NCBI GenBank assembly: GCA_964421015.1
Contig: CAYQUS010000001.1
Coordinates: 236,726-300,725 of the forward strand
DNA: 64,000 nt
Source of the DNA: an uncultured Planctomycetia bacterium
Lineage (GTDB): Bacteria; Omnitrophota; Gorgyraeia; Tantalellales; Tantalellaceae
Reading direction: 5' to 3'
Both the position numbers and the translations under genes were made by a program. Positions 1 through 64,000 of this stretch are shown piece after piece; the stretch's first letter is position 1; the number at the start of each line of letters is the position of its first letter. The notes under the pieces are model-generated. The model made no database searches. It saw only the letters and a program-made list of their open reading frames with translations, and was not told the origin of the DNA.

Positions 1-614
1 ACATTTCCGGAAGCCCTCCTCCTGCAGTCCTCGCATAATTTTTCCGTCCTGGGGCCGATATATTCGGAAAGCGCCCTGGAGTACTTACCCCTGTCTTCAG
101 GACAACCCAGCGAGTTTATCTGTACAGTATGCCCTTTGACGCCAAGCCGACAAAGTATGCTCTCAAGCGACAGTATAAGCTCCGCGTCGGAATATGGATC
201 CGAAGACCCTATTATCTCGGCTCCGATCTGATGGAACTGGCGCAGCCGCCCCTTTTGGGGCCTTTCCCCGCGGAACATGGGACCGGAATAAAAAAGTTTG
301 ACCGTTTCTCCGTTATTACCGAGACCGTGCTCCACAAAAGCGCGGATTATCGGAGCCGTACCCTCAGGCCTCAACGAGACGCTTTTCCCTCCCCGGTCGC
401 TGAAAGTGTACATCTCCTTTTCGACTATGTCGGTGTTCTCTCCCACTCCTGTGGTAAAAACCTCGGTAGCTTCCATCAACGGCGTCCTTATCTCGCTGAA
501 ACCGTAAAGAGAAAAAACCTCTCTGGCGGTTTCCTCGACCATACGTACCTTTACGGCATATTCAGGCAATATGTCGGGCATTCCGCGAAGCGACCTGTAC
601 TTTGGCTGTCCCAA
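1..614 (-). CDS. hisS: Histidyl-tRNA synthetase, N-terminal ~200 aa only. The gene runs off the left edge, so the 3' end is missing. The likely start is a TTG near 614, giving MGQPKYRSLRGMPDILP.
   Basis: Manual reverse-complement translation gives ...KEMYTFSDRGGKSVSLRPEGTAPIIRA...GPMFRGERPQKGRLRQFHQIG...CPEDRGKYSRALSEY..., which matches the HisRS class II motifs 1 and 2. The N-terminus aligns with E. coli HisS (AIRGMNDYLP). This ORF is absent from the ORF track because it is truncated. Confidence 0.8.
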   Translation of the reverse strand, partial: MGQPKYRSLRGMPDILPEYAVKVRMVEETAREVFSLYGFSEIRTPLMEATEVFTTGVGENTDIVEKEMYTFSDRGGKSVSLRPEGTAPIIRAFVEHGLGNNGETVKLFYSGPMFRGERPQKGRLRQFHQIGAEIIGSSDPYSDAELILSLESILCRLGVKGHTVQINSLGCPEDRGKYSRALSEYIGPRTEKLCEDCRRRASGN

Positions 615-684
615 TTTACACCTTTCCGGTCTTTTGATTGATTACGATATGCTTGAAAACAGTGAAAATCCGACCATGGAACTA

Positions 685-969
685 TCAGGCCTCGGGAGAC
701 TCCACATCCAGCTTCATTTTCATCCCGGCCTTGAACGACACCACTTTCTTGTCCGGAATGGAAACTCCGTCCCCTGTCCTCGGATTCCTGCCCATTCGGC
801 CTCTTCTGGTCTTGACCTTAAAGATGCCGAAGTTCCTGAGTTCTACTTTTTCTCCGGCCCCAAGGCTATCGACTATGATATCAAATGTCCTCTGGACGAC
901 CTCTTTGACGTCAACCTGTTTGAACCCGGTATCCTCGGATATCTTAAGTATTATGTCCTTTTTTGTCAT
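685..969 (-). CDS. hup: HU/IHF-family nucleoid DNA-binding protein
   Basis: 94 aa. The motif NFGIFKVKTRRGRMGRNPRTGDGVSIPDKKVVSFKAG is the classic HU beta-arm. A GGAGG SD lies upstream. Confidence 0.9.
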   Translation of the reverse strand: MTKKDIILKISEDTGFKQVDVKEVVQRTFDIIVDSLGAGEKVELRNFGIFKVKTRRGRMGRNPRTGDGVSIPDKKVVSFKAGMKMKLDVESPEA

Positions 970-1097
970 TTTCGTCCTCCTTCATTATAGTCATCAAGAA
1001 AAAGCGTATATAAAGCAATAAAACCCGCTTTTCCACCATTTCCCTTCAGATCAGTCTGACGGGGTTAACTCATTTTCGGTTAAAAACTTAAGTCCTT

Positions 1098-1126
1098 ATG
1101 TTATCATCGGTTACACTTTGTGTCAA
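1098..1126 (-). promoter_or_regulatory. Candidate sigma70 promoter for hup: TTGACA, 17-nt spacer, TAACAT (read on the minus strand).
   Basis: The hexamers were read directly from the sequence. It lies about 120 nt upstream of the hup ATG. Confidence 0.35.
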
Positions 1127-1196
1127 TGTTTTCATGAATTCGTACAGGAAAGGACGAGAAACCTGTAAGCGCCTCTCTAAAAACACTTCCGGACAA

Positions 1197-4100
1197 CTAT
1201 TTTGTGAGAAATTTCACATTCCCCGAGCCGACTATGTCTTCGAGCGCGCTGAGCAGCTCATCGGTAGGGTTTACGCTAAGAGAGGCGTCTGTTGACACCC
1301 TGACCTTACGGCCTTCCGGAGCCACAAGATCGACGAGAACAGGGACCTTGCCCCTGAACTTCTGTATGCAGAATTTTATCCTTTTCATCATGCTTTCTTC
1401 GAGACCGGTCGTAGAGAGCTTAATAAGGACAGACTTCGTGTATTTTTCCTTTACCTTTTCAAGCGGTATGATATCTTCCGCTATTATCTTGGGTTCCTCT
1501 TCCCTGCGGTTAACCTTACCGCAAACATAGACCAGGCTATCTTCTTTTATTATCTCCGGGAATTTCGCGTAGGTCTTGGGAAAAGCGAGTACCTCAACAA
1601 AATTGTTAAGGTCTTCCAAGCTGAAGATAGCCATTTTTTCGGCTTTTTTCCGAGTCACGGTTATTTTTACCTTGTTGATTATACCTCCCATAAGTATCTC
1701 CTGTCCGTCTGACAGTGATACCATTTCCGGGATCTTGCAGGTGGAATATGCGTTGAGCAGCCTTTCAAACCTCGCCAGGGGATGTTTTGTTATATAAAAG
1801 CCCAGCATTTCCTTTTCGTTGGCCAAAAGTTCGTGCTCGGGCCATTCAGGTATATCCGGCACATCATGGAAGGTATCCCTGAAACTGGACTCCGGCGAGG
1901 TCTCGTCAAAAAAAGAAAGCTGGCCGACATTCCTGTCCTTATTGGCCTTCTGCGCCATGTCCATGACCTTTTCCAGAACGGACATCGCCTGGCTTCTCCT
2001 TATACCGGTGGAATCGAAAGCTCCGCATTTTATCATACTTTCAAGCACCTTGCGGTTAACTCCCCTTGGATCGACCTTCATCGCGAAATCGAATATGGAT
2101 TCGTATCTTCCGAGGTCTTTCCTTGTGGCGATTACAGTGTCCGCGGCGCCTTCCCCCACGTTCTTAACCGCGGAAAGACCGAACCTTATGTCTCCTCCCA
2201 CTACCGTGAAATCCCTGAAACTTTCGTTCACGTCGGGGGGAAGTATGTCTATTCCCATCCGAATAGACTCGTTTATATAATCCGAGATCTTATCGCTGTT
2301 GTCTTTTTCACTTGTAAGAAGAGCCGTCATGAACTCAACGGGATAATTTGCTTTCAGGTATGCGGTCCGGTAACTGATTATGGAGTAAGCGGCGGAATGG
2401 GACTTATTGAAGCCATACCCGGCAAAATGCGAAATAAAGTCCCATACCTTGGAGGAAGTATTGCCGTCCACTTTTTTCCTGAGCGCGCCCTGTATGAACT
2501 TGTCCCTTATGGCAGCGAGCTTTTCAGGATCGTTTATCTTCTTGCCCATTACTTTCCTGACATTATCGGCCTCCGCCATACTGAACCCGCCCATAGCCGA
2601 GACTATTCTCATTACCTGCTCCTGAAAAACTATTATCCCGTAAGTCTCTTCAAGAATGGGTTCAAGCAGCGGATGGTCGTACTTCACCTGTATTTCCCCC
2701 TGCTTACGCTTGATAAAATCATCGAGCATACCGCTTCCCATAGGCCCCGGCCGGTAAAGCGCCAGTACAGCTATAAGGTCCTCAAAACGGCTTGGTCTGA
2801 GTTTCCGTAAAAGATCCCTCATACCCCCGGATTCAAGCTGGAACACGCCCCCTGTTTCGGCCCTGCACAAAAGTTCAAAAGTCTTTTTATCGTCAAGAGG
2901 GATATTGTCGAGATCAATGTCTATTTCCCTGGTGCGCTTCACTATCTTGACAGTCTGGTCTATGACCGTCAGGGTCTTAAGCCCCAGGAAATCCATCTTG
3001 AGCATGCCTATCTTTTCAAGGGAACTCATCGCGTAACCGGTGGTTATCTGGTCATCGGCGGTCTTATAAAGTGGGATCCTCTTTATGAGAGGTTTATCCG
3101 AAATGACGACGCCGGCGGCATGTGTCGAAGCATGCCTGTTAAGTCCCTGAAGCTTCATGGAAATATCTATTACCTGGCGCAGGACCGGATCGTCCTCATA
3201 CTTCATCCTCAGTTCGGGCTCTATTTCCATGGCCCTTTCAAGTGTTATTCCCGGGTCGTTCGGCACAAGTTTAGCTACCCTGTCAACTTCCTGATAAGCC
3301 ACACCCATTACTCTGCCTACGTCTCGCAAAACTCCTTTGGCCATCATGGTCCCGAAAGTTATTATCTGGGCGACATTGTTCTTGGAATACTTCTCTATTA
3401 CGTACTCTATAACCTCATTTCTCCGCTCAAAACAAAAATCTATATCAATATCAGGCATCGAAACTCTTTCGGGATTCAGGAACCTCTCGAATATCAAACC
3501 GTACTTAATCGGATCCAGGTCTGTTATCCCCAGAGCGTAGCTGACTATACTGCCGGCCGCGGACCCCCTTCCCGGCCCGACAGGTATGTCCTTGGACCTG
3601 GCATGGCGTATAAAATCCCATACTATCAGAAAATAACTGGTGTACCCTGACTGCTTTATGATCTTAAGCTCATGTTCCACCCTGTTTTTTATCTCCGCCG
3701 TGACCGAACGATAACGTTTCTTTATGCCCTCCGCGACCAGTTCCGCCAGAAAAGATTCATTGTCCTTTCCTTCAGGCGGCGTAAACATCGGAAGATGCAG
3801 TTCCTTGAAGTCGATCTCGACATTGCATTTCTCGGCTATCCTGACAGAGTTCCTTACGGCCTCCGGCACGTCGGCGAACCTTTCCATCATCTCTTCCGGG
3901 GACTTGAAATACATCTGGTCAGTCTGAAAACGCATCCTGGAAGGGTCGTCCACATTGGTCTGGGTCTGGATGCATAAAAGGACGTCATGCGCTTTAGCGT
4001 CGTTACGGTTGAGATAATGAACGTCGCTGGTGGCCACAAGTTCAAGCCCCGTAGCGGACGCGAGCCTTATTAGAGCCTGGTTGACCTTTTTTTGTTCCTC

Positions 4101-4658
4101 TATCTGATTGTCCTGAAGTTCCAGATAAAAATTCTCGCTCCCGAATATATCGGAGTACTCTTTAGCTGCCCTTTTGGCTTCTTCCCACTGGTCCGAGGCC
4201 AGAAAGTGCGACACTTCTCCCTTGAGACAGGCGGAAAGAGCTATTATTCCTTTACCGCATCTTGCCAGAACCTCCTTGTCAACGCGCGGCTTGTAGTAAA
4301 ATCCCTCCAGATACCCCAAAGAAACTATCTCCATCAGGTTTTTATAACCCGTATTGTTCTTGGCAAGAAGCACAAGGTGGTACCCTGCCCCCTTTATGCC
4401 GTGGCTGGTCTTATCAAAACGGCTTTCCGGAGCAACGTATATCTCGCACCCGATTATTGGTTTTATGCCGGCTGCCATGGCCTTTTCGTAAAATTCGACC
4501 GCGCCGAACATATTGCCATGATCGGTTATGGCACAGGAAGTCATTCCGTATTTCTTGGAAATAGACAAAAGGTCGTCCAGACGGCAGGCGCCGTCAAGGA
4601 GGCTGAACTGCGTATGAACGTGCAAGTGCACAAAGTCAGAAGATTGCCTGGTCTTCAT
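1197..4658 (-). CDS. dnaE: DNA polymerase III alpha subunit
   Basis: 1153 aa. The N-terminal PHP domain reads FVHLHVHTQFSLLDG. Length and domain order are those of DnaE. Confidence 0.95.
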   Translation of the reverse strand: MKTRQSSDFVHLHVHTQFSLLDGACRLDDLLSISKKYGMTSCAITDHGNMFGAVEFYEKAMAAGIKPIIGCEIYVAPESRFDKTSHGIKGAGYHLVLLAKNNTGYKNLMEIVSLGYLEGFYYKPRVDKEVLARCGKGIIALSACLKGEVSHFLASDQWEEAKRAAKEYSDIFGSENFYLELQDNQIEEQKKVNQALIRLASATGLELVATSDVHYLNRNDAKAHDVLLCIQTQTNVDDPSRMRFQTDQMYFKSPEEMMERFADVPEAVRNSVRIAEKCNVEIDFKELHLPMFTPPEGKDNESFLAELVAEGIKKRYRSVTAEIKNRVEHELKIIKQSGYTSYFLIVWDFIRHARSKDIPVGPGRGSAAGSIVSYALGITDLDPIKYGLIFERFLNPERVSMPDIDIDFCFERRNEVIEYVIEKYSKNNVAQIITFGTMMAKGVLRDVGRVMGVAYQEVDRVAKLVPNDPGITLERAMEIEPELRMKYEDDPVLRQVIDISMKLQGLNRHASTHAAGVVISDKPLIKRIPLYKTADDQITTGYAMSSLEKIGMLKMDFLGLKTLTVIDQTVKIVKRTREIDIDLDNIPLDDKKTFELLCRAETGGVFQLESGGMRDLLRKLRPSRFEDLIAVLALYRPGPMGSGMLDDFIKRKQGEIQVKYDHPLLEPILEETYGIIVFQEQVMRIVSAMGGFSMAEADNVRKVMGKKINDPEKLAAIRDKFIQGALRKKVDGNTSSKVWDFISHFAGYGFNKSHSAAYSIISYRTAYLKANYPVEFMTALLTSEKDNSDKISDYINESIRMGIDILPPDVNESFRDFTVVGGDIRFGLSAVKNVGEGAADTVIATRKDLGRYESIFDFAMKVDPRGVNRKVLESMIKCGAFDSTGIRRSQAMSVLEKVMDMAQKANKDRNVGQLSFFDETSPESSFRDTFHDVPDIPEWPEHELLANEKEMLGFYITKHPLARFERLLNAYSTCKIPEMVSLSDGQEILMGGIINKVKITVTRKKAEKMAIFSLEDLNNFVEVLAFPKTYAKFPEIIKEDSLVYVCGKVNRREEEPKIIAEDIIPLEKVKEKYTKSVLIKLSTTGLEESMMKRIKFCIQKFRGKVPVLVDLVAPEGRKVRVSTDASLSVNPTDELLSALEDIVGSGNVKFLTK

Positions 4659-4714
4659 AGATTGTCACCGGAGAGGTAAAAACCCGCTCTGTCAGTTTAG
4701 GAGGACGAAGGCCT

Positions 4715-5875
4715 TTACTTTTTCATGCCTACGCGCTGGGCTGACTGATATACCTTGCCTTCCGTCTGTATGGAAGGAGCTATTATCATGTTAACCTGCT
4801 GCATTTCCCTGATGTTCCTGGCCCCGAGGTTACCCATGCTGGTAGCTAAAGCCCCGACAAGGTTCTGGGTCCCGTCATCAAGCCTGGCGGGCCCGTAAAG
4901 TATCTCCTCAAGTGTCCCCGACGTACCCACCTGTATACGTGTACCTCTGGGAAGCGAAGGATGGGGCATGGCCATACCCCAGTGGTATCCTTTACCTGGA
5001 GCTTCTTCCGCTCGCGCGAAAGCGTTACCCAGCATCACCGCGTCGGCGCCGGCGGCAAAGGCCTTGCAGATATCCCCGCCCGTCGCCATCCCGCCGTCGG
5101 TTATTATGGGAACATAGATCCCGGTCTGTTTGTAATGAAAATCCCTTGCCGCCGCGCAGTCGCATGTAGCCGTTATCTGCGGTACGCCTATCCCGAGAAC
5201 TCCCCTCGACGTACAGGCCGTTCCCGGACCTATGCCAACAAAAAGGCCCTGGCAGCCCGTACCCATAAGGGAGAGAGCCGCTTTGTAATCAACGCAGTTA
5301 CCCAGAAGAACGGGTATCTTCATGTCTTTGCAGAACTTGGCCAGGTCCAGCGGTTTGTATTCCGCAGATTCGTGCCTTACGCTTATCACGGTAGACTGTA
5401 TTATAAAAATATCGCATCCGGCATCCCTGGCTATGGGACCGAATTTACCGGCCACCTGAGGATTGCAGCTGACTATAGCCGGAACCTTGGCCTTTTTTAT
5501 TTCCTTTATTCTCTTTTCTATGAGCTCTTTCTTTATCGGCGCCGAATAAACGTCCTGTATGGTCTTGGTGGACTCGCGTATATCGCACTTTATTATCTTT
5601 TCAACCGCCTTTTCAGGTCTTTCATATCGGGTTGATACGCCCTCAAGATGAAGAACGGCTATTCCGCCGAGCTTTCCCATGGCTATGGCGAAGTTCACGT
5701 CAACGACACCGTCCATTGAAGAAGCCATTATGGGCGCCTGGAACTTTATGCCTCCTATTTCGCAGGAAGTATCAACATCATTGGGATTTATTGTAAGCTC
5801 TCCGGGAACAAGAGCTACCTCGTCAAAACCGTAACTTCTCCTGGCTTTCCTTCCCATGCCGACCCACATTCCCAT
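4715..5875 (-). CDS. IMP dehydrogenase/GMP reductase-family protein lacking the CBS subdomain (GuaB3-like). Its substrate is unknown.
   Basis: 386 aa. It has the TIM-barrel IMPDH signature and catalytic Cys loop GIGPGTACTSRGVLGIGVPQ, but no CBS pair. A strong GGAGGT SD lies upstream. Confidence 0.75.
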   Translation of the reverse strand: MGMWVGMGRKARRSYGFDEVALVPGELTINPNDVDTSCEIGGIKFQAPIMASSMDGVVDVNFAIAMGKLGGIAVLHLEGVSTRYERPEKAVEKIIKCDIRESTKTIQDVYSAPIKKELIEKRIKEIKKAKVPAIVSCNPQVAGKFGPIARDAGCDIFIIQSTVISVRHESAEYKPLDLAKFCKDMKIPVLLGNCVDYKAALSLMGTGCQGLFVGIGPGTACTSRGVLGIGVPQITATCDCAAARDFHYKQTGIYVPIITDGGMATGGDICKAFAAGADAVMLGNAFARAEEAPGKGYHWGMAMPHPSLPRGTRIQVGTSGTLEEILYGPARLDDGTQNLVGALATSMGNLGARNIREMQQVNMIIAPSIQTEGKVYQSAQRVGMKK

Positions 5876-5929
5876 TGGAACCTCCGTTTATTTTAATACC
5901 TTTTGAATCCGCGAATATATATTTTTGAT

Positions 5930-5958
5930 ATGATACTAAAGGGACTTCCCTTTGTCAA
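5930..5958 (-). promoter_or_regulatory. Candidate sigma70 promoter (TTGACA, 17 nt, TATCAT). A 6+6 bp palindrome AAGGGA-ct-TCCCTT (5939-5952) sits in the spacer.
   Basis: Read directly from the sequence, upstream of the IMPDH-family gene. Confidence 0.4.
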
Positions 5959-6051
5959 CCCGGGCGGGCAACGGCCTCAGCCTCTAAAAACCTCGATAAT
6001 GTAGCCCCCTAAAAACCTTCCTCCCCTGACAGTTACTTTACTGTATTATTT

Positions 6052-7725
6052 TCAAGCCGCCACCGGTTCCGGCATGTCGTCAAGCTTGAAATCCTTTCCT
6101 TCCCCGTGCCACCTCATCTCTCCTATCACTCCCTGCGCCACATTCGTAAGGTGATCCCCTATCTTTTCAAGATTATCGACGAGATCCATAAAAACAACAC
6201 CGGAGATCAGATTGCACTGAGCGGCATTGAGCCTTTCTACATGGGCTTTCTTAAGACTTATCTGGTATCCGTTTATCCTTTTTTCCCTCTCTATCACTTT
6301 CTTGGCTATCTGAGGATCGTTCTTGTTTAAACATTCCTCGGCTTCCGCCATCATACAGGAAAGGTCATTCCACATCAAACGAAGCTCCCTTATCGCGTCG
6401 TCGGTAAAGGGGAGTTTATTCTCCACTTTTCTTTCCACGAACTCCATTATGTTTTCGGCGTGATCACCTATTCTTTCTATGTCATTGACGCCGTGTATAA
6501 GTACGGGAAGCTGTTCCGATATCTCCTGGGAGAGATGCCGCTGAGAAAGAGATATAAGATACTGCGTAATGGCCGACTGCAGGTTATCTACCGCCTGTTC
6601 AAAAACACATACCCTCTTAGACGCCGCGGGATTGTCCTCAAAAAAAGCCCGCATGGCCGTTGAAACAGACTGTCCCGCGAGATTTAGCATCCTTACGGTT
6701 TCCTTGCGCGCCTGTTCCATGGCTATCGGCGGAGTATCCAACAGGTACTTATCAAGATATTTGGGCCCTACGTCTATGGCGCCTTTCTTTTTCGGAACAA
6801 GAAAAACTACCGCTTTCTCCAGATAACCCACTAAGGGCAGGAACAAAATAGCGTTGACCACTTTGAAAAGTGTATTGGCGACAGCTATGTAGAACATTAT
6901 GTTGGCGGTGGTTATCTCTCCCGGAAGTATCGTCTCGATAGCTTTTATAAAGAGGCCGTTATAGACGAATATCATCATATAACCTACCCCTATTACATTA
7001 AAAAGGGTATGCGCCATTGCCGCCCTTTTAGCGTCCAGGTTCGTCCCTATGGATGCCAGCTGGGCGGTTATGGTCGTCCCTATATCTCCACCAAGGGTAA
7101 GAGTTATGGCCGCGGGAAAACTTATGATACCGTTAAATGCCATCACCTGTACTATGGCTATGGTCGCGCTGGAACTCTGTATTATCATTGCGACCACCAT
7201 GCCGGCAAGCACACCCAGCACGGGATTATCTCCGAATGTCATAAAAATAGTTTTGACATGCTCGCTTTTTTTAAAAGGCTCAAAACCGTCTTTCATGAAA
7301 CCAAGCCCCATGAAAAGCATTCCGAACCCCATCAGGACCTGCCCGAAAAACCTGGTTTTTTTAGTTTTACCTACTACGCTTAAACCGAACCCTACCCCGA
7401 CAGCGGGTAGAGCGTAATGCGTGAGGTCTATCACGGATGTAAAAGAAACAAGCCATGCCGTGACGGTGGTCCCGATGTTTGCGCCTATTATGACGCTTAT
7501 GGCCTGTTTCAGAACAAGAATACCGGCGTTAACGAACCCTACCACCAGTACCGTGGTCGCGCTTGAGGATTGTATAAGAGACGTCACAAAAACGCCTACA
7601 AGAACACCCATTAAAGGCACTTTTGTGACCATATTGAGTATGGCCCTGAGTTTATCGCCCGCTATGTTTTTCAACCCCTCGGACATGCTCTGCATGCCGA
7701 AAAAGAAAAGGCCCAAACCTCCCAC
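6052..7725 (-). CDS. Na+/phosphate cotransporter (NptA/YjbB family) with C-terminal PhoU-like domains. The true start may be a non-canonical ATC at 7752.
   Basis: 557 aa. The N-terminus carries GGLGLFFFGM and QSSSATT repeats, and the C-terminal helical repeats are PhoU-like. The track start is a GTG about 31 nt downstream of an AAGGAGA SD. Confidence 0.85.
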   Translation of the reverse strand: MGGLGLFFFGMQSMSEGLKNIAGDKLRAILNMVTKVPLMGVLVGVFVTSLIQSSSATTVLVVGFVNAGILVLKQAISVIIGANIGTTVTAWLVSFTSVIDLTHYALPAVGVGFGLSVVGKTKKTRFFGQVLMGFGMLFMGLGFMKDGFEPFKKSEHVKTIFMTFGDNPVLGVLAGMVVAMIIQSSSATIAIVQVMAFNGIISFPAAITLTLGGDIGTTITAQLASIGTNLDAKRAAMAHTLFNVIGVGYMMIFVYNGLFIKAIETILPGEITTANIMFYIAVANTLFKVVNAILFLPLVGYLEKAVVFLVPKKKGAIDVGPKYLDKYLLDTPPIAMEQARKETVRMLNLAGQSVSTAMRAFFEDNPAASKRVCVFEQAVDNLQSAITQYLISLSQRHLSQEISEQLPVLIHGVNDIERIGDHAENIMEFVERKVENKLPFTDDAIRELRLMWNDLSCMMAEAEECLNKNDPQIAKKVIEREKRINGYQISLKKAHVERLNAAQCNLISGVVFMDLVDNLEKIGDHLTNVAQGVIGEMRWHGEGKDFKLDDMPEPVAA

Positions 7726-7808
7726 TACGCTGAAAATAAGATCAGTTAAGATATCGCTCTCCTTTTTTAAGGATGAACACCCAGGATCCGGGACGTGCCG
7801 GCAGGCCT

Positions 7809-7837
7809 AAATTAACATGTACTATTTGGAGTGTCAA
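7809..7837 (-). promoter_or_regulatory. Candidate sigma70 promoter (TTGACA, 17 nt, TAATTT) for the Na/Pi cotransporter gene.
   Basis: Read directly. It begins 11 nt after the nadX stop. Confidence 0.4.
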
Positions 7838-7848
7838 GGATATTTGAG

Positions 7849-8664
7849 CTAGCTGCCTATCCTGATCCCTGAAAAATACCCCTCAAGAGCTGTCATAGCT
7901 GAAAGAGCGGCCAGGTAGCTGGTCTTTGGATTTGACGGGAAACTTACATTTTCCGTCCTGAAGGAGAAATCCCCTGCCTTGCTTCTGACTTTTATCTCGT
8001 GAATGTTCCGTTTGTAATCAGGTGAGGAAATTATCCTTACTATGGTGTTTTCGCTGCCGGAACCGGCAAGAGCAAGTAAAGCCGAAACGTTAATATTCTT
8101 GGGAAAAGCACTCACGGCCTCCCTGGCCGTACCCTCAAATACAAGGGTTTCGCTTTTTATTGACTTTGGGTCTATCCCCTTTTGCTCAAGGTACGGGGCA
8201 CCGGAAAGCGAATCGGGCGATTTGCGGGTAGTGAGAACCACCGAATCTATTCCGGCTATCCTGGCGGCTTTTACGGCGTCTATCCCGCCTATCGCCCCGG
8301 AGGGAAGCATTACCGTTATTCCCGCTTTTGAGGCCTCCTCAAGAAGATATTCTTTGCCGGTAAGGCCTCCTATACTGAGTATCATAACGTCCTTTCCCGA
8401 ACGGATGGCGATCTCAAGGACCTCCGCCGCTGCCGACTGCTGGGCCGCCTCTATTACCAGATCGGAACCGTTTACAGCTTCTTCGATGTTCACAGCCGAC
8501 TGCGCGGAACCAAGATCAGAGGACAACTTCAGGGATCTTTTCTGATCGGTATCGAAAAGCACGGTTGAACTGACCCATGAAGAAGCTCCGTCCCTGAGCC
8601 AATAAGCTATTGCGCTTCCTATAGCTCCGCAACCCACTATGGCAGTTTTTTTCTTTTTCCTCAC
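7849..8664 (-). CDS. nadX: L-aspartate dehydrogenase (NAD biosynthesis, Thermotoga TM1643 type)
   Basis: 271 aa. The N-terminus has a Rossmann fold (IVGCGAIGS). The central and C-terminal regions (LPSGAIGGIDAV...FEGTAREA...PKNINV...NPKTS) align with T. maritima NadX. It sits immediately upstream of nadA with a 4-nt overlap. Confidence 0.85.
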   Translation of the reverse strand: MRKKKKTAIVGCGAIGSAIAYWLRDGASSWVSSTVLFDTDQKRSLKLSSDLGSAQSAVNIEEAVNGSDLVIEAAQQSAAAEVLEIAIRSGKDVMILSIGGLTGKEYLLEEASKAGITVMLPSGAIGGIDAVKAARIAGIDSVVLTTRKSPDSLSGAPYLEQKGIDPKSIKSETLVFEGTAREAVSAFPKNINVSALLALAGSGSENTIVRIISSPDYKRNIHEIKVRSKAGDFSFRTENVSFPSNPKTSYLAALSAMTALEGYFSGIRIGS

Positions 8665-9599
8665 ACCGTCACCTCTATCATCCTTTGAAGGGCCTTGCGC
8701 GCTTTAGCCGCTATATCTTCCGGAACTTCTACGCGATATATCATCTTTTCCAGCGCCCGAGCTACCCACCCCAGAGTAGTAAGCTTCATGTTAGCGCATA
8801 TGAACTGGTCTGTAGGAACATAGAAGTTCTTATCGGGATTGTCCCTCTTCATCCTGTATATTATCCCCATTTCCGTACCCACTATGAACTCCCGGCCGGG
8901 ACACTCGGTAACGTACTTCAGCATACCGGCGGTGCTTCCTATGTAGGAGGCTTCCTGAAGGACTTCCTTGCGGCATTCCGGATGTGCGATAAACTCGGCT
9001 TTCGGGTATAGACTCCTGGCTTTCAGGACCTCTTCCCTGGTAAGGCGCATATGGACCACGCAATAGCCGTCCCAAAGTATAAGCTCTTTTTCGGGAACAT
9101 GTTCCCTGACATACCTTCCCAGGTTCTTGTCCGGAACGAATATTATCTTTTCTTCTTTAAGTGACCTTACGACCTGCACCGCGTTTGACGACGTACAGCA
9201 TATGTCGCTTTCGGCTTTTACCGCCGCCGTCGAATTCACATAACATACGACCGCGGCCTCGGGATATTCCTCCCTTTTTTTTCTGAGTTTTTCCACCGTT
9301 ACCATATCGGCCAGAGGGCATCCCGCTTCCTCCACCGGCAGCAGTATCGTTTTTTCCGGACTGAGAAGCGCCGCGCTTTCAGCCATGAATTTAACTCCGC
9401 AGAAGACCACCGTTCTTTCCCTGGCTTTTGTGACGTCTCTGGCAAGAGCGTATGAATCCCCGACTATATCAGCTATCTCCTGCACCTCGTCACGCTGGTA
9501 ATTGTGAGCTACTATTATAGCTCCCGTTTCCTTTTTAAGCTCGGTTATCTTCCTCTTCAGGTGTTCCCGGTACTTGATATCAAATTCGGTTTTTATCAT
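8661..9599 (-). CDS. nadA: Quinolinate synthase A
   Basis: 312 aa. It shows NadA family similarity (IIVAHNYQ...FCGVKFMAE). It overlaps both neighbours by 4 nt. Confidence 0.9.
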   Translation of the reverse strand: MIKTEFDIKYREHLKRKITELKKETGAIIVAHNYQRDEVQEIADIVGDSYALARDVTKARERTVVFCGVKFMAESAALLSPEKTILLPVEEAGCPLADMVTVEKLRKKREEYPEAAVVCYVNSTAAVKAESDICCTSSNAVQVVRSLKEEKIIFVPDKNLGRYVREHVPEKELILWDGYCVVHMRLTREEVLKARSLYPKAEFIAHPECRKEVLQEASYIGSTAGMLKYVTECPGREFIVGTEMGIIYRMKRDNPDKNFYVPTDQFICANMKLTTLGWVARALEKMIYRVEVPEDIAAKARKALQRMIEVTV

Positions 9600-10462
9600 G
9601 CCGTCTTTCCTTGGTTAGGAGTTGCTGTCACATTGTCTATGAGCCTTGTGGAACCAACAAGGACCGCCGCCGCTATCAGAACGTCTGAATGTATCTCCAT
9701 TACGGGTTCCATACTTGACGGATCTAAAACCTCCAGATAGTCCGTTCTTATCCCCCGAGAGGAAGAGAGTATCTCTTTGGCCGCGGAAATGACGGCTCCG
9801 GAGTTTTTCTCCCCGCCTTCCACGGCGCTCTTGGCCCTGCAAAGAGCCTTGAATAAAAGTCCCGCCTGTACGCGTTCGTCTTTAGACAGGTACCTGTTCC
9901 TGGAGCTCATAGCAAGGCCGTCGCTTTCTCTTACCGTGGGCAGCACCTTTACCCCGGTTCTGAGATTAAGATCCGATACCATCCGTTTTATCACGAATAC
10001 CTGCTGAACGTCCTTTTGCCCGAAATAACTTTTATCCGGGTCAACGATATTGAAAAGCTTGGTCACTACCGTGGCCACTCCCCTGAAATGACCGGGCCTG
10101 GAAGCGCCGCATAAAGTCCCGACGCACTTCGAAGTAACCTCGACGAAGGTCGAATATCCTTCCGGGTACATATCCTTACCCTCCGGAAGAAAAAGAAAAT
10201 CCACCCCTTCCTTTTCCAGAGCGGCTGCGTCCCCTTCGATATCCCTTGGATATTTTTCAAGGTCTTCCCCGGGGCCAAATTGCGCTGGATTGACAAAGAT
10301 ACTTACAACAGATGTGTCACAGTCGGAAATGGAGGCTCTTACAAGGCTCAAATGTCCTTCGTGCAGACACCCCATCGTCGGCACGAAACCGATAGAAAGA
10401 CCCTGCTGCCTGGTCTTCTCTATGACCTTACGCATCCCTGTAATGGACCTTATTATTTTCAT
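9596..10462 (-). CDS. panC: Pantoate--beta-alanine ligase. The track ORF extends to 10489; the ATG at 10462 forms an ATGA overlap with the folK stop.
   Basis: Motif GFVPTMGCLHEGHLSL (PTMGxLHxGH). Confidence 0.88.
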   Translation of the reverse strand: MKIIRSITGMRKVIEKTRQQGLSIGFVPTMGCLHEGHLSLVRASISDCDTSVVSIFVNPAQFGPGEDLEKYPRDIEGDAAALEKEGVDFLFLPEGKDMYPEGYSTFVEVTSKCVGTLCGASRPGHFRGVATVVTKLFNIVDPDKSYFGQKDVQQVFVIKRMVSDLNLRTGVKVLPTVRESDGLAMSSRNRYLSKDERVQAGLLFKALCRAKSAVEGGEKNSGAVISAAKEILSSSRGIRTDYLEVLDPSSMEPVMEIHSDVLIAAAVLVGSTRLIDNVTATPNQGKTA

Positions 10463-10959
10463 GCCTGAGATCTGTCCCTTTTTGGGCAAAGACCGCTTTT
10501 ATCCAAGATCTTAAAGATCTCCTCTGCGGTCATGCCGGTCACCGGGTGCCTGACTTCCGGGGAAATTTCGCAAAGACCTTTGAGAACAAAAGCCCTTTCA
10601 TGCATCTTAGGATGAGGTATCTTAAGGGCATCAGTGTCGACAACACGTCTTCCGTAAAGAAGAATATCCAGATCTATCTCTCTGGGAAGGTTTCTCTCCG
10701 GGACCGGTTTTCTTCCCATGGCCCTCTCGATATTCTTGAGCTCGCCTAAAAGTTCTTCGGGTTCGATGTCAGTCTCTATACGGGCCACTCCGTTCATGTA
10801 CCTTGGTTGAGCAGGCCCTCCCTCCGGCTCAGTTTCATAAAAACCCGAAACCTCCGCTACTCTGATCCCCTTTACATCACCCATCCTTCGGATAGCTTCC
10901 CCAAGGTTGGCGAGCCTGTCTCCCAGATTTGAGCCGATCCCGATGTAGACGGTTTCCAT
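10459..10959 (-). CDS. folK: 2-amino-4-hydroxy-6-hydroxymethyldihydropteridine pyrophosphokinase (HPPK)
   Basis: 166 aa. The N-terminus VYIGIGSNLGDR is the HPPK signature. Confidence 0.88.
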   Translation of the reverse strand: METVYIGIGSNLGDRLANLGEAIRRMGDVKGIRVAEVSGFYETEPEGGPAQPRYMNGVARIETDIEPEELLGELKNIERAMGRKPVPERNLPREIDLDILLYGRRVVDTDALKIPHPKMHERAFVLKGLCEISPEVRHPVTGMTAEEIFKILDKSGLCPKRDRSQA

Positions 10960-10963
10960 TATA

Positions 10964-12133
10964 TCAGCTGAAAAAAGCTTTTTTTATGCGGCCCACCGCT
11001 TCCTTAAGTTTTTCTTCTCTCACGGTAAGCGCCATTCTTATGTAACCTTCCCCCGAGGCTCCGAAGCCGTTGCCCGGAGTGACAATTATGTCCGCTTTCT
11101 CCAGCATTGCCTTGGCCATGGAAGCCGAGGTATAACCTTTAAGAACAGGCAGCCACACGTAGAAAGTGGCCTTAACTTGAGGAGCGTCCCAGCCGATCGA
11201 CCTAAGCCCACCGGTAAGCACGTCCCTTCTTGAAGTGTATATTTCATTCATCGCGTTTTTAACTTTATCTGAATTTTTCAGGGCCTCAACCGCGGCCATC
11301 TGTACAGGGGTGAATATCCCGGAATCTATATTAGCCTTTACTTTTGCGAGCGCCGCCACAAGCTGGGAGTTTCCCACTGCCATTCCCACTCTCCATCCCG
11401 TCATGTTGAAAGTCTTAGACAGCGAGTGGAACTCTATACCGACGTCTTTGGCGCCATCGACCTCAAGGAAACTCGGGGGCAGCAACCCGTCAAAACTCAT
11501 TTCGGTGTATGCGGCGTCAGAGCAGACTATTATGTTGTTTTTCCTGGCGAAAGAAACTACTTCCCCGTAAAAATCCTTACCGCAAACAGCTCCCGTGGGA
11601 TTGTTCGGATAGTTTATGTGCATAAGTTTGCACTTTGAGGCCACAGCATTCTCTATTGTTCCCAGATCCGGGAGAAAACCGTTCTTTGCCAGAAGAGGCA
11701 TAAAGTGAAGTTTGGCCCCCGCGAATATAGCCCCCGATACATAAGGAGGATACCCGGGGTCGGGTATAAGAACGTCGTCTCCGGGATTTATGAAGGCCAG
11801 TGGCACATGCGCTATCCCCTCTTTGGATCCCAGAAGCGGCAGTATTTCAGTATCAGGATCCAGCGCGACGTTAAACCTTTTTTTATACCATACGGCCATT
11901 TCCTTCCTCAAAGAAGCTATCCCTTTATTGAAGGGATATTTGTGCGTGGAGGGATCCAACACCGCTTCCTGAAGTTTTTTTATTATGAATTCCGGGGTAG
12001 GCATGTCCGGATCGCCCACTCCGAGATCTATGATCGGCCTGCCTTCCTCCACAGCTTTGTTCTTTGCCTTGTCTATCTCCTCAAAAAGGTACGGAGGGAG
12101 CTTCTTTAATCTTTCTGCCTGTTCTATTTTCAT
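10964..12133 (-). CDS. dapL: LL-diaminopimelate aminotransferase
   Basis: 389 aa class I aminotransferase with N-terminal LPPYLFEEI. It is clustered with dapB, dapA, dapF and lysA. Confidence 0.82.
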   Translation of the reverse strand: MKIEQAERLKKLPPYLFEEIDKAKNKAVEEGRPIIDLGVGDPDMPTPEFIIKKLQEAVLDPSTHKYPFNKGIASLRKEMAVWYKKRFNVALDPDTEILPLLGSKEGIAHVPLAFINPGDDVLIPDPGYPPYVSGAIFAGAKLHFMPLLAKNGFLPDLGTIENAVASKCKLMHINYPNNPTGAVCGKDFYGEVVSFARKNNIIVCSDAAYTEMSFDGLLPPSFLEVDGAKDVGIEFHSLSKTFNMTGWRVGMAVGNSQLVAALAKVKANIDSGIFTPVQMAAVEALKNSDKVKNAMNEIYTSRRDVLTGGLRSIGWDAPQVKATFYVWLPVLKGYTSASMAKAMLEKADIIVTPGNGFGASGEGYIRMALTVREEKLKEAVGRIKKAFFS

Positions 12134-12181
12134 GTTTTCCCTTTCTTTTTGGATTTTTATGCAGCTATCGGCTTCAGCGTA

Positions 12182-12922
12182 TCATATGCCAAGGACATCT
12201 GACATGCTGTAAAAACCCGGTTTTTTACCTTGAAGGAACTTAGCCGCCTTTATGGCCCCGGAAGCGAAAATATCCCTGCTTTTCGCGGAGTGACGCATCT
12301 CTATAAGCTCATATTCACCGTCAAAGAATATACCGTGTTCCCCTATTACCTCTCCCTCTCGGAAAGCCTCTATAGCAGGTTCCTTGCCGCAGGCTTCCCT
12401 GACACAATCGGCTATTTTTTTGGCCGTTCCGCTGGGAGAATCTTTTTTGTGAACATGATGTGTTTCATCTATACGTATGTCAAAATCCTTCCCCAGTACC
12501 TTCGCCGCCTCCGAGACCAATTTAAAGAACAGATTGACCCCGGGAGCCATGTTCGGCGAAAAAACCACGGGTATTTTCTTCGAGGCTTCCTTTATCTTAG
12601 CCTGATGAATAGAAGTGCAGCCCGTGGTGCCTATTACGATAGCGACAGATCTTCTTACGCATTCTTCAAGATGTTCCATGGTGGGTTCCGGGAAAGTAAA
12701 ATCTATCAGACACTCGGCCGCCTCTATGGCCTTCCCGGCGTCAGTAAGCAGTTTCACTTCGCCGCTTCCTTCTCCTGCAATTTCCCTTAATGTCTTCCCC
12801 GCTTCCGGAGAGTCTTTTCTGTCGAAGATGGAGACCACATCCATAGCCTGATCTTTAAGGGCCAGCGCGATTATCCTTCTTCCCATTTTACCGGCAGCCC
12901 CCGCCACACAAAGCTTTACCAT
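12182..12922 (-). CDS. dapB: 4-hydroxy-tetrahydrodipicolinate reductase. The start is taken at the internal ATG giving MVKLCVAGAAGKMG; the track ORF runs to 12943.
   Basis: DapB N-terminal NAD-binding motif. A GGGGGA SD precedes the ATG at 12922. Confidence 0.88.
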   Translation of the reverse strand: MVKLCVAGAAGKMGRRIIALALKDQAMDVVSIFDRKDSPEAGKTLREIAGEGSGEVKLLTDAGKAIEAAECLIDFTFPEPTMEHLEECVRRSVAIVIGTTGCTSIHQAKIKEASKKIPVVFSPNMAPGVNLFFKLVSEAAKVLGKDFDIRIDETHHVHKKDSPSGTAKKIADCVREACGKEPAIEAFREGEVIGEHGIFFDGEYELIEMRHSAKSRDIFASGAIKAAKFLQGKKPGFYSMSDVLGI

Positions 12923-12935
12923 AGATCCCCCCGGA

Positions 12936-13802
12936 TCATACAAGTTTATATTTTTTAAGAACTACCCTGAGCTTTTCCTTGTTTTCCCTGGCCATTTCAC
13001 AAAGGGGCATCCTCCATTCCTCGCCTACCATTTTCATAAGGCTGAGCGCGGTCTTCACCGGGATAGGATTGGTCTCGATGAAAAGAGTCCTGCAGAGCTC
13101 CGATATCTCGTAATGTATCCTGCGGCTCTCGTCATGATCTCCTTCGAGATACGACTGCGTAAGAGCTTTCACCCTGTCCGGTATTATGTTCGCGGCCACG
13201 CTTACCACTCCAACGGCTCCCACCGACATGAACGGCAAAGTCATTGAATCGTCCCCGCTGAGAACCGTTATTTCGCAGAGAGAAAGTATGTCAGCCACCT
13301 GCTGCACGGAACCCGATGCTTCCTTTATCGCAACGATATTGTCTATTTTAGAAAGTCTGGCTACCGTCTGCGGCAAAAGTGATATGCCCGTGCGTGAAGG
13401 AACGTTATAAAGCATTATGGGTATATTCGCCGCTTTGGCTATCGCCTTGTAATGCCTGTACTGCCCTTCCGCGGTAGGCTTGTTGTAATAGGGGGTAATT
13501 ATGAGCGCCCCGTCGCAGCCGGCCTTTTTCGCGGCTACAGTAAGATCTATGGCCTCAGATGTGCAATTAGAGCCTGTTCCCGCTACCACAGGAACACGCC
13601 CTCCCACGGTCTCAACTGTTATCTTTATAAGCCTCTTCTGCTCCGCGGCGCTGAGCGTGGCTGCTTCACCGGTACATCCGCACGGCACAATGCCATCGAT
13701 GCCTTTTTTTATCTGGAACTCTACCAGGGACCTGAAGTTTTTCTCATCGACCTTACCGTTCCTGAACGGTGTCACTAAAGCCACGTATGAACCCTTGAAC
13801 AT
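12936..13802 (-). CDS. dapA: 4-hydroxy-tetrahydrodipicolinate synthase
   Basis: 288 aa. DapA/NAL family similarity (GSYVALVTPF...GIVPCGCTGE). Confidence 0.9.
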   Translation of the reverse strand: MFKGSYVALVTPFRNGKVDEKNFRSLVEFQIKKGIDGIVPCGCTGEAATLSAAEQKRLIKITVETVGGRVPVVAGTGSNCTSEAIDLTVAAKKAGCDGALIITPYYNKPTAEGQYRHYKAIAKAANIPIMLYNVPSRTGISLLPQTVARLSKIDNIVAIKEASGSVQQVADILSLCEITVLSGDDSMTLPFMSVGAVGVVSVAANIIPDRVKALTQSYLEGDHDESRRIHYEISELCRTLFIETNPIPVKTALSLMKMVGEEWRMPLCEMARENKEKLRVVLKKYKLV

Positions 13803-13828
13803 TTCACTGCTCCTTTTATTTTTTTGGA

Positions 13829-14650
13829 TTATATCCTGCCCTCATACACTTTTCTGGCCGGACCTTCCAGGTAAACTTCCTTAACCGTATCCCCGGACTT
13901 TATACTGAAATAAACCGTGAGCTCCTCGCCTCCGCGGGTTTTCATGGCAACAGGGCTGGCGGCGTAACCCAAAAGGCCCAGCACTATGGCCGAAGCCACC
14001 GTCCCGGTCCCGCAGGAAAGGGTTTCTGCCTCCACCCCTCTTTCATAGGTCCGAAGAGACGCCGAAGAACCTTTTATTCCTCCTACGAAATCCACATTCG
14101 TTCCCTTGGGGCTGAAAAAACTGTGCTCTCTTATTTGTCTGCCGAAAGACTCTACCGCGAAATTATCTATGTCATCCACTATCTGTACCGCGTGCGGCAC
14201 CCCGGTGTTTATGTGATGCACGGTCGCGAGAGTCTGCCCAACACCCAGCTTTATCCCCAGTTTGATATCCTTGGGGTCGCTCAACTTTATTTTAACGTTG
14301 CCGGAATTTACCCTGGCTCCTATAAGTCCCGCCCCCGTCTCCATTACAATCTCATCCCCGAAACCGTTACAGGACGCGTAGAAAGCGGCGCACCTGGCGC
14401 CGTTACCGCACATCTCGGCCTCCGATCCGTCCGGATTTATTATCCTCATCCTCAGATCAGCCTTCTCTGACTTTTCCAACACCAATATCCCGTCAGCTCC
14501 AGCCGATAGGCGCCTGCGGCATACATCCCTGGCCATGGCGCTGTAGTCGATCCGCAAAGCATCCATCTCCCCCGATACGTTGTCTATCAGGATGAAGTCG
14601 TTACCGCTGGCCACAAGTTTAGTGAAAAATACACCATATCCGCCTGACAT
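13829..14650 (-). CDS. dapF: Diaminopimelate epimerase
   Basis: 273 aa. N-terminal GNDFILID motif and a second catalytic Cys region. Confidence 0.88.
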   Translation of the reverse strand: MSGGYGVFFTKLVASGNDFILIDNVSGEMDALRIDYSAMARDVCRRRLSAGADGILVLEKSEKADLRMRIINPDGSEAEMCGNGARCAAFYASCNGFGDEIVMETGAGLIGARVNSGNVKIKLSDPKDIKLGIKLGVGQTLATVHHINTGVPHAVQIVDDIDNFAVESFGRQIREHSFFSPKGTNVDFVGGIKGSSASLRTYERGVEAETLSCGTGTVASAIVLGLLGYAASPVAMKTRGGEELTVYFSIKSGDTVKEVYLEGPARKVYEGRI

Positions 14651-14731
14651 GCCTTTCCCTCCCTTTGCGCTCCCCCTACAAACTTCTATATCTGCAAACC
14701 CGTTGATAACCGTTTTATTATCAAACGTTCC

Positions 14732-15976
14732 TCAAAGGGTTATTATCTTTTCTCCCCGGATAAGGTCCTTATAGGTCTCCGCTCGGCGGGCCACTTTAAC
14801 CTGCCCGCTCATCACCACAAGCTCCGCGGGGCGAGGCCTGGAGTTATAATTCGACGACATGGTATATCCGTAGGCCCCCGCCCCCATGACAGCGAGATAT
14901 TCTCCCGGTATAAGTTCCTGCATCTCCCGCCCAAGCCCCAGATAATCACCGCTTTCGCATATGGGGCCTACAACATCGTACGCTACTCTCTCTGTATCCC
15001 GTTTTACCAACGGGATGATGTTATGGTAAGCCTTGTAAAGACTCGGCCTCAAAAGATCGTTCATCCCGGCGTCAACTATGGCGAACTTCTTACCTGTCGC
15101 TCCTGTCTTGATATAGGTGACCTTCGTAACCAGTATCCCGCTGTTCCCCATTATAAAGCGTCCGGGTTCCAGTATTACCTTAAATCTCCTTCCCTTAAGT
15201 ACAGGGACAATCACCTCGGCTATCTTTGAGGCTTCCACGGCCTTTTCCGGGCCATAATCTATTCCGAACCCTCCCCCTATATTGAGCCATTCCAGCTCTA
15301 TTCCGCTTCTGTCAACAAACTCAATTACCTTCTTAAGCGCCTCGGAGAAAGGCGCGGGATCGGTTATCTGCGAACCGATGTGCACATGAAGCCCTTTAAG
15401 GGACACATGCGAATATTTGTTGCTGTTATCGAATATCTCTTCAACAGTTTTGAAATCTATTCCGAACTTCTTCTCTTTTGACCCGGTGGTTATATAGTCA
15501 TGCGTATCGGGCCTCACATCCGGGTTGACCCTTATGGCTACATTGACCTTTCTTCTCATCTTCTTGGCCACCGAATCTATCATTATGAGTTCCGGCACCG
15601 ATTCAACATTGAACAGCAGTATCCCCTCTTTCACTGCCTGCCGTATTTCCGTTTCGGTCTTACCCACACTGGCGTAGACTATTCTCTCCGGAGGACATCC
15701 TACCTTTAAGGCCTTGTAGAGTTCCCCTCCCGAAACTATATCCAGTCCAGCCCCCCTGGACACTAAAGCTCGGCAGAGAGTAAGATTGGAGTTGGATTTC
15801 ATGGAAAAACACACTATGGGATCGAGTTCCCTGAACGCCGCCGTTATCCTGTCGAAATGTCCAACCACACTGTTAAGGCTGTAAAGGTAAAAAGGCGTAC
15901 CGTGTTCTTTTACTACTTCAGTAACCGGAACATCTTCGCAATAAAGAACGTTGTCCCTGTAGTTAAAATCGTGCAT
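14732..15976 (-). CDS. lysA: Diaminopimelate decarboxylase. The start is taken at the ATG with a GGGGGAA SD; the track GTG at 16021 has no SD.
   Basis: Fold-III PLP decarboxylase (Orn/DAP/Arg decarboxylase family), in lysine-pathway context. Confidence 0.88.
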   Translation of the reverse strand: MHDFNYRDNVLYCEDVPVTEVVKEHGTPFYLYSLNSVVGHFDRITAAFRELDPIVCFSMKSNSNLTLCRALVSRGAGLDIVSGGELYKALKVGCPPERIVYASVGKTETEIRQAVKEGILLFNVESVPELIMIDSVAKKMRRKVNVAIRVNPDVRPDTHDYITTGSKEKKFGIDFKTVEEIFDNSNKYSHVSLKGLHVHIGSQITDPAPFSEALKKVIEFVDRSGIELEWLNIGGGFGIDYGPEKAVEASKIAEVIVPVLKGRRFKVILEPGRFIMGNSGILVTKVTYIKTGATGKKFAIVDAGMNDLLRPSLYKAYHNIIPLVKRDTERVAYDVVGPICESGDYLGLGREMQELIPGEYLAVMGAGAYGYTMSSNYNSRPRPAELVVMSGQVKVARRAETYKDLIRGEKIITL

Positions 15977-16032
15977 TGTTCCCCCGCTTTTCAGCCCTAT
16001 CGTATCCCTCATCCGGGACACGGCTGCGTATC

Positions 16033-17412
16033 TTATTTTTTATTAAGCCTTTTCTTCCACCGTTCAAGTTCTTTCCCCACCATATCGGGATTGGTGCTTC
16101 CTTCGGTCTTTTTCCCGGAAATTGAGGCCTCGGGGCTCAAAAGCCCGAAGATATCACCGTCCAGAAACTCGGAAAAACCTTTAAGCTCCGTGAGAGATAA
16201 CCCGGAAATATTTATCCCCTTGCGGGAACAATGCCCCACCATATTACCCACTACACGGTGAGCCTCGGAAAAAGCCATACCTTTCCTCACAAGATATTCC
16301 GCTATGTCTGTAGCGTATATGAATTCATCGCCGAGCGCCTTCTTAACGGTCTCTCTTTTTACCTCTACCGTGGGAATGAGCGCCGCCATCATTTTAACGC
16401 ATGACAAAACCGACTCCACCGTTTCAAAAAGGAACTTTTTGTCTTCCTGCAGATCGCGGTTATAGGTATGCGGCTGGCCTTTTAAAAGAACCAGCAGAGA
16501 GTTCAGGTTGCCTATGGCCAGGGCCGATCTGCCGCGTACGAGTTCGAGAACATCGGGGTTCTTTTTCTGCGGCATCAATGAACTTCCGGTAGTGAATTCC
16601 TCCCCCATTTCTATAAAACCAAACTCGGAAGTGCTGTAAAGTATCATGTCCTCGCTGAAACGGGAAAGATGAACAGCGAGTATCGCAAGGGCTGAAATAA
16701 GTTCAGCCATAAAATCCCTGTCCCCAACAGAGTCCATACTGTTCAAAGAAACCGAGGCGAACCCCAGCCGGTCGGCTATGAACTTGCGGTCAAGCTTCAA
16801 ACTTGACCCCGCTATGGCTCCTGAGCCCATAACGCTGATGTCCATGCGCTTAACAGCGTCCTCGACTCTCCCCGCATCCCTTTCAAGCATCTCTGCATAA
16901 GAGAGAAGGAGGTGCGGGAAAAGAACAGGCTGTGCCCGGTTAAGATGAGTATACCCCGGGATAATAACGTCTCTGTGTTTATCGGCGAGCTCTATAATAG
17001 CCTTCTCAAGGTTCGTTATGCCGCAGAGTATCTGCCCCGACATGTCCTTGCAGTAAAGCCTGACAGCGTTAACTACCTGCTCGTTCCGTGACCTGGCCGT
17101 GTGAAGTTTCCCCGATTCAAGAGGGCATTTCCTGTTAACATAATCCTGCACCGCGGAATGTATGTCCTCATAACCTTCGCTCGCGAATGTACCCGATCCT
17201 ATCTCCGACATAAGTTCTTCCAGTACGGATACAAGACTCTTCTTCTCGCTTTCCGTAACATACCCGCACTTCGCGAGCATCTCGACATGTGCCATAGAAG
17301 AGAGACAGTCGTACCTGGCGAGTATTCTATCTACCGCGAGGCTGGATGTGAACTTAAGCACCTCGGGATCCATTTTATCCCTGGAAAACCTTCCACCCCA
17401 CAACTTTGCCAT
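16033..17412 (-). CDS. argH: Argininosuccinate lyase
   Basis: 459 aa. N-terminus MAKLWGGRFS; fumarate lyase family. Confidence 0.93.
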   Translation of the reverse strand: MAKLWGGRFSRDKMDPEVLKFTSSLAVDRILARYDCLSSMAHVEMLAKCGYVTESEKKSLVSVLEELMSEIGSGTFASEGYEDIHSAVQDYVNRKCPLESGKLHTARSRNEQVVNAVRLYCKDMSGQILCGITNLEKAIIELADKHRDVIIPGYTHLNRAQPVLFPHLLLSYAEMLERDAGRVEDAVKRMDISVMGSGAIAGSSLKLDRKFIADRLGFASVSLNSMDSVGDRDFMAELISALAILAVHLSRFSEDMILYSTSEFGFIEMGEEFTTGSSLMPQKKNPDVLELVRGRSALAIGNLNSLLVLLKGQPHTYNRDLQEDKKFLFETVESVLSCVKMMAALIPTVEVKRETVKKALGDEFIYATDIAEYLVRKGMAFSEAHRVVGNMVGHCSRKGINISGLSLTELKGFSEFLDGDIFGLLSPEASISGKKTEGSTNPDMVGKELERWKKRLNKK

Positions 17413-17474
17413 CTTCGCACCTCATTTTGGTCGGACATTGTCCGGACATACCGCCCTACGGTACCGGACCCGCA

Positions 17475-18647
17475 TCATCGGTACGGCATCGCCCAAAGAT
17501 CTATGAACCCCTTGGCGAGCGACTGGTCAAAAACATCCCCTTCGCCGTAAGTCGCCAATTCAAGCTTGTATCTTGAATTGGGGCTTTTCCTGGACGAAAC
17601 CGAAACATTCCCCTTGTAAAGCTTCAACTCCACATCCCCGGACACATTTTCCTGGGTTTTGTCCACGAAAGTGTCAAGCGACTCCCTTAGAGGAGTGAAC
17701 CAAAGACCGTTATAAACAAGCTCCGAATAACGCTGGGCTATGAAATTTTTATACTCCCTGGTTGCCCTGTCAAGCGTCATCTCCTCAAGCGCCGTGTGGG
17801 CGGCGTAAAGCACCGTTGAAGCAGGAGCCTCATATACCTCCCTGGATTTTATTCCTACAAGCCTGTCCTCTATCATGTCCACTCTTCCAACGCCGTGTTT
17901 TCCGGCCAATGTGTTCAGTTTCCTCACAAGTTCGGCCGGAGCGTATTTTTTCCCGTCCATTGCCACGGGAACACCTTTCGAAAAGGAAATGCTCACGTAA
18001 CATCCGGAAGATGGCGCCTTTTCTACGGGGGCCACCGTGATGTATGTATCCTCTCCGGGTTCTTCTTCGGGAGATTCAAGCTTGTCCCCCTCGACGCTTA
18101 TGCCCCAGAGGTTCTTGTCTATGCTGTATATCTTCTTCCTGGTCTGCTCAATGGGTATGTTCTTCTCTTTCGCGTAATCTATTTCAGATTCTCTTGTTGT
18201 AAGTTCCCATTCTCTGACCGGCGCTATTACCTTAAGCCCCGGAGCCTTTACGTGGAACGTCACTTCAAATCTGACCTGATCGTTCCCTTTTCCGGTACAT
18301 CCGTGCGCAAGCGCCGAGGCCTTCTCCTTGAGCGCCTCGCGAACCATAGCGTCCGCGATAACAGGCCTGGAAAGCGCCGTGGCAAGATTGTATTTTCCCT
18401 GGTAGAGTGCCCCCGCCTTGAGCGCCCTGAAAGCGTAATTCGAGATAAATTCCTCTTTCAGATCTCCCACAATGCACTTAGACGCACCTATTTCAAGCGC
18501 TCTTTTCCGCGCGCTTTCGGCGTCAGACCCTTGTCCTACGTCGCCCATATAGCACACTACTTCATAGCCTCTCTCCATGAGCCACCTTATTATCACGGAA
18601 GTGTCGAGCCCTCCCGAATAAGCCAGAACCACTTTTTTCTTAGCCAT
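17475..18647 (-). CDS. argG: Argininosuccinate synthase
   Basis: 390 aa. N-terminus VVLAYSGGLDTS (PP-loop). Confidence 0.93.
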   Translation of the reverse strand: MAKKKVVLAYSGGLDTSVIIRWLMERGYEVVCYMGDVGQGSDAESARKRALEIGASKCIVGDLKEEFISNYAFRALKAGALYQGKYNLATALSRPVIADAMVREALKEKASALAHGCTGKGNDQVRFEVTFHVKAPGLKVIAPVREWELTTRESEIDYAKEKNIPIEQTRKKIYSIDKNLWGISVEGDKLESPEEEPGEDTYITVAPVEKAPSSGCYVSISFSKGVPVAMDGKKYAPAELVRKLNTLAGKHGVGRVDMIEDRLVGIKSREVYEAPASTVLYAAHTALEEMTLDRATREYKNFIAQRYSELVYNGLWFTPLRESLDTFVDKTQENVSGDVELKLYKGNVSVSSRKSPNSRYKLELATYGEGDVFDQSLAKGFIDLWAMPYR

Positions 18648-18670
18648 TTATCTCCCCTTTAGTTTTAAAC

Positions 18671-19588
18671 CTATTCACCAAGCAGTTTAAGCAGCACCGC
18701 TTTCTGCACATGCATTCTGTTCTCGGCCTGATCGTACACTATCGAATTCTTACCGTCTATAACGTCGGTGATCTCCTCTCCGCGGTGCGCCGGAAGACAA
18801 TGCATTATCAGGGTGTCCCTCTTTGCGGCCCTCATAAGCTTATCGTTCACCTGAAAACTCCTGAAATCCCTCAGCCTTTTTTCCCTCTCAGATTCCTGCC
18901 CCATACTTACCCAGACGTCGGTGTAGACTATATCAGCTCCTTTTACGGCCTCGAACGGGTCGTTAGACTTTCTTATCTCGGCGCGGTTCTCCGAGGCGAC
19001 CTTCACCGCCTCACGGAATATTTCAGGATCGGGTTCGTACCCTTCCGGTGTGGCGATATCCATATTTATACCGGTTTTAGCCGCGGCTGTAACAAGTGAG
19101 TTAAGTACATTGTTCCCGTCTCCCACGTAAGCCAGCTTAACTCTTTTTGTACCCTTGTTCTCGATTATCGTGAAAATATCGCTAAGAGCCTGGCACGGAT
19201 GCGCCATATCAGAAAGCCCGTTTATTACCGGCACATCAGAATACGCCGCCAGGTCCTGCACGTCCCGGTGAGAGAAAACCCTTGCCACTATGCCGTCAAC
19301 ATACCTTGAAATTACCCTGCCCACGTCCTTCACGGGCTCTCTGCCGCCCATATCTATCTCAGATGGGCTCAGATAGAGAACATACCCTCCCAAATGGACC
19401 ATAGCCACTTCAAAAGATATGCGCGTGCGGTTAGAAGGCTTCTGGAAAAGAAGCGCGAGTGTCTTGTCCCGGCAGGCGTCTTTACGGGAAAGGGGACGCT
19501 TTTTCAATTTTCTGGCGAGTTTAAGTATATCGAAGATCTCTTTTCTGGACAGATCTCCTACCGATACCAGATCCTTTTTCTTCTTCAT
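18671..19588 (-). CDS. argF: Ornithine carbamoyltransferase
   Basis: 305 aa. STRTR carbamoyl-phosphate motif and HCLP motif. Confidence 0.9.
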   Translation of the reverse strand: MKKKKDLVSVGDLSRKEIFDILKLARKLKKRPLSRKDACRDKTLALLFQKPSNRTRISFEVAMVHLGGYVLYLSPSEIDMGGREPVKDVGRVISRYVDGIVARVFSHRDVQDLAAYSDVPVINGLSDMAHPCQALSDIFTIIENKGTKRVKLAYVGDGNNVLNSLVTAAAKTGINMDIATPEGYEPDPEIFREAVKVASENRAEIRKSNDPFEAVKGADIVYTDVWVSMGQESEREKRLRDFRSFQVNDKLMRAAKRDTLIMHCLPAHRGEEITDVIDGKNSIVYDQAENRMHVQKAVLLKLLGE

Positions 19589-20772
19589 TTTGCGATGGCC
19601 TCCAGAACCTCTGAAAGTTTCTCTATTGCTTCGTCCGCCTCGGAACGGGTAACCGTTATCGGCGGCATTATTCTGAGCACATTATGCTGAGTGCAGTTTA
19701 TAAGGAGCCCCTTATCCGCCGCTTTCTCTACGACCGGAGAAGCGTCTTCCATATTCAGGCTTACCCCTATCATAAGCCCCAGCGCCCTTACCTCTCCAAT
19801 GAGGGGAAATTTTGAACCTAGGTCTCGAAGCCTTCCGACTATGTATTTGCCCATCTTAACGGCGTTTTCCAGGAGTCCTTCCTTCTCTATCGCCTCGAAC
19901 ACTCCTAAAGCCGCCGCGCACACTATAGGGCTTCCGCCGAACGTTGAAGCATGCGATCCTACGCCAAGCACATCTTTATGCTTCTCTCTCACCACCAGAG
20001 CCCCTATGGGAAGCCCCCCTCCCAGAGACTTCGCGAGCGTCATCGCGTCAGGTTCGATACCGAAATGCCTGTAAGCGAACATTTCCCCGGTACGCCCCAT
20101 ACAGGTCTGCACCTCGTCAACTATCAGCAGTATATCTTTCTTACGGCATATCTCCGACAGCTCATTCATGTACGCCTGAGAAGGTATATTTATCCCGCCT
20201 TCACCCTGCACCGGCTCTATCATAACGGCTACGGTCTTATCCGTCAACGCGCCCTTAAAAGCCCCGATATCATTGAACGGCACATGCTTGAACCCTTCAG
20301 GAAGAGGATAAAAACCTTTCTTTACTTTTTCCTGTGCGGTAGCGGTCAAAGTGGCAAGAGTCCTGCCGTGGAAGGACTTTTCCATGGTTATTATCTCATA
20401 CCTTAGGCCTTTCCCGTATTTCCTGGCCAGTTTTATAGCCCCCTCATTGGCCTCGGCTCCGCTGTTGGCGAAAAATACCCTTCCCGGGAAAGAATGTTCT
20501 ATTATCTTCTTGGCCGCCAGAGGCTGGACATCGTTAAAAAAATTGTTAGAGACGTGCAGTATCCTGCCGAGCTGTTCCGTTATCCGCGCTATCACTCTCG
20601 GATGCCTGTGCCCCACGCCGCTTACCGCCCATCCGGGGAAGAAATCCAGATAAGTTTTACCCTCAGCATCCTCCACCCTGGAGCCCTCTCCCTTTACAAG
20701 ACACAATCCTCCCCTTGAGTATGTGGAAAGAACATACTCATCGTACATTTTTTTTATCTCGGCTGTGTTCAT
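19585..20772 (-). CDS. argD: Acetylornithine aminotransferase
   Basis: 395 aa class III aminotransferase. It overlaps argF by 4 nt. Confidence 0.88.
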   Translation of the reverse strand: MNTAEIKKMYDEYVLSTYSRGGLCLVKGEGSRVEDAEGKTYLDFFPGWAVSGVGHRHPRVIARITEQLGRILHVSNNFFNDVQPLAAKKIIEHSFPGRVFFANSGAEANEGAIKLARKYGKGLRYEIITMEKSFHGRTLATLTATAQEKVKKGFYPLPEGFKHVPFNDIGAFKGALTDKTVAVMIEPVQGEGGINIPSQAYMNELSEICRKKDILLIVDEVQTCMGRTGEMFAYRHFGIEPDAMTLAKSLGGGLPIGALVVREKHKDVLGVGSHASTFGGSPIVCAAALGVFEAIEKEGLLENAVKMGKYIVGRLRDLGSKFPLIGEVRALGLMIGVSLNMEDASPVVEKAADKGLLINCTQHNVLRIMPPITVTRSEADEAIEKLSEVLEAIAK

Positions 20773-20830
20773 GTATTGTCCTGTCTGTGTGTAGGTACCC
20801 GGTGCATCATCAGAAACCGTTTATCGTATC

Positions 20831-21733
20831 TTACTCCCCGGGACAGCAAACTATTTCCGTCCCGATACCTTTATCGGTGAAAATCTCAAGTAAAAGCGCG
20901 TGTGTGAGATTAGCGTCCACAATATGGGCCTTTTTAATATTCCCGCCTAGAGCATGAAGACAGGACTTTATCTTGGGCACCATACCCCCCTCTATCACCT
21001 TCGTCTTTATAAGATGGTCCACAGCCTCCACTGTCAGAGAGTGGAACAGAGAATCTGGATCGTTCTTGTCCCTCATAACACCTCTGACATTTGTGAGGAC
21101 CACAAATTTTTCGGCTTTAAGCGCTATGGCTATACTTGAGGCCGCCTCATCGGCGTTGATATTGTAAAGTTTACCGTCCTTGCCCTTACCCACAGGACAT
21201 ATGACCGGGATAATGTTGGTCTCAATGAGCCGGTTCAGTATAGTGGTGTCTATCCCTCCTACCTTTCCCACACACCCCAGATCCGGGCCGTCCCGTTTAA
21301 CAGCCTGTATCATATTGTTTTCCTTGCCGCTCAAACCGAACGCTTCTCCGCCAAAATCGTTTATCTCCGAAACAAGCCCCTGATTGACCTCGAGAAGCAC
21401 CGTATCCACTACGCCCATAGACGCCTCGCACGTTACCCTGAGACCGTCGACAAACTTGGTCTCGATTTTAGCCTCGGAGAGGCGCCTGTTGATATCGGGC
21501 CCGCCGCCGTGCACAAGCACCGGTTTCATTCCGGCATAGCGCATGAACACTATGTCCTGGAGGACCATATCCCTTACTTTCTGGTCGTTAAGGGAACTCC
21601 CTCCGAACTTTATCACAACAACCTTATTGAAAAACTTCTTTATGTAAGGCAGCGCTTCTATCAGTATCTCGCTTTTTCGTATAGCCTCTTCCATTATTTT
21701 TTTCTCCGTTTTACGCCCGTTCCGCGCGGTCAT
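20831..21733 (-). CDS. argB: Acetylglutamate kinase. An alternative start is the ATG at 21694, which has a GGAGA SD.
   Basis: ALPYIKKFFNKVVVIKFGGSSL aligns with the ArgB N-terminus. Confidence 0.88.
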   Translation of the reverse strand: MTARNGRKTEKKIMEEAIRKSEILIEALPYIKKFFNKVVVIKFGGSSLNDQKVRDMVLQDIVFMRYAGMKPVLVHGGGPDINRRLSEAKIETKFVDGLRVTCEASMGVVDTVLLEVNQGLVSEINDFGGEAFGLSGKENNMIQAVKRDGPDLGCVGKVGGIDTTILNRLIETNIIPVICPVGKGKDGKLYNINADEAASSIAIALKAEKFVVLTNVRGVMRDKNDPDSLFHSLTVEAVDHLIKTKVIEGGMVPKIKSCLHALGGNIKKAHIVDANLTHALLLEIFTDKGIGTEIVCCPGE

Positions 21734-21759
21734 CCCTAAGATCCAAAGAGCCCCGCTGA

Positions 21760-22965
21760 CTAGGTGGTATAGAACGAGTTAAGGGTTATATACTTCGTGG
21801 TTATATCGCAGGAATAAAAAACGGCTTTCCCGGGTCCGTCGGCCAGGTCTACCTCCACCTTCACATCTCTGCCCTTAAAAACCGGGGAATTAATTCGTTT
21901 CGCTCCGGGAACCGGTTTTCCCTTCCTGAAAAAAACCTCGTTATCCAGCTTTATTGTCATTTTCCCGGGATCGAATTTCACGCCGCTGGCTCCCGCGGAA
22001 GAAGCTATCCTTCCCCAGTTCGGGTCTCCCCCGGCTATCGCGCATTTTACAAGAAGAGAATCCGCCACGGATTCCGCCACTTTTTTGGCGTCCCTGTGCG
22101 TCCTTGCCCCCGTAATATTCACTTTTATGAATTTGCTGGCGCCTTCCCCGTCCCTCACTATCATCCCTGAAAGATCTTCCATAACAGCCGCGAGATTCTT
22201 CCTGAAAACTTCCGACGAAACTCCCGCCCCCGATATTCTTTCGTTGCCAGCCATACCGTTCGCCATGACAAGAACCGTATCATTTGTGCTCATATCCCCG
22301 TCAACGGTTATGGCGTTAAAAGAAATATCAGTGGCCGATGAAAGGGTTTTATCGAGCGTTCTCTTATCGATAACGGCATCCGTCATAATGTAGGCAAGCA
22401 TCGTAGCCATTTCCGGTTTTATCATTCCGGCGCCTTTTGCTATACCGGTTATTGTAACTTGCCTGCCTTTTATCGTGAACTTCCTTGAGGAGATCTTCCT
22501 GAACCCGTCCGTGGTTATTATACCGTCGGCGGCATCTTCTACCCCTGAGCGTGACAGACTTTCCACAAGGGGCTTAAGCCCTTTCAGTATCGGCTTCATG
22601 TTCATGTACTGCCCTATTATGCCGGTAGACGAGACAAACACTTCCCCGGCCTTCAGCCCAAGCTCATGTGCCAGGCTATCCGCCATCTTTTCACAGTCCT
22701 TGAGCCCTCTCTCTCCGGTCATGCAGTTCGCGTTACCGCTATTCACTAGCACCGCTCTTAAAGAGGCTTTTCTTTTAATCTGCGCTATACCCCTTATCAC
22801 GGGAGCGGCCTTCACGGTATTCCTTGTAAAAAGAGCCGATGCCGTGCAGGGTTTCTCAGAGTATATTATCGAGAGATCCTTGCGTTTCCTTTTAGCCCCG
22901 CAATGTATCCCGGCCGCCAGGAATCCTGCCGGCAAAATAGCGGTCTCGCTGCTTTTCTTCTTCAT
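21760..22965 (-). CDS. argJ: Bifunctional glutamate N-acetyltransferase / ornithine acetyltransferase
   Basis: 401 aa. The autoproteolytic ATML site is present (KPEMATMLAYIMTDA). Confidence 0.92.
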   Translation of the reverse strand: MKKKSSETAILPAGFLAAGIHCGAKRKRKDLSIIYSEKPCTASALFTRNTVKAAPVIRGIAQIKRKASLRAVLVNSGNANCMTGERGLKDCEKMADSLAHELGLKAGEVFVSSTGIIGQYMNMKPILKGLKPLVESLSRSGVEDAADGIITTDGFRKISSRKFTIKGRQVTITGIAKGAGMIKPEMATMLAYIMTDAVIDKRTLDKTLSSATDISFNAITVDGDMSTNDTVLVMANGMAGNERISGAGVSSEVFRKNLAAVMEDLSGMIVRDGEGASKFIKVNITGARTHRDAKKVAESVADSLLVKCAIAGGDPNWGRIASSAGASGVKFDPGKMTIKLDNEVFFRKGKPVPGAKRINSPVFKGRDVKVEVDLADGPGKAVFYSCDITTKYITLNSFYTT

Positions 22966-23975
22966 TCCAGTCCCCGCCTTTCATCTATACCGTACATGAT
23001 ATTCATGTTCTGCATGGCCTGTCCGCTGGCTCCCTTAAGAAGGTTGTCTATTACAGACACCACTATCAGCATGCCCGCGGAGACCGTAAGACCAATATCG
23101 CAAAAATTGGTGCCTGCCACATCCTTTACCTGCGGGAGTTCTCCCAGAGGTTTCACCCTTACAAACGGCTCCCCTGCATAAAGTTTCTGGTAAAGCCCAT
23201 GTATCTCCTCCGCTCCGGGAAGCCCCTTATGCCTGACATATATTGTCGAGAGTATACCGCGCCTCATAGGCAGAAGATGCGGGGCGAAGTTCAGTTTGAA
23301 TTCGCTTCCCGAAAATCCTGACAGGACATGTTCCATCTCCGGCATATGCTGATGAGCATTTGCCTTGTAACACTTGAAATTTTCACCCACCTCGCTGAAA
23401 GAAAGCTCCAGCGCGGCTTTACGGCCGGCCCCGGTGGCTCCGCTTTTTGAGTCCACCACCACATCAAGTCCTGCGGAAATTATGTTTTTTGCTATCGGCA
23501 TAAGCCCGAGTATTACGCTGGTCGGATAGCATCCGGGATTAGCCACAAGAGAGGCCTTTTTTATGGATTGCCTGTTCATTTCCGGCAGACCATAGACAGC
23601 TTTGCGGATATTATTCGGATCAGAATGTTTAAGACCGTACCACTTTTCATAGACATCCACCGGTATCCTGTAATCGGCGCTCAAGTCTATAACCCTCTTA
23701 CCTTTGGCTAAAAAAGCGGGAACATACTCCATGGAAACCGTGTGCGGCAGAGAAAGAAATATCACATCGGTCTCGGAGGCTATCTTTTCAGGGTTTATTG
23801 GGCAGCAAGGAATAGTAACTCTCTTGGCTAACCTGGGGAACATATCGGAAACAGGGGTCTCTTTTTCCACACGTGAAGATAAAGACGTTATTTCAACATC
23901 CGGATTACGCAGAAGTATTTCTACCATCTCCTGCCCGGCGTAGCCAGTAACCCCAACCACTCCAGCTTTTATCAT
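22962..23975 (-). CDS. argC: N-acetyl-gamma-glutamyl-phosphate reductase. The start is taken at the ATG with an AGGACAGGAA SD; the track TTG at 24005 adds 10 aa.
   Basis: MIKAGVVGVTGYAGQ N-terminus and a catalytic Cys region. Confidence 0.9.
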   Translation of the reverse strand: MIKAGVVGVTGYAGQEMVEILLRNPDVEITSLSSRVEKETPVSDMFPRLAKRVTIPCCPINPEKIASETDVIFLSLPHTVSMEYVPAFLAKGKRVIDLSADYRIPVDVYEKWYGLKHSDPNNIRKAVYGLPEMNRQSIKKASLVANPGCYPTSVILGLMPIAKNIISAGLDVVVDSKSGATGAGRKAALELSFSEVGENFKCYKANAHQHMPEMEHVLSGFSGSEFKLNFAPHLLPMRRGILSTIYVRHKGLPGAEEIHGLYQKLYAGEPFVRVKPLGELPQVKDVAGTNFCDIGLTVSAGMLIVVSVIDNLLKGASGQAMQNMNIMYGIDERRGLE

Positions 23976-24066
23976 ATTTCCTGTCCTTGCGGGTTTTTCG
24001 CTCAAAAATGTGTAAATCGCGCCCAGAAAAGCTCAGTTCTTTACAATAAGTATTATTAAAAATTAG

Positions 24067-24095
24067 AGTATAGGACAAATGCCACAAGGTGTCAA
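24067..24095 (-). promoter_or_regulatory. Perfect-consensus sigma70 promoter TTGACA, 17 nt, TATACT upstream of argC. It is the likely promoter of the arg-lys-fol-pan-nad co-directional gene run.
   Basis: Read directly. An AT-rich AATAAtacTTATT palindrome lies just downstream and could be an operator. Confidence 0.5.
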
Positions 24096-24129
24096 GGGAA
24101 ACTGGGCGGCACCTTGTCGTCCCAGATAC

Positions 24130-24166
24130 TAAAAAGACGGGCCACCCTGATGGATGACCCGTCTTG
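24130..24166 (-). terminator. Rho-independent terminator of rplM-rpsI: stem AGACGGG...CCCGTCT followed by a T5 tract on the minus strand.
   Basis: Inverted repeat 24135-24141 / 24158-24164 with 24131-24135 giving the U-tract. It lies about 50 nt downstream of the rpsI stop. Confidence 0.55.
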
Positions 24167-24214
24167 AAAATATAAGCCGAAAAGCGGTCACCTTCCCCGC
24201 CATCCAGCCTCAAA

Positions 24215-24610
24215 TTACCTCTTGGAGAACTGGAACCTTTTGCGGGCCCTCTTCTGCCCGTACTTCTTTCTTTCCTTCGCTCTCGGATCTCGCGTTAAAA
24301 AACCGGCTTTTTTCAAAGCTGTTCTTGCGGCCGCGTCTATCTCTATGAGCGCTCTTGCTATACCGTGTTTTAAAGCCCCGGCCTGGCCGCTTATCCCGCC
24401 GCCCGATACCGTTGCTATTATGTCGTATTTGCCTGAAGCCCCCGCTGTTTCCATCGGCTGGAGCACCACTATCCGATGCGTTTCTCTCGGAAAATAGTCC
24501 TCAAAAGACCGTTTGTTGACCCTGACCTTACCGGTTCCAGGGACAAGCCGCACCCTGGCCGTGGACTCCTTACGCCTTCCTACCACCATAGTTTTAGTTT
24601 TTTCGTTCAT
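24215..24610 (-). CDS. rpsI: 30S ribosomal protein S9
   Basis: 131 aa. [10 protein letters not shown] near the N-terminus and the C-terminal [16 protein letters not shown]. Confidence 0.95.
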
Positions 24611-24625
24611 TTATCAGCTCCGTTT

Positions 24626-25054
24626 TTATATCTTTATCTCGACAGGTTTCTGGGACATGTGCGTGTGCTCGGAACCCACATAAAGTTTGAGCCTCTTAAG
24701 CATGAGCGCCGCCAGCTTATTCTTGGGTAACATCCCCCTCACAGCGTGTCTTAGGGCGAACTTGGGGTCCTTTTCCATCATCTTATCGTATCTGGTCACC
24801 TTCTGCCCGCCAGGATATCCCGAAAAGCTCTTATAGTACTTCTGTTCCGCTTTTTTACCCGTGATGCGCACCTTACCGCAGTTAAGTACTATCACACCCG
24901 CGCCGCTATCCACGTTAGGCGTGAAATCAGGCCTGTACTTTCCGCTTAAAAGTGTCGCTATCTTTGACGCGGCTCTCCCAAGAACCTTGCCATCAGCGTC
25001 TATCACAAACCATTCGTGACCGCTTTCCCTGTGTTTCATAATTTTAGTTTTCAT
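24626..25054 (-). CDS. rplM: 50S ribosomal protein L13
   Basis: 142 aa. Aligns with E. coli L13 (WFVIDADGKVLGR). Confidence 0.95.
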   Translation of the reverse strand: MKTKIMKHRESGHEWFVIDADGKVLGRAASKIATLLSGKYRPDFTPNVDSGAGVIVLNCGKVRITGKKAEQKYYKSFSGYPGGQKVTRYDKMMEKDPKFALRHAVRGMLPKNKLAALMLKRLKLYVGSEHTHMSQKPVEIKI

Positions 25055-25146
25055 GATCGCCTTTGCCTGGTGTTTTAATTAAAACCGGGCACTCGCTGAA
25101 TAACGTACAGCGGCCCGTTGATCGGTTCCCATAAAACAGAGCTGTA

Positions 25147-25175
25147 AAATTATCACATTTACCCGGGCTTGTCAA
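25147..25175 (-). promoter_or_regulatory. Candidate sigma70 promoter (TTGACA, 17 nt, TAATTT) for rplM-rpsI.
   Basis: Read directly. The leader to the rplM ATG is about 85 nt. Confidence 0.45.
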
Positions 25176-25361
25176 GGGGTTTTAGGAAAGAAGAAACGTA
25201 GAGAAGGCGCTATAGGTCACCCTGCGAAGTTACAGAAGATCCGCGTGGAGTAACAATGGCTTTATCCCGGTTGGAAGCCCCGGCATCCTTAATGGGCATG
25301 AGACAGACAGCCTCATACAGCCAAGCGGAAGAAATGCCTTAGGATCCCTCTATCCTGGATA

Positions 25362-25535
25362 CTATTCCCCGAAAACAGCCCTGTAAAGAGCCCTTACCTG
25401 TTTCTTGTAATAGGTATCAAAAACATTGCGCACGACCTCTTTGGATACGGCTTTGCTCGTCAGATCGGCCATTTTCTTGTTTTCCCGTCTCTGTTCGTTG
25501 ATAGTGACCCTGTGGGAAAAATTTTTCTTTGTCAT
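25362..25535 (-). CDS. Small ribbon-helix-helix (CopG/Arc-like) DNA-binding protein, 57 aa. It is not in the ORF track because it is under 60 aa.
   Basis: Manual translation gives MTKKNFSHRVTINEQRRENKKMADLTSKAVSKEVVRNVFDTYYKKQVRALYRAVFGE. The pattern is a beta-strand (RVTINE), helix, a T/S turn, then helix. Its ATG overlaps the upstream stop as ATGA. Confidence 0.5.
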   Translation of the reverse strand: MTKKNFSHRVTINEQRRENKKMADLTSKAVSKEVVRNVFDTYYKKQVRALYRAVFGE

Positions 25536-25705
25536 TTCTCTTCCTCCCCCTTTTTGGTGAACGTTATGGTGCCGTCATCCCCTACGAGAAACGCCACCTT
25601 GTCTCTCTTTCTTATATCAAAATAATCCTGAAGCACCTTGGGGATGAATATCTGCCCCCTGTCGGATACCGTAGAGTAGAATTTAAATCCTCTTTTTCTG
25701 GCCAT
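25532..25705 (-). CDS. AbrB/MazE/SpoVT-family swapped-hairpin DNA-binding protein (antitoxin-like), 57 aa from the ATG with an AAGGAG SD. The track ORF starts at the TTG at 25747.
   Basis: MARKRGFKFYSTVSDRGQIFIPKVLQDYFDIRKRDKVAFLVGDDGTITF matches the AbrB N-domain / VapB-MazE fold pattern. Confidence 0.7.
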   Translation of the reverse strand: MARKRGFKFYSTVSDRGQIFIPKVLQDYFDIRKRDKVAFLVGDDGTITFTKKGEEEK

Positions 25706-25730
25706 ACGCTCCTTCTTTTTTCCAAGTACA

Positions 25731-25764
25731 AAACAAGTATACAACAAGTATCTATACTTGTCAA
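25731..25764 (-). promoter_or_regulatory. Perfect sigma70 promoter TTGACA, 17 nt, TATACT for the AbrB-RHH cassette. A 9-bp inverted repeat ACAAGTATA/TATACTTGT and a direct repeat ATACTTGTT x2 overlap the -35, spacer and -10. This is likely an autoregulatory operator.
   Basis: Read directly. The -10 is at 25736-25741 and the -35 at 25759-25764, read on the minus strand. Confidence 0.5.
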
Positions 25765-25817
25765 ATTTTTGCGAAAAATTTTTAGCCGGTTAAATAAAAA
25801 TTATTCGCGGATGATCG

Positions 25818-26552
25818 TTAGTAGGAAACTTTAATTAAGAATAACCCTCTGGCTGGCGCAGTGGGACCGGCTTTTGTCCTGTCCATGGAATTTAGTATAT
25901 CGAGCATACTGCCCTGTGGAAGATATCCCCTGCCTATATCAACAAGGGTCCCGACGATATTCCGAACCATATTGTAGAGAAAACCGTCGCCCTGGACACG
26001 TATGATCACGCGTCGGCCGGTTTTGCTGACGGATATATCCGTTATAGTCCTTATTGAAGTCCTTTCTTTTTTATCCCTGGCCTGAAAGCATTTAAAATCA
26101 TGAGTCCCGATAAGAACCATCGCTTCTTTTTTCATAAGGCCTACATCAAGGGGATATCCTACCCTCCACATGTATCTTTCGCCGAAAGGATCGCGGGAAC
26201 GGCTGTTAAAGATCACATACGTGTATATCTTTTTTTTTGCCTGGAACCTGGAATGAAAAGAGAGAGGTACCTCTACAGCCTTACCTATGGATATATCCTG
26301 GGGAAGAACGCCGTTAAGGGCTTGCGCTATCTTTTTTACGGGAAAGTCACGGGAAATCTTGAAATTGGCTATCTGACCCCTGGCATGAACGCCTGAATCC
26401 GTGCGGCTGGCGCCGTAAAGACAGTGTTTCTCCCCAAAGACCTTTTCTATGGCCTTTTCTATCTCTTCCTGTACGGTGCTTCCGTTCCTCTGGGACTGCC
26501 AACCCTTGTATCTCGTGCCGTCGTAAGATATGGTTAGCTTTATGTTCCGCAT
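25818..26552 (-). CDS. truA: tRNA pseudouridine(38-40) synthase
   Basis: 244 aa. N-terminus ISYDGTRYKGWQSQ, which includes the catalytic Asp. Confidence 0.9.
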   Translation of the reverse strand: MRNIKLTISYDGTRYKGWQSQRNGSTVQEEIEKAIEKVFGEKHCLYGASRTDSGVHARGQIANFKISRDFPVKKIAQALNGVLPQDISIGKAVEVPLSFHSRFQAKKKIYTYVIFNSRSRDPFGERYMWRVGYPLDVGLMKKEAMVLIGTHDFKCFQARDKKERTSIRTITDISVSKTGRRVIIRVQGDGFLYNMVRNIVGTLVDIGRGYLPQGSMLDILNSMDRTKAGPTAPARGLFLIKVSY

Positions 26553-26570
26553 TCTTCGCCCGGGAGATAA

Positions 26571-27620
26571 CTACTTCCCGATAAGTTTCTCCGCTATCTG
26601 CACCGCGTTAAGAGCCGCTCCTTTCCTCAGATTGTCGGCTACAACCCACATATTAAGCCCGCAAGGCACGGAGAAATCCTCCCTTATCCTGCCGACAAAC
26701 ACATCATCCTTGCCCTCAACGTCTATGGGCATCGGGTAACGGTTATTCTCAACGTCGTCTACAAGCGTTATGCCGGGGAACTTCCTTATGGCCTCGATAG
26801 CCTCGCCCCTTGTTATTTTGCCTTCGGTCTCAACATTTACGCTTTCGGAATGAGCGTAATAGACAGGCACCCTAACGCAGGTGGAAGTGACCATAATATC
26901 GTCCCTGCCCATTATCTTACGTGTTTCGTTGACCATTTTCATTTCTTCTTTGGTGTAGAAATTCTCGGTGAAAGAATCGATATGCGGAATGACATTGTAG
27001 GCTATCTGATGGGCGAACCTGTTAACCATTCCTTCAGGAGCGTTGTGCTCCCCTACCCCATAGTGAGACTCTTTTTTGCTTATGCGCATCACCTGCGCTT
27101 CCATTTCTATTATGTTCTGCTGTCCCGCTCCCGAAACCGACTGGAAAGTGGTCACCACTATCCTTTTTATCTTTTTTATCCTGTCCAGCGCCTTAAGGGG
27201 GAGCACCATCTGTATTGTGGAACAGTTGGGATTGGCGATTATGCCCTTATTCATTGCAATGGCCTCGGGATTGACTTCCGGCACGACAAGCGGAACTTCT
27301 TTTTCCATCCTGTAGGCGCTTGAGTTATCCACGCATACCGCGCCTGATGAAACGGCGTAAGGCAAAAACTCCTTGCTTCTAGAGGCGCCTGCTGAAGCCA
27401 GCACAATGTCAACGTCCTTGAAAGAATCCTTGGTAAGTACCTCTACGGGTATCTCTTTGCCGCCAAAAACAAGTTTTTTACCCTCGGACCTTTCACTGGC
27501 AAGAAGCTTGAGATTTTCGATAGGGAAAGCCCTTTCCTCAAGTATCCATAAAAACTGATTTCCCACCGCTCCGGTGGCTCCCATTACCGCGACATTGTAT
27601 CTGCTCTTTTTCTTCAACAT
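26571..27620 (-). CDS. asd: Aspartate-semialdehyde dehydrogenase
   Basis: 349 aa. N-terminus VAVMGATGAVG and a catalytic Cys (NPNCSTI). Confidence 0.92.
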   Translation of the reverse strand: MLKKKSRYNVAVMGATGAVGNQFLWILEERAFPIENLKLLASERSEGKKLVFGGKEIPVEVLTKDSFKDVDIVLASAGASRSKEFLPYAVSSGAVCVDNSSAYRMEKEVPLVVPEVNPEAIAMNKGIIANPNCSTIQMVLPLKALDRIKKIKRIVVTTFQSVSGAGQQNIIEMEAQVMRISKKESHYGVGEHNAPEGMVNRFAHQIAYNVIPHIDSFTENFYTKEEMKMVNETRKIMGRDDIMVTSTCVRVPVYYAHSESVNVETEGKITRGEAIEAIRKFPGITLVDDVENNRYPMPIDVEGKDDVFVGRIREDFSVPCGLNMWVVADNLRKGAALNAVQIAEKLIGK

Positions 27621-27659
27621 TAAACAGCTCCTTTTTGGACTGGTATCTCAGGTTAGAAC

Positions 27660-28712
27660 CTACAGGGCCTTAACGACAAGATCTCCCACCTCCGTGGTGG
27701 AGAATCCCATCTTCCCGGCCGAAAGGCTCTTAAGTTTTTTAGAAGTTACTTCCATCACGGCCTTCTCTATCATGTCCGCGGCCTTATGCTCTCCTAAAGT
27801 ATCAAGCATCATGCCTCCGGCGCATATGGCAGCCAGCGGGTTTATAACGTTCTTCCCGGTGTATTTCGGCGCCGAGCCTCCTATCGGCTCGAACATCGAT
27901 ACCCCTTCGGGGTTGATATTACCGCCGGCGGCTATACCCATCCCGCCCTGTATCATCGCGCCGAGGTCGGTTATTATGTCCCCGAACAGGTTATCGGTAA
28001 CTATAACATCGAACCACTCCGGGTTCTTCACCATCCACATGCACGTAGCGTCTACATGAGCGTAATCCCTTTTTATGTCCTTGTAATCTTTGTCTCCTAT
28101 CTCGTGAAAAGCCCTCTCCCAGAGATCAAAGGCGTAAGTAAGAACATTGGTCTTGCCGACAAGGGTCAGGGTATTCTTTTTTGCCCTTTTCCTGGCATAA
28201 TCAAAAGCATAACGGATGCATCTTTCTACGCCTTTACGCGTATTCACGGAAGTCTGTATAGCCACCTCATCCGCCGTGCCCTTTTTCAAGATACCGCCTG
28301 TACCCGTATAGAGCCCTTCGGTGTTTTCTCTTACCACTACGAAATCTATTTCCTCCGGCCCCTTGCCCTTTATGGGGGTCTCTACCCCGGGGTACAACTT
28401 TACCGGCCTGAGATTTATGTATTGGTCAAGAGCGAATCTCAGGGCAAGAAGAAGACCCTTTTCCAGTATGCCCGGCTTGACGTCCGGATGGCCTATAGCC
28501 CCAAGGTATATGGCGTCCATTGTCCTCAGCTCGCCAAGCACACTTTCAGGAAGTATCTCCCCTGTTTTTTTATAGCGCTCTCCGCCCAGATCGTAATGTA
28601 CCGTCTCATACTTAAACCCTGTTTTCTTCGACACGGCATCAAGAACTTTAAGGCCTTCCTTTATTACCTCCGGTCCTGTCCCGTCTCCGGGAAGAACAGC
28701 TATTTTGTACAT
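27660..28712 (-). CDS. leuB: 3-isopropylmalate dehydrogenase
   Basis: 350 aa. IAVLPGDGTGPEV and the isocitrate/isopropylmalate dehydrogenase signature. Confidence 0.92.
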   Translation of the reverse strand: MYKIAVLPGDGTGPEVIKEGLKVLDAVSKKTGFKYETVHYDLGGERYKKTGEILPESVLGELRTMDAIYLGAIGHPDVKPGILEKGLLLALRFALDQYINLRPVKLYPGVETPIKGKGPEEIDFVVVRENTEGLYTGTGGILKKGTADEVAIQTSVNTRKGVERCIRYAFDYARKRAKKNTLTLVGKTNVLTYAFDLWERAFHEIGDKDYKDIKRDYAHVDATCMWMVKNPEWFDVIVTDNLFGDIITDLGAMIQGGMGIAAGGNINPEGVSMFEPIGGSAPKYTGKNVINPLAAICAGGMMLDTLGEHKAADMIEKAVMEVTSKKLKSLSAGKMGFSTTEVGDLVVKAL

Positions 28713-28726
28713 TTTTCCTCCATTTC

Positions 28727-29242
28727 CTATTTTTTAAGCGTTTTTTTCTTTATTCTTTTCCTGGCGTATCCCATCAGCCCGCCGCTGGATATCATCTCTT
28801 TGAGAAATTTCGGGAAAACATCCGACTTGAAAGTTTTTTTACTTCCCGACTTAACTATCTCGCCTTTTACGGCGTCTACCTCTACCTTGTCGCCTGTTTT
28901 GAGATTCTCAGCGGCCTCATCGCTCGTAAAGATAGGAAGCCCTATATTGATGGCGTTCCGGTAAAAGATCCTGGCGAAACTTTTAGCTATAACACATGAA
29001 ACCCCGAAAGCCTTTATCGCTATCGGGGCATGTTCTCTCGAAGACCCGCACCCGAAATTCTCCCCGCCCACTATAATGTCACCCTGTCCGGCCTTTTTAA
29101 CGAATTCCGGATCGGCATCCTCCATACAGTGCCTGGCAAGCTCCGCGGGATCCGATGTATTGAGATACCTCGCCGGGATTATTTCGTCGGTGTTTACATT
29201 GTCTCCGAATTTGTAAACCTTGCCTGAAAATTTCATATTCAA
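28727..29242 (-). CDS. leuD: 3-isopropylmalate dehydratase small subunit
   Basis: 171 aa aconitase swivel domain (FGDNVNTDEIIPARYL). Confidence 0.88.
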   Translation of the reverse strand: MNMKFSGKVYKFGDNVNTDEIIPARYLNTSDPAELARHCMEDADPEFVKKAGQGDIIVGGENFGCGSSREHAPIAIKAFGVSCVIAKSFARIFYRNAINIGLPIFTSDEAAENLKTGDKVEVDAVKGEIVKSGSKKTFKSDVFPKFLKEMISSGGLMGYARKRIKKKTLKK

Positions 29243-29274
29243 CCTCTCTGGTTATGCGATAAAGTGCCGCGCTT

Positions 29275-30555
29275 TCATATGTCCGACGGATGCGCTATCA
29301 CGCCTTTCACCGCTGATGCCGCCGCTATGGCCGGGTTAGCCAGATAAACAAGACTTTTAGGATGCCCCATCCTTCCGACAAAATTACGGTTCGTAGTAGC
29401 CACAGCCACTTCCCCCTCGGAAAGAATACCCATGTGACCGCCCAGGCATGGACCGCAGTTCGGCGTGCAGAAGGTTCCGCCGGCTTTGACGAATGTCTCG
29501 GCGTAGCCTTCCTTGACCGCTTCCATGTAAACCTCCTGAGTAGCCGGAATAACTATTAGCCTGACCCTGGGATTAACTTTTTTGCCGCGAAGCACGGCGG
29601 CAGCCGTCCTTATGTCGCTTATTCTCCCGTTCGTACAGGAACCTATGACCACCTGGTCTATCTTTACACCTTTGTAGCTTCCCACCGGTTTCCCGTTGGA
29701 AGGCAGGTTCGGAGCGGCCACTACCGGTTCGAGTTTCGACACATTGTATTCCCTGGTCTCGGAATACACGGCGTCCTTGTCGCTTTTCACTGTTTTGTAG
29801 GTCTTGCGGGAAGGACCGTACTTGCGTATCGCGTTCTTTACATATTTCTCAGTTATCTTGTCTGCCGGGATTATACCGTTCTTGGCTCCGGCCTCCACAG
29901 CCATGTTGCAAATACTGAACCTGTCATCCATTTCAAGGTACTGCAGCGTGTCCCCTTCGAACTCAAGCGCCTTGTAAAGAGCGCCGGAAACTCCCAGATC
30001 GGAAATTATGTGCAGTATGATGTCCTTTCCCCCGACCCATTTCCTCGGCTTTCCCGTCAGGACTATCTTTATGGTCTCCGGCACCTTAAGCCAGCATTCC
30101 CCGAAAGCCATTGCGTAAGCAAGATCAGTGGATCCCACTCCCGTGGCGAAGGCTCCCACAGCCCCGTGCGTACAGGTATGCGAATCGGCGCCTATCATGA
30201 GATCCCCGGGAAGCACTATGCCCCGTTCCGGCAGAAGAGCATGTTCCACCCCCATATCCCCAAGTTCGAAATAATTCTCTATTTTGAACTCATTGGCAAA
30301 ATCTTTAAGTATCCGGGCCTGATTGGCGCTTCGCATATCCTTCGCAGGCAGAAAATGGTCCGGCACAAGGACTATCCTTTTTGTGTTGAAAACCTTGGAA
30401 AGCCCAAGCTCCCTGAATTCCTTTATCGCTATGGGGCTTGTAACGTCGTTACCCAGACAGAGATCCACGTCGGCCATTATGAAATCCCCGGGCGCTATGC
30501 TTTTTACTCCTTTCGCTTTGGAAAGAAGTATTTTTTCGGTTATCGTATATCCCAT
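29275..30555 (-). CDS. leuC: 3-isopropylmalate dehydratase large subunit, short (archaeal/type-2) form
   Basis: 426 aa aconitase-family catalytic domain with conserved Cys ligands. An AAGGAG SD lies upstream. Confidence 0.88.
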   Translation of the reverse strand: MGYTITEKILLSKAKGVKSIAPGDFIMADVDLCLGNDVTSPIAIKEFRELGLSKVFNTKRIVLVPDHFLPAKDMRSANQARILKDFANEFKIENYFELGDMGVEHALLPERGIVLPGDLMIGADSHTCTHGAVGAFATGVGSTDLAYAMAFGECWLKVPETIKIVLTGKPRKWVGGKDIILHIISDLGVSGALYKALEFEGDTLQYLEMDDRFSICNMAVEAGAKNGIIPADKITEKYVKNAIRKYGPSRKTYKTVKSDKDAVYSETREYNVSKLEPVVAAPNLPSNGKPVGSYKGVKIDQVVIGSCTNGRISDIRTAAAVLRGKKVNPRVRLIVIPATQEVYMEAVKEGYAETFVKAGGTFCTPNCGPCLGGHMGILSEGEVAVATTNRNFVGRMGHPKSLVYLANPAIAAASAVKGVIAHPSDI

Positions 30556-30639
30556 GACACTCTCCTTATACGGAAGATATTTAGAAACCCTAAAACCACC
30601 GACCGTTACACGTGCCGGAACCGTTTCTTACGAAGTGCC

Positions 30640-30668
30640 AGTTTACCAAATTTCGTATTCAAAATCAA
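30640..30668 (-). promoter_or_regulatory. Candidate promoter TTGATT, 17 nt, TAAACT for leuCDB-asd, with a leader of about 78 nt.
   Basis: Read directly from the minus strand. Confidence 0.35.
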
Positions 30669-30765
30669 TCAGGTATTTGCCGTGATTTTTTGCCATGCAA
30701 CGGTTAAGTAAGTATACAAAACCCGCATACTCGGATATAATGTCTTTTTTTGGAGGAACCATAGG

Positions 30766-32139
30766 ATGAAACTTACCTCTTCTCAAAAAGATGTTTTTTT
30801 ACTCACTGCCGTTTCGGCCTTTGTCCTTCTATGGAACATCTGGACCGGGAGCCTTCTTTCCTGGGACGAAGCTTTCTACGGCTCCGTCTCCAAAGAGATA
30901 CTGAGGACCGGAGACTGGATAAACCTTTACTGGGCCGGCTCTCCCTGGAGCGACAAACCGCCTCTATACATGTGGGTCACGAACGTTTTTTATAACCTGT
31001 TCGGAATAAACGAATTCTCGGTAAGGCTGTTCTCTTCTCTTTGCGGAACAGGCACGGTGGTCGCTGTATACCTTTTGTCCAGGGAACTTTATTCCAGGCG
31101 CGCCGCGGTAGCATCATCGCTCGTTTTGCTCACTACCTGGCATTTTATATGGTCGTCAAAGGTCGGCATGCTGGACTCTACCCTCACCTTTTTCATAACT
31201 CTATCGCTTCTTTTGTTCCAGCTAGGCCTCACAGAAAGAAAGTTCCTCTTTTTTGTGCCGATAGCTTTTGCCCTGGCTTTCCTTACAAAGGGCCCGGGGG
31301 CTGCTGTAATACCGTTAATAATCCTAATGTACGCGTTCCTCTCTAAAAAACCCGGGATACTGCTCGATGCGCGGCTCGTCGCCGGGGCCTTTATAGCCGC
31401 GGCTGTGCTTCTATGGTGGCACCTGGCGGTATACGCGAATTACGGCCAGGGTTTCATAAAAGATTACTTCATAAAACATCTCGTCATGAGGACCACCACT
31501 GCGGTAGAAGGTCACACAGGGGATCTTTTAACGTACTTCGGAACAATCCCGAACAAGGGACGGCCCTGGTCTATGGCGGGTCTCGTTCTTTTGCCCCTGG
31601 CCGCGGCGATGGCTATCTTCAAGAAAGAAAAACAGCATCTTCTTCCGATTATATGGGCGGGATCGGTAATTCTTATATTCAGCGCCGTTCAAACAAAGAT
31701 CCACTGGTATATAGTGCCTGTTTACCCGGCTCTTGCCATCCTCACGGGATGGGGAATAGAAAAGATCGCGGGGAAATATACCATACCCGTCGTATTGGCT
31801 CTCTCAACCCTTTCGTTGATATACCTCACAGTTGAAAAAAATATCTTTGATCTTGATTATTCTCCCAGTATCAAGGAAACCTATCTTGAGGTGCTTTCCG
31901 ACACCTCCGGAAAAGAAAAGCTTTTCCTTTACGACATTTCAGATCCGGGAATGCAGTTCTATCTCGGGTGGGAAGGAAATAACATCCGAAACGAGAAGGC
32001 TCTCAGGACCGCGATGCGCTCCGGGGACGTTTATATCCTGCTGAATAAAAATAACGCTGGACGCCTGGGTTCTGAAAAATACAGAGTGATATCCGAATAT
32101 CCGGACCATATGCTTATAAGGCCAGGTGACGGGAAATAA
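30766..32139 (+). CDS. GT39/PMT_2-family (ArnT-like) polytopic membrane glycosyltransferase. It is the only plus-strand gene in the window.
   Basis: 457 aa, multi-TM. The N-terminus LSWDEAFYGSVSKEIL...DKPPLYMW is typical of GT-C glycosyltransferases (ArnT/PMT). A GGAGG SD and a TATAAT at 30736-30741 lie upstream. Confidence 0.8.
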   Translation: MKLTSSQKDVFLLTAVSAFVLLWNIWTGSLLSWDEAFYGSVSKEILRTGDWINLYWAGSPWSDKPPLYMWVTNVFYNLFGINEFSVRLFSSLCGTGTVVAVYLLSRELYSRRAAVASSLVLLTTWHFIWSSKVGMLDSTLTFFITLSLLLFQLGLTERKFLFFVPIAFALAFLTKGPGAAVIPLIILMYAFLSKKPGILLDARLVAGAFIAAAVLLWWHLAVYANYGQGFIKDYFIKHLVMRTTTAVEGHTGDLLTYFGTIPNKGRPWSMAGLVLLPLAAAMAIFKKEKQHLLPIIWAGSVILIFSAVQTKIHWYIVPVYPALAILTGWGIEKIAGKYTIPVVLALSTLSLIYLTVEKNIFDLDYSPSIKETYLEVLSDTSGKEKLFLYDISDPGMQFYLGWEGNNIRNEKALRTAMRSGDVYILLNKNNAGRLGSEKYRVISEYPDHMLIRPGDGK

Positions 32140-32160
32140 CGCCCCGGCTTCGGCCGCTCT

Positions 32161-32895
32161 TCAAAATACCGGGATAGAATCCAGAAGTTTCCTGGTATAA
32201 GGGTCTTTAGGGTTAGTGTATATCTCCTCTCTGGAAGATATCTCGACCATGAGCCCGTCTTTCATTACCCCGACAGTGTCTGACATGAACTCCACTACTC
32301 TTAGATCGTGAGATATGAAAAGATACGTAAGGGAAAGCTCTTCCTGAAGATCCTTCAATAAGTTCAGGATATCCGCCTGAATGGAAACATCAAGGCTGGA
32401 AACAGGCTCATCGAGTATTATAAGTTCCGGCCCTTTGATAAGCGCCCTTGCTATGGCTATCCTCTGCCGCTCCCCCCCGGAGAACTGATGGGGATATTTG
32501 TCGACCGTGGAAAGAGCGTCAAGCCGCACCTTCCACAGTACGCTGTTCACTCTTTCCGCGATCTCATTTTTTCTCACACCTTTCACAAGAAGCGGTTCAC
32601 CCACTATCTGTCTGACAGTCATCCTCGGGTTCAGGGAACCGTAGGGATCCTGAAAAACCATATCTTTCTCACCGCTTATGGTCACCTCTCCGTCATCGGG
32701 TTTAAGTATCCCCGCCGCCAGTCTTGCCACAGTGGACTTTCCCGATCCGGACTCCCCGACAAGCCCGAAAGTTTTTCCCTTCCGGCAGAAGAAAGTCACG
32801 CCGTCGACCGCTTTCACGGTCTTTCGCGAAGAACTCAAAAAACCGGTATCGGTAAAATGTTTTTTTACGTTTTTAAAGCAAAGTACATCAGCCAT
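32161..32895 (-). CDS. Peptide/nickel ABC transporter ATP-binding protein (DppF/OppF-like)
   Basis: 244 aa. Walker A GESGSGKST and an ABC signature. It is the last gene of a five-gene cassette. Confidence 0.85.
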   Translation of the reverse strand: MADVLCFKNVKKHFTDTGFLSSSRKTVKAVDGVTFFCRKGKTFGLVGESGSGKSTVARLAAGILKPDDGEVTISGEKDMVFQDPYGSLNPRMTVRQIVGEPLLVKGVRKNEIAERVNSVLWKVRLDALSTVDKYPHQFSGGERQRIAIARALIKGPELIILDEPVSSLDVSIQADILNLLKDLQEELSLTYLFISHDLRVVEFMSDTVGVMKDGLMVEISSREEIYTNPKDPYTRKLLDSIPVF

Positions 32896-33691
32896 CGGCC
32901 GTCAGCCTTCTTCTTTTATCGCCTATCCGCGGGACACAGTCTATGAGCTTCCTGGTATATTTTTCTCGGGGCGACCTTAGGACCTCTTCTCTGGTCCCCG
33001 TTTCTATTATCCTGCCGTCTTTCATGACAGCCACTCTGTCAGCTATCATGTTAACCACCGAAAAATCATGCGTGATAAAAAGAGTGGCAAATTTCCTTTC
33101 CTTTTGCAGGAACAGTATCAGGTCCAATATCTCCTTCTGTATTGGTACATCCAGGGCTGTAGTAGGTTCGTCAAGTATAAGCACCCTGGGAGAAAGGACA
33201 AGAGCCATAGCTATCATCGCCCTCTGCCTCATGCCCCCTGAAAGTTCATGCGGGTAACTGTTCAGGACAACCTGGTCCAGCCTTACGGATCTTATGATGT
33301 CGCATATCAGCTTCGAAGAATCCGCGCGCGGCATGTCAAAATGGGCGTCAAGGGCCTCCTGTATCTGAGAACCCACTCTCATGACCGGGTTCATGGCGGT
33401 AAAAGGCTCCTGGAAGACCATGGATATTTCTTTGCCCCTGATTCTTCTCTTGGCTTCCTTCCTGAGAGTAAAAATGTCTGTCCCTTCCAGGAAAATCCTT
33501 CCCTTCTCACGACGGGAAGATTCCGGAAGCAAGTCCATCGCCGCCAGGCCGGTGAGGGTTTTTCCGCTCCCGGATTCTCCTACAAGCGCCAGTACCTCTC
33601 CGCCGTGTATATCAAAACTTACCTCGTCTATGACGTAACGGCCGCCTATGCGGACCTTAAGCTCTTCAACCCTGAAAACCGGCATTTCCAT
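32888..33691 (-). CDS. Peptide/nickel ABC transporter ATP-binding protein (DppD/OppD-like)
   Basis: 267 aa. Walker A GESGSGKT and LSGGMRQR. Confidence 0.85.
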   Translation of the reverse strand: MEMPVFRVEELKVRIGGRYVIDEVSFDIHGGEVLALVGESGSGKTLTGLAAMDLLPESSRREKGRIFLEGTDIFTLRKEAKRRIRGKEISMVFQEPFTAMNPVMRVGSQIQEALDAHFDMPRADSSKLICDIIRSVRLDQVVLNSYPHELSGGMRQRAMIAMALVLSPRVLILDEPTTALDVPIQKEILDLILFLQKERKFATLFITHDFSVVNMIADRVAVMKDGRIIETGTREEVLRSPREKYTRKLIDCVPRIGDKRRRLTADG

Positions 33692-33717
33692 TATGTTATC
33701 TCCATGGTATAGCTAAA

Positions 33718-34500
33718 CTATCTTTCTATGCTCATCCTGGGATCCAGGATCTCCCTTAATCCTTCACCGATGAGGTTAAAACTGAGCACTGTCACCAATA
33801 TAGCCATGCCCGGGAACGCTGTAAGCCACCAGGCATAATCTATATAACTTTTCCCGGCGGTAAGGATGTTACCCCAACTGGGCGCCGGTATCTGAACGCC
33901 GAGACCCAAAAAAGAAAGAGCGCTTTCTACCAGTATAGCCCCTCCCACGCTCAAAGTTGCGCTCACGTATACAGGAGCCATCGCGTTGGGAAGAATGTGC
34001 CTGAAAATTATCCTGAGGTCCGAGACCCCCTCGACCTTTGCCGAACAAACAAAATCCCTCTCTCTCAAGGTGAGGAACTCTGCCCTTACGAGCCTGCAAA
34101 GACCGGGCCAGCTGGTAAATCCGATGACCGTCATCACATTAATTATGCTGGGACCGAGAAAAGTTATTACCATCATTATGAGAAAAAAAGTGGGAAAACA
34201 ATACATGACCTCGACCACTCGCATTATGACACTATCCAGTTTCCCGCCGTAATAACCACTCACGCCCCCAAGCGCCAGACCTATAAAGAGCGATATAGCT
34301 ACAGCGATAAATCCGACGCTTAATGAGACCCTTGCTCCGTAGACCATCCTGCTGAAAACGTCCCGGCCCAGGTTATCCGTCCCGAAAAAATGCCTCGCTG
34401 AAGGGGGCTGCAGCCTGGCTTCTACCGAAAGATCCATCTCAAGGGGATCATGCGTGGCCACAACAGGGGCAAAAACCGCCATGAAAGCCATGAGGCCCAC
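33718..34500 (-). CDS. ABC transporter permease (DppC/OppC-like)
   Basis: 260 aa with BPD-transporter inner-membrane domain features. Confidence 0.8.
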   Translation of the reverse strand: MGLMAFMAVFAPVVATHDPLEMDLSVEARLQPPSARHFFGTDNLGRDVFSRMVYGARVSLSVGFIAVAISLFIGLALGGVSGYYGGKLDSVIMRVVEVMYCFPTFFLIMMVITFLGPSIINVMTVIGFTSWPGLCRLVRAEFLTLRERDFVCSAKVEGVSDLRIIFRHILPNAMAPVYVSATLSVGGAILVESALSFLGLGVQIPAPSWGNILTAGKSYIDYAWWLTAFPGMAILVTVLSFNLIGEGLREILDPRMSIER

Positions 34501-34551
34501 TATCGATATGCCGAATATTATCCTGGAGTTGATCTTCTTCAGTTTTTCTCC

Positions 34552-35532
34552 CTATTTATGTCTTTCAAACCTTATCCTTGGGTCTATCATTACATAAGCC
34601 GCGTCAGATAATAGTATGCCTGCAAGCGTAAGCAGTGTGGCCATCACGCCTACTCCCATGACCACGGGATAATCGTAGTTCATTATGGCCTCGTATCCAA
34701 GCCTTCCCATCCCCGGCCACGAGAAGATGGTCTCAAAGATAAAACTTCCAGATATCAGGACCGGCAGAGTAAGCCCCAGTATAGTAACTATCGGCAGAAG
34801 AGCGTTCCCGAGAGCGTGCACAAGTATCACTCTTCCTTCTCGCAGACCTTTTGCCCTGGCGGTAAGCACATAATTCTCCTTCAAAACTTCCACCATGCTG
34901 GAACGGGCATATCTTGAAAGAGCGGCCAGTCCCCCGAAAGCCGTAGCCGCCAGAGGAAGTGCTATGTGCATTACAAGATCCTTGATCTGCTCTCCCAGGG
35001 ACAGATACTGGGTATACCATGGCCTCATCCCCGATACAGGGAACCAACCTAATTTAAATGAAAAAAGAAAAACAAGCAACATCGCCAGCCAGAAAGTAGG
35101 CATAGCATAACCTATGAACACGAAAACCGTGGCCGCGCGGTCAAAAAAAGAGTTCCGTTTCACCGCGCTTATAACGCCTATGGGAACCGCCAGAGCAAAT
35201 ATCAGCAGGACGGAACAAGTCTGCAAAAGCAGCGTCGCCGGCAGATGGGCCATGACTTTCTCTATTACCGGCCTGTCGTCTATCAGGGATCTGCCGAAAT
35301 CCAGAAGCAGAAATCTTTTAAGCCACATGAAATACTGTTCTATAACGGGCCGGTCGAGACCGTACATTTCCTCGAAAGCTTCCCTGGCAACGCCTGACAC
35401 CTCCGGGTTAAGCCCATACCTTATGCCGGCTGGATCGCCAGGCGCAAGGTGCATGATAAGGAACATTATGAGCGATATCCCAAAAAGCATGGGGATCATC
35501 GTGACGAGCCTCTTCAATATGTACTTTTTCAT
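34552..35532 (-). CDS. ABC transporter permease (DppB/OppB-like)
   Basis: 326 aa polytopic protein with a typical DppB N-terminus (ILKRLVTMIPMLFGISLI). Confidence 0.8.
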   Translation of the reverse strand: MKKYILKRLVTMIPMLFGISLIMFLIMHLAPGDPAGIRYGLNPEVSGVAREAFEEMYGLDRPVIEQYFMWLKRFLLLDFGRSLIDDRPVIEKVMAHLPATLLLQTCSVLLIFALAVPIGVISAVKRNSFFDRAATVFVFIGYAMPTFWLAMLLVFLFSFKLGWFPVSGMRPWYTQYLSLGEQIKDLVMHIALPLAATAFGGLAALSRYARSSMVEVLKENYVLTARAKGLREGRVILVHALGNALLPIVTILGLTLPVLISGSFIFETIFSWPGMGRLGYEAIMNYDYPVVMGVGVMATLLTLAGILLSDAAYVMIDPRIRFERHK

Positions 35533-35563
35533 GCAATCTCCAGGCTGCCTTGAGCGTATAGCG

Positions 35564-37222
35564 TTAGAAACTGTATTTCACTTCCTTTTCGGGAACATAC
35601 CAGTCTATAAGATTATACCCTATTCCGGCCGGAGCCGGTTCTATGCCTTTTACCCTGCGGTTTACGGCTGGCAAGGCGTAAGGCACAAAAAGAAAAGTAT
35701 ACGGCGCCTCTTCGGCTATTATGCTGTGGGCCTGCCTGTATATCATCTTTCTTTTTTCGGGATCGAATTCCCTTCGTCCTTCTTCAATAAGCCTGTCAAC
35801 ATCGGGATTGGAAAACGACACGAAGTTAAGGCCACCTTCGCCCGCTGAACTTGAATGCCATACGGCGAAAATGTCGGGGTCGGCCGGCACTGTCCATCCC
35901 AGAATAACGGCCTGGAAATTTTTCTTATCGACGAACTGATCAAGAAACGCCGACCATGCCACAACCTGTATCTCGGTCTTTATCCCGAGCTTGGCCCATT
36001 GACTCTGTATGACCGTGGCCGCGTCTTCCCTGACCTGGCTGCCCTGATTCGTGACTATGACTATCTTCAGCTCTTTTCCGTCTTTCGTAAGCGTTCCCGA
36101 CCCGTCCACATCCGACCAACCGGCTTCTCTTAAAAGCATGGCTGCTTTCATTATGTCGTACCCGTAAGCGCGAGCGGAGTCGTTATAATAAGGCGAACCT
36201 TTTATAAATGGTCCGGTGGTAGGCTCACCTTCGCCAAGAAGCACAGAGTCGATTATCTCTCTCTCGTTTATAGAGTAACTCAGGGCCTGTCTAACCCTCT
36301 TATCGGCGAGAATGGGGTCTTTCATGTTATACCCGATGAAAGTATATGACTGAGAAAGGTAACGGTACTTGGCTATCCTGCTCCTGAACTCCTCCGTCTC
36401 GCTCCTGTAAAGGAACTGGTACGGATTAAGGTCCATTGAATCTATTCCTCCCGTGACAAGTTCTATGAACTGGACGCTCTGGTCGGGGATTATGCGGTAA
36501 ACATACCTTTTAAGACGGGGCGGGTGGATAAAATACCGGGGATTTGACTCGAGTATCATATGTTCCCCCGTTTTCCATTCGATAAACCTGTAAGGCCCGG
36601 TTCCTACGGGTTTTCTGGAATACGGGCTTCGCCTTATGTCCTCCCCCCGCTTAAAAAGATGCCTCGGGATTATACCCATCCCAAGTTTAAGAAGAGCGGG
36701 CGCGTAGCTTTCCCGATAAACAAAACGAACGGTATTTTCATCCACGACCTCTATTTCTTTTATCTTTGAGTAACTGGAAACGTAAGGGCAGGCCACCTGC
36801 GGATCCAGTATCATGTCGTAAGTGAACTTCACGTCATGGGCGCTGAATTTCTCGCCGTCATGCCAGGTCACACCGGTTCTTAATTTGAAAACTATCTCCA
36901 GGCCGTCCTCTGAAACTTCCCATCCGGAGGCCAGATCTCCCACCACGTTAAGATCCTTGTCCAGTTTTGTGAGCCCGTTGTATACAAGCCCGCATATGGA
37001 ACTCGATGTAACGTCATCCGCGAGAAAAGGTATTAGGATCCTGGCGTCACCAATACCTGAGGAAACATACGCGTCGCGCGGCGTATTACTACCGCCATCT
37101 TCTCCCCGAACATAGTCGACGGGAAAAGAAAAAACAAAAAGGACCATCAGTTTAATCAAAAACGATGGTCCTTTCGGTGATATCTTTCTAAAAGCCCGAG
37201 TAAACACCTTTCTAAAGGTCAC
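35564..37222 (-). CDS. Family-5 extracellular solute-binding protein (peptide/nickel). The start may instead be the internal TTG at 37159.
   Basis: 552 aa with a signal peptide and the SBP_bac_5 architecture. Confidence 0.8.
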   Translation of the reverse strand: MTFRKVFTRAFRKISPKGPSFLIKLMVLFVFSFPVDYVRGEDGGSNTPRDAYVSSGIGDARILIPFLADDVTSSSICGLVYNGLTKLDKDLNVVGDLASGWEVSEDGLEIVFKLRTGVTWHDGEKFSAHDVKFTYDMILDPQVACPYVSSYSKIKEIEVVDENTVRFVYRESYAPALLKLGMGIIPRHLFKRGEDIRRSPYSRKPVGTGPYRFIEWKTGEHMILESNPRYFIHPPRLKRYVYRIIPDQSVQFIELVTGGIDSMDLNPYQFLYRSETEEFRSRIAKYRYLSQSYTFIGYNMKDPILADKRVRQALSYSINEREIIDSVLLGEGEPTTGPFIKGSPYYNDSARAYGYDIMKAAMLLREAGWSDVDGSGTLTKDGKELKIVIVTNQGSQVREDAATVIQSQWAKLGIKTEIQVVAWSAFLDQFVDKKNFQAVILGWTVPADPDIFAVWHSSSAGEGGLNFVSFSNPDVDRLIEEGRREFDPEKRKMIYRQAHSIIAEEAPYTFLFVPYALPAVNRRVKGIEPAPAGIGYNLIDWYVPEKEVKYSF

Positions 37223-37727
37223 CCTCTTTTTTAGTTTCCGTCTGCTCTACGGGTAAAGCTGTGTTGACAGCCGTTTCTACCAGATCTTTCACGGCTGAAG
37301 AACTTTCCCCGGACGCGGCAGGCTCTTCACTGACCTTCGCGGCCGTCCCCGGAATAGCCAAGGGCTCTACCGGCGGCAGTTCGGCCGTTACGTCCTGGGC
37401 TGTCCTCTCACCCTGACTTTCTGGAACAAGCGGTAAAGCGGCAGTTGTTTGTCCTGCCTGACTAAAAGGCAGGTTTCTTCCCTCAAACAGCGACTGTCCT
37501 CTCCTTGAGGTTACCATACCCAGAGCCAGAGAAGTTATTATGAACCCTAAGGCGCTTATCTCGGTGATCTTTTTAAGAAGCGCCGGAGCCTGGGTCCCCA
37601 GTACGGACTGCGCCGTTTCCCCGCCGAACATTTCTGTCAGCCCGCCGCCTCTGCCTGCCTGCAGCAATATCGTCACGATAAGCAGTACGCAAAGCGAAAC
37701 ATGCAGAATTATAAGAGCTATGTACAT
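37212..37727 (-). CDS. secG: Preprotein translocase subunit SecG with an unusually long Pro/Ala/Glu-rich C-terminal tail
   Basis: 171 aa. N-terminus LLIVTILLQAGRGGGLTEMFGG. It sits directly after tpiA, the conserved tpiA-secG arrangement. Confidence 0.85.
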   Translation of the reverse strand: MYIALIILHVSLCVLLIVTILLQAGRGGGLTEMFGGETAQSVLGTQAPALLKKITEISALGFIITSLALGMVTSRRGQSLFEGRNLPFSQAGQTTAALPLVPESQGERTAQDVTAELPPVEPLAIPGTAAKVSEEPAASGESSSAVKDLVETAVNTALPVEQTETKKEGDL

Positions 37728-37729
37728 TT

Positions 37730-38509
37730 TTATCCCTTCTTTTCAGCGTAAAGCTGAGATGTTGTCTTGACCATTTCAACAAAACCGTCGGCTTTGAGGC
37801 TCGCCCCGCCTATGAGTCCGCCGTCTATATCTTTTTCGCTCATAAGTTCTTTTACGTTGCCGGGGTTAACGCTGCCGCCGTAGAGTATCCTGCAGGATTC
37901 AGCCATTACAGGAGAAAACCTCTCGGAAAGAAGCGAACGTATCATCGAGTGTACCTCTTCAGCCTGAGCAGGAGAAGCCGTTTTCCCGGTACCTATGGCC
38001 CATACAGGCTCATAGGCTATTATAAGGCTTTCCACATAATTTTCATTAAAACCCTCAAGTCCTCCGAGAACCTGCTTTTTAACGACCTCCAAGGTCTTTC
38101 CCGCTTCCCGTTCTTCCAAAGTCTCTCCGACGCACATTATGGGCACTAGCCCCGCGTTTATCGCCGCTGCTACTTTTTTATTGACCGTCTCATCGGTCTC
38201 TCCGAAATATTTCCTTCTCTCGGAATGGCCTATTATAACGTAGGAAGCCCCCACGCTTTTTATCATGGCTACTGATATTTCCCCGGTAAAAGCTCCCTCT
38301 TTTTCCCAGTGGCAATTTTGTCCGCCTACTCCAACGTTGGATTCCACCAGCATTTCCGAGACCTCTGAGAGGTTGGTAAAAGGCGGGCAAACTATTATCT
38401 CCACATTGTCCACCGTAAAAACACCGCGTTTAACCGCGTTAACAAGCTCGATGGCCTCGTTTATGTCCTTGTACATCTTCCAGTTTCCGGCTATTATCGG
38501 TTTTCTCAT
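37730..38509 (-). CDS. tpiA: Triosephosphate isomerase
   Basis: 259 aa. N-terminus IAGNWKM and the catalytic AYEPVWAIGTG motif. Confidence 0.95.
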   Translation of the reverse strand: MRKPIIAGNWKMYKDINEAIELVNAVKRGVFTVDNVEIIVCPPFTNLSEVSEMLVESNVGVGGQNCHWEKEGAFTGEISVAMIKSVGASYVIIGHSERRKYFGETDETVNKKVAAAINAGLVPIMCVGETLEEREAGKTLEVVKKQVLGGLEGFNENYVESLIIAYEPVWAIGTGKTASPAQAEEVHSMIRSLLSERFSPVMAESCRILYGGSVNPGNVKELMSEKDIDGGLIGGASLKADGFVEMVKTTSQLYAEKKG

Positions 38510-38534
38510 CTCTTTCCTTTCCTCTTTGCGTTCG

Positions 38535-39716
38535 TTATTTGTCGTTAAGCGCGGCTATTCCGGGAAGCTCCTTGCCCTCTAGATATTCCAGAGAAGCTCC
38601 TCCTCCCGTGGACATATGCGACATTTTTCCGCCGAGTTTAAGAAGGTTCACGGCCGCGGCTGTGTCTCCTCCCCCGATCACGGTAGTTGCCTCAAGTCCG
38701 GCTATGAATTTGGCAAGGCTCCTGGTCCCTTTAGAGAAAGGTTTCATCTCAAAAAGCCCTACCGGCCCGTTCCACACGATGGTCCTGGATTCCGCAAGTA
38801 TAGCCTCGTAACTTTTAATTGTTTTCGGTCCTATATCCAGCCCTATCCACCCGTCCGGTATATGTTCGTCTTTTGTAACCTTACGCTTCGCGGTTTCTTT
38901 AACTTCCCGGGCTATTACATGGTCTACGGGAAGAAAAATACTTACTCCCTTGGCGCTGGCCAGAGTGAATATCCTGTTCACGGTCTCCATCATATCGTCT
39001 TCCACTCTTGAGGCGCCTATCCCTTTTAACCTGGACTTAAGGAAGGTATATGCCATCGCGCCTCCTATAAGAAGGTACTCGATCTTGTCCAGCATGTTCT
39101 CTATGACCGGTATCTTATCGGCCACCTTGGCCCCTCCGAGAAGAAGAGCAAAAGGTTTATCCGGTTCTTTTGTGACCTTTTCGAAATACTGTATCTCCTT
39201 TTCCACAAGAAAACCGGCCGCGCTCGGCAAATACTTGGTGACCCCTTCCGTCGAGGCGTGGGCCCTGTGGCATGTGCCGAAAGCGTCGTTGACGAAAACG
39301 TCTCCCAGTGACGCCAGCTCTCTGGCGAACTCGGGATCGTTCTTTGTCTCCTCCTTGTGAAAACGCAGGTTCTCGAGAAGGACCACATCTCCGTTTTTCA
39401 TTCCGTCCACGGCCGCCTTGACGGCGGGACCGACACAGTCATCAAGTTTCTTAACGTCTTTCTTGAGAAGTTCTGACAACCTGGCGGCTACAGGGGAAAG
39501 CGAAAATTCCGGTTTAACTTCTCCTTTGGGTCTTCCCATGTGGCTCATCAGAATAACTTTCGCCCCTTCTTTGAGAGCGTATTTGATAGAGGGCACAGCC
39601 GCTTTTATCCTGCTGTCATCCGTTATTTTCCTGTTCTCATCAAGCGGGACGTTGAAATCGACCCTCATCAGAACCTTTTTGCCTTTCAGTTCCAGGTCTC
39701 TAAGCGTTTTCTTCAT
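38535..39716 (-). CDS. pgk: Phosphoglycerate kinase. The start is at the ATG preceded by a GGAGGTG SD; the track ORF runs to 39797.
   Basis: VLMRVDFNVPLDE N-terminal motif. Confidence 0.93.
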   Translation of the reverse strand: MKKTLRDLELKGKKVLMRVDFNVPLDENRKITDDSRIKAAVPSIKYALKEGAKVILMSHMGRPKGEVKPEFSLSPVAARLSELLKKDVKKLDDCVGPAVKAAVDGMKNGDVVLLENLRFHKEETKNDPEFARELASLGDVFVNDAFGTCHRAHASTEGVTKYLPSAAGFLVEKEIQYFEKVTKEPDKPFALLLGGAKVADKIPVIENMLDKIEYLLIGGAMAYTFLKSRLKGIGASRVEDDMMETVNRIFTLASAKGVSIFLPVDHVIAREVKETAKRKVTKDEHIPDGWIGLDIGPKTIKSYEAILAESRTIVWNGPVGLFEMKPFSKGTRSLAKFIAGLEATTVIGGGDTAAAVNLLKLGGKMSHMSTGGGASLEYLEGKELPGIAALNDK

Positions 39717-39808
39717 CGGCACCTCCATCTCTCCGTCAGAACCTTCAAGATAAACAAAGTATCGGGTACGTCCACTTGGGCCGTACCCGATACTCACAAA
39801 AAGCTGTT

Positions 39809-40843
<1,035 letters not shown>

Positions 40844-40876
40844 TCAAAAAACGCACATGCCGTTTTTTGAGCTTGT

Positions 40877-40905
40877 ATTATATATCCTGGGGACATAACG
40901 TTCAA
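40877..40905 (-). promoter_or_regulatory. Near-consensus sigma70 promoter TTGAAC, 17 nt, TATAAT for gap-pgk-tpiA-secG.
   Basis: Read directly. An AAGGAGGAAG SD lies before the gap ATG. Confidence 0.5.
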
Positions 40906-40935
40906 CTGTTTTTTAGGTATTTTTGGGTCCGGAAG

Positions 40936-42027
40936 TTACCTGCCCCGGAAGAGCTCGAGTATACGTCTTGAGGAGGAATCCCACGAAAAAAATCCGGCTC
41001 TTTCCTTTCCCTTCGATATAAGGGAGTCGCTGAGCTCTTTATCAGACAGGACCTTCCGTATGGCCGCGGCAAGGCCCTCGGGGTCTCGCGGATCAAAGGT
41101 AAGCGCGGCATCCGAGGCTATTTCGGCGCAGCTGGATACCGCGGAGGTCACGACCGGTGTCCCTGCGGCGAAAGCTTCCAGAATGGGAAAACCGAACCCT
41201 TCGTACAACGAAGGATAAACAAAACAGTCGGCGGCGCTGTAAAAACGGTTTAGCTCATAGCTCGGAACGTAGCCCGTGAACAACACTTCCCTGTCAAGTC
41301 CCGCCTGGGATACCAGCCTTGAAGTATCTTCTGCCCACTTCCCCCGGGCTCCCGTCAAGACCAGCCTGTGCGGAAAATGAAAACGGGCTTTAAGTATCCT
41401 GAAAGCTTCAACGAGACAAGGCATGTTCTTCCGGGGATCCATCCCTCCGGAATAAAGCAGGAATTTCTCATGAATTCCGTACGCAGCCCCCAAAGAATTA
41501 AGGGCGTCCTTTTTCTCCATGGCTTTAAAGGACTCGTCCCTGCCCGGATATATCACCTCTACCCGCGGTTTACAGTCCGGGAACATACGTTCTATATCCT
41601 TTTTGGTATTCTCAGAGTCAGCTATAACGGCCTTGCTCTCGCGAAAAACCCTTCTCAATTCACCGTCCAGCCCCTTCAGGTAATCCTCGGAATAACCGTG
41701 TGGGAACATTAAAGGCACAAGATCATGCACTGTTGTGAAAAGCCTGTAAGACCTGCTCGAAGGGATATCGTAGCTTGATGTGTGCACTACATCCGCTCCG
41801 CTTAGAGCGGACCTGGGGTCAAAAGACATCCTGTCCACCTTATGCCTGAAATTCCCGGCGGGCAGCGGCCATAACCGCCTTTTGAAATCAAAGGGACGTA
41901 TGTAGCTGTAAAGAAGATACTGGCTGTCTTTGTCCGCCCGCGCAAGAGCGTTAACAAGGCCGAAGGTATAGTTGCCTATACCTGTCCTTTTTTTTAGGGT
42001 CGAACGAATATCTATCGCTATTTTCAT
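40936..42027 (-). CDS. Glycosyltransferase family 4 (GT1_like, group 1)
   Basis: 363 aa with GT-B fold hallmarks and a C-terminal EX7E-like region. Confidence 0.75.
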   Translation of the reverse strand: MKIAIDIRSTLKKRTGIGNYTFGLVNALARADKDSQYLLYSYIRPFDFKRRLWPLPAGNFRHKVDRMSFDPRSALSGADVVHTSSYDIPSSRSYRLFTTVHDLVPLMFPHGYSEDYLKGLDGELRRVFRESKAVIADSENTKKDIERMFPDCKPRVEVIYPGRDESFKAMEKKDALNSLGAAYGIHEKFLLYSGGMDPRKNMPCLVEAFRILKARFHFPHRLVLTGARGKWAEDTSRLVSQAGLDREVLFTGYVPSYELNRFYSAADCFVYPSLYEGFGFPILEAFAAGTPVVTSAVSSCAEIASDAALTFDPRDPEGLAAAIRKVLSDKELSDSLISKGKERAGFFSWDSSSRRILELFRGR

Positions 42028-42036
42028 GCGTGTTCC

Positions 42037-42972
42037 TCACTCAAATATCTTACCGGCAATATCCCTGTGTCCCAGCAGGAATTCGTCGGAGGTCATGGCT
42101 TTCTTCCCCTCAAGCTGAAGCCTTCCTATCCTCAGCGCCCCTTCTCCGGCAACTACGATCAGCTTGGATCCAGATACTACCGCTTCACCCGGCCTGAGAT
42201 TTCCGTCGGGAACTTCACAGACAGCCGCCTGCAGTATCTTTAGGACTTTTCCCCCCATGTAGGTGTACGCGCCGGGCCATGGTTCCATACCCCGTACTTT
42301 GAGAGCTATCTTTTGCGCGGATGTATTCCAGTCCACTTTCCCCTCGGATTTCTCAAGCTTGGGCGCATAGGTAGCCTTCGTCTCATCCTGGGGGATAAAA
42401 TCAGCCCTGCCGTCGGCCAACATATCTACTGCTTTAAGCACGAGAGACGCGCCCCTGGCAGAAAGCTTCGTTTCGACAGTTTCAGCGGTATCGTATTCCC
42501 CCACATCCATCTGGTCCTGGATCATTATGTCCCCAGCGTCCATACGTTCATTCATCCTTATTACAGTGTTGCCGGTAACCTTATCTCCGTTAATAATGGC
42601 GCGATTTACCGGGGCTGCCCCTCTGTAAAGAGGCAAAAGTGACGGGTGCAGATTTATGCAGCACTTCGAGGGTATGGCCAGGACCTCTTTAGTCAGTATC
42701 CTTCCGTAATCTACCACTACAAAAATATCGGCGTTGAGGCTTTTAAGGTTTTCCACTACTCCATTGTCGGAAAGTTTTTCCGGCTGCAGAACCGTGAGTC
42801 CCGGAACTGTTTTCTCGACTATGTCTTTTACGGGCGTTGGCGTAACGTTCCATCCCCTTCCCTGACGGACATCAGGACGCGTAACCGCCGCGGCAACCCC
42901 GTACTTGCTTGACACAAGAGCCTTCAAAGTCGGTATCCCGAATTTTCCTGTCCCGAAAAACACTATCCGCAT
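42037..42972 (-). CDS. fmt: Methionyl-tRNA formyltransferase
   Basis: 311 aa. MRIVFFGTGKFGIPTL and a C-terminal Fmt domain. Confidence 0.92.
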   Translation of the reverse strand: MRIVFFGTGKFGIPTLKALVSSKYGVAAAVTRPDVRQGRGWNVTPTPVKDIVEKTVPGLTVLQPEKLSDNGVVENLKSLNADIFVVVDYGRILTKEVLAIPSKCCINLHPSLLPLYRGAAPVNRAIINGDKVTGNTVIRMNERMDAGDIMIQDQMDVGEYDTAETVETKLSARGASLVLKAVDMLADGRADFIPQDETKATYAPKLEKSEGKVDWNTSAQKIALKVRGMEPWPGAYTYMGGKVLKILQAAVCEVPDGNLRPGEAVVSGSKLIVVAGEGALRIGRLQLEGKKAMTSDEFLLGHRDIAGKIFE

Positions 42973-42984
42973 GCGTCCTTCACC

Positions 42985-43046
42985 TTCCCTCTTTCCACTT
43001 CCTACTTTTTACTTCCTACTTCCTACTTCCTACTTTCTACTTCTAC
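42985..43046. repeat. Tandem heptamer micro-repeat (TTCCTAC)n on the plus strand, GTAGGAA on the minus strand. About 8-9 partly degenerate copies in the priA-fmt intergenic leader.
   Basis: Read directly: ttcctac tttttac ttcctac ttcctac ttcctac tttctac ttctac. Confidence 0.8.
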
Positions 43047-43068
43047 TCATCCACCCCATCCCCTATAC

Positions 43069-45063
43069 TCAAAGCGTCATCGGGTCCACGTCAACCGACA
43101 TAAATACCCCGGAAGCTTTCCTAAAACCCTTTAGTCCGGCTCTCAGTTTCTCCACCATTTCAGGCCTTGAAGAACATTTTATCAGAATATTCCATCTGTA
43201 AAAGCCCCGCAGCTTGACCATCGGAGACGGAACCGGCCCTATCATATCTATCCCGGGTATTCTCTTCCCGAGAAGAACGGCCAGATTTTCCGAAAATTTA
43301 ATGGCATTTTCCTCTATCCTTGACCGTATGGTCAGTTTGACTATGTTCCTGAACGGCGGGAACCCCAGCTCCCTCCTTGAATGTATCTCCTCGGAATAAA
43401 AAGCGCCGTAATCATGCTTTGAAGCCATCTTTATCGCGTAATTGTCCGGAGTAAAGGTCTGCACCACTACTTCTCCCCCCAGATCTCCCCTTCCGGCCCT
43501 TCCGGCAACCTGCGTTATCAGGTTAAATGTCCTCTCGCCGCTCCTGAAGTCCGGAAGATTGAGATTAGCGTCCGCCGAAACCACACCTACAAGAGTAACC
43601 TTGGGAAAATCAAAACCTTTAGCTATCATCTGAGTGCCCACTATTACGTCTATCTTGTGGTTCTTAAAATCCGACAGCAGCCTGTCATGAGAACCTCTCT
43701 TGGACATGGTATCGGAATCCATCCTGGCTATCCTGGCGGAGGGAAGTATTTTCTTAAGCTCGCCTTCCACCTTTTCGGTGCCGGTTCCTTTGTACATCAA
43801 ATAATCCGAATTACAAGAGGGGCATATTTTCGCGGGTTTTTCACGATATCCGCAATGATGGCATAAGAGTTCCCCTCTGGTCTCGTGGTACACAAGTGGA
43901 GAATCGCATCTGCGGCACTTAAGCACGAACCCGCAGGCGCGGCACACAACAAAAGTCGAGAAACCCCGCCTGTTCAGGAATATTAGAGCCTGTTGCCCCT
44001 TGGATATGTCCTTTTTGAGAGCTTCGGCCAGCACGCTCGATATGACCTTCTTCCCGGTCCTGGTTTCCATCTCCATACGCATGTCCACAAGTCTTACCCT
44101 GGGAAGCTCTTTTTCTTTTATCCGCTGAGTAAGTTCCACAAGCCTGTATTCCCCGCTTAGAGCCTTATGGTAAGATTCCAGGCTGGGAGTCGCGCTTCCC
44201 AATATTACAGGAATACCAGCTGCCCTGGCCCGCTCTATAGCCACTTCCCTGGCGTGGTACCTCGGAACATCATCCTGTTTGTAGCTGGGTTCGTGTTCCT
44301 CGTCTATGATGAATATCCCCGGATCCTTAAAAGGGCTGAAAACGGCGGACCTGGGGCCCACGACCACACTGGCTTCTCCCTTTTTTATCTTTTTCCATTC
44401 CACGAACCTGGCGCTTTCCAGCATCTTGGAGTGGAATACCGCCACATTTTCTCCGAAACGAGACTTGAAACTTTCCACGGTCTGAGGCGTCAGGGATATC
44501 TCCGGAACCAGTATAACCGCCGATCTGCCTTTTGAAAGTACCTTTTGAGCGGTCTGAAGATATATTTCTGTCTTACCGCTTCCTGTTATCCCGTGGAGAA
44601 GGAAAACTTCATGCCTTCTTTCGTCAAGACACCGTATCACGCTTTCAAGCACGGCTTTCTGTTCGGCGTTCGGTTCATGAGGCCGCGTAGCCGCGACAGG
44701 TACTTGCTCTTCCTTTATCCTGGACTGGGAAGATACCCTCCCGTGTTTCAGTACTCCGGGTATCATCGCTTCAAGAGCCTCTCCCCATGAGCAGAAGTAA
44801 TTGTCCTTCATCCACCGGGCAAGATCTATCATAGCGCTGTCAAAAACGGGTTCCTCGTCTATCACATCAATGAGGTCTTTCGGGCTGTCGACTACCGGCT
44901 TCTCTTCAACACCGACAATGTAGCCAACTCTCCTGGAACTTCCGAAAGAAATATAAACCCTTTTCCCGATTTCCGCGCTAAAAGCGGTCTTATCCGGAAC
45001 CCTGTACTGGAAAGTACTGTCTATGGGAAGGCCCGTTGCTACCTCTACATACCGCTCTTTCAT
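43069..45063 (-). CDS. priA: Primosomal protein N' (replication restart helicase). The start is taken at the internal ATG giving MKERYVEVATGLP, which avoids a 73-nt overlap with udg. The track ORF runs to 45165.
   Basis: DEAD-like helicase motifs and the Cys-rich zinc-binding insert CRACGFV...CHHCGY...CPSC. Confidence 0.9.
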   Translation of the reverse strand: MKERYVEVATGLPIDSTFQYRVPDKTAFSAEIGKRVYISFGSSRRVGYIVGVEEKPVVDSPKDLIDVIDEEPVFDSAMIDLARWMKDNYFCSWGEALEAMIPGVLKHGRVSSQSRIKEEQVPVAATRPHEPNAEQKAVLESVIRCLDERRHEVFLLHGITGSGKTEIYLQTAQKVLSKGRSAVILVPEISLTPQTVESFKSRFGENVAVFHSKMLESARFVEWKKIKKGEASVVVGPRSAVFSPFKDPGIFIIDEEHEPSYKQDDVPRYHAREVAIERARAAGIPVILGSATPSLESYHKALSGEYRLVELTQRIKEKELPRVRLVDMRMEMETRTGKKVISSVLAEALKKDISKGQQALIFLNRRGFSTFVVCRACGFVLKCRRCDSPLVYHETRGELLCHHCGYREKPAKICPSCNSDYLMYKGTGTEKVEGELKKILPSARIARMDSDTMSKRGSHDRLLSDFKNHKIDVIVGTQMIAKGFDFPKVTLVGVVSADANLNLPDFRSGERTFNLITQVAGRAGRGDLGGEVVVQTFTPDNYAIKMASKHDYGAFYSEEIHSRRELGFPPFRNIVKLTIRSRIEENAIKFSENLAVLLGKRIPGIDMIGPVPSPMVKLRGFYRWNILIKCSSRPEMVEKLRAGLKGFRKASGVFMSVDVDPMTL

Positions 45064-45092
45064 GCCTTGTCTTGACTCCCCTGCTGCGTGTT

Positions 45093-45791
45093 CTATTTTT
45101 TCCCTTTTTCCCGCGCTGGTATTTTTATGCCAAGCTCGGAAGCTATCGCCTTCATATCCTGCCATACTTCCTTCTTGCTCGCGGGATTCCTAAGAAGATA
45201 CGCCGGATGGTACGTCGGCATAAGCTTCACCCCGTTATAGTCGTGAAACTTACCTCTTAGTTCGCTGATAGGTATCTCGGTGTTAAGGAGCGTCTGAGCC
45301 GCAAACTTCCCCAGCGCGCAGATAACTTTGGGATTTATGGCTCTTATCTGGGACATGAGATACGAAGAACACTTCTCTATCTCATCCGGCAGGGGGTTCC
45401 TGTTTTCCGGCGGACGGCACTTTAATATGTTGGCTATATAAACGTCCTCTCTTTTAAGCCCCATGGCTTCAATTATGCCCGTTAAAAGTTTACCGGCTTT
45501 ACCCACAAAAGGTTTTCCCTGCAGGTCTTCATCCCTGCCGGGAGCTTCTCCCACGAACATAAGACCCGCCTTAAAATTACCTTCCCCGAATACCGTATTT
45601 GTCCTGGTTTTAGAAAGCCCGCAAAGTTCGCAAACAGAAACTTCCTTCCGGATAGGCGCCAGAGCATCGGTTCCCGAAGAGCATTTTGCTGCCGGCTTAT
45701 GCGGAGCCCCGTTTTCCCCAGCGTAGATCTCACCAACCCCGGCCATGATCTCCGAATCCGCTATCTGTCTTAAAGATCTGACTACGTTCAC
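45093..45791 (-). CDS. Uracil-DNA glycosylase, family 4 (4Fe-4S type)
   Basis: 232 aa. GEAPG motif (MFVGEAPGRDEDLQGKPFVGKAG) and ILKCRPPENRNP. Confidence 0.88.
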   Translation of the reverse strand: MNVVRSLRQIADSEIMAGVGEIYAGENGAPHKPAAKCSSGTDALAPIRKEVSVCELCGLSKTRTNTVFGEGNFKAGLMFVGEAPGRDEDLQGKPFVGKAGKLLTGIIEAMGLKREDVYIANILKCRPPENRNPLPDEIEKCSSYLMSQIRAINPKVICALGKFAAQTLLNTEIPISELRGKFHDYNGVKLMPTYHPAYLLRNPASKKEVWQDMKAIASELGIKIPAREKGKK

Positions 45792-45794
45792 TTT

Positions 45795-46928
45795 TTACCC
45801 TCCTATGGATTTCAGTACCTCTTCGGCTATATCGCAGGCAGAATCAGGTTTACTTACGGCCGAAAGGCTCTTCTTGAACCCGGAGTACGAAACCTCCGAT
45901 CCCAGCATACTATCGGCCAGAAGAGGGATGTCCTTTATTGTACGGGCTATCACCGCGGCTCCGGCTGAAGTGAGGAACTTTTCGTTCCATGTCTCCTGCC
46001 CCGGGATAGACCCGTAAAATATCATCGGCAGCGCCGTGACCATAGCCTCCGTCACGCTTATACCTCCGGCCTTGGTTATCATAATATCGGAAATGGCCAT
46101 AAGTTCAGCCACTTTATCGGTAAACCCGAAAAGTTTTACCGGATAATTCAGCGAAAAAGACACAATTTCAAGCTGCTTCCTTAGTTCTTTGTTGTGTCCG
46201 CAAACAGCTATGACCTGAATATCGGTGCGGCATTTTTTCATTTCCAGAAGCATTTTACCCACGGGCCCCACACCGAACCCGCCGCTCATTATAAAGACCG
46301 TTTTCCTCTCGTCATCAAGGCCGTACTTCTTTTTAAGGACTTCACGCGGTTGTTCCTCACGGAATTCTTTGGTGGTAGGTATGCCCGTCACAATGACCTT
46401 TTCCTGAGAGATGCCTTTTCTTATAAGTTCCGACCTTACCCATTCCGACCCTGCGAAATAAGTGTTTACGCAACCTGAGAGCCAGTAAGAATGGGGACCA
46501 TAGTCCGTGACCACCGCGAATATCCTGGACCTGAGACCCCTTTGCCTGAGTATACAGGCTATACTGGGCACCAGAAAATGTGTAGCCACCACGGCGTCGG
46601 GATCCTCTTTCATGAGCATATCCCCGAAACCAGGCACGCCCCGCTGATCCATGCGGGACCTTATTTTCCTCGTAAGGATATCGAACAGCCGGAGATCGGA
46701 AACATAGAACATGAAAGCCCACAGCCACTTCGCCTTCTTCATCAGAAAAACATAAAAATCAAGATACAGGAACCTGTAAGCGCGGCTCGCGTATTCCATT
46801 ATGTCAACGGTTTTTACTTCGCATCCCGCCCCTACGGACTTTATAACGCTTTCTACGGCGAGCGCCGCTTTTTTGTGGCCCATTCCCGCCGTAGAATAAA
46901 CAAGAATGACTTTTTTTCTGTAGGTCAT
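45795..46928 (-). CDS. UgtP/MGDG-synthase-like diacylglycerol glycosyltransferase (GT28)
   Basis: 377 aa. Aligns with B. subtilis UgtP (MITKAGGISVTEA...GQE). Confidence 0.8.
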   Translation of the reverse strand: MTYRKKVILVYSTAGMGHKKAALAVESVIKSVGAGCEVKTVDIMEYASRAYRFLYLDFYVFLMKKAKWLWAFMFYVSDLRLFDILTRKIRSRMDQRGVPGFGDMLMKEDPDAVVATHFLVPSIACILRQRGLRSRIFAVVTDYGPHSYWLSGCVNTYFAGSEWVRSELIRKGISQEKVIVTGIPTTKEFREEQPREVLKKKYGLDDERKTVFIMSGGFGVGPVGKMLLEMKKCRTDIQVIAVCGHNKELRKQLEIVSFSLNYPVKLFGFTDKVAELMAISDIMITKAGGISVTEAMVTALPMIFYGSIPGQETWNEKFLTSAGAAVIARTIKDIPLLADSMLGSEVSYSGFKKSLSAVSKPDSACDIAEEVLKSIGG

Positions 46929-47482
46929 GACCCCTCCAATACGGCTTTAACGGCAAGCTCGAAATTTTCGGCAACTATATCGGGGCGAACTACCCAGCCG
47001 GGAACGTCTTTCCTTGAAGATTTCCCGGAAAGAACAAGTATGGTCTTAAGCCCTACGCTCTTGCCCGCTACAATATCCCTTTCCGAATCCCCTATAAAAT
47101 ACTTTCCGGAAAACGTATCGATATTAAACATTTTTTTAGCCTGGAGTAACAGTCCCGTCTTTGGTTTTCGGCAGTCGCAGTTATCCTCGTCAAGATGAGG
47201 ACAATAGAATACCCCGTCCACTTTCCCTCCGCCTTTTTCCACGGCATCCTTCATTTTACGCGTAAGAGAATCCAGTTCTTCGGTAGTTACGATACCTTTG
47301 CCCACACATTTCTGATTAGAGATTATGATCGTCTTGTACCCCGCCTCCTTAAGTGCTTTGAACCCCGGGATCACCCCCGGCAGGAAGTCGAAGTCCTCCC
47401 ACCTTGTGACATAACTATGCTCGGTCCGCCCTGCCCCGTCCCTGTTTATCACACCGTCTCTGTCTATAAAAACATACTTCAC
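46925..47482 (-). CDS. gmhB: D-glycero-D-manno-heptose 1,7-bisphosphate phosphatase (HAD-IIIA)
   Basis: 185 aa. DRDGVIN motif and the CxC zinc motif (CDCRKPKTG). Confidence 0.85.
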   Translation of the reverse strand: MKYVFIDRDGVINRDGAGRTEHSYVTRWEDFDFLPGVIPGFKALKEAGYKTIIISNQKCVGKGIVTTEELDSLTRKMKDAVEKGGGKVDGVFYCPHLDEDNCDCRKPKTGLLLQAKKMFNIDTFSGKYFIGDSERDIVAGKSVGLKTILVLSGKSSRKDVPGWVVRPDIVAENFELAVKAVLEGS

Positions 47483-48873
47483 TATTCCCGCCTCCCCCGC
47501 CTGGAACTTTCCACGTCATCAAAAAGCAGGAATCCCATAAGCGCGGCGGCCGCCCCGGAAAAGTGAAGCATAAAACGCGATATGGTCGTGTTAACGTAAA
47601 AGTACAGATTTTCTCCGGTCATAAGCATGTATCCGGTGAAATAGGCCGCCGCTGAAAAACACATGAAAAACCGGAGATAAAAAACCTCGTTGCCGCACGT
47701 TTTTTTTCTTTTCCATATCAGGGACCCGAAGAATATTATCCAGAATATGTTCCACTTTTTAGGGCCGAATACTTCCTGCTGAAAAAGATCGAGAAGAGCT
47801 GGTATTTCTTTTACGTTCTCAAGCACTCTTGAAAAAGTCAGGCTCATGAGGTCAAGATCGCTGTTTGCGGCGGCGCTGTTGAGTTTTACCAGGAACCACG
47901 GGAGCGAGATAGCGGCCATAAGAGCCAGCGCGCCGGAAGCCTGGCTAAGCGCTTTTCTGCGAGCGTCAGCCTGTGACCTTAAAATAAAGACCCCTACCGC
48001 CGCGGCGAAAACACCCGCGAAAACAATGGCCTCGTTCTTGATCCACAGCGATGAAGCCATCATGAAGGAGGACAGCATAAGATCAAAACCCGAATGGCTC
48101 CTTGTATAGCTAACGAAGTAAAGCAGCCCTATGGTAACGAAAGCCGTAAGCACAAGATCGGCGTGTATTATCGTAGCATAATCCGTCATCTGCGGTATGG
48201 TAGCCAGAAAAAAAGCCGCAAGTATCGCGTAAGCCGGGTTGAACAACTTTTTCATCAGAGAAAAGAACACCATTATGAACCCGGTATAAAAAAGAGGCAT
48301 TATAAGCCTCACCGTTACGTCATTAAACCCCGTGAACGCGTAAACCCACGTCATAACAAGCGGCAGGAATACGGGATAGTCGGGATGCGCGACAGTGGCC
48401 TCCCTCCAGCCGAAAAAACCGGAAGGTATGCCCGATGAGAAGAAAAATATCTTGGCTTTAAGAGCGTAATTAGCCACGGCATCATGCGAGTGCACGGGCG
48501 CCGGCAGCGTCCTAAGGAACACCCACAATATCTGCATCACTATACCGCAAAAGAAAAGTTTTTCGGCCAGGCCCCATTCCGAGGAACTTGCCTCCCTGGA
48601 CAGAATATCCCCCACCCTGTAAGGTTTGGCCATATACCTTGAGGATAGCATGATAAAAAACAAAGCGGGTATGGCTATGAGGTTAGTGACCTCGAACCTC
48701 ACGCCCATAAAACTGTAGAAGAACAACAGAAAAACCGCCAGAACAGAACCCGTAAGGAACGACATCCCGGCAAATTCCGGCAGAGAGAAGGTATATCCGG
48801 CCCTCCCGGCCCCATATACCAGTAAAGCCGCGCCCATCACCCATATAGCGCAGACCGGCACGATAAAATTCAT
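47482..48873 (-). CDS. Polytopic integral membrane protein of unknown function, possibly a GT-C-type glycosyltransferase
   Basis: 463 aa with many hydrophobic helices. No specific motif recognised by eye. It is translationally coupled to its neighbours. Confidence 0.55.
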   Translation of the reverse strand: MNFIVPVCAIWVMGAALLVYGAGRAGYTFSLPEFAGMSFLTGSVLAVFLLFFYSFMGVRFEVTNLIAIPALFFIMLSSRYMAKPYRVGDILSREASSSEWGLAEKLFFCGIVMQILWVFLRTLPAPVHSHDAVANYALKAKIFFFSSGIPSGFFGWREATVAHPDYPVFLPLVMTWVYAFTGFNDVTVRLIMPLFYTGFIMVFFSLMKKLFNPAYAILAAFFLATIPQMTDYATIIHADLVLTAFVTIGLLYFVSYTRSHSGFDLMLSSFMMASSLWIKNEAIVFAGVFAAAVGVFILRSQADARRKALSQASGALALMAAISLPWFLVKLNSAAANSDLDLMSLTFSRVLENVKEIPALLDLFQQEVFGPKKWNIFWIIFFGSLIWKRKKTCGNEVFYLRFFMCFSAAAYFTGYMLMTGENLYFYVNTTISRFMLHFSGAAAALMGFLLFDDVESSRRGRRE

Positions 48874-49277
48874 ACTCCGCCCTCCCTGACATATATCGTC
48901 CCCTTCCCGTCAAGCGAAGCGAACTTTTTGTAGCCTTCCGGAGCGGGCCCGTCGGAACCGTACGCTATTATAAAATCGGGAGACTTGTCGGTACGATAAA
49001 GCGGCCAAAGATAGTACCTTGAACGCACTTCCTTTATGGAGAATTTCTCGAACCCCGTTATATCGTATGTGGAACCCGCAGGTATCCTGGCGGAACAGAA
49101 GATAAGAAAATCCGCAAGATCGTCTCCCAGAAGATGCCTCACCTTTCCGCTGTACTCCGAAGAGTAGAAACGGATAAGGTCCTCATACTGCCCCTTCTTA
49201 CCCTGCCTTACGACAAAAACCGCCCAAAGCGCTAGCCACACACATAAAAGTATCCTCAAGACAAACCGGACAGCCAT
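48870..49277 (-). CDS. Hypothetical protein, N-terminally membrane-anchored
   Basis: 135 aa with one N-terminal TM helix, ATGA-coupled to the downstream gene. No recognisable family. Confidence 0.5.
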   Translation of the reverse strand: MAVRFVLRILLCVWLALWAVFVVRQGKKGQYEDLIRFYSSEYSGKVRHLLGDDLADFLIFCSARIPAGSTYDITGFEKFSIKEVRSRYYLWPLYRTDKSPDFIIAYGSDGPAPEGYKKFASLDGKGTIYVREGGV

Positions 49278-49278
49278 G

Positions 49279-50436
49279 TCATATCCGCCTTTTTCTGAGG
49301 TAGGAGGCTATGCCCGCGGCGTCATCGCCAAGAGACAGGTTAACTCCCCTCTTAACGGTCACTTTCAAAGATTCATCCATAAAAAGAGCCTCGCCGCCGT
49401 GAAAAGGTTTGAGGAAACTTAAGATCCGGGTGATACGCCTGTCGCCTGTGAATATAGCATCGTATTTCTTTTTCTTGGTCAGCACCCTCAATACTACAAA
49501 TAAAAACTTTATCCTGCGCTTAAAAACCCTTACCCCTATATCGGCGTGCTTAACAAGTATCCCTTCTTTCACGGCGTCTTCCACTCTTGAGGCCGGCCTT
49601 CCGGAAACGGTCCATACCTTTATAAAAGCCCTTTCCCTAGCCAGTTTCCGGAGAACCGCGTAGTAGTTCATGATATCCACGGGTTTAGGGTTTTCGGGAT
49701 CCAGGATAAGCACCCTCAAGATCTTTCCCCATCTGTCCTCGAATCTTTTCCGGTTGGCGGCGTATATCTGTTTCTTCCCGGGAAGGTTCCTTCTTGAGGC
49801 CTGTTCCAGATGAAAAACATAAGCGCCTTCGGCCACAACAGCGGTAAAACCCGCGTCTCTTGCCCGTAATGAAAAATCCGTGTCTTCGTAGCAAACCCCG
49901 GCGTAGTTTTCGTCAAGGTACCCTATCCTGTCTATCACCTCCCTCTTTATGAGGCAGGCAAACCCTATGGCATGCCCTATCTCAACGTATCTTTCCGAGT
50001 TCTTCTGGAGGAACGAGGCATGTTCGTGTATTGTGGCTCCTTCCCTGGGCACAGAACCGAAAGTGTTGCTCTGGGGATTCACTATCCCTATCTCCGGAGA
50101 ACTTGAGGCCACAAGCATCATCTCCAGAAGCCAGCCGTCGGTAACCTCGCAGTCGTTATTGAGAATGCACACATACGGGGCGTCGGATATTCTCATGCCC
50201 TTATTCATCCCGGCGGCAAAACCCAGGTTATGGCTGTTGAACAGCTTTTCAACAGTAACGCTTCCAGAGCTTTCAAGAGAATGCAGATACCTTGCGACCT
50301 CGGGGTCCCTGCTGGCGTTGTCCACTACTATCAGCCTCGCGTTAACCCGGGTATGTTCGAAAACGCTCTTTACGCATTTCTTAAGAAGCTCCGGGTTCTC
50401 ATAGCTCAAGAGTATAATGTCGCATTCGTATTTCAA
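49279..50436 (-). CDS. Glycosyltransferase family 2
   Basis: 385 aa. DIILLSYENPELL...LIVVDNASRD is the GT2 DXD context. TTG start with a GAGGAG SD. Confidence 0.8.
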   Translation of the reverse strand: MKYECDIILLSYENPELLKKCVKSVFEHTRVNARLIVVDNASRDPEVARYLHSLESSGSVTVEKLFNSHNLGFAAGMNKGMRISDAPYVCILNNDCEVTDGWLLEMMLVASSSPEIGIVNPQSNTFGSVPREGATIHEHASFLQKNSERYVEIGHAIGFACLIKREVIDRIGYLDENYAGVCYEDTDFSLRARDAGFTAVVAEGAYVFHLEQASRRNLPGKKQIYAANRKRFEDRWGKILRVLILDPENPKPVDIMNYYAVLRKLARERAFIKVWTVSGRPASRVEDAVKEGILVKHADIGVRVFKRRIKFLFVVLRVLTKKKKYDAIFTGDRRITRILSFLKPFHGGEALFMDESLKVTVKRGVNLSLGDDAAGIASYLRKRRI

Positions 50437-50508
50437 ATTTAGCTCCTCAATATACTTTGGTCATCCTGAACGACCCTTACATTTTTCAAAGCGGCGAGTG
50501 AAGGATCT

Positions 50509-52086
50509 CTACTTTTCCCTACTCAATTCCCAGTATTTCGCCCACTTAAGGTAATGCACCCATGCGAACATTACCGAGAAGACCAGGCCTCTCATTCCCT
50601 CCATAAAACCCATTTTCTTGACATACATCTTCATGAAAAGTTTTCTGGGTTTCACCTTCAGGTTGTACAGTATGGTCTTATCGTCGGCCGGCCCGTCTTT
50701 TTTGAACATCTCTCCGGCCTGCAGTGTGGTGTAACGGTTCTGTCTTTCTATGAATTCCGACATGGAATCGAAAGGATAATGCTCTATTTCCTCCTCCAGC
50801 CTGCCCTGTTTCCCGTTCACGATAAGTTTTTCGTGTATGTCGCCTTCATACCTGGCCATGCCTTTTCTAAAAAGATGCGCGGAATAATGGAACCACCCGC
50901 CGAATCTCATCGCCTTTCCCAGAAATACGTTTCTCCTTCTGAATTTGAAACTCACGCAGCCCGAATCGTCCCCGGAGAGTATTTTTTCCATTCTGGCCCT
51001 GAACCCCCCTGTAACTACTTCATCGGCATCAAGCTGAAGTATCCAGTCACCGGTGGCGGCGTCTGCCCCTTTATTCCTTTCATTACCGAACCCCTCGAAA
51101 TCGCTCAATATTATCTTATCGGAATACTCCCCAGCTATTTCGAGAGTGCCGTCATCGGACCTTCCGTCCACTATTATTATCTCATCGGCCCATTTTACGG
51201 ACTCAAGACAGGGTCTTAGCTTTTTGGCGGCGTTTTTAGTTATGACAACCGCGGAAAGCTTTTTACTGCCGCTTGTCACGCCCCGTTCCGTCCGCTTTTT
51301 TCCCGAAACTGCCTGCGATTTCCTTGCCGGCACGCCTCCTCTCATTTCCCAGCACTTCACCCAGCTCACAAGCTGGTATATCCCGCTGAAAACAGCCACC
51401 GTAAGGCCGTACACTCCGTCTTTATAGGCTTTTTTGCGTAGAAGCCTGCGGTAAAAACACCTGTCCATGGCTCTCCAGAAAGCCCGGAAGAAACCCATCT
51501 TCCTATCGGTCAGGAACCACTTTCGGGCCTCAAGCGTCGTATGCCCGTTGAGGCTTCTCACATAATCTTCTATGTCCCTGTGCGAATAGTGGATCATATC
51601 GCCCTTAAGGTGGCCGCAATCACCCTCAAGGAAAGCCCTGGGATGCACATCGGCCTCTTCATATTTGAATTCGTCCCTGAGAAAAAGCCTTGTCTGAGCG
51701 GCCGGGTACTCTCCCCCGAACTTGAGCCAGTAAGACCCTATATGATTGCGTCTGGGTATCGTGTAAGCCTTAAATTCCGGCCCGCCCGCTATAAGGTCGC
51801 CTATTTCCGAGGCAAGCTCGCCGGTTATCCTTTCATCGGCATCCAGGCTAAGCACCCATCGGTTAGAAGCCCTTGAATACGCCCAGTTCCTGTGGCGGCC
51901 TTCATTGTCCATCTTACGGGAGAAAACCTTATCGGTAAACCTTGCCGCTATCTCCCTGGTGGAATCAGAACTGTCGTCATCCACCACTATTATCTCGTCG
52001 GCCCACTCTACCGTCTTTAGACAGTCCTCTATATTGTCTTCCTCGTTCTTCGTGATCACAACAACGCTTACCGGGACTTTTTTCAC
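50509..52086 (-). CDS. Two-domain glycosyltransferase, tandem GT2 modules, WaaE/KdtX-like
   Basis: 525 aa. The motif (V)ITKNEE...CL.(T/S)V.WADEII.VD..S.D.T appears twice, at residues about 8-50 and about 280-320. Confidence 0.8.
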   Translation of the reverse strand: MKKVPVSVVVITKNEEDNIEDCLKTVEWADEIIVVDDDSSDSTREIAARFTDKVFSRKMDNEGRHRNWAYSRASNRWVLSLDADERITGELASEIGDLIAGGPEFKAYTIPRRNHIGSYWLKFGGEYPAAQTRLFLRDEFKYEEADVHPRAFLEGDCGHLKGDMIHYSHRDIEDYVRSLNGHTTLEARKWFLTDRKMGFFRAFWRAMDRCFYRRLLRKKAYKDGVYGLTVAVFSGIYQLVSWVKCWEMRGGVPARKSQAVSGKKRTERGVTSGSKKLSAVVITKNAAKKLRPCLESVKWADEIIIVDGRSDDGTLEIAGEYSDKIILSDFEGFGNERNKGADAATGDWILQLDADEVVTGGFRARMEKILSGDDSGCVSFKFRRRNVFLGKAMRFGGWFHYSAHLFRKGMARYEGDIHEKLIVNGKQGRLEEEIEHYPFDSMSEFIERQNRYTTLQAGEMFKKDGPADDKTILYNLKVKPRKLFMKMYVKKMGFMEGMRGLVFSVMFAWVHYLKWAKYWELSREK

Positions 52087-52105
52087 AACCCTCCTCGATG
52101 TTCCT

Positions 52106-53179
52106 TTACTTGTTTTTTATCAGCTCAAGGCATGCTTCAGCTACCTTTTCCGGCCCTATATCCACCACGCACCTCTGTTCATAGGCGCATTCCGGAAGCT
52201 TGAAATTACCGTAACACGGCCGGCACGGAAGACCCGAAACCCTTATCACCCTGTGTCTCCCCTTTATCGGGAAAGGCCCGTACACAGTTTCGTCTACCGG
52301 CCCGAAAATAGAAACTGTCTTTGTGCCAAGCGCTACCGCTATATGAAGCGGCCCTCCGTCATTACAAAGAACTATACCGGCCCGGCTCATAATTCCCATA
52401 TATTCCCGGAGATCAAGACCGTTCTCAACGGCAGCCGGCGGAACGGACATTTCCGAAGCCACGTAATCGCAAAGTGCTTTTTCGGAAGGATCCCCCATAA
52501 TAACGGTCCGGATACCTCTTTCCTCGAGCGTTTCCGCTACCTTGGCAAAACCTTCCGCCCTCCATCTTTTCCTGGAAGCGTGGCGCCCCCAACTGGCCCC
52601 TCCCCCCGGTATTACGGCCGCGAATTTTTTATCCGCAAGCCCTTTTTTCCTGAGGTATTCGTCCGTCACAGACACCGTACCCTCGTCGGGAACTATCAGC
52701 ATTTCTTTTTCTTCCGCCTTTATACCCAGGCTCTCCATAACTTCAAGGTAATGTTCTATGACATGTTTGTCCCTGAACCCCGTAATTTTTACGCGGTGTG
52801 TGAGAAAGAGCCCTCTTCCCTTGTAATCCAGGCCGGCGCGGAGTTTTATCCCCGCCAAGGCGAAAAAAAGACCGAATTCCCTGGACATCGTAAAATCAAG
52901 CACAGCCTCGTACTTGGCTTTCTTAATTCCGTTAAAGAGCGAGTACAGCTCCCTGAACCATTCTATTTTGGACCTTTTCCAAAGAGAAACGTAATTATCC
53001 CTTTCGTAAACAAAAATATCATTCACACCTGGGATACATCGGACTATCTCGGATGCGCGCGCGTTGCAGAGATATCCCACGGATACTCCGGGAAACGCCC
53101 TTCTAAGATTAGCCGCGATAGGCGAGGTAAAAAGAACGTCGCCTATTCCGAAAATATTAGCGATAAGGATCTTTTTCAA
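52106..53179 (-). CDS. ADP-heptose:LPS heptosyltransferase (GT9)
   Basis: 357 aa. N-terminus KILIANIFGIGDVLFTSP and a GT9 C-terminal domain. Confidence 0.82.
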   Translation of the reverse strand: MKKILIANIFGIGDVLFTSPIAANLRRAFPGVSVGYLCNARASEIVRCIPGVNDIFVYERDNYVSLWKRSKIEWFRELYSLFNGIKKAKYEAVLDFTMSREFGLFFALAGIKLRAGLDYKGRGLFLTHRVKITGFRDKHVIEHYLEVMESLGIKAEEKEMLIVPDEGTVSVTDEYLRKKGLADKKFAAVIPGGGASWGRHASRKRWRAEGFAKVAETLEERGIRTVIMGDPSEKALCDYVASEMSVPPAAVENGLDLREYMGIMSRAGIVLCNDGGPLHIAVALGTKTVSIFGPVDETVYGPFPIKGRHRVIRVSGLPCRPCYGNFKLPECAYEQRCVVDIGPEKVAEACLELIKNK

Positions 53180-54395
53180 GCTGCTCTCCTCTGCCGGGGC
53201 CCGCGCTTGACGATAAAGTAACGCCTATTATGATATTAAAGAACACAGCAAGCGTAAGAGAAAAAAGATGCGTGTCTACCGCGCTATTCAGCAAAAAACC
53301 CACCGTTCCGCCGAACATACCCACTGAGAAATTTTTTTGATATCCCCCTGGCATTGACAATATGCCCTTAAGAGAACAGCCAAGAGCGGCTACCATAAAA
53401 CATATCATGAGCAGCGCCCCCGGGATACCTATTTCAGAAGCTGTCTGGAGGTAACAGTTATGCGCGTACCTGTCATCGATGTATCCCTGCGGCTTATAAT
53501 CCGGGAAATGCTTACTGAAGGTATTTACACCGAACCCCAGTACCGGATGTTCTTTTATCATATCGACGCTCCCCCTCCAGAGCATCACTCTTTCCCACGA
53601 AGTCCCGCTCTTAAGATCAGCCGTTTCGTATATCCTCTGTCGGGAAGAGGACGGCATTAAGATAAAAACCAAAACAAGTATCCCCATAAAAAGCGCAGCC
53701 GTTTTTTTGCCTTTCAAGATCCCGACAACCACGAATGCCGCGGCAAAAGACATCCATGCTCCGCGTGACCCGGTAAGAAAAAGACAAACCAAAGCTAAAG
53801 CCAGAACCGTAAAAAACAGCATTGTTCTTTTTATCCCGTTCTTCGGCGATAAAAGCATGGGAACAAACAAAGATCCTACCACTATCAGATAAGCCCCGAA
53901 ATCATTCGGGTGGATAAACGACGACGATATTCTCCTTAGATATTCGTCAGGGATAAGTGTCCTGTGCCGCAGAAGATCCTCGCCGGTTATGTATTGGAAT
54001 ATCCCGTTAACCGTGACAAGAAAGGTCGCGCCGGCAGCGGCATAGAGAAACTTCCTGGATTTTCCCTCCGGCCAAACCTGAGTGGAGACCGCCATAAAAA
54101 CAAGAGCGTATTGAAGAGCCTTGAAAATTCCCCTGAAACTTTCTTTCGGGTACTGAGAGTTAAAACACGAAAGAATAACCCATAAAAAATAAGCCCCAAG
54201 GAATATCGCCGGTAAAGACCGGAGTTTTCTGTAGTCGCCTTTAATTATCGTCCCCAGAACCCAGGCCGTTATAAGAATTGTGGAAACTATCTCGACCATA
54301 GAGTTCGAGAAGGTGATCACGAATATAAGAACGTAAACGCACCACTCGACCGCCTTATCCAGAAACCCCGTAATTTGCTCTCTCGTAACCCTCAT
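53157..54395 (-). CDS. O-antigen ligase/polymerase-like (Wzy_C) membrane protein, paralog of the gene at 62466-63716
   Basis: 412 aa polytopic protein. The periplasmic-loop motif HPVLGFGVNTF...YAHNCYLQTASEIGIPG is shared with the second copy. Confidence 0.75.
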   Translation of the reverse strand: MRVTREQITGFLDKAVEWCVYVLIFVITFSNSMVEIVSTILITAWVLGTIIKGDYRKLRSLPAIFLGAYFLWVILSCFNSQYPKESFRGIFKALQYALVFMAVSTQVWPEGKSRKFLYAAAGATFLVTVNGIFQYITGEDLLRHRTLIPDEYLRRISSSFIHPNDFGAYLIVVGSLFVPMLLSPKNGIKRTMLFFTVLALALVCLFLTGSRGAWMSFAAAFVVVGILKGKKTAALFMGILVLVFILMPSSSRQRIYETADLKSGTSWERVMLWRGSVDMIKEHPVLGFGVNTFSKHFPDYKPQGYIDDRYAHNCYLQTASEIGIPGALLMICFMVAALGCSLKGILSMPGGYQKNFSVGMFGGTVGFLLNSAVDTHLFSLTLAVFFNIIIGVTLSSSAGPGRGEQLEKDPYR

Positions 54396-54414
54396 GCTAC
54401 TCCTCTTCCGCTCT

Positions 54415-54492
54415 CAACCTGAACCTAAACCTCAACCTCAACCTTAACCTCTCCTTCCCCCTTCCTCCTTACTCCTTACTACTTTCTACTTA
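54415..54492. repeat. Tandem hexamer repeat (N)AACCT x6 on the plus strand, i.e. GAGGTT/AAGGTT on the minus strand. It is followed by a CT-rich tract and lies in the 5' leader of the ligase-like gene.
   Basis: Read directly: caacct gaacct aaacct caacct caacct taacct ctccttcccccttcctccttactcc. Confidence 0.8.
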
Positions 54493-54512
54493 GCTAATCC
54501 CTCCCCCCGCGC

Positions 54513-55898
54513 CTAATACGCGTTTTTCATAGCGAACACCGACATGAAAAGTATCTTTATGTCGAACATGATAGACCAGTTTTCAACGTAATAAAGGTCG
54601 TATTTTGTCCGCTCTTCTATCGAGGTGTTGCCTCTAAGGCCGTTAACCTGGGCCCAACCAGTCATTCCTGACTTGATCTTATGCCGGGCCATATACCTGG
54701 GTATGTCCTTTTTGAACTTACCCACAAAATGGGGCCTTTCAGGCCTTGGCCCCACAAGGCTCATCTCACCCTTCAGCACGTTTATAAGCTGTGGAAGCTC
54801 ATCTATATTGGTCCGCCTGAGAAAACTTCCTACCCGTGTCCTCCTGGGGTCATTCTCTTTTGCCCAAACCGGTCCCGTACCCTTTTCGGCATTCTCTATC
54901 ATGGTGCGGAACTTTATTATGGCGAACCTCCGGCCGTCTTCTCCCACCCTCTTCTGAAGATAAAACACCCTTCCGGGAGAACTTAACTTTATAAGGGCCG
55001 AAACTACAATGAATACCGGAGAGAGCGCCGCTATGGCTAAAAGGGAGATCAGAATATCCATTGCCCTTTTTATCACTCTGTTTATCCACTCAGCCAGCGG
55101 AGATTCCTTAAGGCCCAGGAGCGGGACTCCGTCTATTGTCCTCATATCCACCTGTGAGGTCACCATACCCAGAAGATCAGCAACTATCCTTACTTCAACA
55201 AGGTTTTTCTCGCACTCCAGTATTATCTCCATTATCTCAGACCTGGGAATATCGGCCTCAGTGACTATAACCTCGTCCACGTCATATTTTTGAAGAGCCG
55301 GAGCCAGATTTTCCATGCCCCCCTCCACAACTACATTGGCTACCTTTGAAGTGTCTTTAGACTTAACCCTAAGAACCGCCTTTATGTCATAGTCCCAGTG
55401 AGGATCCTCGGAAATATGATCTATAAGCCGGGGGACCATTTCGCCGTCACCTATAATGAGAAGGTTCCTGGACTTCTCCCTGAGCGCGAACCTTATCCGG
55501 TTGACCACAAAACGCCAGAGAGACAAAAAGAGGATGAGAACCCCCCACGCCAGGATAAGCATCCCTCTTGAAAACGAAAATTCCCTGTAAAGAAAGGTAC
55601 CCGCCATGAAGACCAGTATCCCTACAGAAACGCTCCTTACTATGGAGAAGAACTCATCGACGATAGAAAGCCTTGCCCTTACGGAATAAAGCTTGTCGGA
55701 CCTGATAAGAAAGACCATTATGAGGGTTAGGACAGGAAGAGTTCGGAAATAATGGCTCACGCTCGGTATACCGTAAGCGACGGGGAAAAACCCTGAACTG
55801 AACCTGAACCAGTATGAAAAAAGAAGCCCCGCGTTGACAGCAAGTATATCGCCCAAGACCAGGATAAGTATTACCCTGAAATCGTTCCTTATTCTCAT
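54513..55898 (-). CDS. Polyprenyl-phosphate sugar phosphotransferase (bacterial sugar transferase, WbaP/EpsL-like). This is the initiating enzyme.
   Basis: 461 aa. N-terminal TM segments and the C-terminal motif LVGPRPERPHFV...SGMTGWAQVNG. Confidence 0.85.
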   Translation of the reverse strand: MRIRNDFRVILILVLGDILAVNAGLLFSYWFRFSSGFFPVAYGIPSVSHYFRTLPVLTLIMVFLIRSDKLYSVRARLSIVDEFFSIVRSVSVGILVFMAGTFLYREFSFSRGMLILAWGVLILFLSLWRFVVNRIRFALREKSRNLLIIGDGEMVPRLIDHISEDPHWDYDIKAVLRVKSKDTSKVANVVVEGGMENLAPALQKYDVDEVIVTEADIPRSEIMEIILECEKNLVEVRIVADLLGMVTSQVDMRTIDGVPLLGLKESPLAEWINRVIKRAMDILISLLAIAALSPVFIVVSALIKLSSPGRVFYLQKRVGEDGRRFAIIKFRTMIENAEKGTGPVWAKENDPRRTRVGSFLRRTNIDELPQLINVLKGEMSLVGPRPERPHFVGKFKKDIPRYMARHKIKSGMTGWAQVNGLRGNTSIEERTKYDLYYVENWSIMFDIKILFMSVFAMKNAY

Positions 55899-55984
55899 TT
55901 TACCTAATCCAGTGCCGATTGAGTTACGAAACCCCTGTCTTTTACTGAAGATATATTCGATAACACATTACTGAATACCCCTGA

Positions 55985-56006
55985 AAAACCTCAAAGCCCG
56001 AAGAGG
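55985..56006 (-). terminator. Candidate intrinsic terminator (CCTC-ttcgggcttt-GAGG followed by T5) immediately after the GT4 stop codon
   Basis: Read directly. The stem is short, 4-5 bp. Confidence 0.3.
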
Positions 56007-57134
56007 CTATGAATGCCCCGAGATCCTGGCCTCAATGTACCGCCTGACTTCGTCCTTGAACCTGTCACGGTTGAACCTCAGGGCGCTGCGCCTGATCACT
56101 TCCGGGTCGAACCTGTTCTCATTTTTTTCGTAAGTATCAATAGCGGTGTTTATGGCCTCCGGTGTCTTTTCATAAAAAAACACGCCTGTGGCCTCCTCTT
56201 CTTGACTCCCGCCACCAAAAGGCACTATAGTCTCAAGCGCCCCTCCCCTGGCATAGGCTATAACAGGCTTACCGTGAAGCTGGGCCTCTACCGGGACTAT
56301 TCCAAAATCCTCTTCCCCGGGAAAGATGAGAGCCCTGCACCCCTGGTAACACGAAACAATCTCGGCGTCACAGGACCATCCCCTGAACTCAATGTTACTT
56401 CCTGCCTTATGCCTGAGAGACTCGAGTTCTCCGCCGGAACCTACCACCACCAGTTTCCTTCCGGATACAGTGAAGGCCTCTACCGCCAGGTCAACCCTCT
56501 TGTATGGGACCAGAGCCGAAACTACGAGGTAGTACCCCTCATGTTCCTTCGCAAGATCTCCTCTTCCATGAAGCGCAACGTCAACAGGGGGGTATATTAT
56601 ATCCGAATCCCTGCCGTAGTACTCTTTTATGCGGCTTCTGACATTATCCGATATAGCTATGAAATAATCAACGCTTTTGTTGGAAGCGAGGTCCCATTTT
56701 CTTAACCTGTTCATTATAAAGGAGATAAACTTTTTTTTAAGTATATTCTCTCCCGAAAAATACTCATCATAAAATTTCCATGCATATCTGACGGGAGTGT
56801 AGCAGTAGCATATGTGCGTGGATCCGGGCCTTACCTTTACCCCTTTAGCTACACAGTGGCTTGAACTTAAAACCAGGTCGTAAGAGGAAACATCGAAACT
56901 TTCTATTGCCGCCGGGAAAAAAGGAAGGAAATTGCGGTAATTTTTAGATATTCCGGGAAATTTCTGAAGAAAAGAAGTACGTATATCCATCTTTTCTATT
57001 AACTGCGATACGCTTCCTTTATCGTGAAGCAGTGTGAAAAGCGTAGCATCGGGAAAAAGTTCGCAAAAAACCTCGAGACACTTCTCCCCTCCGCGCATCC
57101 CCGTGAGCCAGTCATGTATTATGGCGGTTTTCAT
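56007..57134 (-). CDS. Glycosyltransferase family 4. The start is taken at the ATG giving MKTAIIHDWL; the track GTG is at 57152.
   Basis: GT4 N-terminus HDWLTGMRGGEK and a C-terminal EX7E region. Confidence 0.78.
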   Translation of the reverse strand: MKTAIIHDWLTGMRGGEKCLEVFCELFPDATLFTLLHDKGSVSQLIEKMDIRTSFLQKFPGISKNYRNFLPFFPAAIESFDVSSYDLVLSSSHCVAKGVKVRPGSTHICYCYTPVRYAWKFYDEYFSGENILKKKFISFIMNRLRKWDLASNKSVDYFIAISDNVRSRIKEYYGRDSDIIYPPVDVALHGRGDLAKEHEGYYLVVSALVPYKRVDLAVEAFTVSGRKLVVVGSGGELESLRHKAGSNIEFRGWSCDAEIVSCYQGCRALIFPGEEDFGIVPVEAQLHGKPVIAYARGGALETIVPFGGGSQEEEATGVFFYEKTPEAINTAIDTYEKNENRFDPEVIRRSALRFNRDRFKDEVRRYIEARISGHS

Positions 57135-57174
57135 GATACGACATACTATCACAACGCGAGGATGATACGCAAGA

Positions 57175-57675
57175 CTATGATTCCTTTATCGCATAACGCC
57201 CCGCCGCCATAAGGTATCCCTTGGCCCGCTCCGCGAGCTTGTACCTGTTAACGATATCACAAAAAGCCTTACCGTGATTCGGCTCGACCAAGTGAGCCAT
57301 CTCATGGACGATCACATAGTCCCTTACCCATAGCGGCATTTCTTTTAGCCTTGAGGATATCTTTATCTTTCCCGTACGGCTGTCGCATGACCCGTAACGC
57401 TTATTTTGCCTCGATGAATATTCGATGGAAGAGACATTTAGTTTATTTCCGAAATATTTTTTATTTATCCGTGCCGCTACATCCCGTAGCGATCTCCCCT
57501 TCCTGAGATCATCTTTGGCCCGCCTCCGCTCAAACTTGTCCTTAAAACTCTCTATTATTCTGTCCAGATACTGTTTGTTTATTGCGGCCGGAGCGGCCAC
57601 CAAAAGCACACCTCCTTCCGTCCTGGCCGATACCGTTCTTTTCCTTTTCGAACTGTACGATATTTTTACTTCCAC
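57175..57675 (-). CDS. DUF45/YgjP-like zinc metallo-hydrolase (HExxH). The proposed GTG start at 57675 lies just after the upstream stop codon. The track TTG at 57795 would create a 105-nt same-strand overlap.
   Basis: WVRDYVIVHEMAHLVEPNHGKAF (HEMAH zinc motif). The N-terminus (M)EVKISYSSKRKRTVSARTEGGVLLVAAP is typical of DUF45. Confidence 0.65.
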   Translation of the reverse strand: MEVKISYSSKRKRTVSARTEGGVLLVAAPAAINKQYLDRIIESFKDKFERRRAKDDLRKGRSLRDVAARINKKYFGNKLNVSSIEYSSRQNKRYGSCDSRTGKIKISSRLKEMPLWVRDYVIVHEMAHLVEPNHGKAFCDIVNRYKLAERAKGYLMAAGRYAIKES

Positions 57676-57689
57676 ATCCGCCTTCCCAC

Positions 57690-58373
57690 TTAAAAAGAAA
57701 ATTTTAGTTTTGTCCCGAGAATATTGTAATCGGTCCAGATATCTTTCCCTTTGCTTGTTTGAAGGATATAGTGCACATCCAGCGTAAGACCCCAAAAAAG
57801 GGCAAACTCAAGTCCCGAGTAAAGCCTGTTACGATTAAACTCAAAGTGCCTTGAAAGATCAAAATAAAGCTCGTCGCCTGCATAAGGGGCGAACTGTAAC
57901 TTACCAATATTCATGGGGATCTTGGCCTTAAAGAAGTTTCGGTACCGCCAGTTATCCTTTTTATCCTCTATGTCCCTATATTCCAGCCTGCTGCGGTCGC
58001 TCAATTTAAAACCGAATAAGTCAAACTTAAGCGTACCGTCAAGTTTACCCACGTTTTCATACATCCAGCTTTTCTTACCTTTGTTGAATATCTGCCTGTA
58101 CCCGGCCTTTATCTCAAACCATTTTGCTATTCCCAAATAGGAAACGCTGAGGTCATAATGCTGATAATAAAGCTGACTTGCGCCTCCTCCCCATCTCAGT
58201 TCGTCCTCGAGTGATAGTTTCCAGTCCTTTGCGGCCTTCCACTCTATCTCGTTCACGTTCCAATACTGAAAATCCCCGTCTTCATAGGCCATCGCCGGAT
58301 GATCCCAAACACACCATACAATTACGGCTAAAATTATCCCGATTATTGATTTTATCGGTATTGAATTTTTCAT
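57690..58373 (-). CDS. DUF2490-like outer-membrane beta-barrel protein
   Basis: 227 aa with a signal peptide and alternating amphipathic beta strands rich in Y/W/F. It ends in ...KLKFSF, the aromatic C-terminal OMP signature. Confidence 0.6.
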   Translation of the reverse strand: MKNSIPIKSIIGIILAVIVWCVWDHPAMAYEDGDFQYWNVNEIEWKAAKDWKLSLEDELRWGGGASQLYYQHYDLSVSYLGIAKWFEIKAGYRQIFNKGKKSWMYENVGKLDGTLKFDLFGFKLSDRSRLEYRDIEDKKDNWRYRNFFKAKIPMNIGKLQFAPYAGDELYFDLSRHFEFNRNRLYSGLEFALFWGLTLDVHYILQTSKGKDIWTDYNILGTKLKFSF

Positions 58374-58398
58374 TTCTTCTCCCTTGTTTTATGCGTCA

Positions 58399-59160
58399 CT
58401 AACTGATAGCTCCGCTTATGTATTCTTTGGTCATTTTTTCCTTTGGCGAATTAAATATAATGTCTGCAGGGCCGTGCTCAATAAGTTCTCCGAGATATAA
58501 AAACACCACATAATCCGCCAATCTTTTTGCCTGCCTCAAAATGTGCGTAACTATGATAGTTGTGTACCTCTTCTTAAGCTCAATAAAACGTTCCTCTATC
58601 CGCCTGCTGGAACTCGGGTCGAGGGCCGAAGTCGGTTCATCACCAAGAATGATCTCGGGTTCCACCGCCAGCCCTCTCGCCAAACACAACCTCTGCTGCT
58701 GACCGACAGATAATTTCGACGCCGGAGAGTTCAACCTGCCGCTGACCTCATCCCAAAGGCTTGCCTCCTTGAGATAATGCTCTACTTTAGCGTCTAATAA
58801 GTTTTTATCCTTAACGCCGTGTATGCGCATGCCATATGCCACATTGTCGTATATGGACATCGGAAGAGGATAAGGTTTCTGAGAAAGCAGGCCCATTTTT
58901 CTGCGTATATGGGTTACCTCGGCCTTAGGATCGAATATATTCTCACCATCTACCAAAACCTCACCCGTCACCTTTACTCCTTCGGTAGAATCTATCAGGC
59001 GGTTAAAGGATTTAAGAAGAGTGGTCTTTCCGCATCCCGATGGACCGATAATAACAGTTATCTTTTTGTCTGGGATATCTATGGATATATCCTTAAGGAT
59101 CCGGTGCTCGCCGTAACATACGTTCAATCCCCTTACGCTTATATGAGACCTGAATTCCAT
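58399..59160 (-). CDS. pstB: Phosphate ABC transporter ATP-binding protein
   Basis: 253 aa. GPSGCGKTTLLKSFNRL and PstB-specific C-terminal motifs. Confidence 0.9.
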   Translation of the reverse strand: MEFRSHISVRGLNVCYGEHRILKDISIDIPDKKITVIIGPSGCGKTTLLKSFNRLIDSTEGVKVTGEVLVDGENIFDPKAEVTHIRRKMGLLSQKPYPLPMSIYDNVAYGMRIHGVKDKNLLDAKVEHYLKEASLWDEVSGRLNSPASKLSVGQQQRLCLARGLAVEPEIILGDEPTSALDPSSSRRIEERFIELKKRYTTIIVTHILRQAKRLADYVVFLYLGELIEHGPADIIFNSPKEKMTKEYISGAIS

Positions 59161-59169
59161 GTTCTTCTC

Positions 59170-60021
59170 CTATTTTGTAACATTCCTCGACAAAAACCTT
59201 CCCAAAGATCTCACCGTAACGCTTATAAGAAGGATCATCACGGTAAGTATAAGTGCTGAGGCATAGGCCCTGTCCTGAACCTCGGGAAATGGCGTTCCCA
59301 GCTGAAAGAATATGGCAAGTGGCAAGGTGGCCGCGGGGCTCAAAAGCGACGAAGGAATGTTATCCGTAAAACCGGCGGTAAATATGACCGAAGCCGCGTC
59401 ACCTATCCCCCTCCCCAGAGATATCATCACCGCGGTCAAGATGCCGGGAATCACCTGTCGTACCATTACGTACACGGCCGCCTCGAATCTCGTAGAACCC
59501 AAAGAATATGAAGCCTCTAGAAGATCTTTCGGCACCATACGCATTACTTCGTCCATCGCCCTGCACATGATAGGAAGCACCAGAAAAGCGACTGTTATTA
59601 TCCCTCCCAAAAGCGAGGCTCTAAGGCCCAGGATAAGCATGATGGAAAACCCGAACGCTCCGTACACTATCGACGGAACCCCCCAAAGAACATCAAAAGA
59701 AAAACGTGTAAAAAACGCCCGCTTCGACCCTTTTTTTGCATAAATGTTTACGTACAGAACCACCGGAAGCGCCACGCATAATGAAAGAAGTATAGCTCCT
59801 GCCGAGATATATAAGGACCCGAGGATAGCGTTAAGCACGCCTCCTTCTTTTCCAAGATAAAACCCCCCTTTTGGTATTCGGGTTATCATGTCAAGATCCA
59901 GCGCCGGCAGCCCTTTAACAACTATGGCCGCCAATATAAGAAACAGCACAAAAACTACCATGAAAGTAGCGGACCGCATGACAAAAATAAATATGTTTTC
60001 CTCTATTTTCCTTCTGTCCAC
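59170..60021 (-). CDS. pstA: Phosphate ABC transporter permease
   Basis: 283 aa, 6-TM BPD-transporter type. Assignment rests on its position after pstC. Confidence 0.85.
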   Translation of the reverse strand: MDRRKIEENIFIFVMRSATFMVVFVLFLILAAIVVKGLPALDLDMITRIPKGGFYLGKEGGVLNAILGSLYISAGAILLSLCVALPVVLYVNIYAKKGSKRAFFTRFSFDVLWGVPSIVYGAFGFSIMLILGLRASLLGGIITVAFLVLPIMCRAMDEVMRMVPKDLLEASYSLGSTRFEAAVYVMVRQVIPGILTAVMISLGRGIGDAASVIFTAGFTDNIPSSLLSPAATLPLAIFFQLGTPFPEVQDRAYASALILTVMILLISVTVRSLGRFLSRNVTK

Positions 60022-60025
60022 AAAA

Positions 60026-60916
60026 CTACATACTCCTTTCCACCTTCAAGAGGATAAATCTTGAAATTACATTAAAGAATATGACCACAACAAGAAGTAT
60101 CAGTGCGGCGAAAAGCAAAGCCGAATCATAAAGCGGCACAGAAAGCATCTCCCCGTAGTTATTGGCTATGAGGGCCGGAAGCGGATATGCCGGATCAAAA
60201 AGAGATCCCGGCACTCTGGCAAGATTACCGGCAACCATAAGCACAGCCATAGTCTCACCGAAAGCCCTCGATAAGCCCAGTACCACAGCGGCAATTATTC
60301 CTGGCATGGACTTGCGGACCAGAACATATTTAACGGTCTGCCATTTGGTCGCCCCCAGAGAAAGCGACGCTTCCCTAAGCTCAACGGAAACTGATGAAAA
60401 AACCTCAAGAGAAACATGGATTATTACCGGAAGCACCATCACCGAAAGGACTATTCCTCCGGCCAATACGCTGAAGCCCGTCGAAACGCCGCCAAAAGCC
60501 GGAGCGGCATATCTTCTTATTAAAGGCACTATAACAAGCATTCCCCAAACACCGTATATTACGGAAGGAATACCGGCCAAAAGATCCAGAATGGACCGCA
60601 TGAATTCCCTCGGTCTGGATGACATATATTCCGAAAGATAAACCGAAACTAGAAGTGAGAGAGGCAGGGCTATGGCCATGGCAACCATAGTTACCCAGGC
60701 AGTTCCCATAATAAACGGGTAAAAACCGAACTCTCCCCTTGAAGGCCTCCACACACTTGAAAATAAAAGTTCGCTTAAGGGGCGCGTCATAAGAATAGGC
60801 CTTGCCCTATAGTAAAGCCCGGCTATCATCAAAAAAACTATAAGGCCCGAGAATATAACAAAAGTGAACATTACTTTTGAAGCGGCTTTATCTATCTGTA
60901 TCCTTCTATAAGACAT
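60026..60916 (-). CDS. pstC: Phosphate ABC transporter permease
   Basis: 296 aa permease. Assignment rests on its position after pstS. Confidence 0.85.
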   Translation of the reverse strand: MSYRRIQIDKAASKVMFTFVIFSGLIVFLMIAGLYYRARPILMTRPLSELLFSSVWRPSRGEFGFYPFIMGTAWVTMVAMAIALPLSLLVSVYLSEYMSSRPREFMRSILDLLAGIPSVIYGVWGMLVIVPLIRRYAAPAFGGVSTGFSVLAGGIVLSVMVLPVIIHVSLEVFSSVSVELREASLSLGATKWQTVKYVLVRKSMPGIIAAVVLGLSRAFGETMAVLMVAGNLARVPGSLFDPAYPLPALIANNYGEMLSVPLYDSALLFAALILLVVVIFFNVISRFILLKVERSM

Positions 60917-60951
60917 CTCGTTACCTTTTCAGTGTCCAAACCATAAAAAAA

Positions 60952-61908
60952 CTATTCCGCTTTTAGTTTTTCCAGTCCTTCGATAACCGATCTTTGCGAA
61001 AGCCCCACATACCCTGCCTCGGCAGTGAATTTCTGCCCATCGGTCAGGACCCATCTGATAAATTCAGCGACTAAGACCCTATCCGGCCTTCCCTTGCACA
61101 CAAAATACAGGTCTCTTGCGGGAGGAGAAGGATATTTTCCTTCGGCTATAGCCGAGACCATACTTGCCCTGTTGCCGTAAAAATCCTCTTCAGGATCTAT
61201 CTTACCGCTTCCGTTACTATCCAAAGGAACTATCCTGATACCGCTAAGCTGCTCCCCTGTCCCTGTGTCATAAGCGTAATTGATGTTGTTGAACCCGATA
61301 CCGTTAACATCGTTAATTACCGCTGAAGCAAGACCCGGATCCCCGTACACTCCGACACCCGCCAGATCCTCCTGCTTTGATCCAAGGAAACTTGCCCATG
61401 TCTCGGCCGCTCCGCATGAATCAGACCGTGTATACACATTGATCTCACCCTTAGCCATAGGCCCGGCCACATCGCTCCATTCGGTTATTTCCTCAGTTAT
61501 CCATATACCGGAGGCCTGCTCTTTGGTGATACCACGCGCTAAAAGTTCCGGGCAGGCCGGGTTCATGCTGTTAATAGTGGGAACCACAGCGTCTTTTACT
61601 ACCGCTACCCACCAAACACCTTTTTCTATCTCCTCGGGATATATTTCCCTGGAAACTTTACCTATATCTACCACCCCTGAAATGGCGTCAGCCATTCCTT
61701 TTCCCGCTCCGCCTGCCGAAATGTCTACACGAACCTCGGGATGCAGCTTTTGGAATTCTTCCGCCCATTTAACGGCCATAGGGTAAAGCGCCCATGCGCC
61801 TGACATAGTTATTGTGCCTTTAAGTTTCTGGCCGTCGTCACAGTAGACACGACCCCCAGAATTAAAGACCAAAGCTATAGCCATTAGTCCCGCCAAAAAC
61901 TTTTTCAT
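60952..61908 (-). CDS. pstS: Phosphate-binding protein. The start is at the ATG preceded by a GGAGGAAG SD; the track ORF to 62031 would overlap the Rrf2 gene.
   Basis: Signal peptide MKKFLAGLMAIALVFNSG, then the PBP fold with TITMSGAWALYP...SAGGAGKG. Confidence 0.88.
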   Translation of the reverse strand: MKKFLAGLMAIALVFNSGGRVYCDDGQKLKGTITMSGAWALYPMAVKWAEEFQKLHPEVRVDISAGGAGKGMADAISGVVDIGKVSREIYPEEIEKGVWWVAVVKDAVVPTINSMNPACPELLARGITKEQASGIWITEEITEWSDVAGPMAKGEINVYTRSDSCGAAETWASFLGSKQEDLAGVGVYGDPGLASAVINDVNGIGFNNINYAYDTGTGEQLSGIRIVPLDSNGSGKIDPEEDFYGNRASMVSAIAEGKYPSPPARDLYFVCKGRPDRVLVAEFIRWVLTDGQKFTAEAGYVGLSQRSVIEGLEKLKAE

Positions 61909-61984
61909 TGTCTTCCTCCGCTTCAAGTACATGTCTATCAACACCTCTTTACTGCCCGCTATATCCATCATACCTATACCGGAG

Positions 61985-62386
61985 TCATACAACATCCGAG
62001 AGTTTTGTTTCTTCCATGCGTTTAGCGACATAATCCCTTATGTCACGAAGTACGCATAGCACTTTCTTTTCTTTTTCAAGAGGCGTATGTGAAAAAAAAT
62101 ATTTACTCACTGATTCTACGGGTGCCAGGGCACCGTCCATCAGTCGGATTATCTCGGCCAGTGTGATAGCCTCCGGGGCCTTAGCCAGCATATACCCGCC
62201 TGTAGCCCCTCTTTTAGTTTTTATGTATCCGGTATTTTTTAAGATCATAAAGATCTGTTCGAGATATTTTTTTGAAAGGTCGTATTCCGAACAAATATCC
62301 TCTACTTTTACATACCCCTCTCCGGCGCGCCTGGCCATGTAGACAAGGGCCAGGATCGAATATTCACTTTTAGTCGTAAGTTTCAT
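61985..62386 (-). CDS. Rrf2-family (IscR/NsrR/CymR-like) transcriptional regulator
   Basis: 133 aa. The N-terminal wHTH reads KSEYSILALVYMARR...GATGGYMLAKAP. A GGAGG SD lies upstream. Confidence 0.82.
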   Translation of the reverse strand: MKLTTKSEYSILALVYMARRAGEGYVKVEDICSEYDLSKKYLEQIFMILKNTGYIKTKRGATGGYMLAKAPEAITLAEIIRLMDGALAPVESVSKYFFSHTPLEKEKKVLCVLRDIRDYVAKRMEETKLSDVV

Positions 62387-62404
62387 AAACCTCCATTAAT
62401 TATA

Positions 62405-62444
62405 TTGTCTATGGAAATTATAGACAAATATAAAAAAATTTCAA
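62405..62444 (-). promoter_or_regulatory. Promoter TTGAAA, 16 nt, TATAAT for the Rrf2-pst operon, with a perfect palindrome TTGTCTAT-N7-ATAGACAA (62405-62427) overlapping the -10. This is the likely Rrf2 operator.
   Basis: Read directly. Confidence 0.5.
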
Positions 62445-62465
62445 CTGATAAATGTGTTTTTACGG

Positions 62466-63716
62466 CTACTTTTCTACTGACGGTGAAACAGACATGCCTG
62501 CCGATATCCCGCAGGATGTCCAGAAAAGCATAGATATGGGCGTGCTGTAGAAATGGGTGTCGAAAAGGAACGTTACAAGAAGCGCCGCGGTACCGGAATA
62601 AAAACCAGCCATTAGGACATCTTCGCCTCTGCTCTCCCCCTGCAAGATGAACGCCCCTCGAAAAAACAGGACAATGAACACAAGAAAGGCCATCAGTCCC
62701 GCTAAACCAAGTTCGGAACACATCTGAAGGTAACAGTTATGCGGGTAGGAATATCCCTCCTTATGGGGATGTTTTTCCCTATTGACGGTATCATAAGTGT
62801 TAAGACCACTCCCAAAAAGAGGACGATCCCTGATCATTTCTAAAGCTTCCCCGGCGTACCGCAGTCTTCCTTTGAGACTATCATCGATAACAGTTCCCGG
62901 GTAAGAACTCCTTACAAATGTGGAAGTGATCGGCATTAGAAGAATAAAAACAGCTATCGGGGCTAAAAGCAGCATTACACGTTTCTTTTTAAGCAGAGAC
63001 GCCATAAATACACAGGCAGCGAAAAGCGCCAGCCATGACGCCCTCGAATAAGTCATGACAAGCGCTCCGGCTGCAAGAACCGTTCCCGCCACGGCGAGAG
63101 CCCTGACCCAAAGTCTACGTTCCGAAAAAATAACAGCCGCCCCTACAGGTATCACGAACGCCAGATAAGCACCAAGATCGTTAGGAAATTTCATGCTTGA
63201 TGTGATCCTGATCGTCTCGAGCGCTCCCTGCCCCCTGAAAAAAACATCCGGAGCAAAACCCCTTATGAGATCCCTCCCGTTAAAATACTGATAAAATCCG
63301 TTCACGGATATGAAAGCAGACATAATAAGCGCTGCCACCGCCATGGGTCGCGATCGGGTGCGGTCGAGGGAAACATAATTACGAACGGCAAAGTATATAA
63401 GCGCGCCTTCGAGCGTTTTGCCGAAAAACCCCCTTAAACTTTTCATGGGAACCGGAGAATAAAAGATAGAAAAGAACGCCAGAAGGATATACACGAGTAA
63501 AGCCATGTCACCTGTACTTGTGCGTAGATATCTCGGACGGTCAGAGGCAATAAGAAGAAAGTACAATACAAGGCTCACGGAAACCGATATTTCGACAAAA
63601 GAGACGGAAAAAGTCACGGCTGAAAGGACGGATATAAACGCCGCTAACAGTAAACGTTCCAGCGTATTTGACGTTATCTTGCTCAAAAACATATCCCTCC
63701 CCAGGTTCCCGGACAT
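62466..63716 (-). CDS. O-antigen ligase/polymerase-like (Wzy_C) membrane protein, second paralog
   Basis: 416 aa polytopic protein. It shares RPLFGSGLNTY...YPHNCYLQMCSELGLAG with the 53157-54395 protein. Confidence 0.75.
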   Translation of the reverse strand: MSGNLGRDMFLSKITSNTLERLLLAAFISVLSAVTFSVSFVEISVSVSLVLYFLLIASDRPRYLRTSTGDMALLVYILLAFFSIFYSPVPMKSLRGFFGKTLEGALIYFAVRNYVSLDRTRSRPMAVAALIMSAFISVNGFYQYFNGRDLIRGFAPDVFFRGQGALETIRITSSMKFPNDLGAYLAFVIPVGAAVIFSERRLWVRALAVAGTVLAAGALVMTYSRASWLALFAACVFMASLLKKKRVMLLLAPIAVFILLMPITSTFVRSSYPGTVIDDSLKGRLRYAGEALEMIRDRPLFGSGLNTYDTVNREKHPHKEGYSYPHNCYLQMCSELGLAGLMAFLVFIVLFFRGAFILQGESRGEDVLMAGFYSGTAALLVTFLFDTHFYSTPISMLFWTSCGISAGMSVSPSVEK

Positions 63717-63735
63717 GCCGGCCAGTCTTTATCCA

Positions 63736-64000
63736 TCACCTCGGACCGAATCCCGCAAGATCGAGCAACTTATGGCAGTCGGAAATGATCCGGTCATACA
63801 GCCTGCCCATTAACGAGTTGTCCCTGATAGTCCTGAACTTACAGAACGCGACCTTCCTGGAACGGAATCCGTTTTTTACGGCCGCGGCGCAAAAAAGCCT
63901 TTCCAGCGCATGAGCTATCGTCCCGTTCCGTCGTACCCGCCTGCCGCAAGGAAACTCCTCCCTCTCTATTCCCAGAGAAAAAACCGGCCTGAGAGCTTCC
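63736..64000 (-). CDS. 3' end of a CDS that extends beyond the right edge of the window (C-terminal 88 codons visible). Function unknown.
   Basis: Manual reverse-complement translation shows a stop-free frame ...LERLFCAAAVKNGFRSRKVAFCKFRTIRDNSLMGRLYDRIISDCHKLLDLAGFGPR*, ending 20 nt upstream of the ligase ATG. Confidence 0.35.
   Translation of the reverse strand, partial: EALRPVFSLGIEREEFPCGRRVRRNGTIAHALERLFCAAAVKNGFRSRKVAFCKFRTIRDNSLMGRLYDRIISDCHKLLDLAGFGPR

Follow-up and report, generated by a model that had tools for sequence, protein, structure and literature searches.

A conserved two-gene operon of the phylum Omnitrophota couples an AbrB-type protein to a small basic protein and is probably autoregulated

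Introduction

[quoted passage not shown] AbrB represses its own gene, an arrangement that is matched by the promoter-operator described here, and its DNA consensus is loose. The small anti-repressor AbbA, which is dedicated to AbrB, is acidic and mimics DNA. The same fold is found at the N-terminus of the type II antitoxins MazE, PrlF, VapB and PemI and in MraZ, a conserved regulator whose gene heads the dcw cluster. Ribbon-helix-helix (RHH) proteins such as omega are likewise suited to arrays of short repeats, direct and inverted.

Omnitrophota is an uncultured, widespread phylum of very small, possibly host-dependent bacteria in which, to our knowledge, regulation is essentially unknown; our literature search returned no paper connecting the phylum to AbrB-type proteins or to the gene pair reported here. 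The pair was analysed within a 64-kb stretch of Omnitrophota DNA (the window), for which an initial annotation, made from the letters only, had proposed a cassette of two small DNA-binding proteins inserted between truA and rplM.

Results

The locus is a two-gene unit on the minus strand, with truA on one side and rplM on the other. ORF1 (25532..25705) and ORF2 (25362..25535), each encoding 57 aa, share an ATGA at 25535-25532 in which the TGA of ORF1 overlaps the ATG of ORF2. Direct sequence reading places a Shine-Dalgarno (SD) motif, AAGGAG (25709..25714), in front of ORF1, and a second motif, GGAGG (25543..25547), is the internal SD for ORF2; it lies within the tail codons of ORF1 (KGEEEK), 7 nt 5' of the ORF2 ATG. 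Upstream of ORF1 are a -35 hexamer TTGACA (25759..25764), invariant in all 18 unique loci compared, and, after a 17-nt spacer, a -10 hexamer TATACT (25736..25741); together, they match the consensus at 11 of 12 positions. The promoter, the AAGGAG motif and the coupled genes of ~57 aa are all present as the initial annotation had described them, and we confirm its statement that no conventional toxin gene follows the pair. The window contains a single ORF1, a single ORF2 and a single operator.

The operator consists of four 8-bp boxes on the same strand. Box 1, ACAAGTAT (25754..25761), overlaps the -35 hexamer in inverted orientation and is invariant across loci. It is an exact inverted copy of box 2, ATACTTGT (25744..25751), which lies in the promoter spacer and whose TACTTG is kept in nearly all loci. 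Direct copies of the ATACTTGT-type box follow at a spacing of 11 bp, namely: box 3, again ATACTTGT (25733..25740), which overlaps the -10 hexamer and where TATACTTGT is invariant; and box 4, GTACTTGG (25722..25729), a degenerate copy with one mismatch that is located around the expected transcription start and recurs as TACTTGT(T) at many loci, though not at all. The 18-bp palindrome occurs once in the window, against 0.14 occurrences expected by chance with three mismatches allowed, and the direct-repeat pair is unique to the operator site in a scan of the window. No other operator copy was found in these 64 kb; the eight further matches, at one mismatch, are single half-sites that stand alone within long ORFs. 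Phylogenetic footprinting shows that the promoter repeats go far beyond chance, and their earlier interpretation as an operator is borne out by very strong conservation across species: a comparison of 18 unique loci with unrelated flanks reveals an almost invariant 33-bp promoter-operator block, TTGACAAGTAT..aTACTTGtt.TATACTTGT.

A metagenome scan using the operator DNA returned 43 loci that combine the operator with both genes and 8 that combine it with ORF2 alone. Among complete copies, i.e. full operators having enough downstream sequence, ORF2 is found downstream of 51 out of 51, and ORF1 is missing in cis at 8 of them (6 unique). These six unique loci have a perfect operator followed by ORF2, with no ORF1 within up to 14 kb, and three of the lineages concerned occupy the same truA-rplM slot. 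Thus, either an ORF1 encoded at another site acts on these operators in trans, or the boxes are read by a different protein. Another 45 matches, with neither ORF1 nor ORF2, were rejected as operators; they do not have the full three-box consensus, and those inspected are unrelated promoters. Three loci (L045, L047 and L125; TGAACAAGTATATATACTTGTCTTATACTTGTC) are an exception in that they have the boxes but neither a -35 nor any relevant gene close by. Since no second target for the operator was found, any role in regulation beyond the operon's own promoter is conjectural.

ORF1 consists solely of an AbrB/SpoVT-type swapped-hairpin domain. Its Pfam and NCBIfam matches all score below the curated cut-offs even though the E-values are significant: PrlF_antitoxin (PF15937) is matched at 1.1e-6 over only profile positions 2-47 of 99 (29.1 bits, cut-off 32), the NCBIfam PrlF equivalog model at 2.7e-7 over positions 11-60 of 114, the NCBIfam AbrB domain (TIGR01439) at 2.3e-5 (24.0 bits, cut-off 28.3), and PF04014 with 16.3 bits (cut-off 24.7). 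Precomputed PF15937 matches exist for most ORF1 homologues, and there are weak matches to PrlF, MazE and phage antitoxin models. Profile searches of the PDB identify 2glw, a P. horikoshii protein (1e-5), and the N-domain of SpoVT (3e-3). The AF2 model, of moderate confidence (pLDDT 73), predicts strands at residues 7-12, 36-41 and 47-51 and a helix at 23-28, the swap itself not being visible in a monomer. Its best named Foldseek match is SpoVT (2w1t; probability 0.87, TM 0.51, 32% identity, E 0.42), with none at E <= 0.001. Taken together, these searches support the original assignment of the first product to the AbrB/MazE/PrlF-type swapped hairpins.

The last strand of ORF1 is followed only by KKGEEEK. 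Both its length of 57 aa and its profile coverage show that the C-terminal toxin-neutralising extension is absent, and as the chain ends at residue 57, so is a C-terminal multimerisation domain of the AbrB/Abh type. The 34 homologues range from 56 to 87 aa, any extra length being N-terminal only. This single domain does not match MraZ (PF02381) in Pfam at E up to 10. Across homologues, the conserved pattern is TVSDRGQIFIPK.LQ.YF.I..RDKV, and its invariance parallels that of the operator.

ORF2 belongs to a previously undescribed family of small basic proteins. Its 90 members span 49-80 aa (typically about 58 aa) with a median pI of 10.2, which is also that of ORF2 itself, and every named one is from Omnitrophota. 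Searches of Pfam, NCBIfam, PADLOC and PHROGs gave no match beyond noise. In its N-terminal half the family is basic and variable, with differences between subfamilies and 4-residue Gly-rich insertions, while the C-terminal helix, [VI][FY]N.[FY]Y[KR].QV.ALYR.V, is nearly invariant. In the family alignment, L50 is the sole invariant residue, and Y43, Q46, V47 and Y51 are the only others conserved at 90% or more, all five being in this helix. The AF2 model (pLDDT 82) predicts two helices, at residues 12-28 and 32-55, the second having ~24 residues.

The second product had been described as having a clean RHH pattern, and no RHH signal is seen in sequence, profile or fold comparisons. None of 41 family members matches an RHH family of Pfam at E up to 10, and profile matches in the PDB stay at the level of noise (best E 1.2) and include no RHH protein. 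Furthermore, hhalign scores ORF2 at 0.8% against a hand-assembled 9-member RHH profile, where leave-one-out controls with RHH proteins reach 12-94%. Neither the N-terminal 'strand' nor helix 1 is conserved among family members. It should be noted that an ORF2-like gene lies between mraZ and rsmH at one locus (L026) with no operator, so that ORF2 can function without the boxes.

These results bear on the alternative in which ORF2, as an RHH-like or other small basic DNA binder, reads the operator and ORF1 is an accessory modulator. The metagenome counts make operator and ORF2 the invariant core of the locus, ORF2 is strongly basic, and its predicted order of coil, helix, turn and helix is compatible with an RHH monomer. 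We nevertheless consider this alternative unlikely. RHH signal failed to appear in any test, the gene at L026 does without an operator, and the subfamilies HRVTINEQRRENKK, KGINARRRENKK and QACEIGGSIYGKKR differ in the putative strand and first helix while their operator is identical. In addition, it is ORF1 that has a bona fide DNA-binding fold and that is invariant in the manner of the operator.

Operator, ORF1 and ORF2 are linked throughout the phylum. Many diverged Omnitrophota have the pair in this truA-rplM slot; the order truA-ORF1-ORF2-rplM-rpsI-argC is kept where ORF1 is only 59-88% identical to that of the window, and the same pair with its operator is found in at least four other housekeeping neighbourhoods, namely: lepB-pgsA; hflX-hrcA; a nitroreductase or DUF1846 gene adjoining icd-guaA; and upstream of fabG-acpP. 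With pS at about 0.7-0.8, synonymous sites are saturated. The pN of ORF1 (0.08-0.23) is similar to that of rplM (0.09-0.22), so that ORF1 evolves as slowly as ribosomal protein L13; ORF2 (pN 0.14-0.40) is also under purifying selection. Among 72,556 plasmids, there was no match to ORF2 and a single weak ORF1-like match, and the IMG/VR viral collection contained no match to either. Viral matches to the degenerate operator DNA pattern were discarded, as they belong to promoters of an unrelated type that are accompanied by neither gene. The phylum-wide synteny and the negative plasmid and viral searches rule out a mobile insertion; the cassette is not 'inserted', and the proposals that the two genes are orphan antitoxins or the remnant of a decayed toxin-antitoxin system are contradicted by the same synteny together with the strong purifying selection.

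The layout of the locus is that of a classical type II toxin-antitoxin system: an AbrB-type gene comes first, the genes overlap by 4 nt, and a repeat-rich operator lies in the promoter. ORF1 would then be the antitoxin, as its weak matches to PrlF, MazE and phage antitoxin models suggest, and ORF2 a new, very small toxin. Such a system seems quite improbable to us. ORF1 covers only the DNA-binding half of PrlF, without the neutralising tail, and searches of Pfam, NCBIfam, PADLOC and PHROGs link ORF2 to no family of toxins or defence proteins. The window has one copy of the pair, which is syntenic across the phylum and constrained at the level of ribosomal proteins, and the plasmid and viral searches are negative apart from the one weak ORF1-like plasmid match. 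Moreover, ORF2 is found without an adjacent ORF1, which, if ORF2 were a toxin, would be lethal without an antitoxin provided in trans.

The tail (25176..25361), which separates the stop codon of ORF2 from the promoter of rplM, is a non-conserved spacer. As noted initially, its 186 nt lack a substantial ORF, the longest being 29 aa, and none of its ORFs is conserved. Between loci, the tail varies from 37 to 245 nt and is unalignable; it folds no better than shuffled sequences (z-score -0.56). A terminator scan found no terminator-like site within 25176-25361, and the sole overlapping match in Rfam, searched at a permissive E-value, reaches 14.6 bits against a gathering score of 45 bits. The tail, being unalignable, of variable length, unstructured and without a conserved ORF, therefore hides no toxin. 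In some relatives, a third small gene (orf3) adjoins the pair; it was rejected as a missing partner in the window, since none of the 64 kb contains it. The idea of a toxin-antitoxin locus that has decayed, or whose toxin is encoded in the tail as an RNA or peptide missed by annotation, would draw on the fair length of the tail without an annotated gene and on the occurrence of orf3 in relatives, but it is extremely improbable given two intact genes strongly selected across the phylum, the tail properties listed above and the absence of orf3.

The downstream boundary of the module is a separate, conserved promoter-like block of rplM-rpsI, TTGACAAG...AAATGTGATAATTT (25147..25175, minus strand), which is kept as TTGACAA-N8-AAATRTGNTAATTTTAC in 12 unique loci and contains no operator box. 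Regulation of rplM-rpsI by the pair was rejected, as this promoter is separately conserved and box-free and the pair is also found away from rplM.

Discussion

The most probable reading of the locus, in which we have reasonable though not high confidence, is a two-gene operon that Omnitrophota inherit vertically and that represses its own expression, rather than a toxin-antitoxin module. A near-consensus sigma-70 promoter is built into the four-box operator, with ACAAGTAT over the -35 and the three ATACTTGT-type boxes across the spacer, the -10 and the putative transcription start; because these proceed in 11-bp steps, the boxes would all be on one helix face. The swapped-hairpin dimer of ORF1 most likely reads the boxes and would occlude RNA polymerase, so that the operon switches itself off. 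The ATGA overlap and the internal SD would keep synthesis of ORF2 coupled to that of ORF1. With its invariant, predicted amphipathic C-terminal helix, ORF2 may be an obligate partner, providing the oligomerisation or bridging for which AbrB uses the C-terminal domain missing in ORF1. Alternatively, ORF2 could be an obligate payload of the operon that binds nucleic acids and whose dose is set by ORF1.

A bolder extension of the autoregulated operon is conceivable, if on balance doubtful. The locus could represent a 'split AbrB', in which the DNA-reading domain (ORF1) and a separate, co-translated basic protein for oligomerisation or nucleic-acid binding (ORF2) assemble on the phased boxes. ORF2 might then be a phylum-specific cofactor or chromatin-like protein for AbrB-fold regulators generally, mostly ORF1 and, at L026, MraZ, and the module a core global regulator of Omnitrophota. 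If so, the operator would be conserved more strictly than most of the protein-coding sequence of the locus.

For Omnitrophota, the locus offers a phylum-wide, single-copy candidate regulator together with an exactly defined candidate DNA target, i.e. four boxes at an 11-bp phase inside a consensus promoter. The operator sequence is specific enough to detect the module, and any regulon, when complete genomes are searched with it. ORF2 adds a new small-protein family whose members are mostly labelled 'hypothetical' or missed in annotation pipelines. The locus also calls for caution, in that an AbrB-type gene with an ATGA overlap and a palindromic promoter does not by itself mean a toxin-antitoxin system.

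Among described systems, the N-domain of AbrB, Abh and SpoVT aligns with ORF1 residue by residue, and among solved structures the SpoVT N-domain and 2glw are its best relatives. ORF1 differs in that it ends after this domain, in having a co-translated small protein beside it in all or nearly all cases and, from AbrB, in having as its putative target a sharply defined, phased 8-bp box. MraZ is likewise a conserved AbrB-fold regulator embedded among housekeeping genes, with short direct repeats about one helical turn apart in its promoter, and the ORF2-like gene directly downstream of mraZ at L026 provides a further link; ORF1, however, has one domain rather than two, no PF02381 match, another box sequence and another genomic position. 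With MazE, PrlF, VapB and PemI, ORF1 shares the N-terminal fold, the gene order, the 4-nt overlap and the operator within the promoter, its best HMMs being those of PrlF, but it has neither the toxin-binding C-terminal half nor a recognisable toxin partner. Type II antitoxins are patchy and mobile, whereas ORF1-ORF2 is phylum-wide, vertical and constrained like ribosomal proteins. ORF2 resembles CopG, Arc, omega and ParG in size, in the short-repeat operator and in a predicted helix-turn-helix-like order after an extended N-terminus; no sequence, profile or fold similarity to them was detected, and its helix 2 is ~24 residues long. Finally, AbbA, compared here by description only, resembles ORF2 in being small and devoted to an AbrB-type regulator, but AbbA is acidic and ORF2 strongly basic (pI 10.2).

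Organization of the truA-rplM locus

Every gene of the truA-argJ stretch lies on the minus strand, in the order truA, ORF1, ORF2, rplM, rpsI, argC and argJ. ORF1 (25705-25532) and ORF2 (25535-25362), which encode a 57-aa AbrB/SpoVT-type protein and a 57-aa basic protein, respectively, are found downstream of truA (26552-25818) and upstream of rplM (25054-24626) and rpsI (24610-24215). The sequence features listed in the initial annotation are all present on this strand: a promoter that agrees with the consensus at 11 of 12 positions (-35 TTGACA, 25764-25759; 17-nt spacer; -10 TATACT, 25741-25736), a Shine-Dalgarno sequence AAGGAG six nt before the ORF1 ATG, repeats within the promoter, and translational coupling, the ORF2 ATG being overlapped by the ORF1 TGA. 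A ribosome-binding site, GGAGG, precedes the ORF2 ATG by seven nt. Between the truA stop and the -35 hexamer is an AT-rich 14-nt inverted repeat (GCGAAAAATTTTTA / TAAAAATTATTCGC, 93%; 25771-25808), which is probably the truA terminator since relatives carry GC-rich hairpins with T-runs there instead.

The operator and its conservation

The promoter repeats form four 8-bp boxes on the minus strand, namely: box 1, ACAAGTAT (25761-25754); box 2, ATACTTGT (25751-25744), an exact inverted copy of ACAAGTAT; box 3, a second ATACTTGT (25740-25733); and box 4, a degenerate GTACTTGG (25729-25722). The starts of the three direct copies are 11 bp apart. The palindrome occurs once in the window, compared to 0.14 expected with three mismatches allowed. 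When upstream regions were aligned on the -35 hexamer, the block TTGACAAGTAT..aTACTTGtt.TATACTTGT was almost invariant in 18 unique loci with unrelated flanking DNA, except for the T-run of the upstream terminator, and it shows no change even in the distant lepB, hflX and icd contexts. This near-invariance supports the earlier proposal that the repeats are an operator.

A degenerate pattern, ACAAGTA-N6-CTTG-N3-TATACTT, was used to scan 241 million metagenome records and returned 106 loci. The operator is followed by ORF1 and ORF2 in 43 of these (40 unique), by ORF2 only in 8 (6 unique), and by ORF1 in 3 whose contigs end before ORF2. In another 7 the contig stops no more than 250 nt past the match (5 of these have the full operator), and 45 loci do not have the full three-box consensus; those inspected are unrelated promoters, some of them viral. 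Because no complete operator copy was found upstream of any other gene among the 106 loci, and the window contains a single copy each of operator, ORF1 and ORF2, the operon's own promoter is the sole demonstrable target, which on sequence grounds points to a classic autoregulatory layout. Additional single half-sites in the window are isolated and located within long ORFs.

Two other groups of loci were observed. In L045 (at about 1365), L047 and L125, TGAACAAGTATATATACTTGTCTTATACTTGTC contains three boxes with the right spacing, accompanied by no -35 hexamer, ORF1, ORF2 or long downstream ORF. In L034, L054, L075, L083, L136 and L140, an unrelated promoter, TTGACAAGTACAACTTCTTGTACTATACTTGAGTACAAGAAGTTGT, with a long perfect palindrome (ACAACTTCTTGTAC / GTACAAGAAGTTGT) precedes a 61-aa ORF, probably another, separate small gene with autoregulation; an IMG/VR contig carries one of the copies.

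Synteny, selection and mobility

Gene order was compared using look-ups of ORF1 and ORF2 relatives together with a scan of 185,579 species genomes. The order leuCD-leuB-asd-truA-ORF1-ORF2-rplM-rpsI-argC-argJ-argB is shared by other Omnitrophota in which ORF1 is only 59-88% and ORF2 46-74% identical to the window's. The pair had been read as a cassette inserted between truA and rplM; given the same gene order across diverged Omnitrophota, we reject an insertion. In other branches of the phylum, the pair occupies the lepB-pgsA gap, the hflX-hrcA gap, the space between a nitroreductase or DUF1846 gene and icd-guaA, or a position upstream of fabG-acpP-fabF. Synonymous sites are saturated between loci (pS about 0.7-0.8). 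The pN of ORF1 (0.08-0.23) is at the level of ribosomal protein L13 (0.09-0.22) and lower than that of truA, and the pN of ORF2 is 0.14-0.40. A search of 72,556 plasmids gave no convincing match to either protein, and neither ORF1 nor ORF2 is encoded on any viral contig that matches the operator DNA pattern. Thus, the conserved synteny, low pN and absence from plasmids and matching viral contigs indicate that the pair is core and vertically inherited, unlike what would be expected of a toxin-antitoxin cassette.

In the MAG JBAYES01, the complete unit of operator, ORF1 and ORF2 is present twice, on separate contigs (L011 = L104; L012 = L126). One copy lies between truA and rplM and the other precedes fabG-acpP-fabF; either true paralogy or a mixed bin could explain the duplication. 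In L025 (2045-2075) and the 3′ part of L024, a textbook CIRCE element (TTAGCACTC-N9-GAGTGCTAA) behind a TTGACA/TATAAT promoter precedes an hrcA-like gene that follows the pair. On the short contig of L027, the pair is bordered on either side by long arrays of heptanucleotide repeats of the GTCACCC / GTGACGG type (540-600 and 1190-1416).

ORF1 is an AbrB-type domain

ORF1 matches PrlF_antitoxin (1.1e-6) and MazE_antitoxin/SpoVT-AbrB (0.0098) in Pfam, and the PrlF model (2.7e-7) and AbrB domain model TIGR01439 (2.3e-5) in NCBIfam, with all scores under the curated cut-offs and the matches spanning just the N-terminal, DNA-binding half of these longer models. A profile of 34 homologues matches, among solved structures, the swapped-hairpin protein 2glw (1e-5) and the SpoVT N-domain (3e-3). 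AlphaFold predicts a strand, a helix and two further strands (pLDDT 73); Foldseek gave no match to this model at E ≤ 0.001, the best named one being SpoVT (E 0.42, prob 0.87, TM 0.51). Past the last strand, all that remains is KKGEEEK, whose codons also encode the ORF2 ribosome-binding site. Taken together, the model and profile matches, the predicted fold and the end of the protein after its last strand indicate that ORF1 consists solely of an AbrB-type domain, in agreement with the fold first assigned to it.

ORF2 defines a small basic protein family

ORF2 has no family match in Pfam, NCBIfam, PADLOC or PHROGs. When 1.8 billion cluster representatives were searched exhaustively with a profile, only 35 relatives were found, all of 56-79 aa, and a second search gave 90 proteins of 49-80 aa, of which every organism-named one is from Candidatus Omnitrophota. 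The family is strongly basic (median pI 10.2), with a variable N-terminal half and a nearly invariant C-terminal helix, [VI][FY]N.[FY]Y[KR].QV.ALYR.V. The AlphaFold model (pLDDT 82) consists of a coil (1-11) and two helices (12-28 and 32-55).

The ribbon-helix-helix (RHH) fold previously proposed for ORF2 is unsupported. None of 41 family members matches the RHH Pfam models at E up to 10, the family profile detects only noise among PDB sequences (best E 1.2, no RHH), and the presumed strand and first helix are not shared across subfamilies. Furthermore, hhalign against a nine-member RHH profile gave a probability of 0.8%, compared to 12-94% for leave-one-out RHH controls, a comparison that serves as supporting evidence only.

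In L026 (1255-3069), an ORF2-family gene (P0073, 62 aa) is found inside the dcw cluster, in the order mraZ, an unrelated 63-aa ORF, the ORF2-like gene and rsmH, with neither ORF1 nor operator; the mraZ promoter has GTGG repeats at about 10-nt spacing. Although this is a single case, it raises the possibility of a wider association between ORF2-type proteins and AbrB-fold regulators.

Which protein reads the boxes

Sequence comparison favours ORF1 as the reader, since it has a DNA-binding fold and its core, TVSDRGQIFIPK.LQ.YF.I..RDKV.F, varies as little as the operator does. The alternative is that ORF2 reads the boxes. It would account for six unique loci (L055/L103, L078, L079/L123, L089, L102 and L118) that have a perfect operator and ORF2, sometimes N-terminally extended, after a leader of 46-190 nt, and in which ORF1 is missing from up to 14 kb of sequence; in three of these lineages the locus lies between truA and rplM. 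However, the N-terminal half of ORF2 changes among subfamilies with an identical operator, and the ORF2-like gene of L026 has neither operator nor ORF1, both of which favour ORF1. For the ORF1-less loci, ORF1 could plausibly act in trans from elsewhere in the genome, given that a single MAG has the complete pair on each of two contigs.

The downstream region

The region between the ORF2 stop and the rplM promoter (25176-25361), which had been suggested to hide a toxin RNA or peptide, is 186 nt long in the window and 37-245 nt, and unalignable, in relatives. It folds no better than shuffled sequences (z -0.56) and contains no terminator-like site, no Rfam match near the gathering score, and only non-conserved ORFs of 29 aa or less. 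Beyond it is a separate promoter-like block of rplM-rpsI, TTGACAA-N8-AAATRTGNTAATTTTAC (25147-25175, minus strand), which has no box and is strongly conserved at the equivalent position in 12 Omnitrophota loci. The earlier proposals of a hidden and of a decayed toxin are rejected on this evidence; that no conventional toxin gene follows the pair is confirmed.

Downstream of the rplM-rpsI block, a 5′ leader of about 45-115 nt has hairpins that differ by locus and matches no Rfam r-protein leader. In L010, a 314-aa ORF (795-1739) that by eye looks like a tyrosine transposase (RAYT/IS200-like) stretches the region between ORF2 and rplM to 1200 nt. Some lineages carry a third small gene, orf3 (53-107 aa; L022 3216-3377, L032 3704-3865, L018 2636-2959, L091 at +447 to +719 from the operator, and also L023, L073 and L111), after ORF2 or, in L018, between ORF1 and ORF2. 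It encodes an acidic N-terminal motif, [VM][KR]Y.T...[IV].C....[DE][ED]A...AGEYLRGNE (also written VKY.T...IVC...DEEA.HIAGEYLRGNE), and in some versions a C-terminal membrane helix; it has no match in Pfam and is absent from the whole 64-kb window.

Proposed mechanism and relation to known systems

We propose that ORF1 dimers would occupy the four boxes on one helix face, covering the -35, spacer, -10 and start site, and would thereby exclude RNA polymerase and keep both proteins at a low, buffered level. ORF2, presumably made in a fixed ratio with ORF1, would probably either bridge ORF1 dimers and add non-specific DNA affinity, or be the dose-controlled product itself, a small basic nucleic-acid-binding protein. 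Targets besides the operon's own promoter may exist, none having been found.

As read from sequence, the feature is an autoregulatory operon of the AbrB type, whose operator is unusually conserved and whose obligate partner protein is new and confined to the phylum. Of the initial annotation, the AbrB fold, the operator and the lack of a toxin stand; the RHH fold is unsupported, and neither an insertion nor a toxin-antitoxin origin holds. We found no paper linking Omnitrophota with AbrB-type proteins or with this pair. The operon offers no new principle, but it is a clean, testable entry point to regulation in an uncultured phylum, and ORF2 represents a new small-protein family.

In operation, the module probably resembles the autoregulated repressor operons of the AbrB or MraZ type. 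ORF1 differs from MraZ in domain structure and from AbrB/Abh in having no C-terminal domain, which AbrB requires for tetramerization; ORF2 gave no RHH match in the sequence and profile comparisons. Although the module looks like a type II toxin-antitoxin operon, it has no antitoxin tail, no toxin family and a different, vertical distribution. We reject an origin as an orphan double antitoxin or a decayed toxin-antitoxin locus.

What the first reader, a model, noticed from the sequence alone, without database searches (positions are those of the whole stretch)
42973..43068. Tandem heptamer purine-rich repeat (GTAGGAA)n filling the priA-fmt intergenic leader
The 96-nt spacer between the priA stop and the fmt ATG is almost entirely a 7-nt period tandem array of about 8-9 partly degenerate units. 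On the coding strand these read GTAGAAG GTAGAAA GTAGGAA GTAGGAA GTAGGAA GTAAAAA GTAGGAA GTGGAAA. A G-rich segment GGGGATGGGGTGG precedes the array. Each unit contains an SD-like AGGAAG. The 7-nt period is not a multiple of 3, and the array sits in a 5' UTR. Possibilities are a ribosome standby or translational enhancer array, a binding platform for an RNA-binding protein, or a slipped-strand (SSR) phase-variable element that changes leader length.
Basis: seen in the sequence. Interest (0 to 1): 0.55.

Follow-up and report, generated by a model that had tools for sequence, protein, structure and literature searches.

The report
Heptamer repeat spacer between priA and fmt
The 96-base gap between two housekeeping genes of an uncultured Omnitrophota bacterium really is a tandem 7-base repeat, but it is one more example of the heptamer repeats already known to fill gaps between bacterial genes. 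It most likely arose by recent copying slippage rather than as a dedicated switch.

Summary
Window 42973-43068 (minus strand) is the 96-nt priA-fmt spacer. It holds about 8 degenerate GTAGRAA units, is 83% purine, and has a 93-nt C-free run. It is predicted to be unpaired, and three independent assemblies carry it.

The array is not a special device. A second, similar purine-rich leader lies at 54396-54512. In 633 kb of Omnitrophota loci, 103 of 133 short tandem arrays have period 7, with 78 unrelated units, and most are intergenic.

Sister lineages (65-69% Fmt identity) keep the priA-fmt gene order but have 44-220 nt spacers. These carry other purine-rich heptamers (GGGGTAA, GGTAAGA) or none. 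One lineage has GAGTAGGAA as a single copy, which indicates expansion in place.

Three strains (98.7-99.4% identity) all have a 96-nt spacer, so phase variation at this array is unsupported. The neighbouring hexamer array does differ between strains, 6 versus 9 units.

The core units bind the anti-SD only weakly. The real SD is GGTGA.

Best reading: a slippage-born heptameric SSR, of the STRR/LSSR kind, tolerated in an unstructured, C-free, stop-rich intercistronic leader. A ribosome standby role is possible but unproven.

Verdict: new member of a known kind, low to moderate interest.

The parts
42973..43068 (-). Complete 96-nt priA-fmt intercistronic spacer. It is 83% purine, with only 2 C, both in the last 5 nt.
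   Evidence: ORF map and Pfam; sequence; composition
42993..43047 (-). Heptamer array core. Units in order: GTAGAA, GTAGAAA, GTAGGAA x3, GTAAAAA, GTAGGAA, GTGGAAA.
   Evidence: TRF period 7, 8.1 copies, score 75; pattern search 7 hits versus 0.61 expected
43051..43063 (-). G-rich block GGGGATGGGGTGG just after the priA stop codon. It has the strongest anti-SD complementarity in the 5' half of the spacer. Its start, GTAT(A/G)GGGGA, is shared with the L176 lineage.
42978..42984 (-). Probable Shine-Dalgarno of fmt (GGTGAAG), 5 nt before the ATG. The same GGTGA/GGTGG motif precedes fmt in relatives L176, L169 and L174.
   Evidence: anti-SD duplex about -9.8 kcal/mol here
42954..42982 (-). Predicted weak hairpin (-8.8 kcal/mol). 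It pairs the SD-proximal purines and the AUG with the U-rich codons for V4-F5-F6.
   Evidence: prediction only
42037..42972 (-). fmt (methionyl-tRNA formyltransferase), the downstream gene
   Evidence: Pfam Formyl_trans_N/C; homologues
43069..45165 (-). priA (primosomal helicase), the upstream gene. Gene callers start it at 45063, giving 664 aa.
   Evidence: Pfam PriA domains; called genes in L001
54396..54512 (-). Second leader of the same kind, lying between the sugar transferase and O-antigen ligase genes. It has a G-run, then heptamers GTAGAAA GTAGTAA GGAGTAA GGAGGAA GGGGGAA (54451-54492), then hexamers (GGTTNA)x6 (54413-54451). The hexamer copy number differs between strains.

Best explanation
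The array is a heptameric simple-sequence repeat that expanded in place, by replication slippage, from a single-copy seed (GAGTAGGAA). The seed lay inside an older purine-rich leader, bearing a Shine-Dalgarno, between priA and fmt. The array belongs to the class of intergenic heptanucleotide repeats: cyanobacterial STRR, the 'LSSR' of Mrazek 2007, TAACTGA in Beggiatoaceae, and GGGAATC/GGGGATT in Xanthomonas and Nostoc. This class is very common in many Omnitrophota.

The array is transcribed within the priA-fmt mRNA. It is tolerated there for four reasons. It cannot fold, because it has almost no C. It offers no C-rich Rho loading site. It carries stop codons in all three frames. It leaves the real fmt SD (GGTGA) untouched.

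Its main consequence is to lengthen the untranslated gap from about 45 nt to 96 nt. As a result fmt is initiated de novo rather than by tight coupling to priA termination. Any positive effect as a single-stranded ribosome landing tract would be secondary.

Shown: the repeat itself, its context, the turnover between lineages, stable length in three strains, and the period-7 excess. Inferred: the slippage origin, co-transcription, the tolerance filter, and the effect on coupling.
For: The period-7 excess is independent of unit sequence. In 633 kb of Omnitrophota loci, 103 of 133 arrays with at least 3 copies have period 7, and period 8 is next with 12. Block-shuffled sequence yields only 2. There are 78 distinct units among 108 arrays and no shared motif. 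About 80% of arrays are intergenic although about 91% of the sequence is coding.

Turnover at the orthologous site is rapid. Lineages at 65-69% Fmt identity keep priA-fmt synteny. Their spacers are 44-45 nt of (GGGGTAA/GGGCAAA)n in L002 and L005, 220 nt with (GGTAAGA)3 and (AAGGTT)n in L176, and 56-100 nt with no array in L169, L170 and L174. L176 shares the 5' end GTATGGGGGA with the window and has GAGTAGGAA only once.

There is no sequence-level constraint. The window differs from L001 at 3 of 96 positions and from L008 at 8 of 96, against locus means of 0.6% and 1.3%. This is similar to other intergenic spacers.

Slippage is active in this genome. The only sizeable indel in about 24 kb compared between strains is +3 hexamer units in the second leader.

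The array is predicted unpaired, with z = 0.08 against shuffles. No promoter or terminator is predicted on the gene strand, there is no Rfam match, and there is no inverted partner within 1 kb either side.

Literature supports the class. Heptanucleotide repeats are the most abundant long-SSR class in many bacteria, and a polymerase-slippage origin has been proposed (Mrazek 2007, as summarised in PMC4679880 and PMC4692102).
Against: The genome is tightly packed, with many overlapping or 1-30 nt gene junctions. A 96-nt functionless tract is therefore somewhat unexpected. Purine-rich heptamer-like arrays sit at this same junction in 4 of 7 sampled sister lineages, which could reflect selection rather than shared ancestry. 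The extreme strand asymmetry (93 nt without C, P about 5e-9 at the intergenic C frequency) needs either an RNA-level filter or a purine-only seed. No copy-number change was seen at this array in three strains. The 7-nt slippage bias itself is a literature hypothesis and was not tested here.
Confidence: 0.55

Rival explanations
1. Ribosome standby or landing tract. The C-free, unpaired purine tract lets 30S subunits, or post-termination ribosomes leaving priA, dwell next to a weakly structured fmt start site. They can then capture the site when its hairpin opens, which raises fmt translation.
For: The array is fully unpaired in the MFE and centroid folds. A -8.8 kcal/mol hairpin covers the SD-proximal purines and the AUG, and similar weak pairings between the purine leader and the conserved UUUUUY codons (F5-F6) appear in relatives. 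SD-like affinity is raised across the spacer: 27 of 88 nine-nt windows reach -6 kcal/mol or lower, against 8% window-wide. The sister lineages L002, L005 and L176 also have purine-rich leaders.
Against: The fold is no more stable than shuffles (z = 0.08), and the hairpin is weak. The core units bind the anti-SD weakly, and most of the affinity lies in the flanks. Lineages L169, L170 and L174 manage with 56-100 nt leaders that have no array. There is no sequence conservation among strains.
Confidence: 0.2
2. Contingency or tunable SSR. Gain and loss of units changes the leader length and thereby tunes or switches fmt expression within populations.
For: This is a tandem repeat in a 5' leader. 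The hexamer array in the sister leader differs between strains of about 99% identity, 6 versus 9 units. The L008 contig ends exactly at the spacer. A heptamer SSR in a 5'-UTR controls hmw1A expression in H. influenzae (PMC12721329).
Against: All three strains have a 96-nt spacer. The array is imperfect (86% matches), and its longest perfect run is 3 units, so slippage should be slow. fmt is a housekeeping gene, not a surface or contingency gene. Unlike hmw, the array has no pairing partner to form a hairpin.
Confidence: 0.1
3. Binding platform for an RNA-binding protein. Candidates are a CsrA-type protein recognising GGA (9 GGA in 96 nt, one next to the SD) and a HutP/TRAP-type ring protein recognising UAG triplets spaced 7 nt apart. 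Either would repress or activate fmt.
For: The spacer has 9 GGA and 7 UAG motifs, with the UAG at a strict 7-nt spacing. MacGregor proposed S1, Csp or CsrA-like binders for TAACTGA heptamer repeats (PMC4679880). The HutP (UAGNNNN)3 motif is recalled from memory and was not tested.
Against: The motifs are not conserved. L008 loses two UAG, L001 swaps GGA and GAA units, and sister lineages use GGGGTAA or have no array. The GGA motifs do not sit in hairpin loops. No terminator or antiterminator is predicted. None of the roughly 58 genes in the window encodes an RNA-binding regulator by Pfam. Units across the phylum share no motif.
Confidence: 0.07
4. G-quadruplex element. G-runs in the leader fold into an RNA or DNA G4 that modulates fmt translation, as proposed for the GGGAATC and GGGGATT heptamer repeats.
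For: The sister-lineage spacers L002 and L005 are canonical G3+ tracts with 2-4 nt loops. The window has GGGGATGGGGTGG at the 5' end. Rehm 2015 showed G4 formation by G-rich heptamer repeats (PMC4692102).
Against: The window array has only GG doublets with 5-nt loops. Folding with G4 energies enabled predicts no quadruplex in spacer 1, and only a two-tier one in spacer 2.
Confidence: 0.03

Closest known systems
Heptanucleotide long simple-sequence repeats, also called STRR (Mazel 1990 in Calothrix; Mrazek 2007 survey; cited in PMC4692102 and PMC4679880)
   Same: Both are head-to-tail 7-nt units located between genes. Arrays are many per lineage, with period 7 far in excess of periods 5, 6, 8 and 9. 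Length and sequence vary between close relatives, and function is unknown.
   Different: The host phylum, Omnitrophota, was not reported for such repeats in the searched library. The unit GTAGGAA is new. This array is strongly purine-rich and C-free on the mRNA strand, and it lies inside an operon between two housekeeping genes.
TAACTGA direct repeats of marine Beggiatoaceae, cyanobacteria and Bacteroidetes (MacGregor 2015, PMC4679880)
   Same: Both are heptamer direct repeats in forward orientation in the leader just upstream of start codons, including those of essential genes. A translational role has been suggested for TAACTGA repeats but is unproven. One Omnitrophota relative (L019) has (TAACTGG/TTACTGG)x11 ending 11 nt upstream of fmt.
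   Different: In BOGUAY one unit dominates (169 sets), and the repeats overlap the expected RBS where no SD is present. Here units are highly diverse (78 kinds), and a normal SD (GGTGA) follows the array.
G-rich heptamer repeats GGGAATC (Xanthomonas) and GGGGA(T/C)T (Nostoc) (Rehm 2015, PMC4692102)
   Same: [quoted passage not shown] Inverted pairs occur. The sister-lineage spacers (GGGGTAA)n are of this G4-capable type.
   Different: The window unit has only GG doublets, and no G4 is predicted.
H. influenzae hmw1A (ATCTTTC)n 5'-UTR phase-variable repeat (PMC12721329, PMC8262952)
   Same: Both are heptamer SSRs transcribed within a 5' leader, with a G-rich block in the same leader.
   Different: The hmw repeats pair with the G-rich arm to form a long hairpin that RNase III cuts, and their copy number varies and sets expression. 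Here the repeat and the G-block are both purine-rich and cannot pair. No hairpin is predicted, and no copy-number change was seen in three strains.
Ribosome standby sites (unstructured flanks next to a structured RBS; de Smit and van Duin, and Sterk et al. 2018, both from memory)
   Same: A long single-stranded tract lies immediately 5' of a start region that can form a hairpin.
   Different: The hairpin is weak, nothing has been tested, and relatives lack the tract.

Membership tests
Heptanucleotide intergenic SSR (STRR/LSSR class) | Head-to-tail tandem copies of a 7-nt unit, at least 3 copies, beyond chance | tested here: met
   TRF period 7, 8.1 copies, score 75; 0 of 100 shuffles reach the observed pattern count
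Heptanucleotide intergenic SSR (STRR/LSSR class) | Non-coding (intergenic) location | tested here: met
   The array lies wholly between the priA stop and the fmt ATG. About 80% of Omnitrophota heptamer arrays are intergenic.
Heptanucleotide intergenic SSR (STRR/LSSR class) | Lineage-wide excess of period 7 over neighbouring periods | tested here: met
   103 of 133 arrays have period 7, against 5 with period 6 and 12 with period 8. Shuffled control gives 2. The excess is patchy: some lineages have 0 arrays per 20 kb and others 4-8 per 10 kb. The window itself has only 2.
Heptanucleotide intergenic SSR (STRR/LSSR class) | Rapid change of length and sequence between close relatives at the same site | tested here: met
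   Spacers of 44-220 nt with different units, or with none, in lineages of 65-69% Fmt identity
Phase-variable (contingency) SSR | Copy-number polymorphism among strains or reads | tested here: not met
   The spacer is 96 nt in the window, L001 and L008. The sample is only three assemblies and includes no read-level data. The neighbouring hexamer array does vary.
Phase-variable (contingency) SSR | Long perfect tract that favours slippage | tested here: not met
   86% matches; the longest perfect run is 3 units
Phase-variable (contingency) SSR | Unit number changes expression of the downstream gene | not testable with these tools
   Needs a reporter series or transcript and protein data
Ribosome standby site / translational enhancer | Single-stranded tract adjacent to a structured ribosome-binding site | tested here: inconclusive
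   The tract is unpaired. The RBS hairpin is only -8.8 kcal/mol, and the overall fold is no better than shuffles.
Ribosome standby site / translational enhancer | Tract-dependent 30S binding and increased translation | not testable with these tools
   Biochemical or reporter assay required
Tandem Shine-Dalgarno array | Each unit pairs well with the 16S anti-SD | tested here: not met
   GTAGGAA units give -4 to -5 kcal/mol and GTAGAAA/GTAAAAA units about 0. Only the flanks reach -9 to -10. The anti-SD sequence was assumed to be CACCUCCUU.
CsrA/Rsm target | Multiple GGA motifs, one overlapping the SD, typically in hairpin loops, and conserved | tested here: not met
   There are 9 GGA motifs and one is near the SD. 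They are not in loops and are not conserved in strains or relatives. Presence of csrA in the genome was not tested.
HutP/TRAP-type NAG-repeat site | Regularly spaced UAG/GAG triplets that control a terminator, with a cognate protein present | tested here: not met
   The UAG spacing of 7 nt is present. However, no terminator is predicted and UAG triplets are lost in L008. The protein gene is not testable here because only 64 kb of the genome is available.
RNA G-quadruplex leader | At least four G-tracts of 3 or more G with short loops | tested here: not met
   Only two G4 tracts plus GG doublets. No G4 appears in the G4-enabled fold. The criterion is met in the sister lineages L002 and L005 by sequence.

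The most novel reading that the evidence does not exclude
Heptamer arrays in Omnitrophota are not junk. On this reading they form a selected system of intercistronic punctuation written in 7-nt repeats. Purine-rich, C-free arrays after stop codons would act as Rho-proof, structure-free tracks on which ribosomes land or scan to the next gene. Inverted array pairs would form long hairpins for RNase III processing or termination. The priA-fmt array would then be a working part of such a phylum-level architecture of gene expression.
Probability: 0.12. Interest if true: 0.6.

Novelty: new member of a known kind. Interest (0 to 1): 0.3.

Why it matters
Taken alone the array matters little. It is a fast-evolving repeat in front of a housekeeping gene, with no sign of switching.

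Its value is as a pointer. Many Omnitrophota, an uncultured phylum with compact genomes, carry dense and extremely diverse heptamer arrays between genes. Arrays occur in 13% of co-directional spacers of 20 nt or more in the sample, and period 7 outnumbers every other period roughly ten to one.

Two questions have been open since 1990/2007: why 7 nt is favoured, and whether such repeats act on translation or mRNA processing. A phylum with many independent units, inverted pairs and strain-level metagenome data is a good comparative system for separating a polymerase slippage bias from RNA-level selection.

Tried and rejected
(1) 'All-frame stop array'. Units on the sense strand contain a stop triplet in 35 of 69 arrays, against 19 of 69 on the antisense strand. 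Shuffling the letters of each unit predicts 32.5, so base composition explains the difference.

(2) Shared motif among units, such as ACTG or TAACTG. No 4-mer stands out, and there are 78 distinct units among 108 arrays.

(3) Known RNA family. Rfam gives 0 hits at gathering threshold for the whole window, and 0 at E up to 1 for 42850-43200.

(4) Hairpin partner for the array. No meaningful inverted repeat lies within 1 kb either side, and no complementary copy exists anywhere in the window.

(5) Promoter or terminator in the spacer. None is predicted on the gene strand.

(6) Other GTAGRAA arrays elsewhere. Among the 177 fetched loci, only the two same-species strains have them.

(7) Test for 7-nt indel steps in strain pairs from other lineages. 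BLAST pairs gave too few indels inside arrays to say anything.

(8) The metagenome scan for close relatives returned only one locus above 55% identity. The sister lineages came from exact-protein look-ups instead.

(9) RNA-binding regulators in the window. Pfam annotation of about 58 genes found only housekeeping functions.

Full report
**Observation**

All genes around the finding are on the minus strand. ORF 43069-45165 carries the full set of PriA domains, and ORF 42037-42972 carries Formyl_trans_N/C with the N-terminus MRIVFFGTG. The gap between them is therefore exactly 42973-43068, which is 96 nt.

On the gene strand the gap reads:
- GTATA GGGGATGGGGTGG ATGA
- GTAGAA GTAGAAA GTAGGAA GTAGGAA GTAGGAA GTAAAAA GTAGGAA GTGGAAA
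- GAGGGAA GGTGAAG GACGC ATG

TRF calls 42993-47 as period 7, 8.1 copies, 86% matches and score 75. A 14-nt two-unit pattern with up to 2 mismatches hits 7 times against 0.61 expected, and no shuffle out of 100 reaches 7. The composition is A38 C2 G42 T14, with a 93-nt run that has no C. Only this spacer and 54447-54510 reach 85% purine over 60 nt anywhere in the 64 kb.

Two other assemblies carry the same spacer: Logan SRR27544757 (L001/L178) and SRR25779726 (L008). The first unit has 6 nt, and only four units contain AGGAAG.

**Organism and context**

Fmt homologues are named Candidatus Omnitrophota, and the nearest GTDB species representative is only 67% identical. The window is ordinary housekeeping DNA. 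It encodes dnaE, the dap and arg pathways, rplM-rpsI, leuBCD-like genes, opp, secG-tpi-pgk-gap, a GT4 glycosyltransferase, fmt, priA, UDG, a glycan/O-antigen cluster and pst. Most gene junctions overlap or are 1-30 nt long.

No promoter or terminator is predicted on the gene strand in the spacer. There is no Rfam match. No inverted partner for the array lies within 1 kb either side. The array is completely unpaired in the predicted fold, which is no more stable than shuffles (z = 0.08). With G4 energies enabled, no quadruplex is predicted.

**A second leader of the same kind**

Between the sugar-transferase gene (54513-55898) and the O-antigen-ligase gene (53157-54395) lies a 117-nt spacer that is 77% purine. 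Its layout is similar to the first: a G-run, then GTAGAAA GTAGTAA GGAGTAA GGAGGAA GGGGGAA, then (GGTTNA)x6, then the SD GAGGAG. It shares the string GTAGAAAGTAG with the first spacer.

**Strain comparison**

L001/L178 is 99.4% identical to the window over the 12.2-kb L001 segment (98.7% over the 14.3-kb L178 alignment that extends upstream). L001 aligns without any gap over its 12.2 kb. In the priA-fmt spacer it shows three G/A exchanges, at the same variable position of three consecutive units, and the length is unchanged.

L008 is 98.7% identical to the window and also has 96 nt. It has 8 differences from the window inside the spacer, against 1.3 expected. Other intergenic spacers also diverge at about 2%. 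The array therefore evolves like unconstrained DNA, and in L008 it loses two of its UAG triplets.

In the second leader the same strain pair differs by three hexamer units (6 versus 9) and by one G in the G-run. This is the only sizeable indel in about 24 kb compared. Slippage is therefore active in these leaders on a strain time-scale. Copy-number change at the GTAGGAA array itself was not seen in three genomes.

**Sister lineages**

Seven lineages at 65-69% Fmt identity keep the UDG-priA-fmt-GT4-gap order. Their priA-fmt spacers differ widely:

| Lineage | Spacer length | Content |
|---|---|---|
| L002, L005 | 44-45 nt | GGGGCAAA GGGGTAA GGGCAAA GAGGTAA... |
| L176 | 220 nt | (AAGGTT)n, a ~135-nt hairpin-rich insertion, (GGTAAGA)3 |
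| L169, L170-173, L174 | 56-100 nt | no array |

L176 begins GTATGGGGGA, like the window's GTATAGGGGA, and contains GAGTAGGAA once. The simplest reading is that an ancestral purine-rich leader ended in the SD GGTGA, and different local heptamers expanded within it in different lineages.

**Wider sample**

Upstream of fmt in more distant Omnitrophota there are unrelated heptamer arrays:
- (CTGGTAA/CTGGTTA)x11 in L019
- (CGAACGA)n in L031
- (GAACTTT)3 in L033
- (CGCTANN)n in L039
- (CCCTTGN)n in L040

TRF was run on 633 kb, comprising the window plus 39 Omnitrophota loci. It finds 133 arrays with at least 3 copies, of which 103 have period 7, 12 have period 8 and 5 have period 6. Block-shuffled sequence gives 2. 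In 590 kb of other phyla the count is 33 of 96, concentrated in Verrucomicrobiota, WOR-3, Stahlbacteria and a deltaproteobacterium.

About 80% of the arrays are intergenic, although about 91% of the sequence is coding by a crude ORF call. Of 296 co-directional spacers of 20 nt or more, 39 contain an array. The distribution is patchy. Some lineages have none in 20 kb and others have 4-8 per 10 kb.

Units are very diverse, with 78 kinds among 108 arrays and no enriched motif. On the mRNA strand the arrays are modestly A-rich and C-poor: A .35 and C .15, against .30 and .19 in other intergenic DNA. The two window arrays are the extreme of this trend.

Stop triplets in the units are no more frequent than composition predicts. 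Many arrays begin within 15 nt of the upstream stop codon, and many occur as inverted pairs able to form long hairpins. These two points come from crude gene calls and were not pursued.

**What is known**

The following come from the papers read, plus my memory of Mazel 1990 for the STRR name.
- Heptanucleotide repeats were described in Calothrix.
- Mrazek et al. 2007 found them to be the most abundant class of long SSR in many bacterial genomes, and suggested that polymerase slippage favours 7 nt (summarised in PMC4679880 and PMC4692102).
- TAACTGA repeats sit just upstream of start codons in Beggiatoaceae. S1, Csp or CsrA-like binders have been proposed for them (PMC4679880).
- GGGAATC and GGGGATT repeats in Xanthomonas and Nostoc can form G4 structures, and they vary between close relatives at conserved sites (PMC4692102).
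- The H. influenzae hmw1A (ATCTTTC)n repeat is transcribed in the 5'-UTR. It pairs with a G-rich arm and is cut by RNase III, and its copy number sets expression (PMC12721329).

A search for Omnitrophota together with heptamer repeats found nothing relevant.

**Mechanism**

I commit to the following, at about 55%. The array is a slippage-born heptameric SSR that expanded in place from a single GAGTAGGAA seed in a purine-rich leader. It is carried passively in the priA-fmt transcript.

It persists because it is harmless there. It cannot fold or pair with neighbours. It lacks the C residues that Rho needs, which is an inference from the established C-rich nature of rut sites. It stops any stray ribosome in all three frames. 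It also leaves the GGTGA SD intact. Its effect is to widen the untranslated gap, so that fmt relies on its own SD.

The main rival, at about 20%, is a standby or landing role. The tract is single-stranded and sits next to a weak hairpin (-8.8 kcal/mol) over the SD and AUG. However, the core units bind the anti-SD poorly (-4 to -5 kcal/mol, against -9 to -10 in the flanks), and relatives do without an array.

The remaining rivals are weaker. Phase variation is at about 10%, a sequence-specific protein platform at about 7%, and a G4 element at about 3%. The evidence against them is the constant length, the lack of conservation, and the absence of G-tracts, respectively.

**Verdict**

It is a new member of a known kind (heptameric intergenic SSR) rather than a new device. 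The generality of such arrays in Omnitrophota seems unreported and is the more interesting by-product. Interest is 0.3.

Noticed in passing
window 54396-54512 (minus strand); L178 8614-8747: A second purine-rich repeat leader lies between a sugar-transferase gene and an O-antigen-ligase gene. Its (GGTTNA) hexamer array has 6 units in the window and 9 in a strain of about 99% identity, and its G-run is G6 versus G5. This is the only sizeable indel in about 24 kb compared. The 66%-identity relative (L179/L180) has a 102-nt spacer without arrays.
   Followed up: yes
L022 6769-6865; L033 8909-9010; L039 4430-4507; L040 about 9880-9977; L030 3549-3700: Many Omnitrophota intergenic regions hold two heptamer (or octamer) arrays that are reverse complements of each other, usually with the purine-rich arm first. 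They would form long imperfect hairpins in the mRNA. This is reminiscent of the hmw 5'-UTR hairpin cut by RNase III in H. influenzae.
   Followed up: partly
L176 2754-2973: The priA-fmt spacer of a sister lineage contains a ~135-nt insertion rich in hairpins (TCCCCCC...GGGGGGA; CAGAATACAGAATTTC...GAAATTCTGTATTCTG). It sits inside an (AAGGTT)n array and looks like a small mobile element.
   Followed up: no
L030 3339-3368, 3581-3610, 19161-19190: An identical composite heptamer array, AGTTACCAGAAACCGGTTACCAGTTACCAG, occurs three times in 20 kb. Some arrays are therefore dispersed copies rather than local expansions. Its reverse complement resembles the (CTGGTAA)n array upstream of fmt in L019 and the TAACTGA repeats of Beggiatoaceae.
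   Followed up: no
L014 about 4790-4921; L016 about 9870-10000; L026 about 830-960: Upstream of fmt in other Omnitrophota there are direct repeats of about 47 nt with an internal hairpin (GTCATTCCCGCGGAAGCGGGAATCCAGAAAG). There are also REP-like GTCATTGCGAGG...GCAATC elements.
   Followed up: no
L026 8970-9102; L041 10115-10254; L019 9912-9989: Some heptamer arrays are very long: (TGTGTGA)x19 at a contig end, (TACGAAT)x20 ending 1 nt before a start codon, and (GTAACTG)x11 ending 11 nt before fmt.
   Followed up: no
Omnitrophota loci L009-L062 (table): About 29 of 68 co-directional intergenic heptamer arrays begin within 15 nt of the upstream gene's stop codon or overlap it. About 14 end within 15 nt of the downstream start. 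This rests on crude ORF-based gene calls.
   Followed up: partly
window about 57430-58300 versus L178 4841-5696: Identity between the two strains drops from about 99% to 93%, with several 1-nt indels at the boundary, inside the glycan cluster (YgjP-like and DUF2490 genes). This is a possible recombination tract.
   Followed up: no
window 42037-42972: The fmt ORF has no nucleotide difference between the window and strain L001 over 936 nt, although the surrounding genes differ at about 0.6%.
   Followed up: no
window 25055-25817: A 763-nt gene-free gap lies upstream of rplM-rpsI. It has no Rfam match at gathering threshold and contains a short 11-nt repeat at 25723-25751.
   Followed up: no

What the first reader, a model, noticed from the sequence alone, without database searches (positions are those of the whole stretch)
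54396..54512. Second SD-like tandem array, (GAGGTT)x6 plus a polypurine tract, in the leader of the O-antigen-ligase-like gene
Between the sugar-transferase stop and the ligase-like ATG, the coding strand reads GCGCGGGGGGAGGG-ATTAGCTAAGTAGAAAGTAGTAAGGAGTAAGGAGGAAGGGGGAAGGAGAGGTTAAGGTTGAGGTTGAGGTTTAGGTTCAGGTTGAG. That is six tandem hexamers matching the SD core GAGGT, preceded by GGAG-rich repeats. It shares a G-run plus (GAT)NAG..AGTAGAAAGTAG organisation with the fmt leader. Both elements occur between co-directional genes. Two similar composite elements suggest a small family of leader repeats specific to this organism.
Basis: seen in the sequence. Interest (0 to 1): 0.55.

Follow-up and report, generated by a model that had tools for sequence, protein, structure and literature searches.

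The report
Length-variable repeat block before a ligase gene
The spacer in front of an O-antigen-ligase-like gene of an uncultured Omnitrophota bacterium is a fast-changing block of 6- and 7-base tandem repeats whose copy number differs between near-identical strains. It is a local example of a heptamer-repeat habit common in this phylum, not a conserved regulatory signal.

Summary
Window 54396-54512 (minus strand) is a 117-nt untranslated spacer between a Bac_transf sugar transferase and a Wzy_C ligase-like gene. It reads G6 run, then six AAGKAGN heptamers, then 6.5 NAGGTT hexamers, then the true SD and ATG. The priA-fmt spacer (42973-43068) carries the same G-rich head and the same heptamer family.

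In near-identical strains (98-99.5% DNA identity) the hexamer array has 6, 7, 7 and 9 units and the G run 6 or 5. These are the only indels in about 8 kb. The fmt array keeps its length but is a substitution hot spot.

The spacer has the densest cluster of SD-core words in the window, is C-poor, and is predicted unstructured. It has no promoter, terminator or Rfam match.

Relatives carry quite different 7-nt arrays, a different repeat, or no array in the same slot, with almost no SD-like words. Heptamer arrays occur at 17 per 100 kb in Omnitrophota loci against 1.2 in other phyla, often as two-armed hairpins.

Verdict: a slippage-driven compound simple-sequence repeat of the known long-SSR kind. 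It possibly tunes translation of the ligase. It is a new member of a known kind, of moderate interest.

The parts
54513..55898 (-). Upstream cistron: undecaprenyl-phosphate sugar transferase (CoA_binding_3 + Bac_transf); its stop codon is TAG at 54513-54515
   Evidence: Pfam E 1e-70; ORF list
54499..54512 (-). G-rich head GCGCGGGGGGAGGG. The G6 run at 54503-54508 is G5 in strain L090
   Evidence: Sequence; alignments; indel map
54451..54492 (-). Heptamer array AAGKAGN x6 (AAGTAGA, AAGTAGT, AAGGAGT, AAGGAGG, AAGGGGG, AAGGAGA). Nearly invariant among 4 strains
   Evidence: TRF; pattern statistics; alignment; 0-1 mismatches
54413..54451 (-). Hexamer array NAGGTT x6.5. Length-polymorphic: 6, 7, 7 and 9 units in four strains
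   Evidence: TRF; pattern statistics; alignments; indel map
54400..54405 (-). Probable genuine Shine-Dalgarno GAGGAG, 4 nt before the ATG at 54393-54395
   Evidence: Sequence; 21 of 29 genes in the window have a comparable SD
53157..54395 (-). Downstream cistron: Wzy_C (O-antigen ligase/polymerase-like) membrane protein
   Evidence: Pfam E 6e-27; identical to NCBI member P0101 of a cluster named O-antigen ligase family protein, Candidatus Omnitrophota
42973..43068 (-). Sister element: the priA-fmt spacer, with G-rich head GGGGATGGGGTGG and AAGTAGG-type heptamers x8 (array 42993-43047). A substitution hot spot with constant length
   Evidence: Sequence; TRF; alignments; hot-spot statistics

Best explanation
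The spacer is a compound simple-sequence repeat (a long SSR or VNTR) made of a G run, an AAGKAGN heptamer array and a NAGGTT hexamer array. It lies in the untranslated intercistronic leader of a Wzy_C gene inside a surface-glycan operon.

Shown:
- The hexamer array gains and loses whole units, and the G run gains and loses single bases, between near-identical strains. The fmt sister array turns over unit variants. This is the behaviour expected of replication slippage and intra-array exchange.
- The element is one instance of a phylum-wide tendency of Omnitrophota genomes to fill intergenic spacers with 7-nt (rarely 6- or 8-nt) arrays whose unit differs from genome to genome.

Inferred:
- No promoter or terminator consensus lies in the spacer, so the array is probably transcribed within a polycistronic mRNA.
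- As RNA it would be an unstructured, very C-poor stretch loaded with anti-SD-complementary words just upstream of the real SD.
- Its most likely effect is therefore on ribosome capture or re-initiation at the ligase cistron. Unit number would act as a heritable, strain-specific tuning knob, not as an essential signal.
For: - Arrays are real and far beyond chance.
- Four strains at 98.3-99.5% DNA identity carry 6, 7, 7 and 9 hexamers and G6/G5/G6/G6. Two independent assemblies, L092 and L093, give the same 7-unit allele.
- These are the only indels in about 8 kb of well-aligned sequence.
- The fmt array has 8 mismatches in 55 nt against 25 in 2419 outside (P 1.6e-7), and 3 in 55 against 22 in 5147 (P 0.002).
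- Census: 60 arrays in 290 kb of Omnitrophota loci, 50 of them period 7. Control phyla have 23 in 483 kb, 6 of them period 7. Shuffled sequences give about 1.
- No promoter or terminator consensus in the spacer, while other window spacers show clear TTGACA-N17-TATAAT sites.
- RNA fold is close to shuffled sequence, z -1.5 and -1.4.
- C content is 5% and 2% against 21% background.
- SD-core density is the highest in the window.
- Heptamer preference and a slippage origin for long SSRs are established in the literature (Mrazek 2007, as summarised in PMC4679880 and PMC4692102).
Against: - The repeats are imperfect (84% matches, variable first base), which should slow slippage.
- The heptamer block is invariant among the four strains, and the fmt array keeps exactly 96 nt in three strains. 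This hints at constraint that a pure slippage model does not predict.
- No expression data exist, so the translational effect is inference only.
- Many relatives express the same gene pair with a 10-30 nt spacer and no array. Any effect is therefore dispensable.
- Only 64 kb of this genome was examined.
Confidence: 0.62

Rival explanations
1. Neutral microsatellite. The arrays are selectively irrelevant by-products of polymerase slippage in one of the few long spacers of a compact genome, with no effect on either gene.
For: - Unit sequence is not conserved among relatives, and many relatives lack any array in the slot.
- Copy number drifts between strains.
- Arrays are distributed patchily among genomes.
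Against: - The fmt slot holds a purine AAG-type heptamer array in a relative whose Fmt protein is only 68% identical.
- The heptamer block is invariant while the hexamers vary.
- Extreme C depletion and sense-strand purine bias occur in both window elements.
- The genome is otherwise tightly packed.
Confidence: 0.25
2. Contingency (phase-variable or 'volume-knob') locus. The SSR evolved to switch or grade expression of a surface-glycan enzyme. Known parallels are the ATCTTTC heptamers in the H. influenzae hmw 5'-UTR and the AGAT repeats of Moraxella uspA2.
For: - The SSR sits in the leader of a Wzy_C surface-polysaccharide gene.
- Both the unit number and a poly-G tract vary between close strains.
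- Known precedents for 5'-UTR SSR control are described in PMC12721329 and PMC4679880.
Against: - The sister array precedes the housekeeping fmt gene and does not vary in length.
- The repeats are imperfect.
- No hairpin partner like the hmw G-rich arm is present.
- The arrays do not alter SD-ATG spacing or any promoter spacing.
- Within-population switching has not been shown.
Confidence: 0.2
3. Dedicated SD-like ribosome standby or translational-enhancer family. Tandem anti-SD-complementary units are selected to hold 30S or scanning 70S ribosomes between cistrons.
For: - SD-core words reach 11 per 100 nt, the maximum in the window.
- The RNA is predicted single-stranded.
- The organism uses canonical SDs.
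- The element sits 7 nt upstream of the real SD.
Against: - Orthologous leaders in relatives have about 0 SD-like words.
- Unit number is not held constant.
- Upstream SD-like sites could equally act as decoys.
- Only two instances were found in 64 kb.
Confidence: 0.15
4. Binding platform for an oligomeric RNA-binding regulator. Phased (G/U)AG or GGA triplets every 6-7 nt would suit a TRAP-like, HutP-like or CsrA-like protein that represses or activates the downstream cistron.
For: - NAG triplets are spaced by 3 nt across the hexamer block. UAG recurs about every 7 nt (one 6-nt step), six times, in the fmt leader.
- My own reading of the sequences counts about 8 GGA motifs per leader. No tool counted these.
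- CsrA, S1 and Csp were proposed for TAACTGA repeats in PMC4679880.
Against: - No cognate protein has been identified.
- Motifs are not conserved in relatives.
- The resemblance to TRAP and HutP sites is recalled from memory, not tested.
Confidence: 0.08
5. Non-B nucleic-acid structure. This would be a two-tetrad G-quadruplex from (GGNNNN)n, or H-DNA from the polypurine mirror GAGGAAGGGGGAAGGAG, acting on transcription or replication.
For: - G-rich sense strand with regular GG spacing.
- Precedent of GGGNATC heptamer arrays forming G4 in Xanthomonas and Nostoc (PMC4692102).
Against: - Only GG tracts are present in the hexamer block.
- Units in relatives are not G-rich.
- No biophysical data exist.
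Confidence: 0.05

Closest known systems
Long simple sequence repeats (LSSR) of prokaryotes with heptanucleotide preference (Mrazek et al. 2007, as summarised in PMC4679880 and PMC4692102)
   Same: Head-to-tail 6-7-nt units, longer than chance, confined to non-coding DNA, variable in copy number. Heptamers are by far the commonest period in the lineage (50 of 60 arrays).
   Different: I found no paper describing this in Omnitrophota. Here the block is compound (G run + heptamers + hexamers) and sits inside an operon.
TAACTGA heptamer direct repeats of marine Beggiatoaceae (PMC4679880)
   Same: Intergenic heptamer arrays directly upstream of start codons of unrelated genes, including housekeeping ones. 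A role in translation was proposed.
   Different: The unit sequence is different and absent here. Beggiatoaceae use one unit genome-wide, whereas Omnitrophota use many units per genome.
GGGNATC / GGGGAYT heptamer arrays of Xanthomonas and Nostoc, and cyanobacterial STRR heptamers (PMC4692102; STRR from my own knowledge of Mazel et al. 1990)
   Same: Heptamer arrays over-represented between co-directional ORFs, transcribed, variable in unit number.
   Different: Those units are absent here. There is no preference for four G tracts.
5'-UTR SSR control of surface proteins: H. influenzae hmw (ATCTTTC)n (PMC12721329); Moraxella uspA2 (AGAT)n and uspA1 poly-G (cited in PMC4679880)
   Same: An SSR between the upstream signals and the start codon of a cell-surface gene, with unit number differing between strains. 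A poly-G tract is also present.
   Different: The hmw repeats act through a long hairpin with a G-rich arm cut by RNase III. The window's leader has no complementary arm and is unstructured. No expression data exist.
REP/BIME and REPIN-type intercistronic palindromic elements (PMC3116915)
   Same: Short dispersed elements in spacers between co-directional genes. The two-armed heptamer hairpins of relatives (L100, L010) resemble them and recur with a shared loop.
   Different: The window's two elements are one-armed and not palindromic. The arms of the relatives' elements are tandem arrays, which REPs are not.

Membership tests
Long simple sequence repeat / VNTR | Head-to-tail copies of a 1-11-nt unit | tested here: met
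   TRF finds period 6 x6.5 and period 7 x6
Long simple sequence repeat / VNTR | Longer than expected by chance in this genome | tested here: met
   0.02 and 0.01 matches expected from shuffles, against 4 and 9 found
Long simple sequence repeat / VNTR | Unit-number variation between close strains | tested here: met
   6, 7, 7 and 9 hexamers in strains at 98.3-98.8% DNA identity over the aligned ligase-locus segments. These are the only indels in about 8 kb
Phase-variable contingency locus | SSR in the promoter, 5'-UTR or ORF of a surface-structure gene | tested here: met
   The array ends 18 nt before the ATG of a Wzy_C gene
Phase-variable contingency locus | Perfect or near-perfect repeats that slip at high frequency within a population | tested here: inconclusive
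   Units match at 84% with a variable first base. Variation is seen between strains only. Within-sample heterogeneity needs raw reads
Phase-variable contingency locus | Unit number changes expression of the gene | not testable with these tools
   No expression data or culture available
SD-like standby / translational enhancer leader | Complementarity to the anti-SD, in single-stranded RNA, next to the start site | tested here: met
   11 SD-core 5-mers per 100 nt, the maximum in the window. Predicted unstructured
SD-like standby / translational enhancer leader | SD-like content conserved in orthologous leaders | tested here: not met
   0 to 3 SD-core words in the same slot of 13 relatives; 8 of the 13 have none
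Named heptamer families (TAACTGA, GGGNATC/GGGGAYT, STRR1-3, hmw ATCTTTC) | The family's unit sequence in tandem | tested here: not met
   No tandem copy of any of them on either strand of the window
hmw-type 5'-UTR SSR hairpin | The repeat arm pairs with a complementary arm to form a long RNase III hairpin | tested here: not met
   MFE z -1.5. No inverted partner within 4 kb or in the window
Described RNA families (Rfam 15) | Covariance-model match | tested here: not met
   No hit at gathering score in the window and none at E<=1 in either spacer
TRAP / HutP-type triplet-repeat binding site | Phased (G/U)AG triplets | tested here: inconclusive
   NAG recurs every 6 nt in the hexamer block. UAG recurs about every 7 nt in the fmt leader. 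The spacing rules are recalled from memory
TRAP / HutP-type triplet-repeat binding site | Cognate ring-shaped RNA-binding protein encoded in the genome | not tested
   Only 64 kb of the genome is available

The most novel reading that the evidence does not exclude
Omnitrophota may carry an undescribed, phylum-wide system of intercistronic elements built from genome-specific heptamer arrays. These would be one-armed and unstructured in this window, and two-armed long hairpins in relatives. In one relative 9 to 10 of 11 spacers of a glycan operon are such hairpins (z -3.8 to -8), some sharing a loop sequence. The elements would spread or be regenerated within genomes and act at the RNA level on processing, stability, polarity or translation of operon mRNAs. 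The window's two leaders would be members whose units happen to mimic the SD.
Probability: 0.3. Interest if true: 0.65.

Novelty: new member of a known kind. Interest (0 to 1): 0.42.

Why it matters
- It gives a concrete, sequence-verified hypervariable locus in an uncultured, possibly host-dependent nanobacterial phylum. The locus lies directly in front of a surface-glycan gene, which makes it a natural marker for strain typing.
- It is a candidate for heritable tuning of surface chemistry.
- The window led to a broader observation: Omnitrophota are strongly enriched in intergenic heptamer arrays, about 14-fold over other phyla at the same locus type, and these are often organised as array-against-array hairpins.
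- If those arrays prove functional, they would add a new architecture to the short list of bacterial intercistronic elements.
- They would also bear on the unexplained preference of bacterial long SSRs for 7-nt units.

Tried and rejected
- **Known RNA or tRNA:** none found.
- **Promoter or intrinsic terminator in the spacer:** none, although other spacers of the window show textbook sigma-70 sites.
- **Hairpin or antisense partner for the arrays in the window:** none.
- **Leader peptide:** the only open frame through the hexamers reads (Arg-Leu/Phe)n, could start only at TTG, and stops 1 nt before the ATG. That frame is open by necessity because AGG TTN is never a stop codon, and AGG is the commonest Arg codon here. 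There is therefore no rare-codon attenuation argument. I kept this at about 3%.
- **Conservation of the unit in relatives:** rejected.
- **Looking up the window's own proteins:** the ligase and transferase are not on record, and P0101, which is identical to the window's ligase, could not be looked up.
- **Metagenome scan for closer relatives:** the best was 67% identity.
- **Polymorphism in a second species:** L100 and L101 are 100% identical and so uninformative.
- **Array position relative to start codons across the census:** I did not test this formally, because longest-ORF start calls bias that distance.
- **Elhai et al. 2008 on small dispersed repeats in cyanobacteria:** not found in the held library, so not used as evidence.

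Full report
**What is there.** On the minus strand, window 54396-54512 is a 117-nt spacer. It runs from the TAG stop of a 461-aa CoA_binding_3 + Bac_transf sugar transferase (54513-55898) to the ATG of a 412-aa Wzy_C O-antigen-ligase-like protein (53157-54395).

It reads GCGC-GGGGGG-AGGG-ATTAGCT, then six heptamers (AAGTAGA, AAGTAGT, AAGGAGT, AAGGAGG, AAGGGGG, AAGGAGA). Six and a half hexamers follow (GAGGTT, AAGGTT, GAGGTT, GAGGTT, TAGGTT, CAGGTT, GAG). It ends AGCGGAA-GAGGAG-TAGC-ATG.

TRF reports both arrays. Degenerate versions of each occur only here, or here and in the fmt leader. Shuffles give 0.02 and 0.01 expected matches. The 'polypurine tract' is itself a heptamer array, and the hexamer is NAGGTT, not GAGGTT.

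**The sister element.** The 96-nt priA-fmt spacer (42973-43068) starts with a G-rich head (GGGGATGGGGTGG). It continues with about eight AAGTAGG-type heptamers that run into the fmt SD. The two spacers align in register over roughly the first 60 nt. They are the only spacers of 45 nt or more between co-directional genes in the window that consist of repeats. Several other spacers show textbook TTGACA-N17-TATAAT promoters.

**Setting and physical properties.**
- The window comes from a Candidatus Omnitrophota genome. Its ligase is identical to an NCBI protein on a 524,544-nt contig, and the cluster is named accordingly.
- Nearly all genes are on the minus strand, and canonical SDs precede 21 of 29 genes checked.
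- The spacer has no promoter-like or terminator-like site and no Rfam match even at E<=1.
- As RNA it folds no better than shuffled sequence, z -1.5; the fmt leader gives z -1.4.
- Sense-strand C content is 5% and 2%, against 21% for the window.
- It contains the densest cluster of SD-core 5-mers in the whole window: 11 per 100 nt, against a mean of 0.96 and a next-best of 7.
- The genuine SD (GAGGAG, 4 nt before the ATG) lies downstream of the arrays.

A protein search found a 99%-identical ligase. Exact look-ups then gave three further copies of the locus: L090 (Logan SRR27544757), L092 (ERZ795059) and L093 (ERZ27257428).

| Strain | Hexamer units | G run |
|---|---|---|
| Window | 6 | G6 |
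| L092 | 7 | G6 |
| L093 | 7 | G6 |
| L090 | 9 | G5 |

The flanks are 98.3-98.8% identical to the window. The heptamer block differs by at most one base. In about 8 kb of well-aligned sequence against L090, the only indels are these two. L092 and L093 are independent assemblies with the same allele, and arrays of 39-57 nt are shorter than typical short reads (my inference; read lengths were not checked). An assembly artefact is therefore unlikely.

For the fmt leader, three strains (window, L091, L094) all have 96 nt. However, the array carries 3 mismatches in 55 nt against 22 in 5147 outside (P 0.002), and 8 in 55 against 25 in 2419 (P 1.6e-7). Both arrays therefore evolve faster than their surroundings. 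One does so by gain and loss of units, the other by turnover of unit variants.

**Relatives.** About 40 Omnitrophota loci keep the transferase-ligase gene pair. The slot between the two genes varies widely.

| Slot content | Loci |
|---|---|
| 10-40 nt, no array | L001, L003, L009, L011, L013, L016-L018, L022, L025, L080 |
| TAGGCTG array | L004 |
| AGAGTCA array | L005 |
| AAAGTCN array plus its inverted copy | L010, L081 |
| TAAGTTG array | L020 |
| TAAGCTG array | L083 |
| AAAGGTT array | L082 |
| CGTTTNT / AAACGAN array pair | L084 |
| Several unit types | L014, L019 |
| A different repeat with core CTCGCAATGACGG | L079, L098/L099 |

SD-core words are essentially absent from these arrays. 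The window's own units are found only in its own species.

The priA-fmt slot of the 68%-identical relative does carry a purine heptamer array of the same AAG type, (GGTAAGG)x6 running up to the ATG.

A TRF census gives 60 arrays (period 4-12, at least 3 copies) in 290 kb of Omnitrophota loci, 50 of them period 7. Other phyla fetched with the same query have 23 arrays in 483 kb, 6 of them period 7. Shuffled sequence gives about one. Density is patchy, from 0 to about 1 per kb. The window's genome is at the low end.

In an array-rich relative (L100), 9 to 10 of the 11 intercistronic spacers of 80 nt or more in the glycan cluster are hairpins whose two arms are complementary heptamer arrays. MFE ranges from -31 to -50 kcal/mol and z from -3.8 to -8.1. 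Three of them share a loop sequence.

**Interpretation.** The element is a compound, slippage-prone simple-sequence repeat. The general kind is known: long SSRs of 5-11 nt with a marked preference for heptamers, attributed to polymerase slippage. Described families include TAACTGA in Beggiatoaceae, GGGNATC in Xanthomonas and Nostoc, and the STRR heptamers of cyanobacteria (PMC4679880, PMC4692102). I found no description of such repeats for Omnitrophota.

What the array does is inferred, not shown. It is probably transcribed within the operon mRNA. There it would form an unstructured, C-poor stretch rich in anti-SD-complementary words, just 5' of the true SD. The most plausible consequence is an effect on ribosome capture or re-initiation at the ligase cistron, with unit number as a heritable strain-level variable.

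The closest functional precedents are SSRs in the 5'-UTRs of surface-protein genes: hmw ATCTTTC heptamers, uspA2 AGAT and uspA1 poly-G (PMC12721329, PMC4679880). The hmw mechanism needs a long hairpin, which the window's leader lacks.

Three points argue against a dedicated, conserved 'SD-like leader family':
- The orthologous arrays in relatives lack SD-like content.
- Many relatives dispense with any array.
- Unit number is variable.

Three points argue against pure neutrality:
- The heptamer block is invariant.
- The fmt spacer length is constant.
- A purine AAG-type array persists in the fmt slot across genus-level divergence.

**Verdict.** The phenomenon is phylum-wide and belongs to a known class. 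I rate it a new member of a known kind, of moderate interest. The more novel lead is the array-against-array hairpins that fill operon spacers in related Omnitrophota.

Noticed in passing
L100 1758-1851, 6022-6139, 7223-7367, 9907-10000, 14406-14514, 16105-16198, 17779-17880, 20997-21133; L010 2630-2775: In array-rich Omnitrophota relatives almost every intercistronic spacer of the glycan cluster is a long hairpin whose two arms are complementary heptamer arrays (z -3.8 to -8.1 in L100, -5.1 in L010). Three L100 copies share the loop GCTTGGAC..GAGTTCGTTAAAC, so they look like a dispersed element family.
   Followed up: partly
L079 5-224; L098 4499-4600; L099 2812-2824; L014 5494-5506; L019 (4 sites); L082 309-321: A second dispersed intergenic repeat with core CTCGCAATGACGG(GGG). 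It forms four tandem ~69-nt copies upstream of the ligase in L079. It fills the transferase-ligase spacer of the closest sampled species (ligase 66%, Fmt 68% identical). It is absent from the window.
   Followed up: partly
L095 9957-10000 (also L096, L097): The priA-fmt spacer of a relative with 68% Fmt identity is a (GGTAAGG/AAGGGGT)x6 array running up to the ATG. It is the same purine AAG-type heptamer as the window's fmt leader, so this slot has kept an array across genus-level divergence.
   Followed up: partly
window 57250-58290: Identity to the near-identical strain L090 falls from about 99% to about 91% beyond about 57250 (SprT/YgjP-like and DUF2490 genes), with small indels. This suggests a recombined or variable segment next to the glycan cluster.
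   Followed up: no
window 54509-54523 (minus strand): A 5-bp G+C-rich hairpin (ACGCG UAUUA GGCGC... fold CGCGU/GCGCG) spans the transferase stop codon, immediately before the G run.
   Followed up: no
window 55792-55810: A short TTCAGG x3 repeat (minus strand) lies inside the 5' end of the transferase ORF and resembles the CAGGTT hexamer unit. It shows no length difference in strain L090.
   Followed up: no
L094 1-97: The Logan contig of a third strain begins exactly at the start of the priA-fmt spacer. The assembly therefore breaks at the repeat, possibly because of strain heterogeneity there.
   Followed up: no
L040 3822-3855; L073 4292-4328: Two non-Omnitrophota control loci (Ardenticatenaceae and a Nitrospirae MAG) also carry heptamer arrays next to the sugar-transferase gene: TAGAGTG x5 upstream of it in L040 and TTATCAG x5.3 downstream of it in L073.
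   Followed up: no
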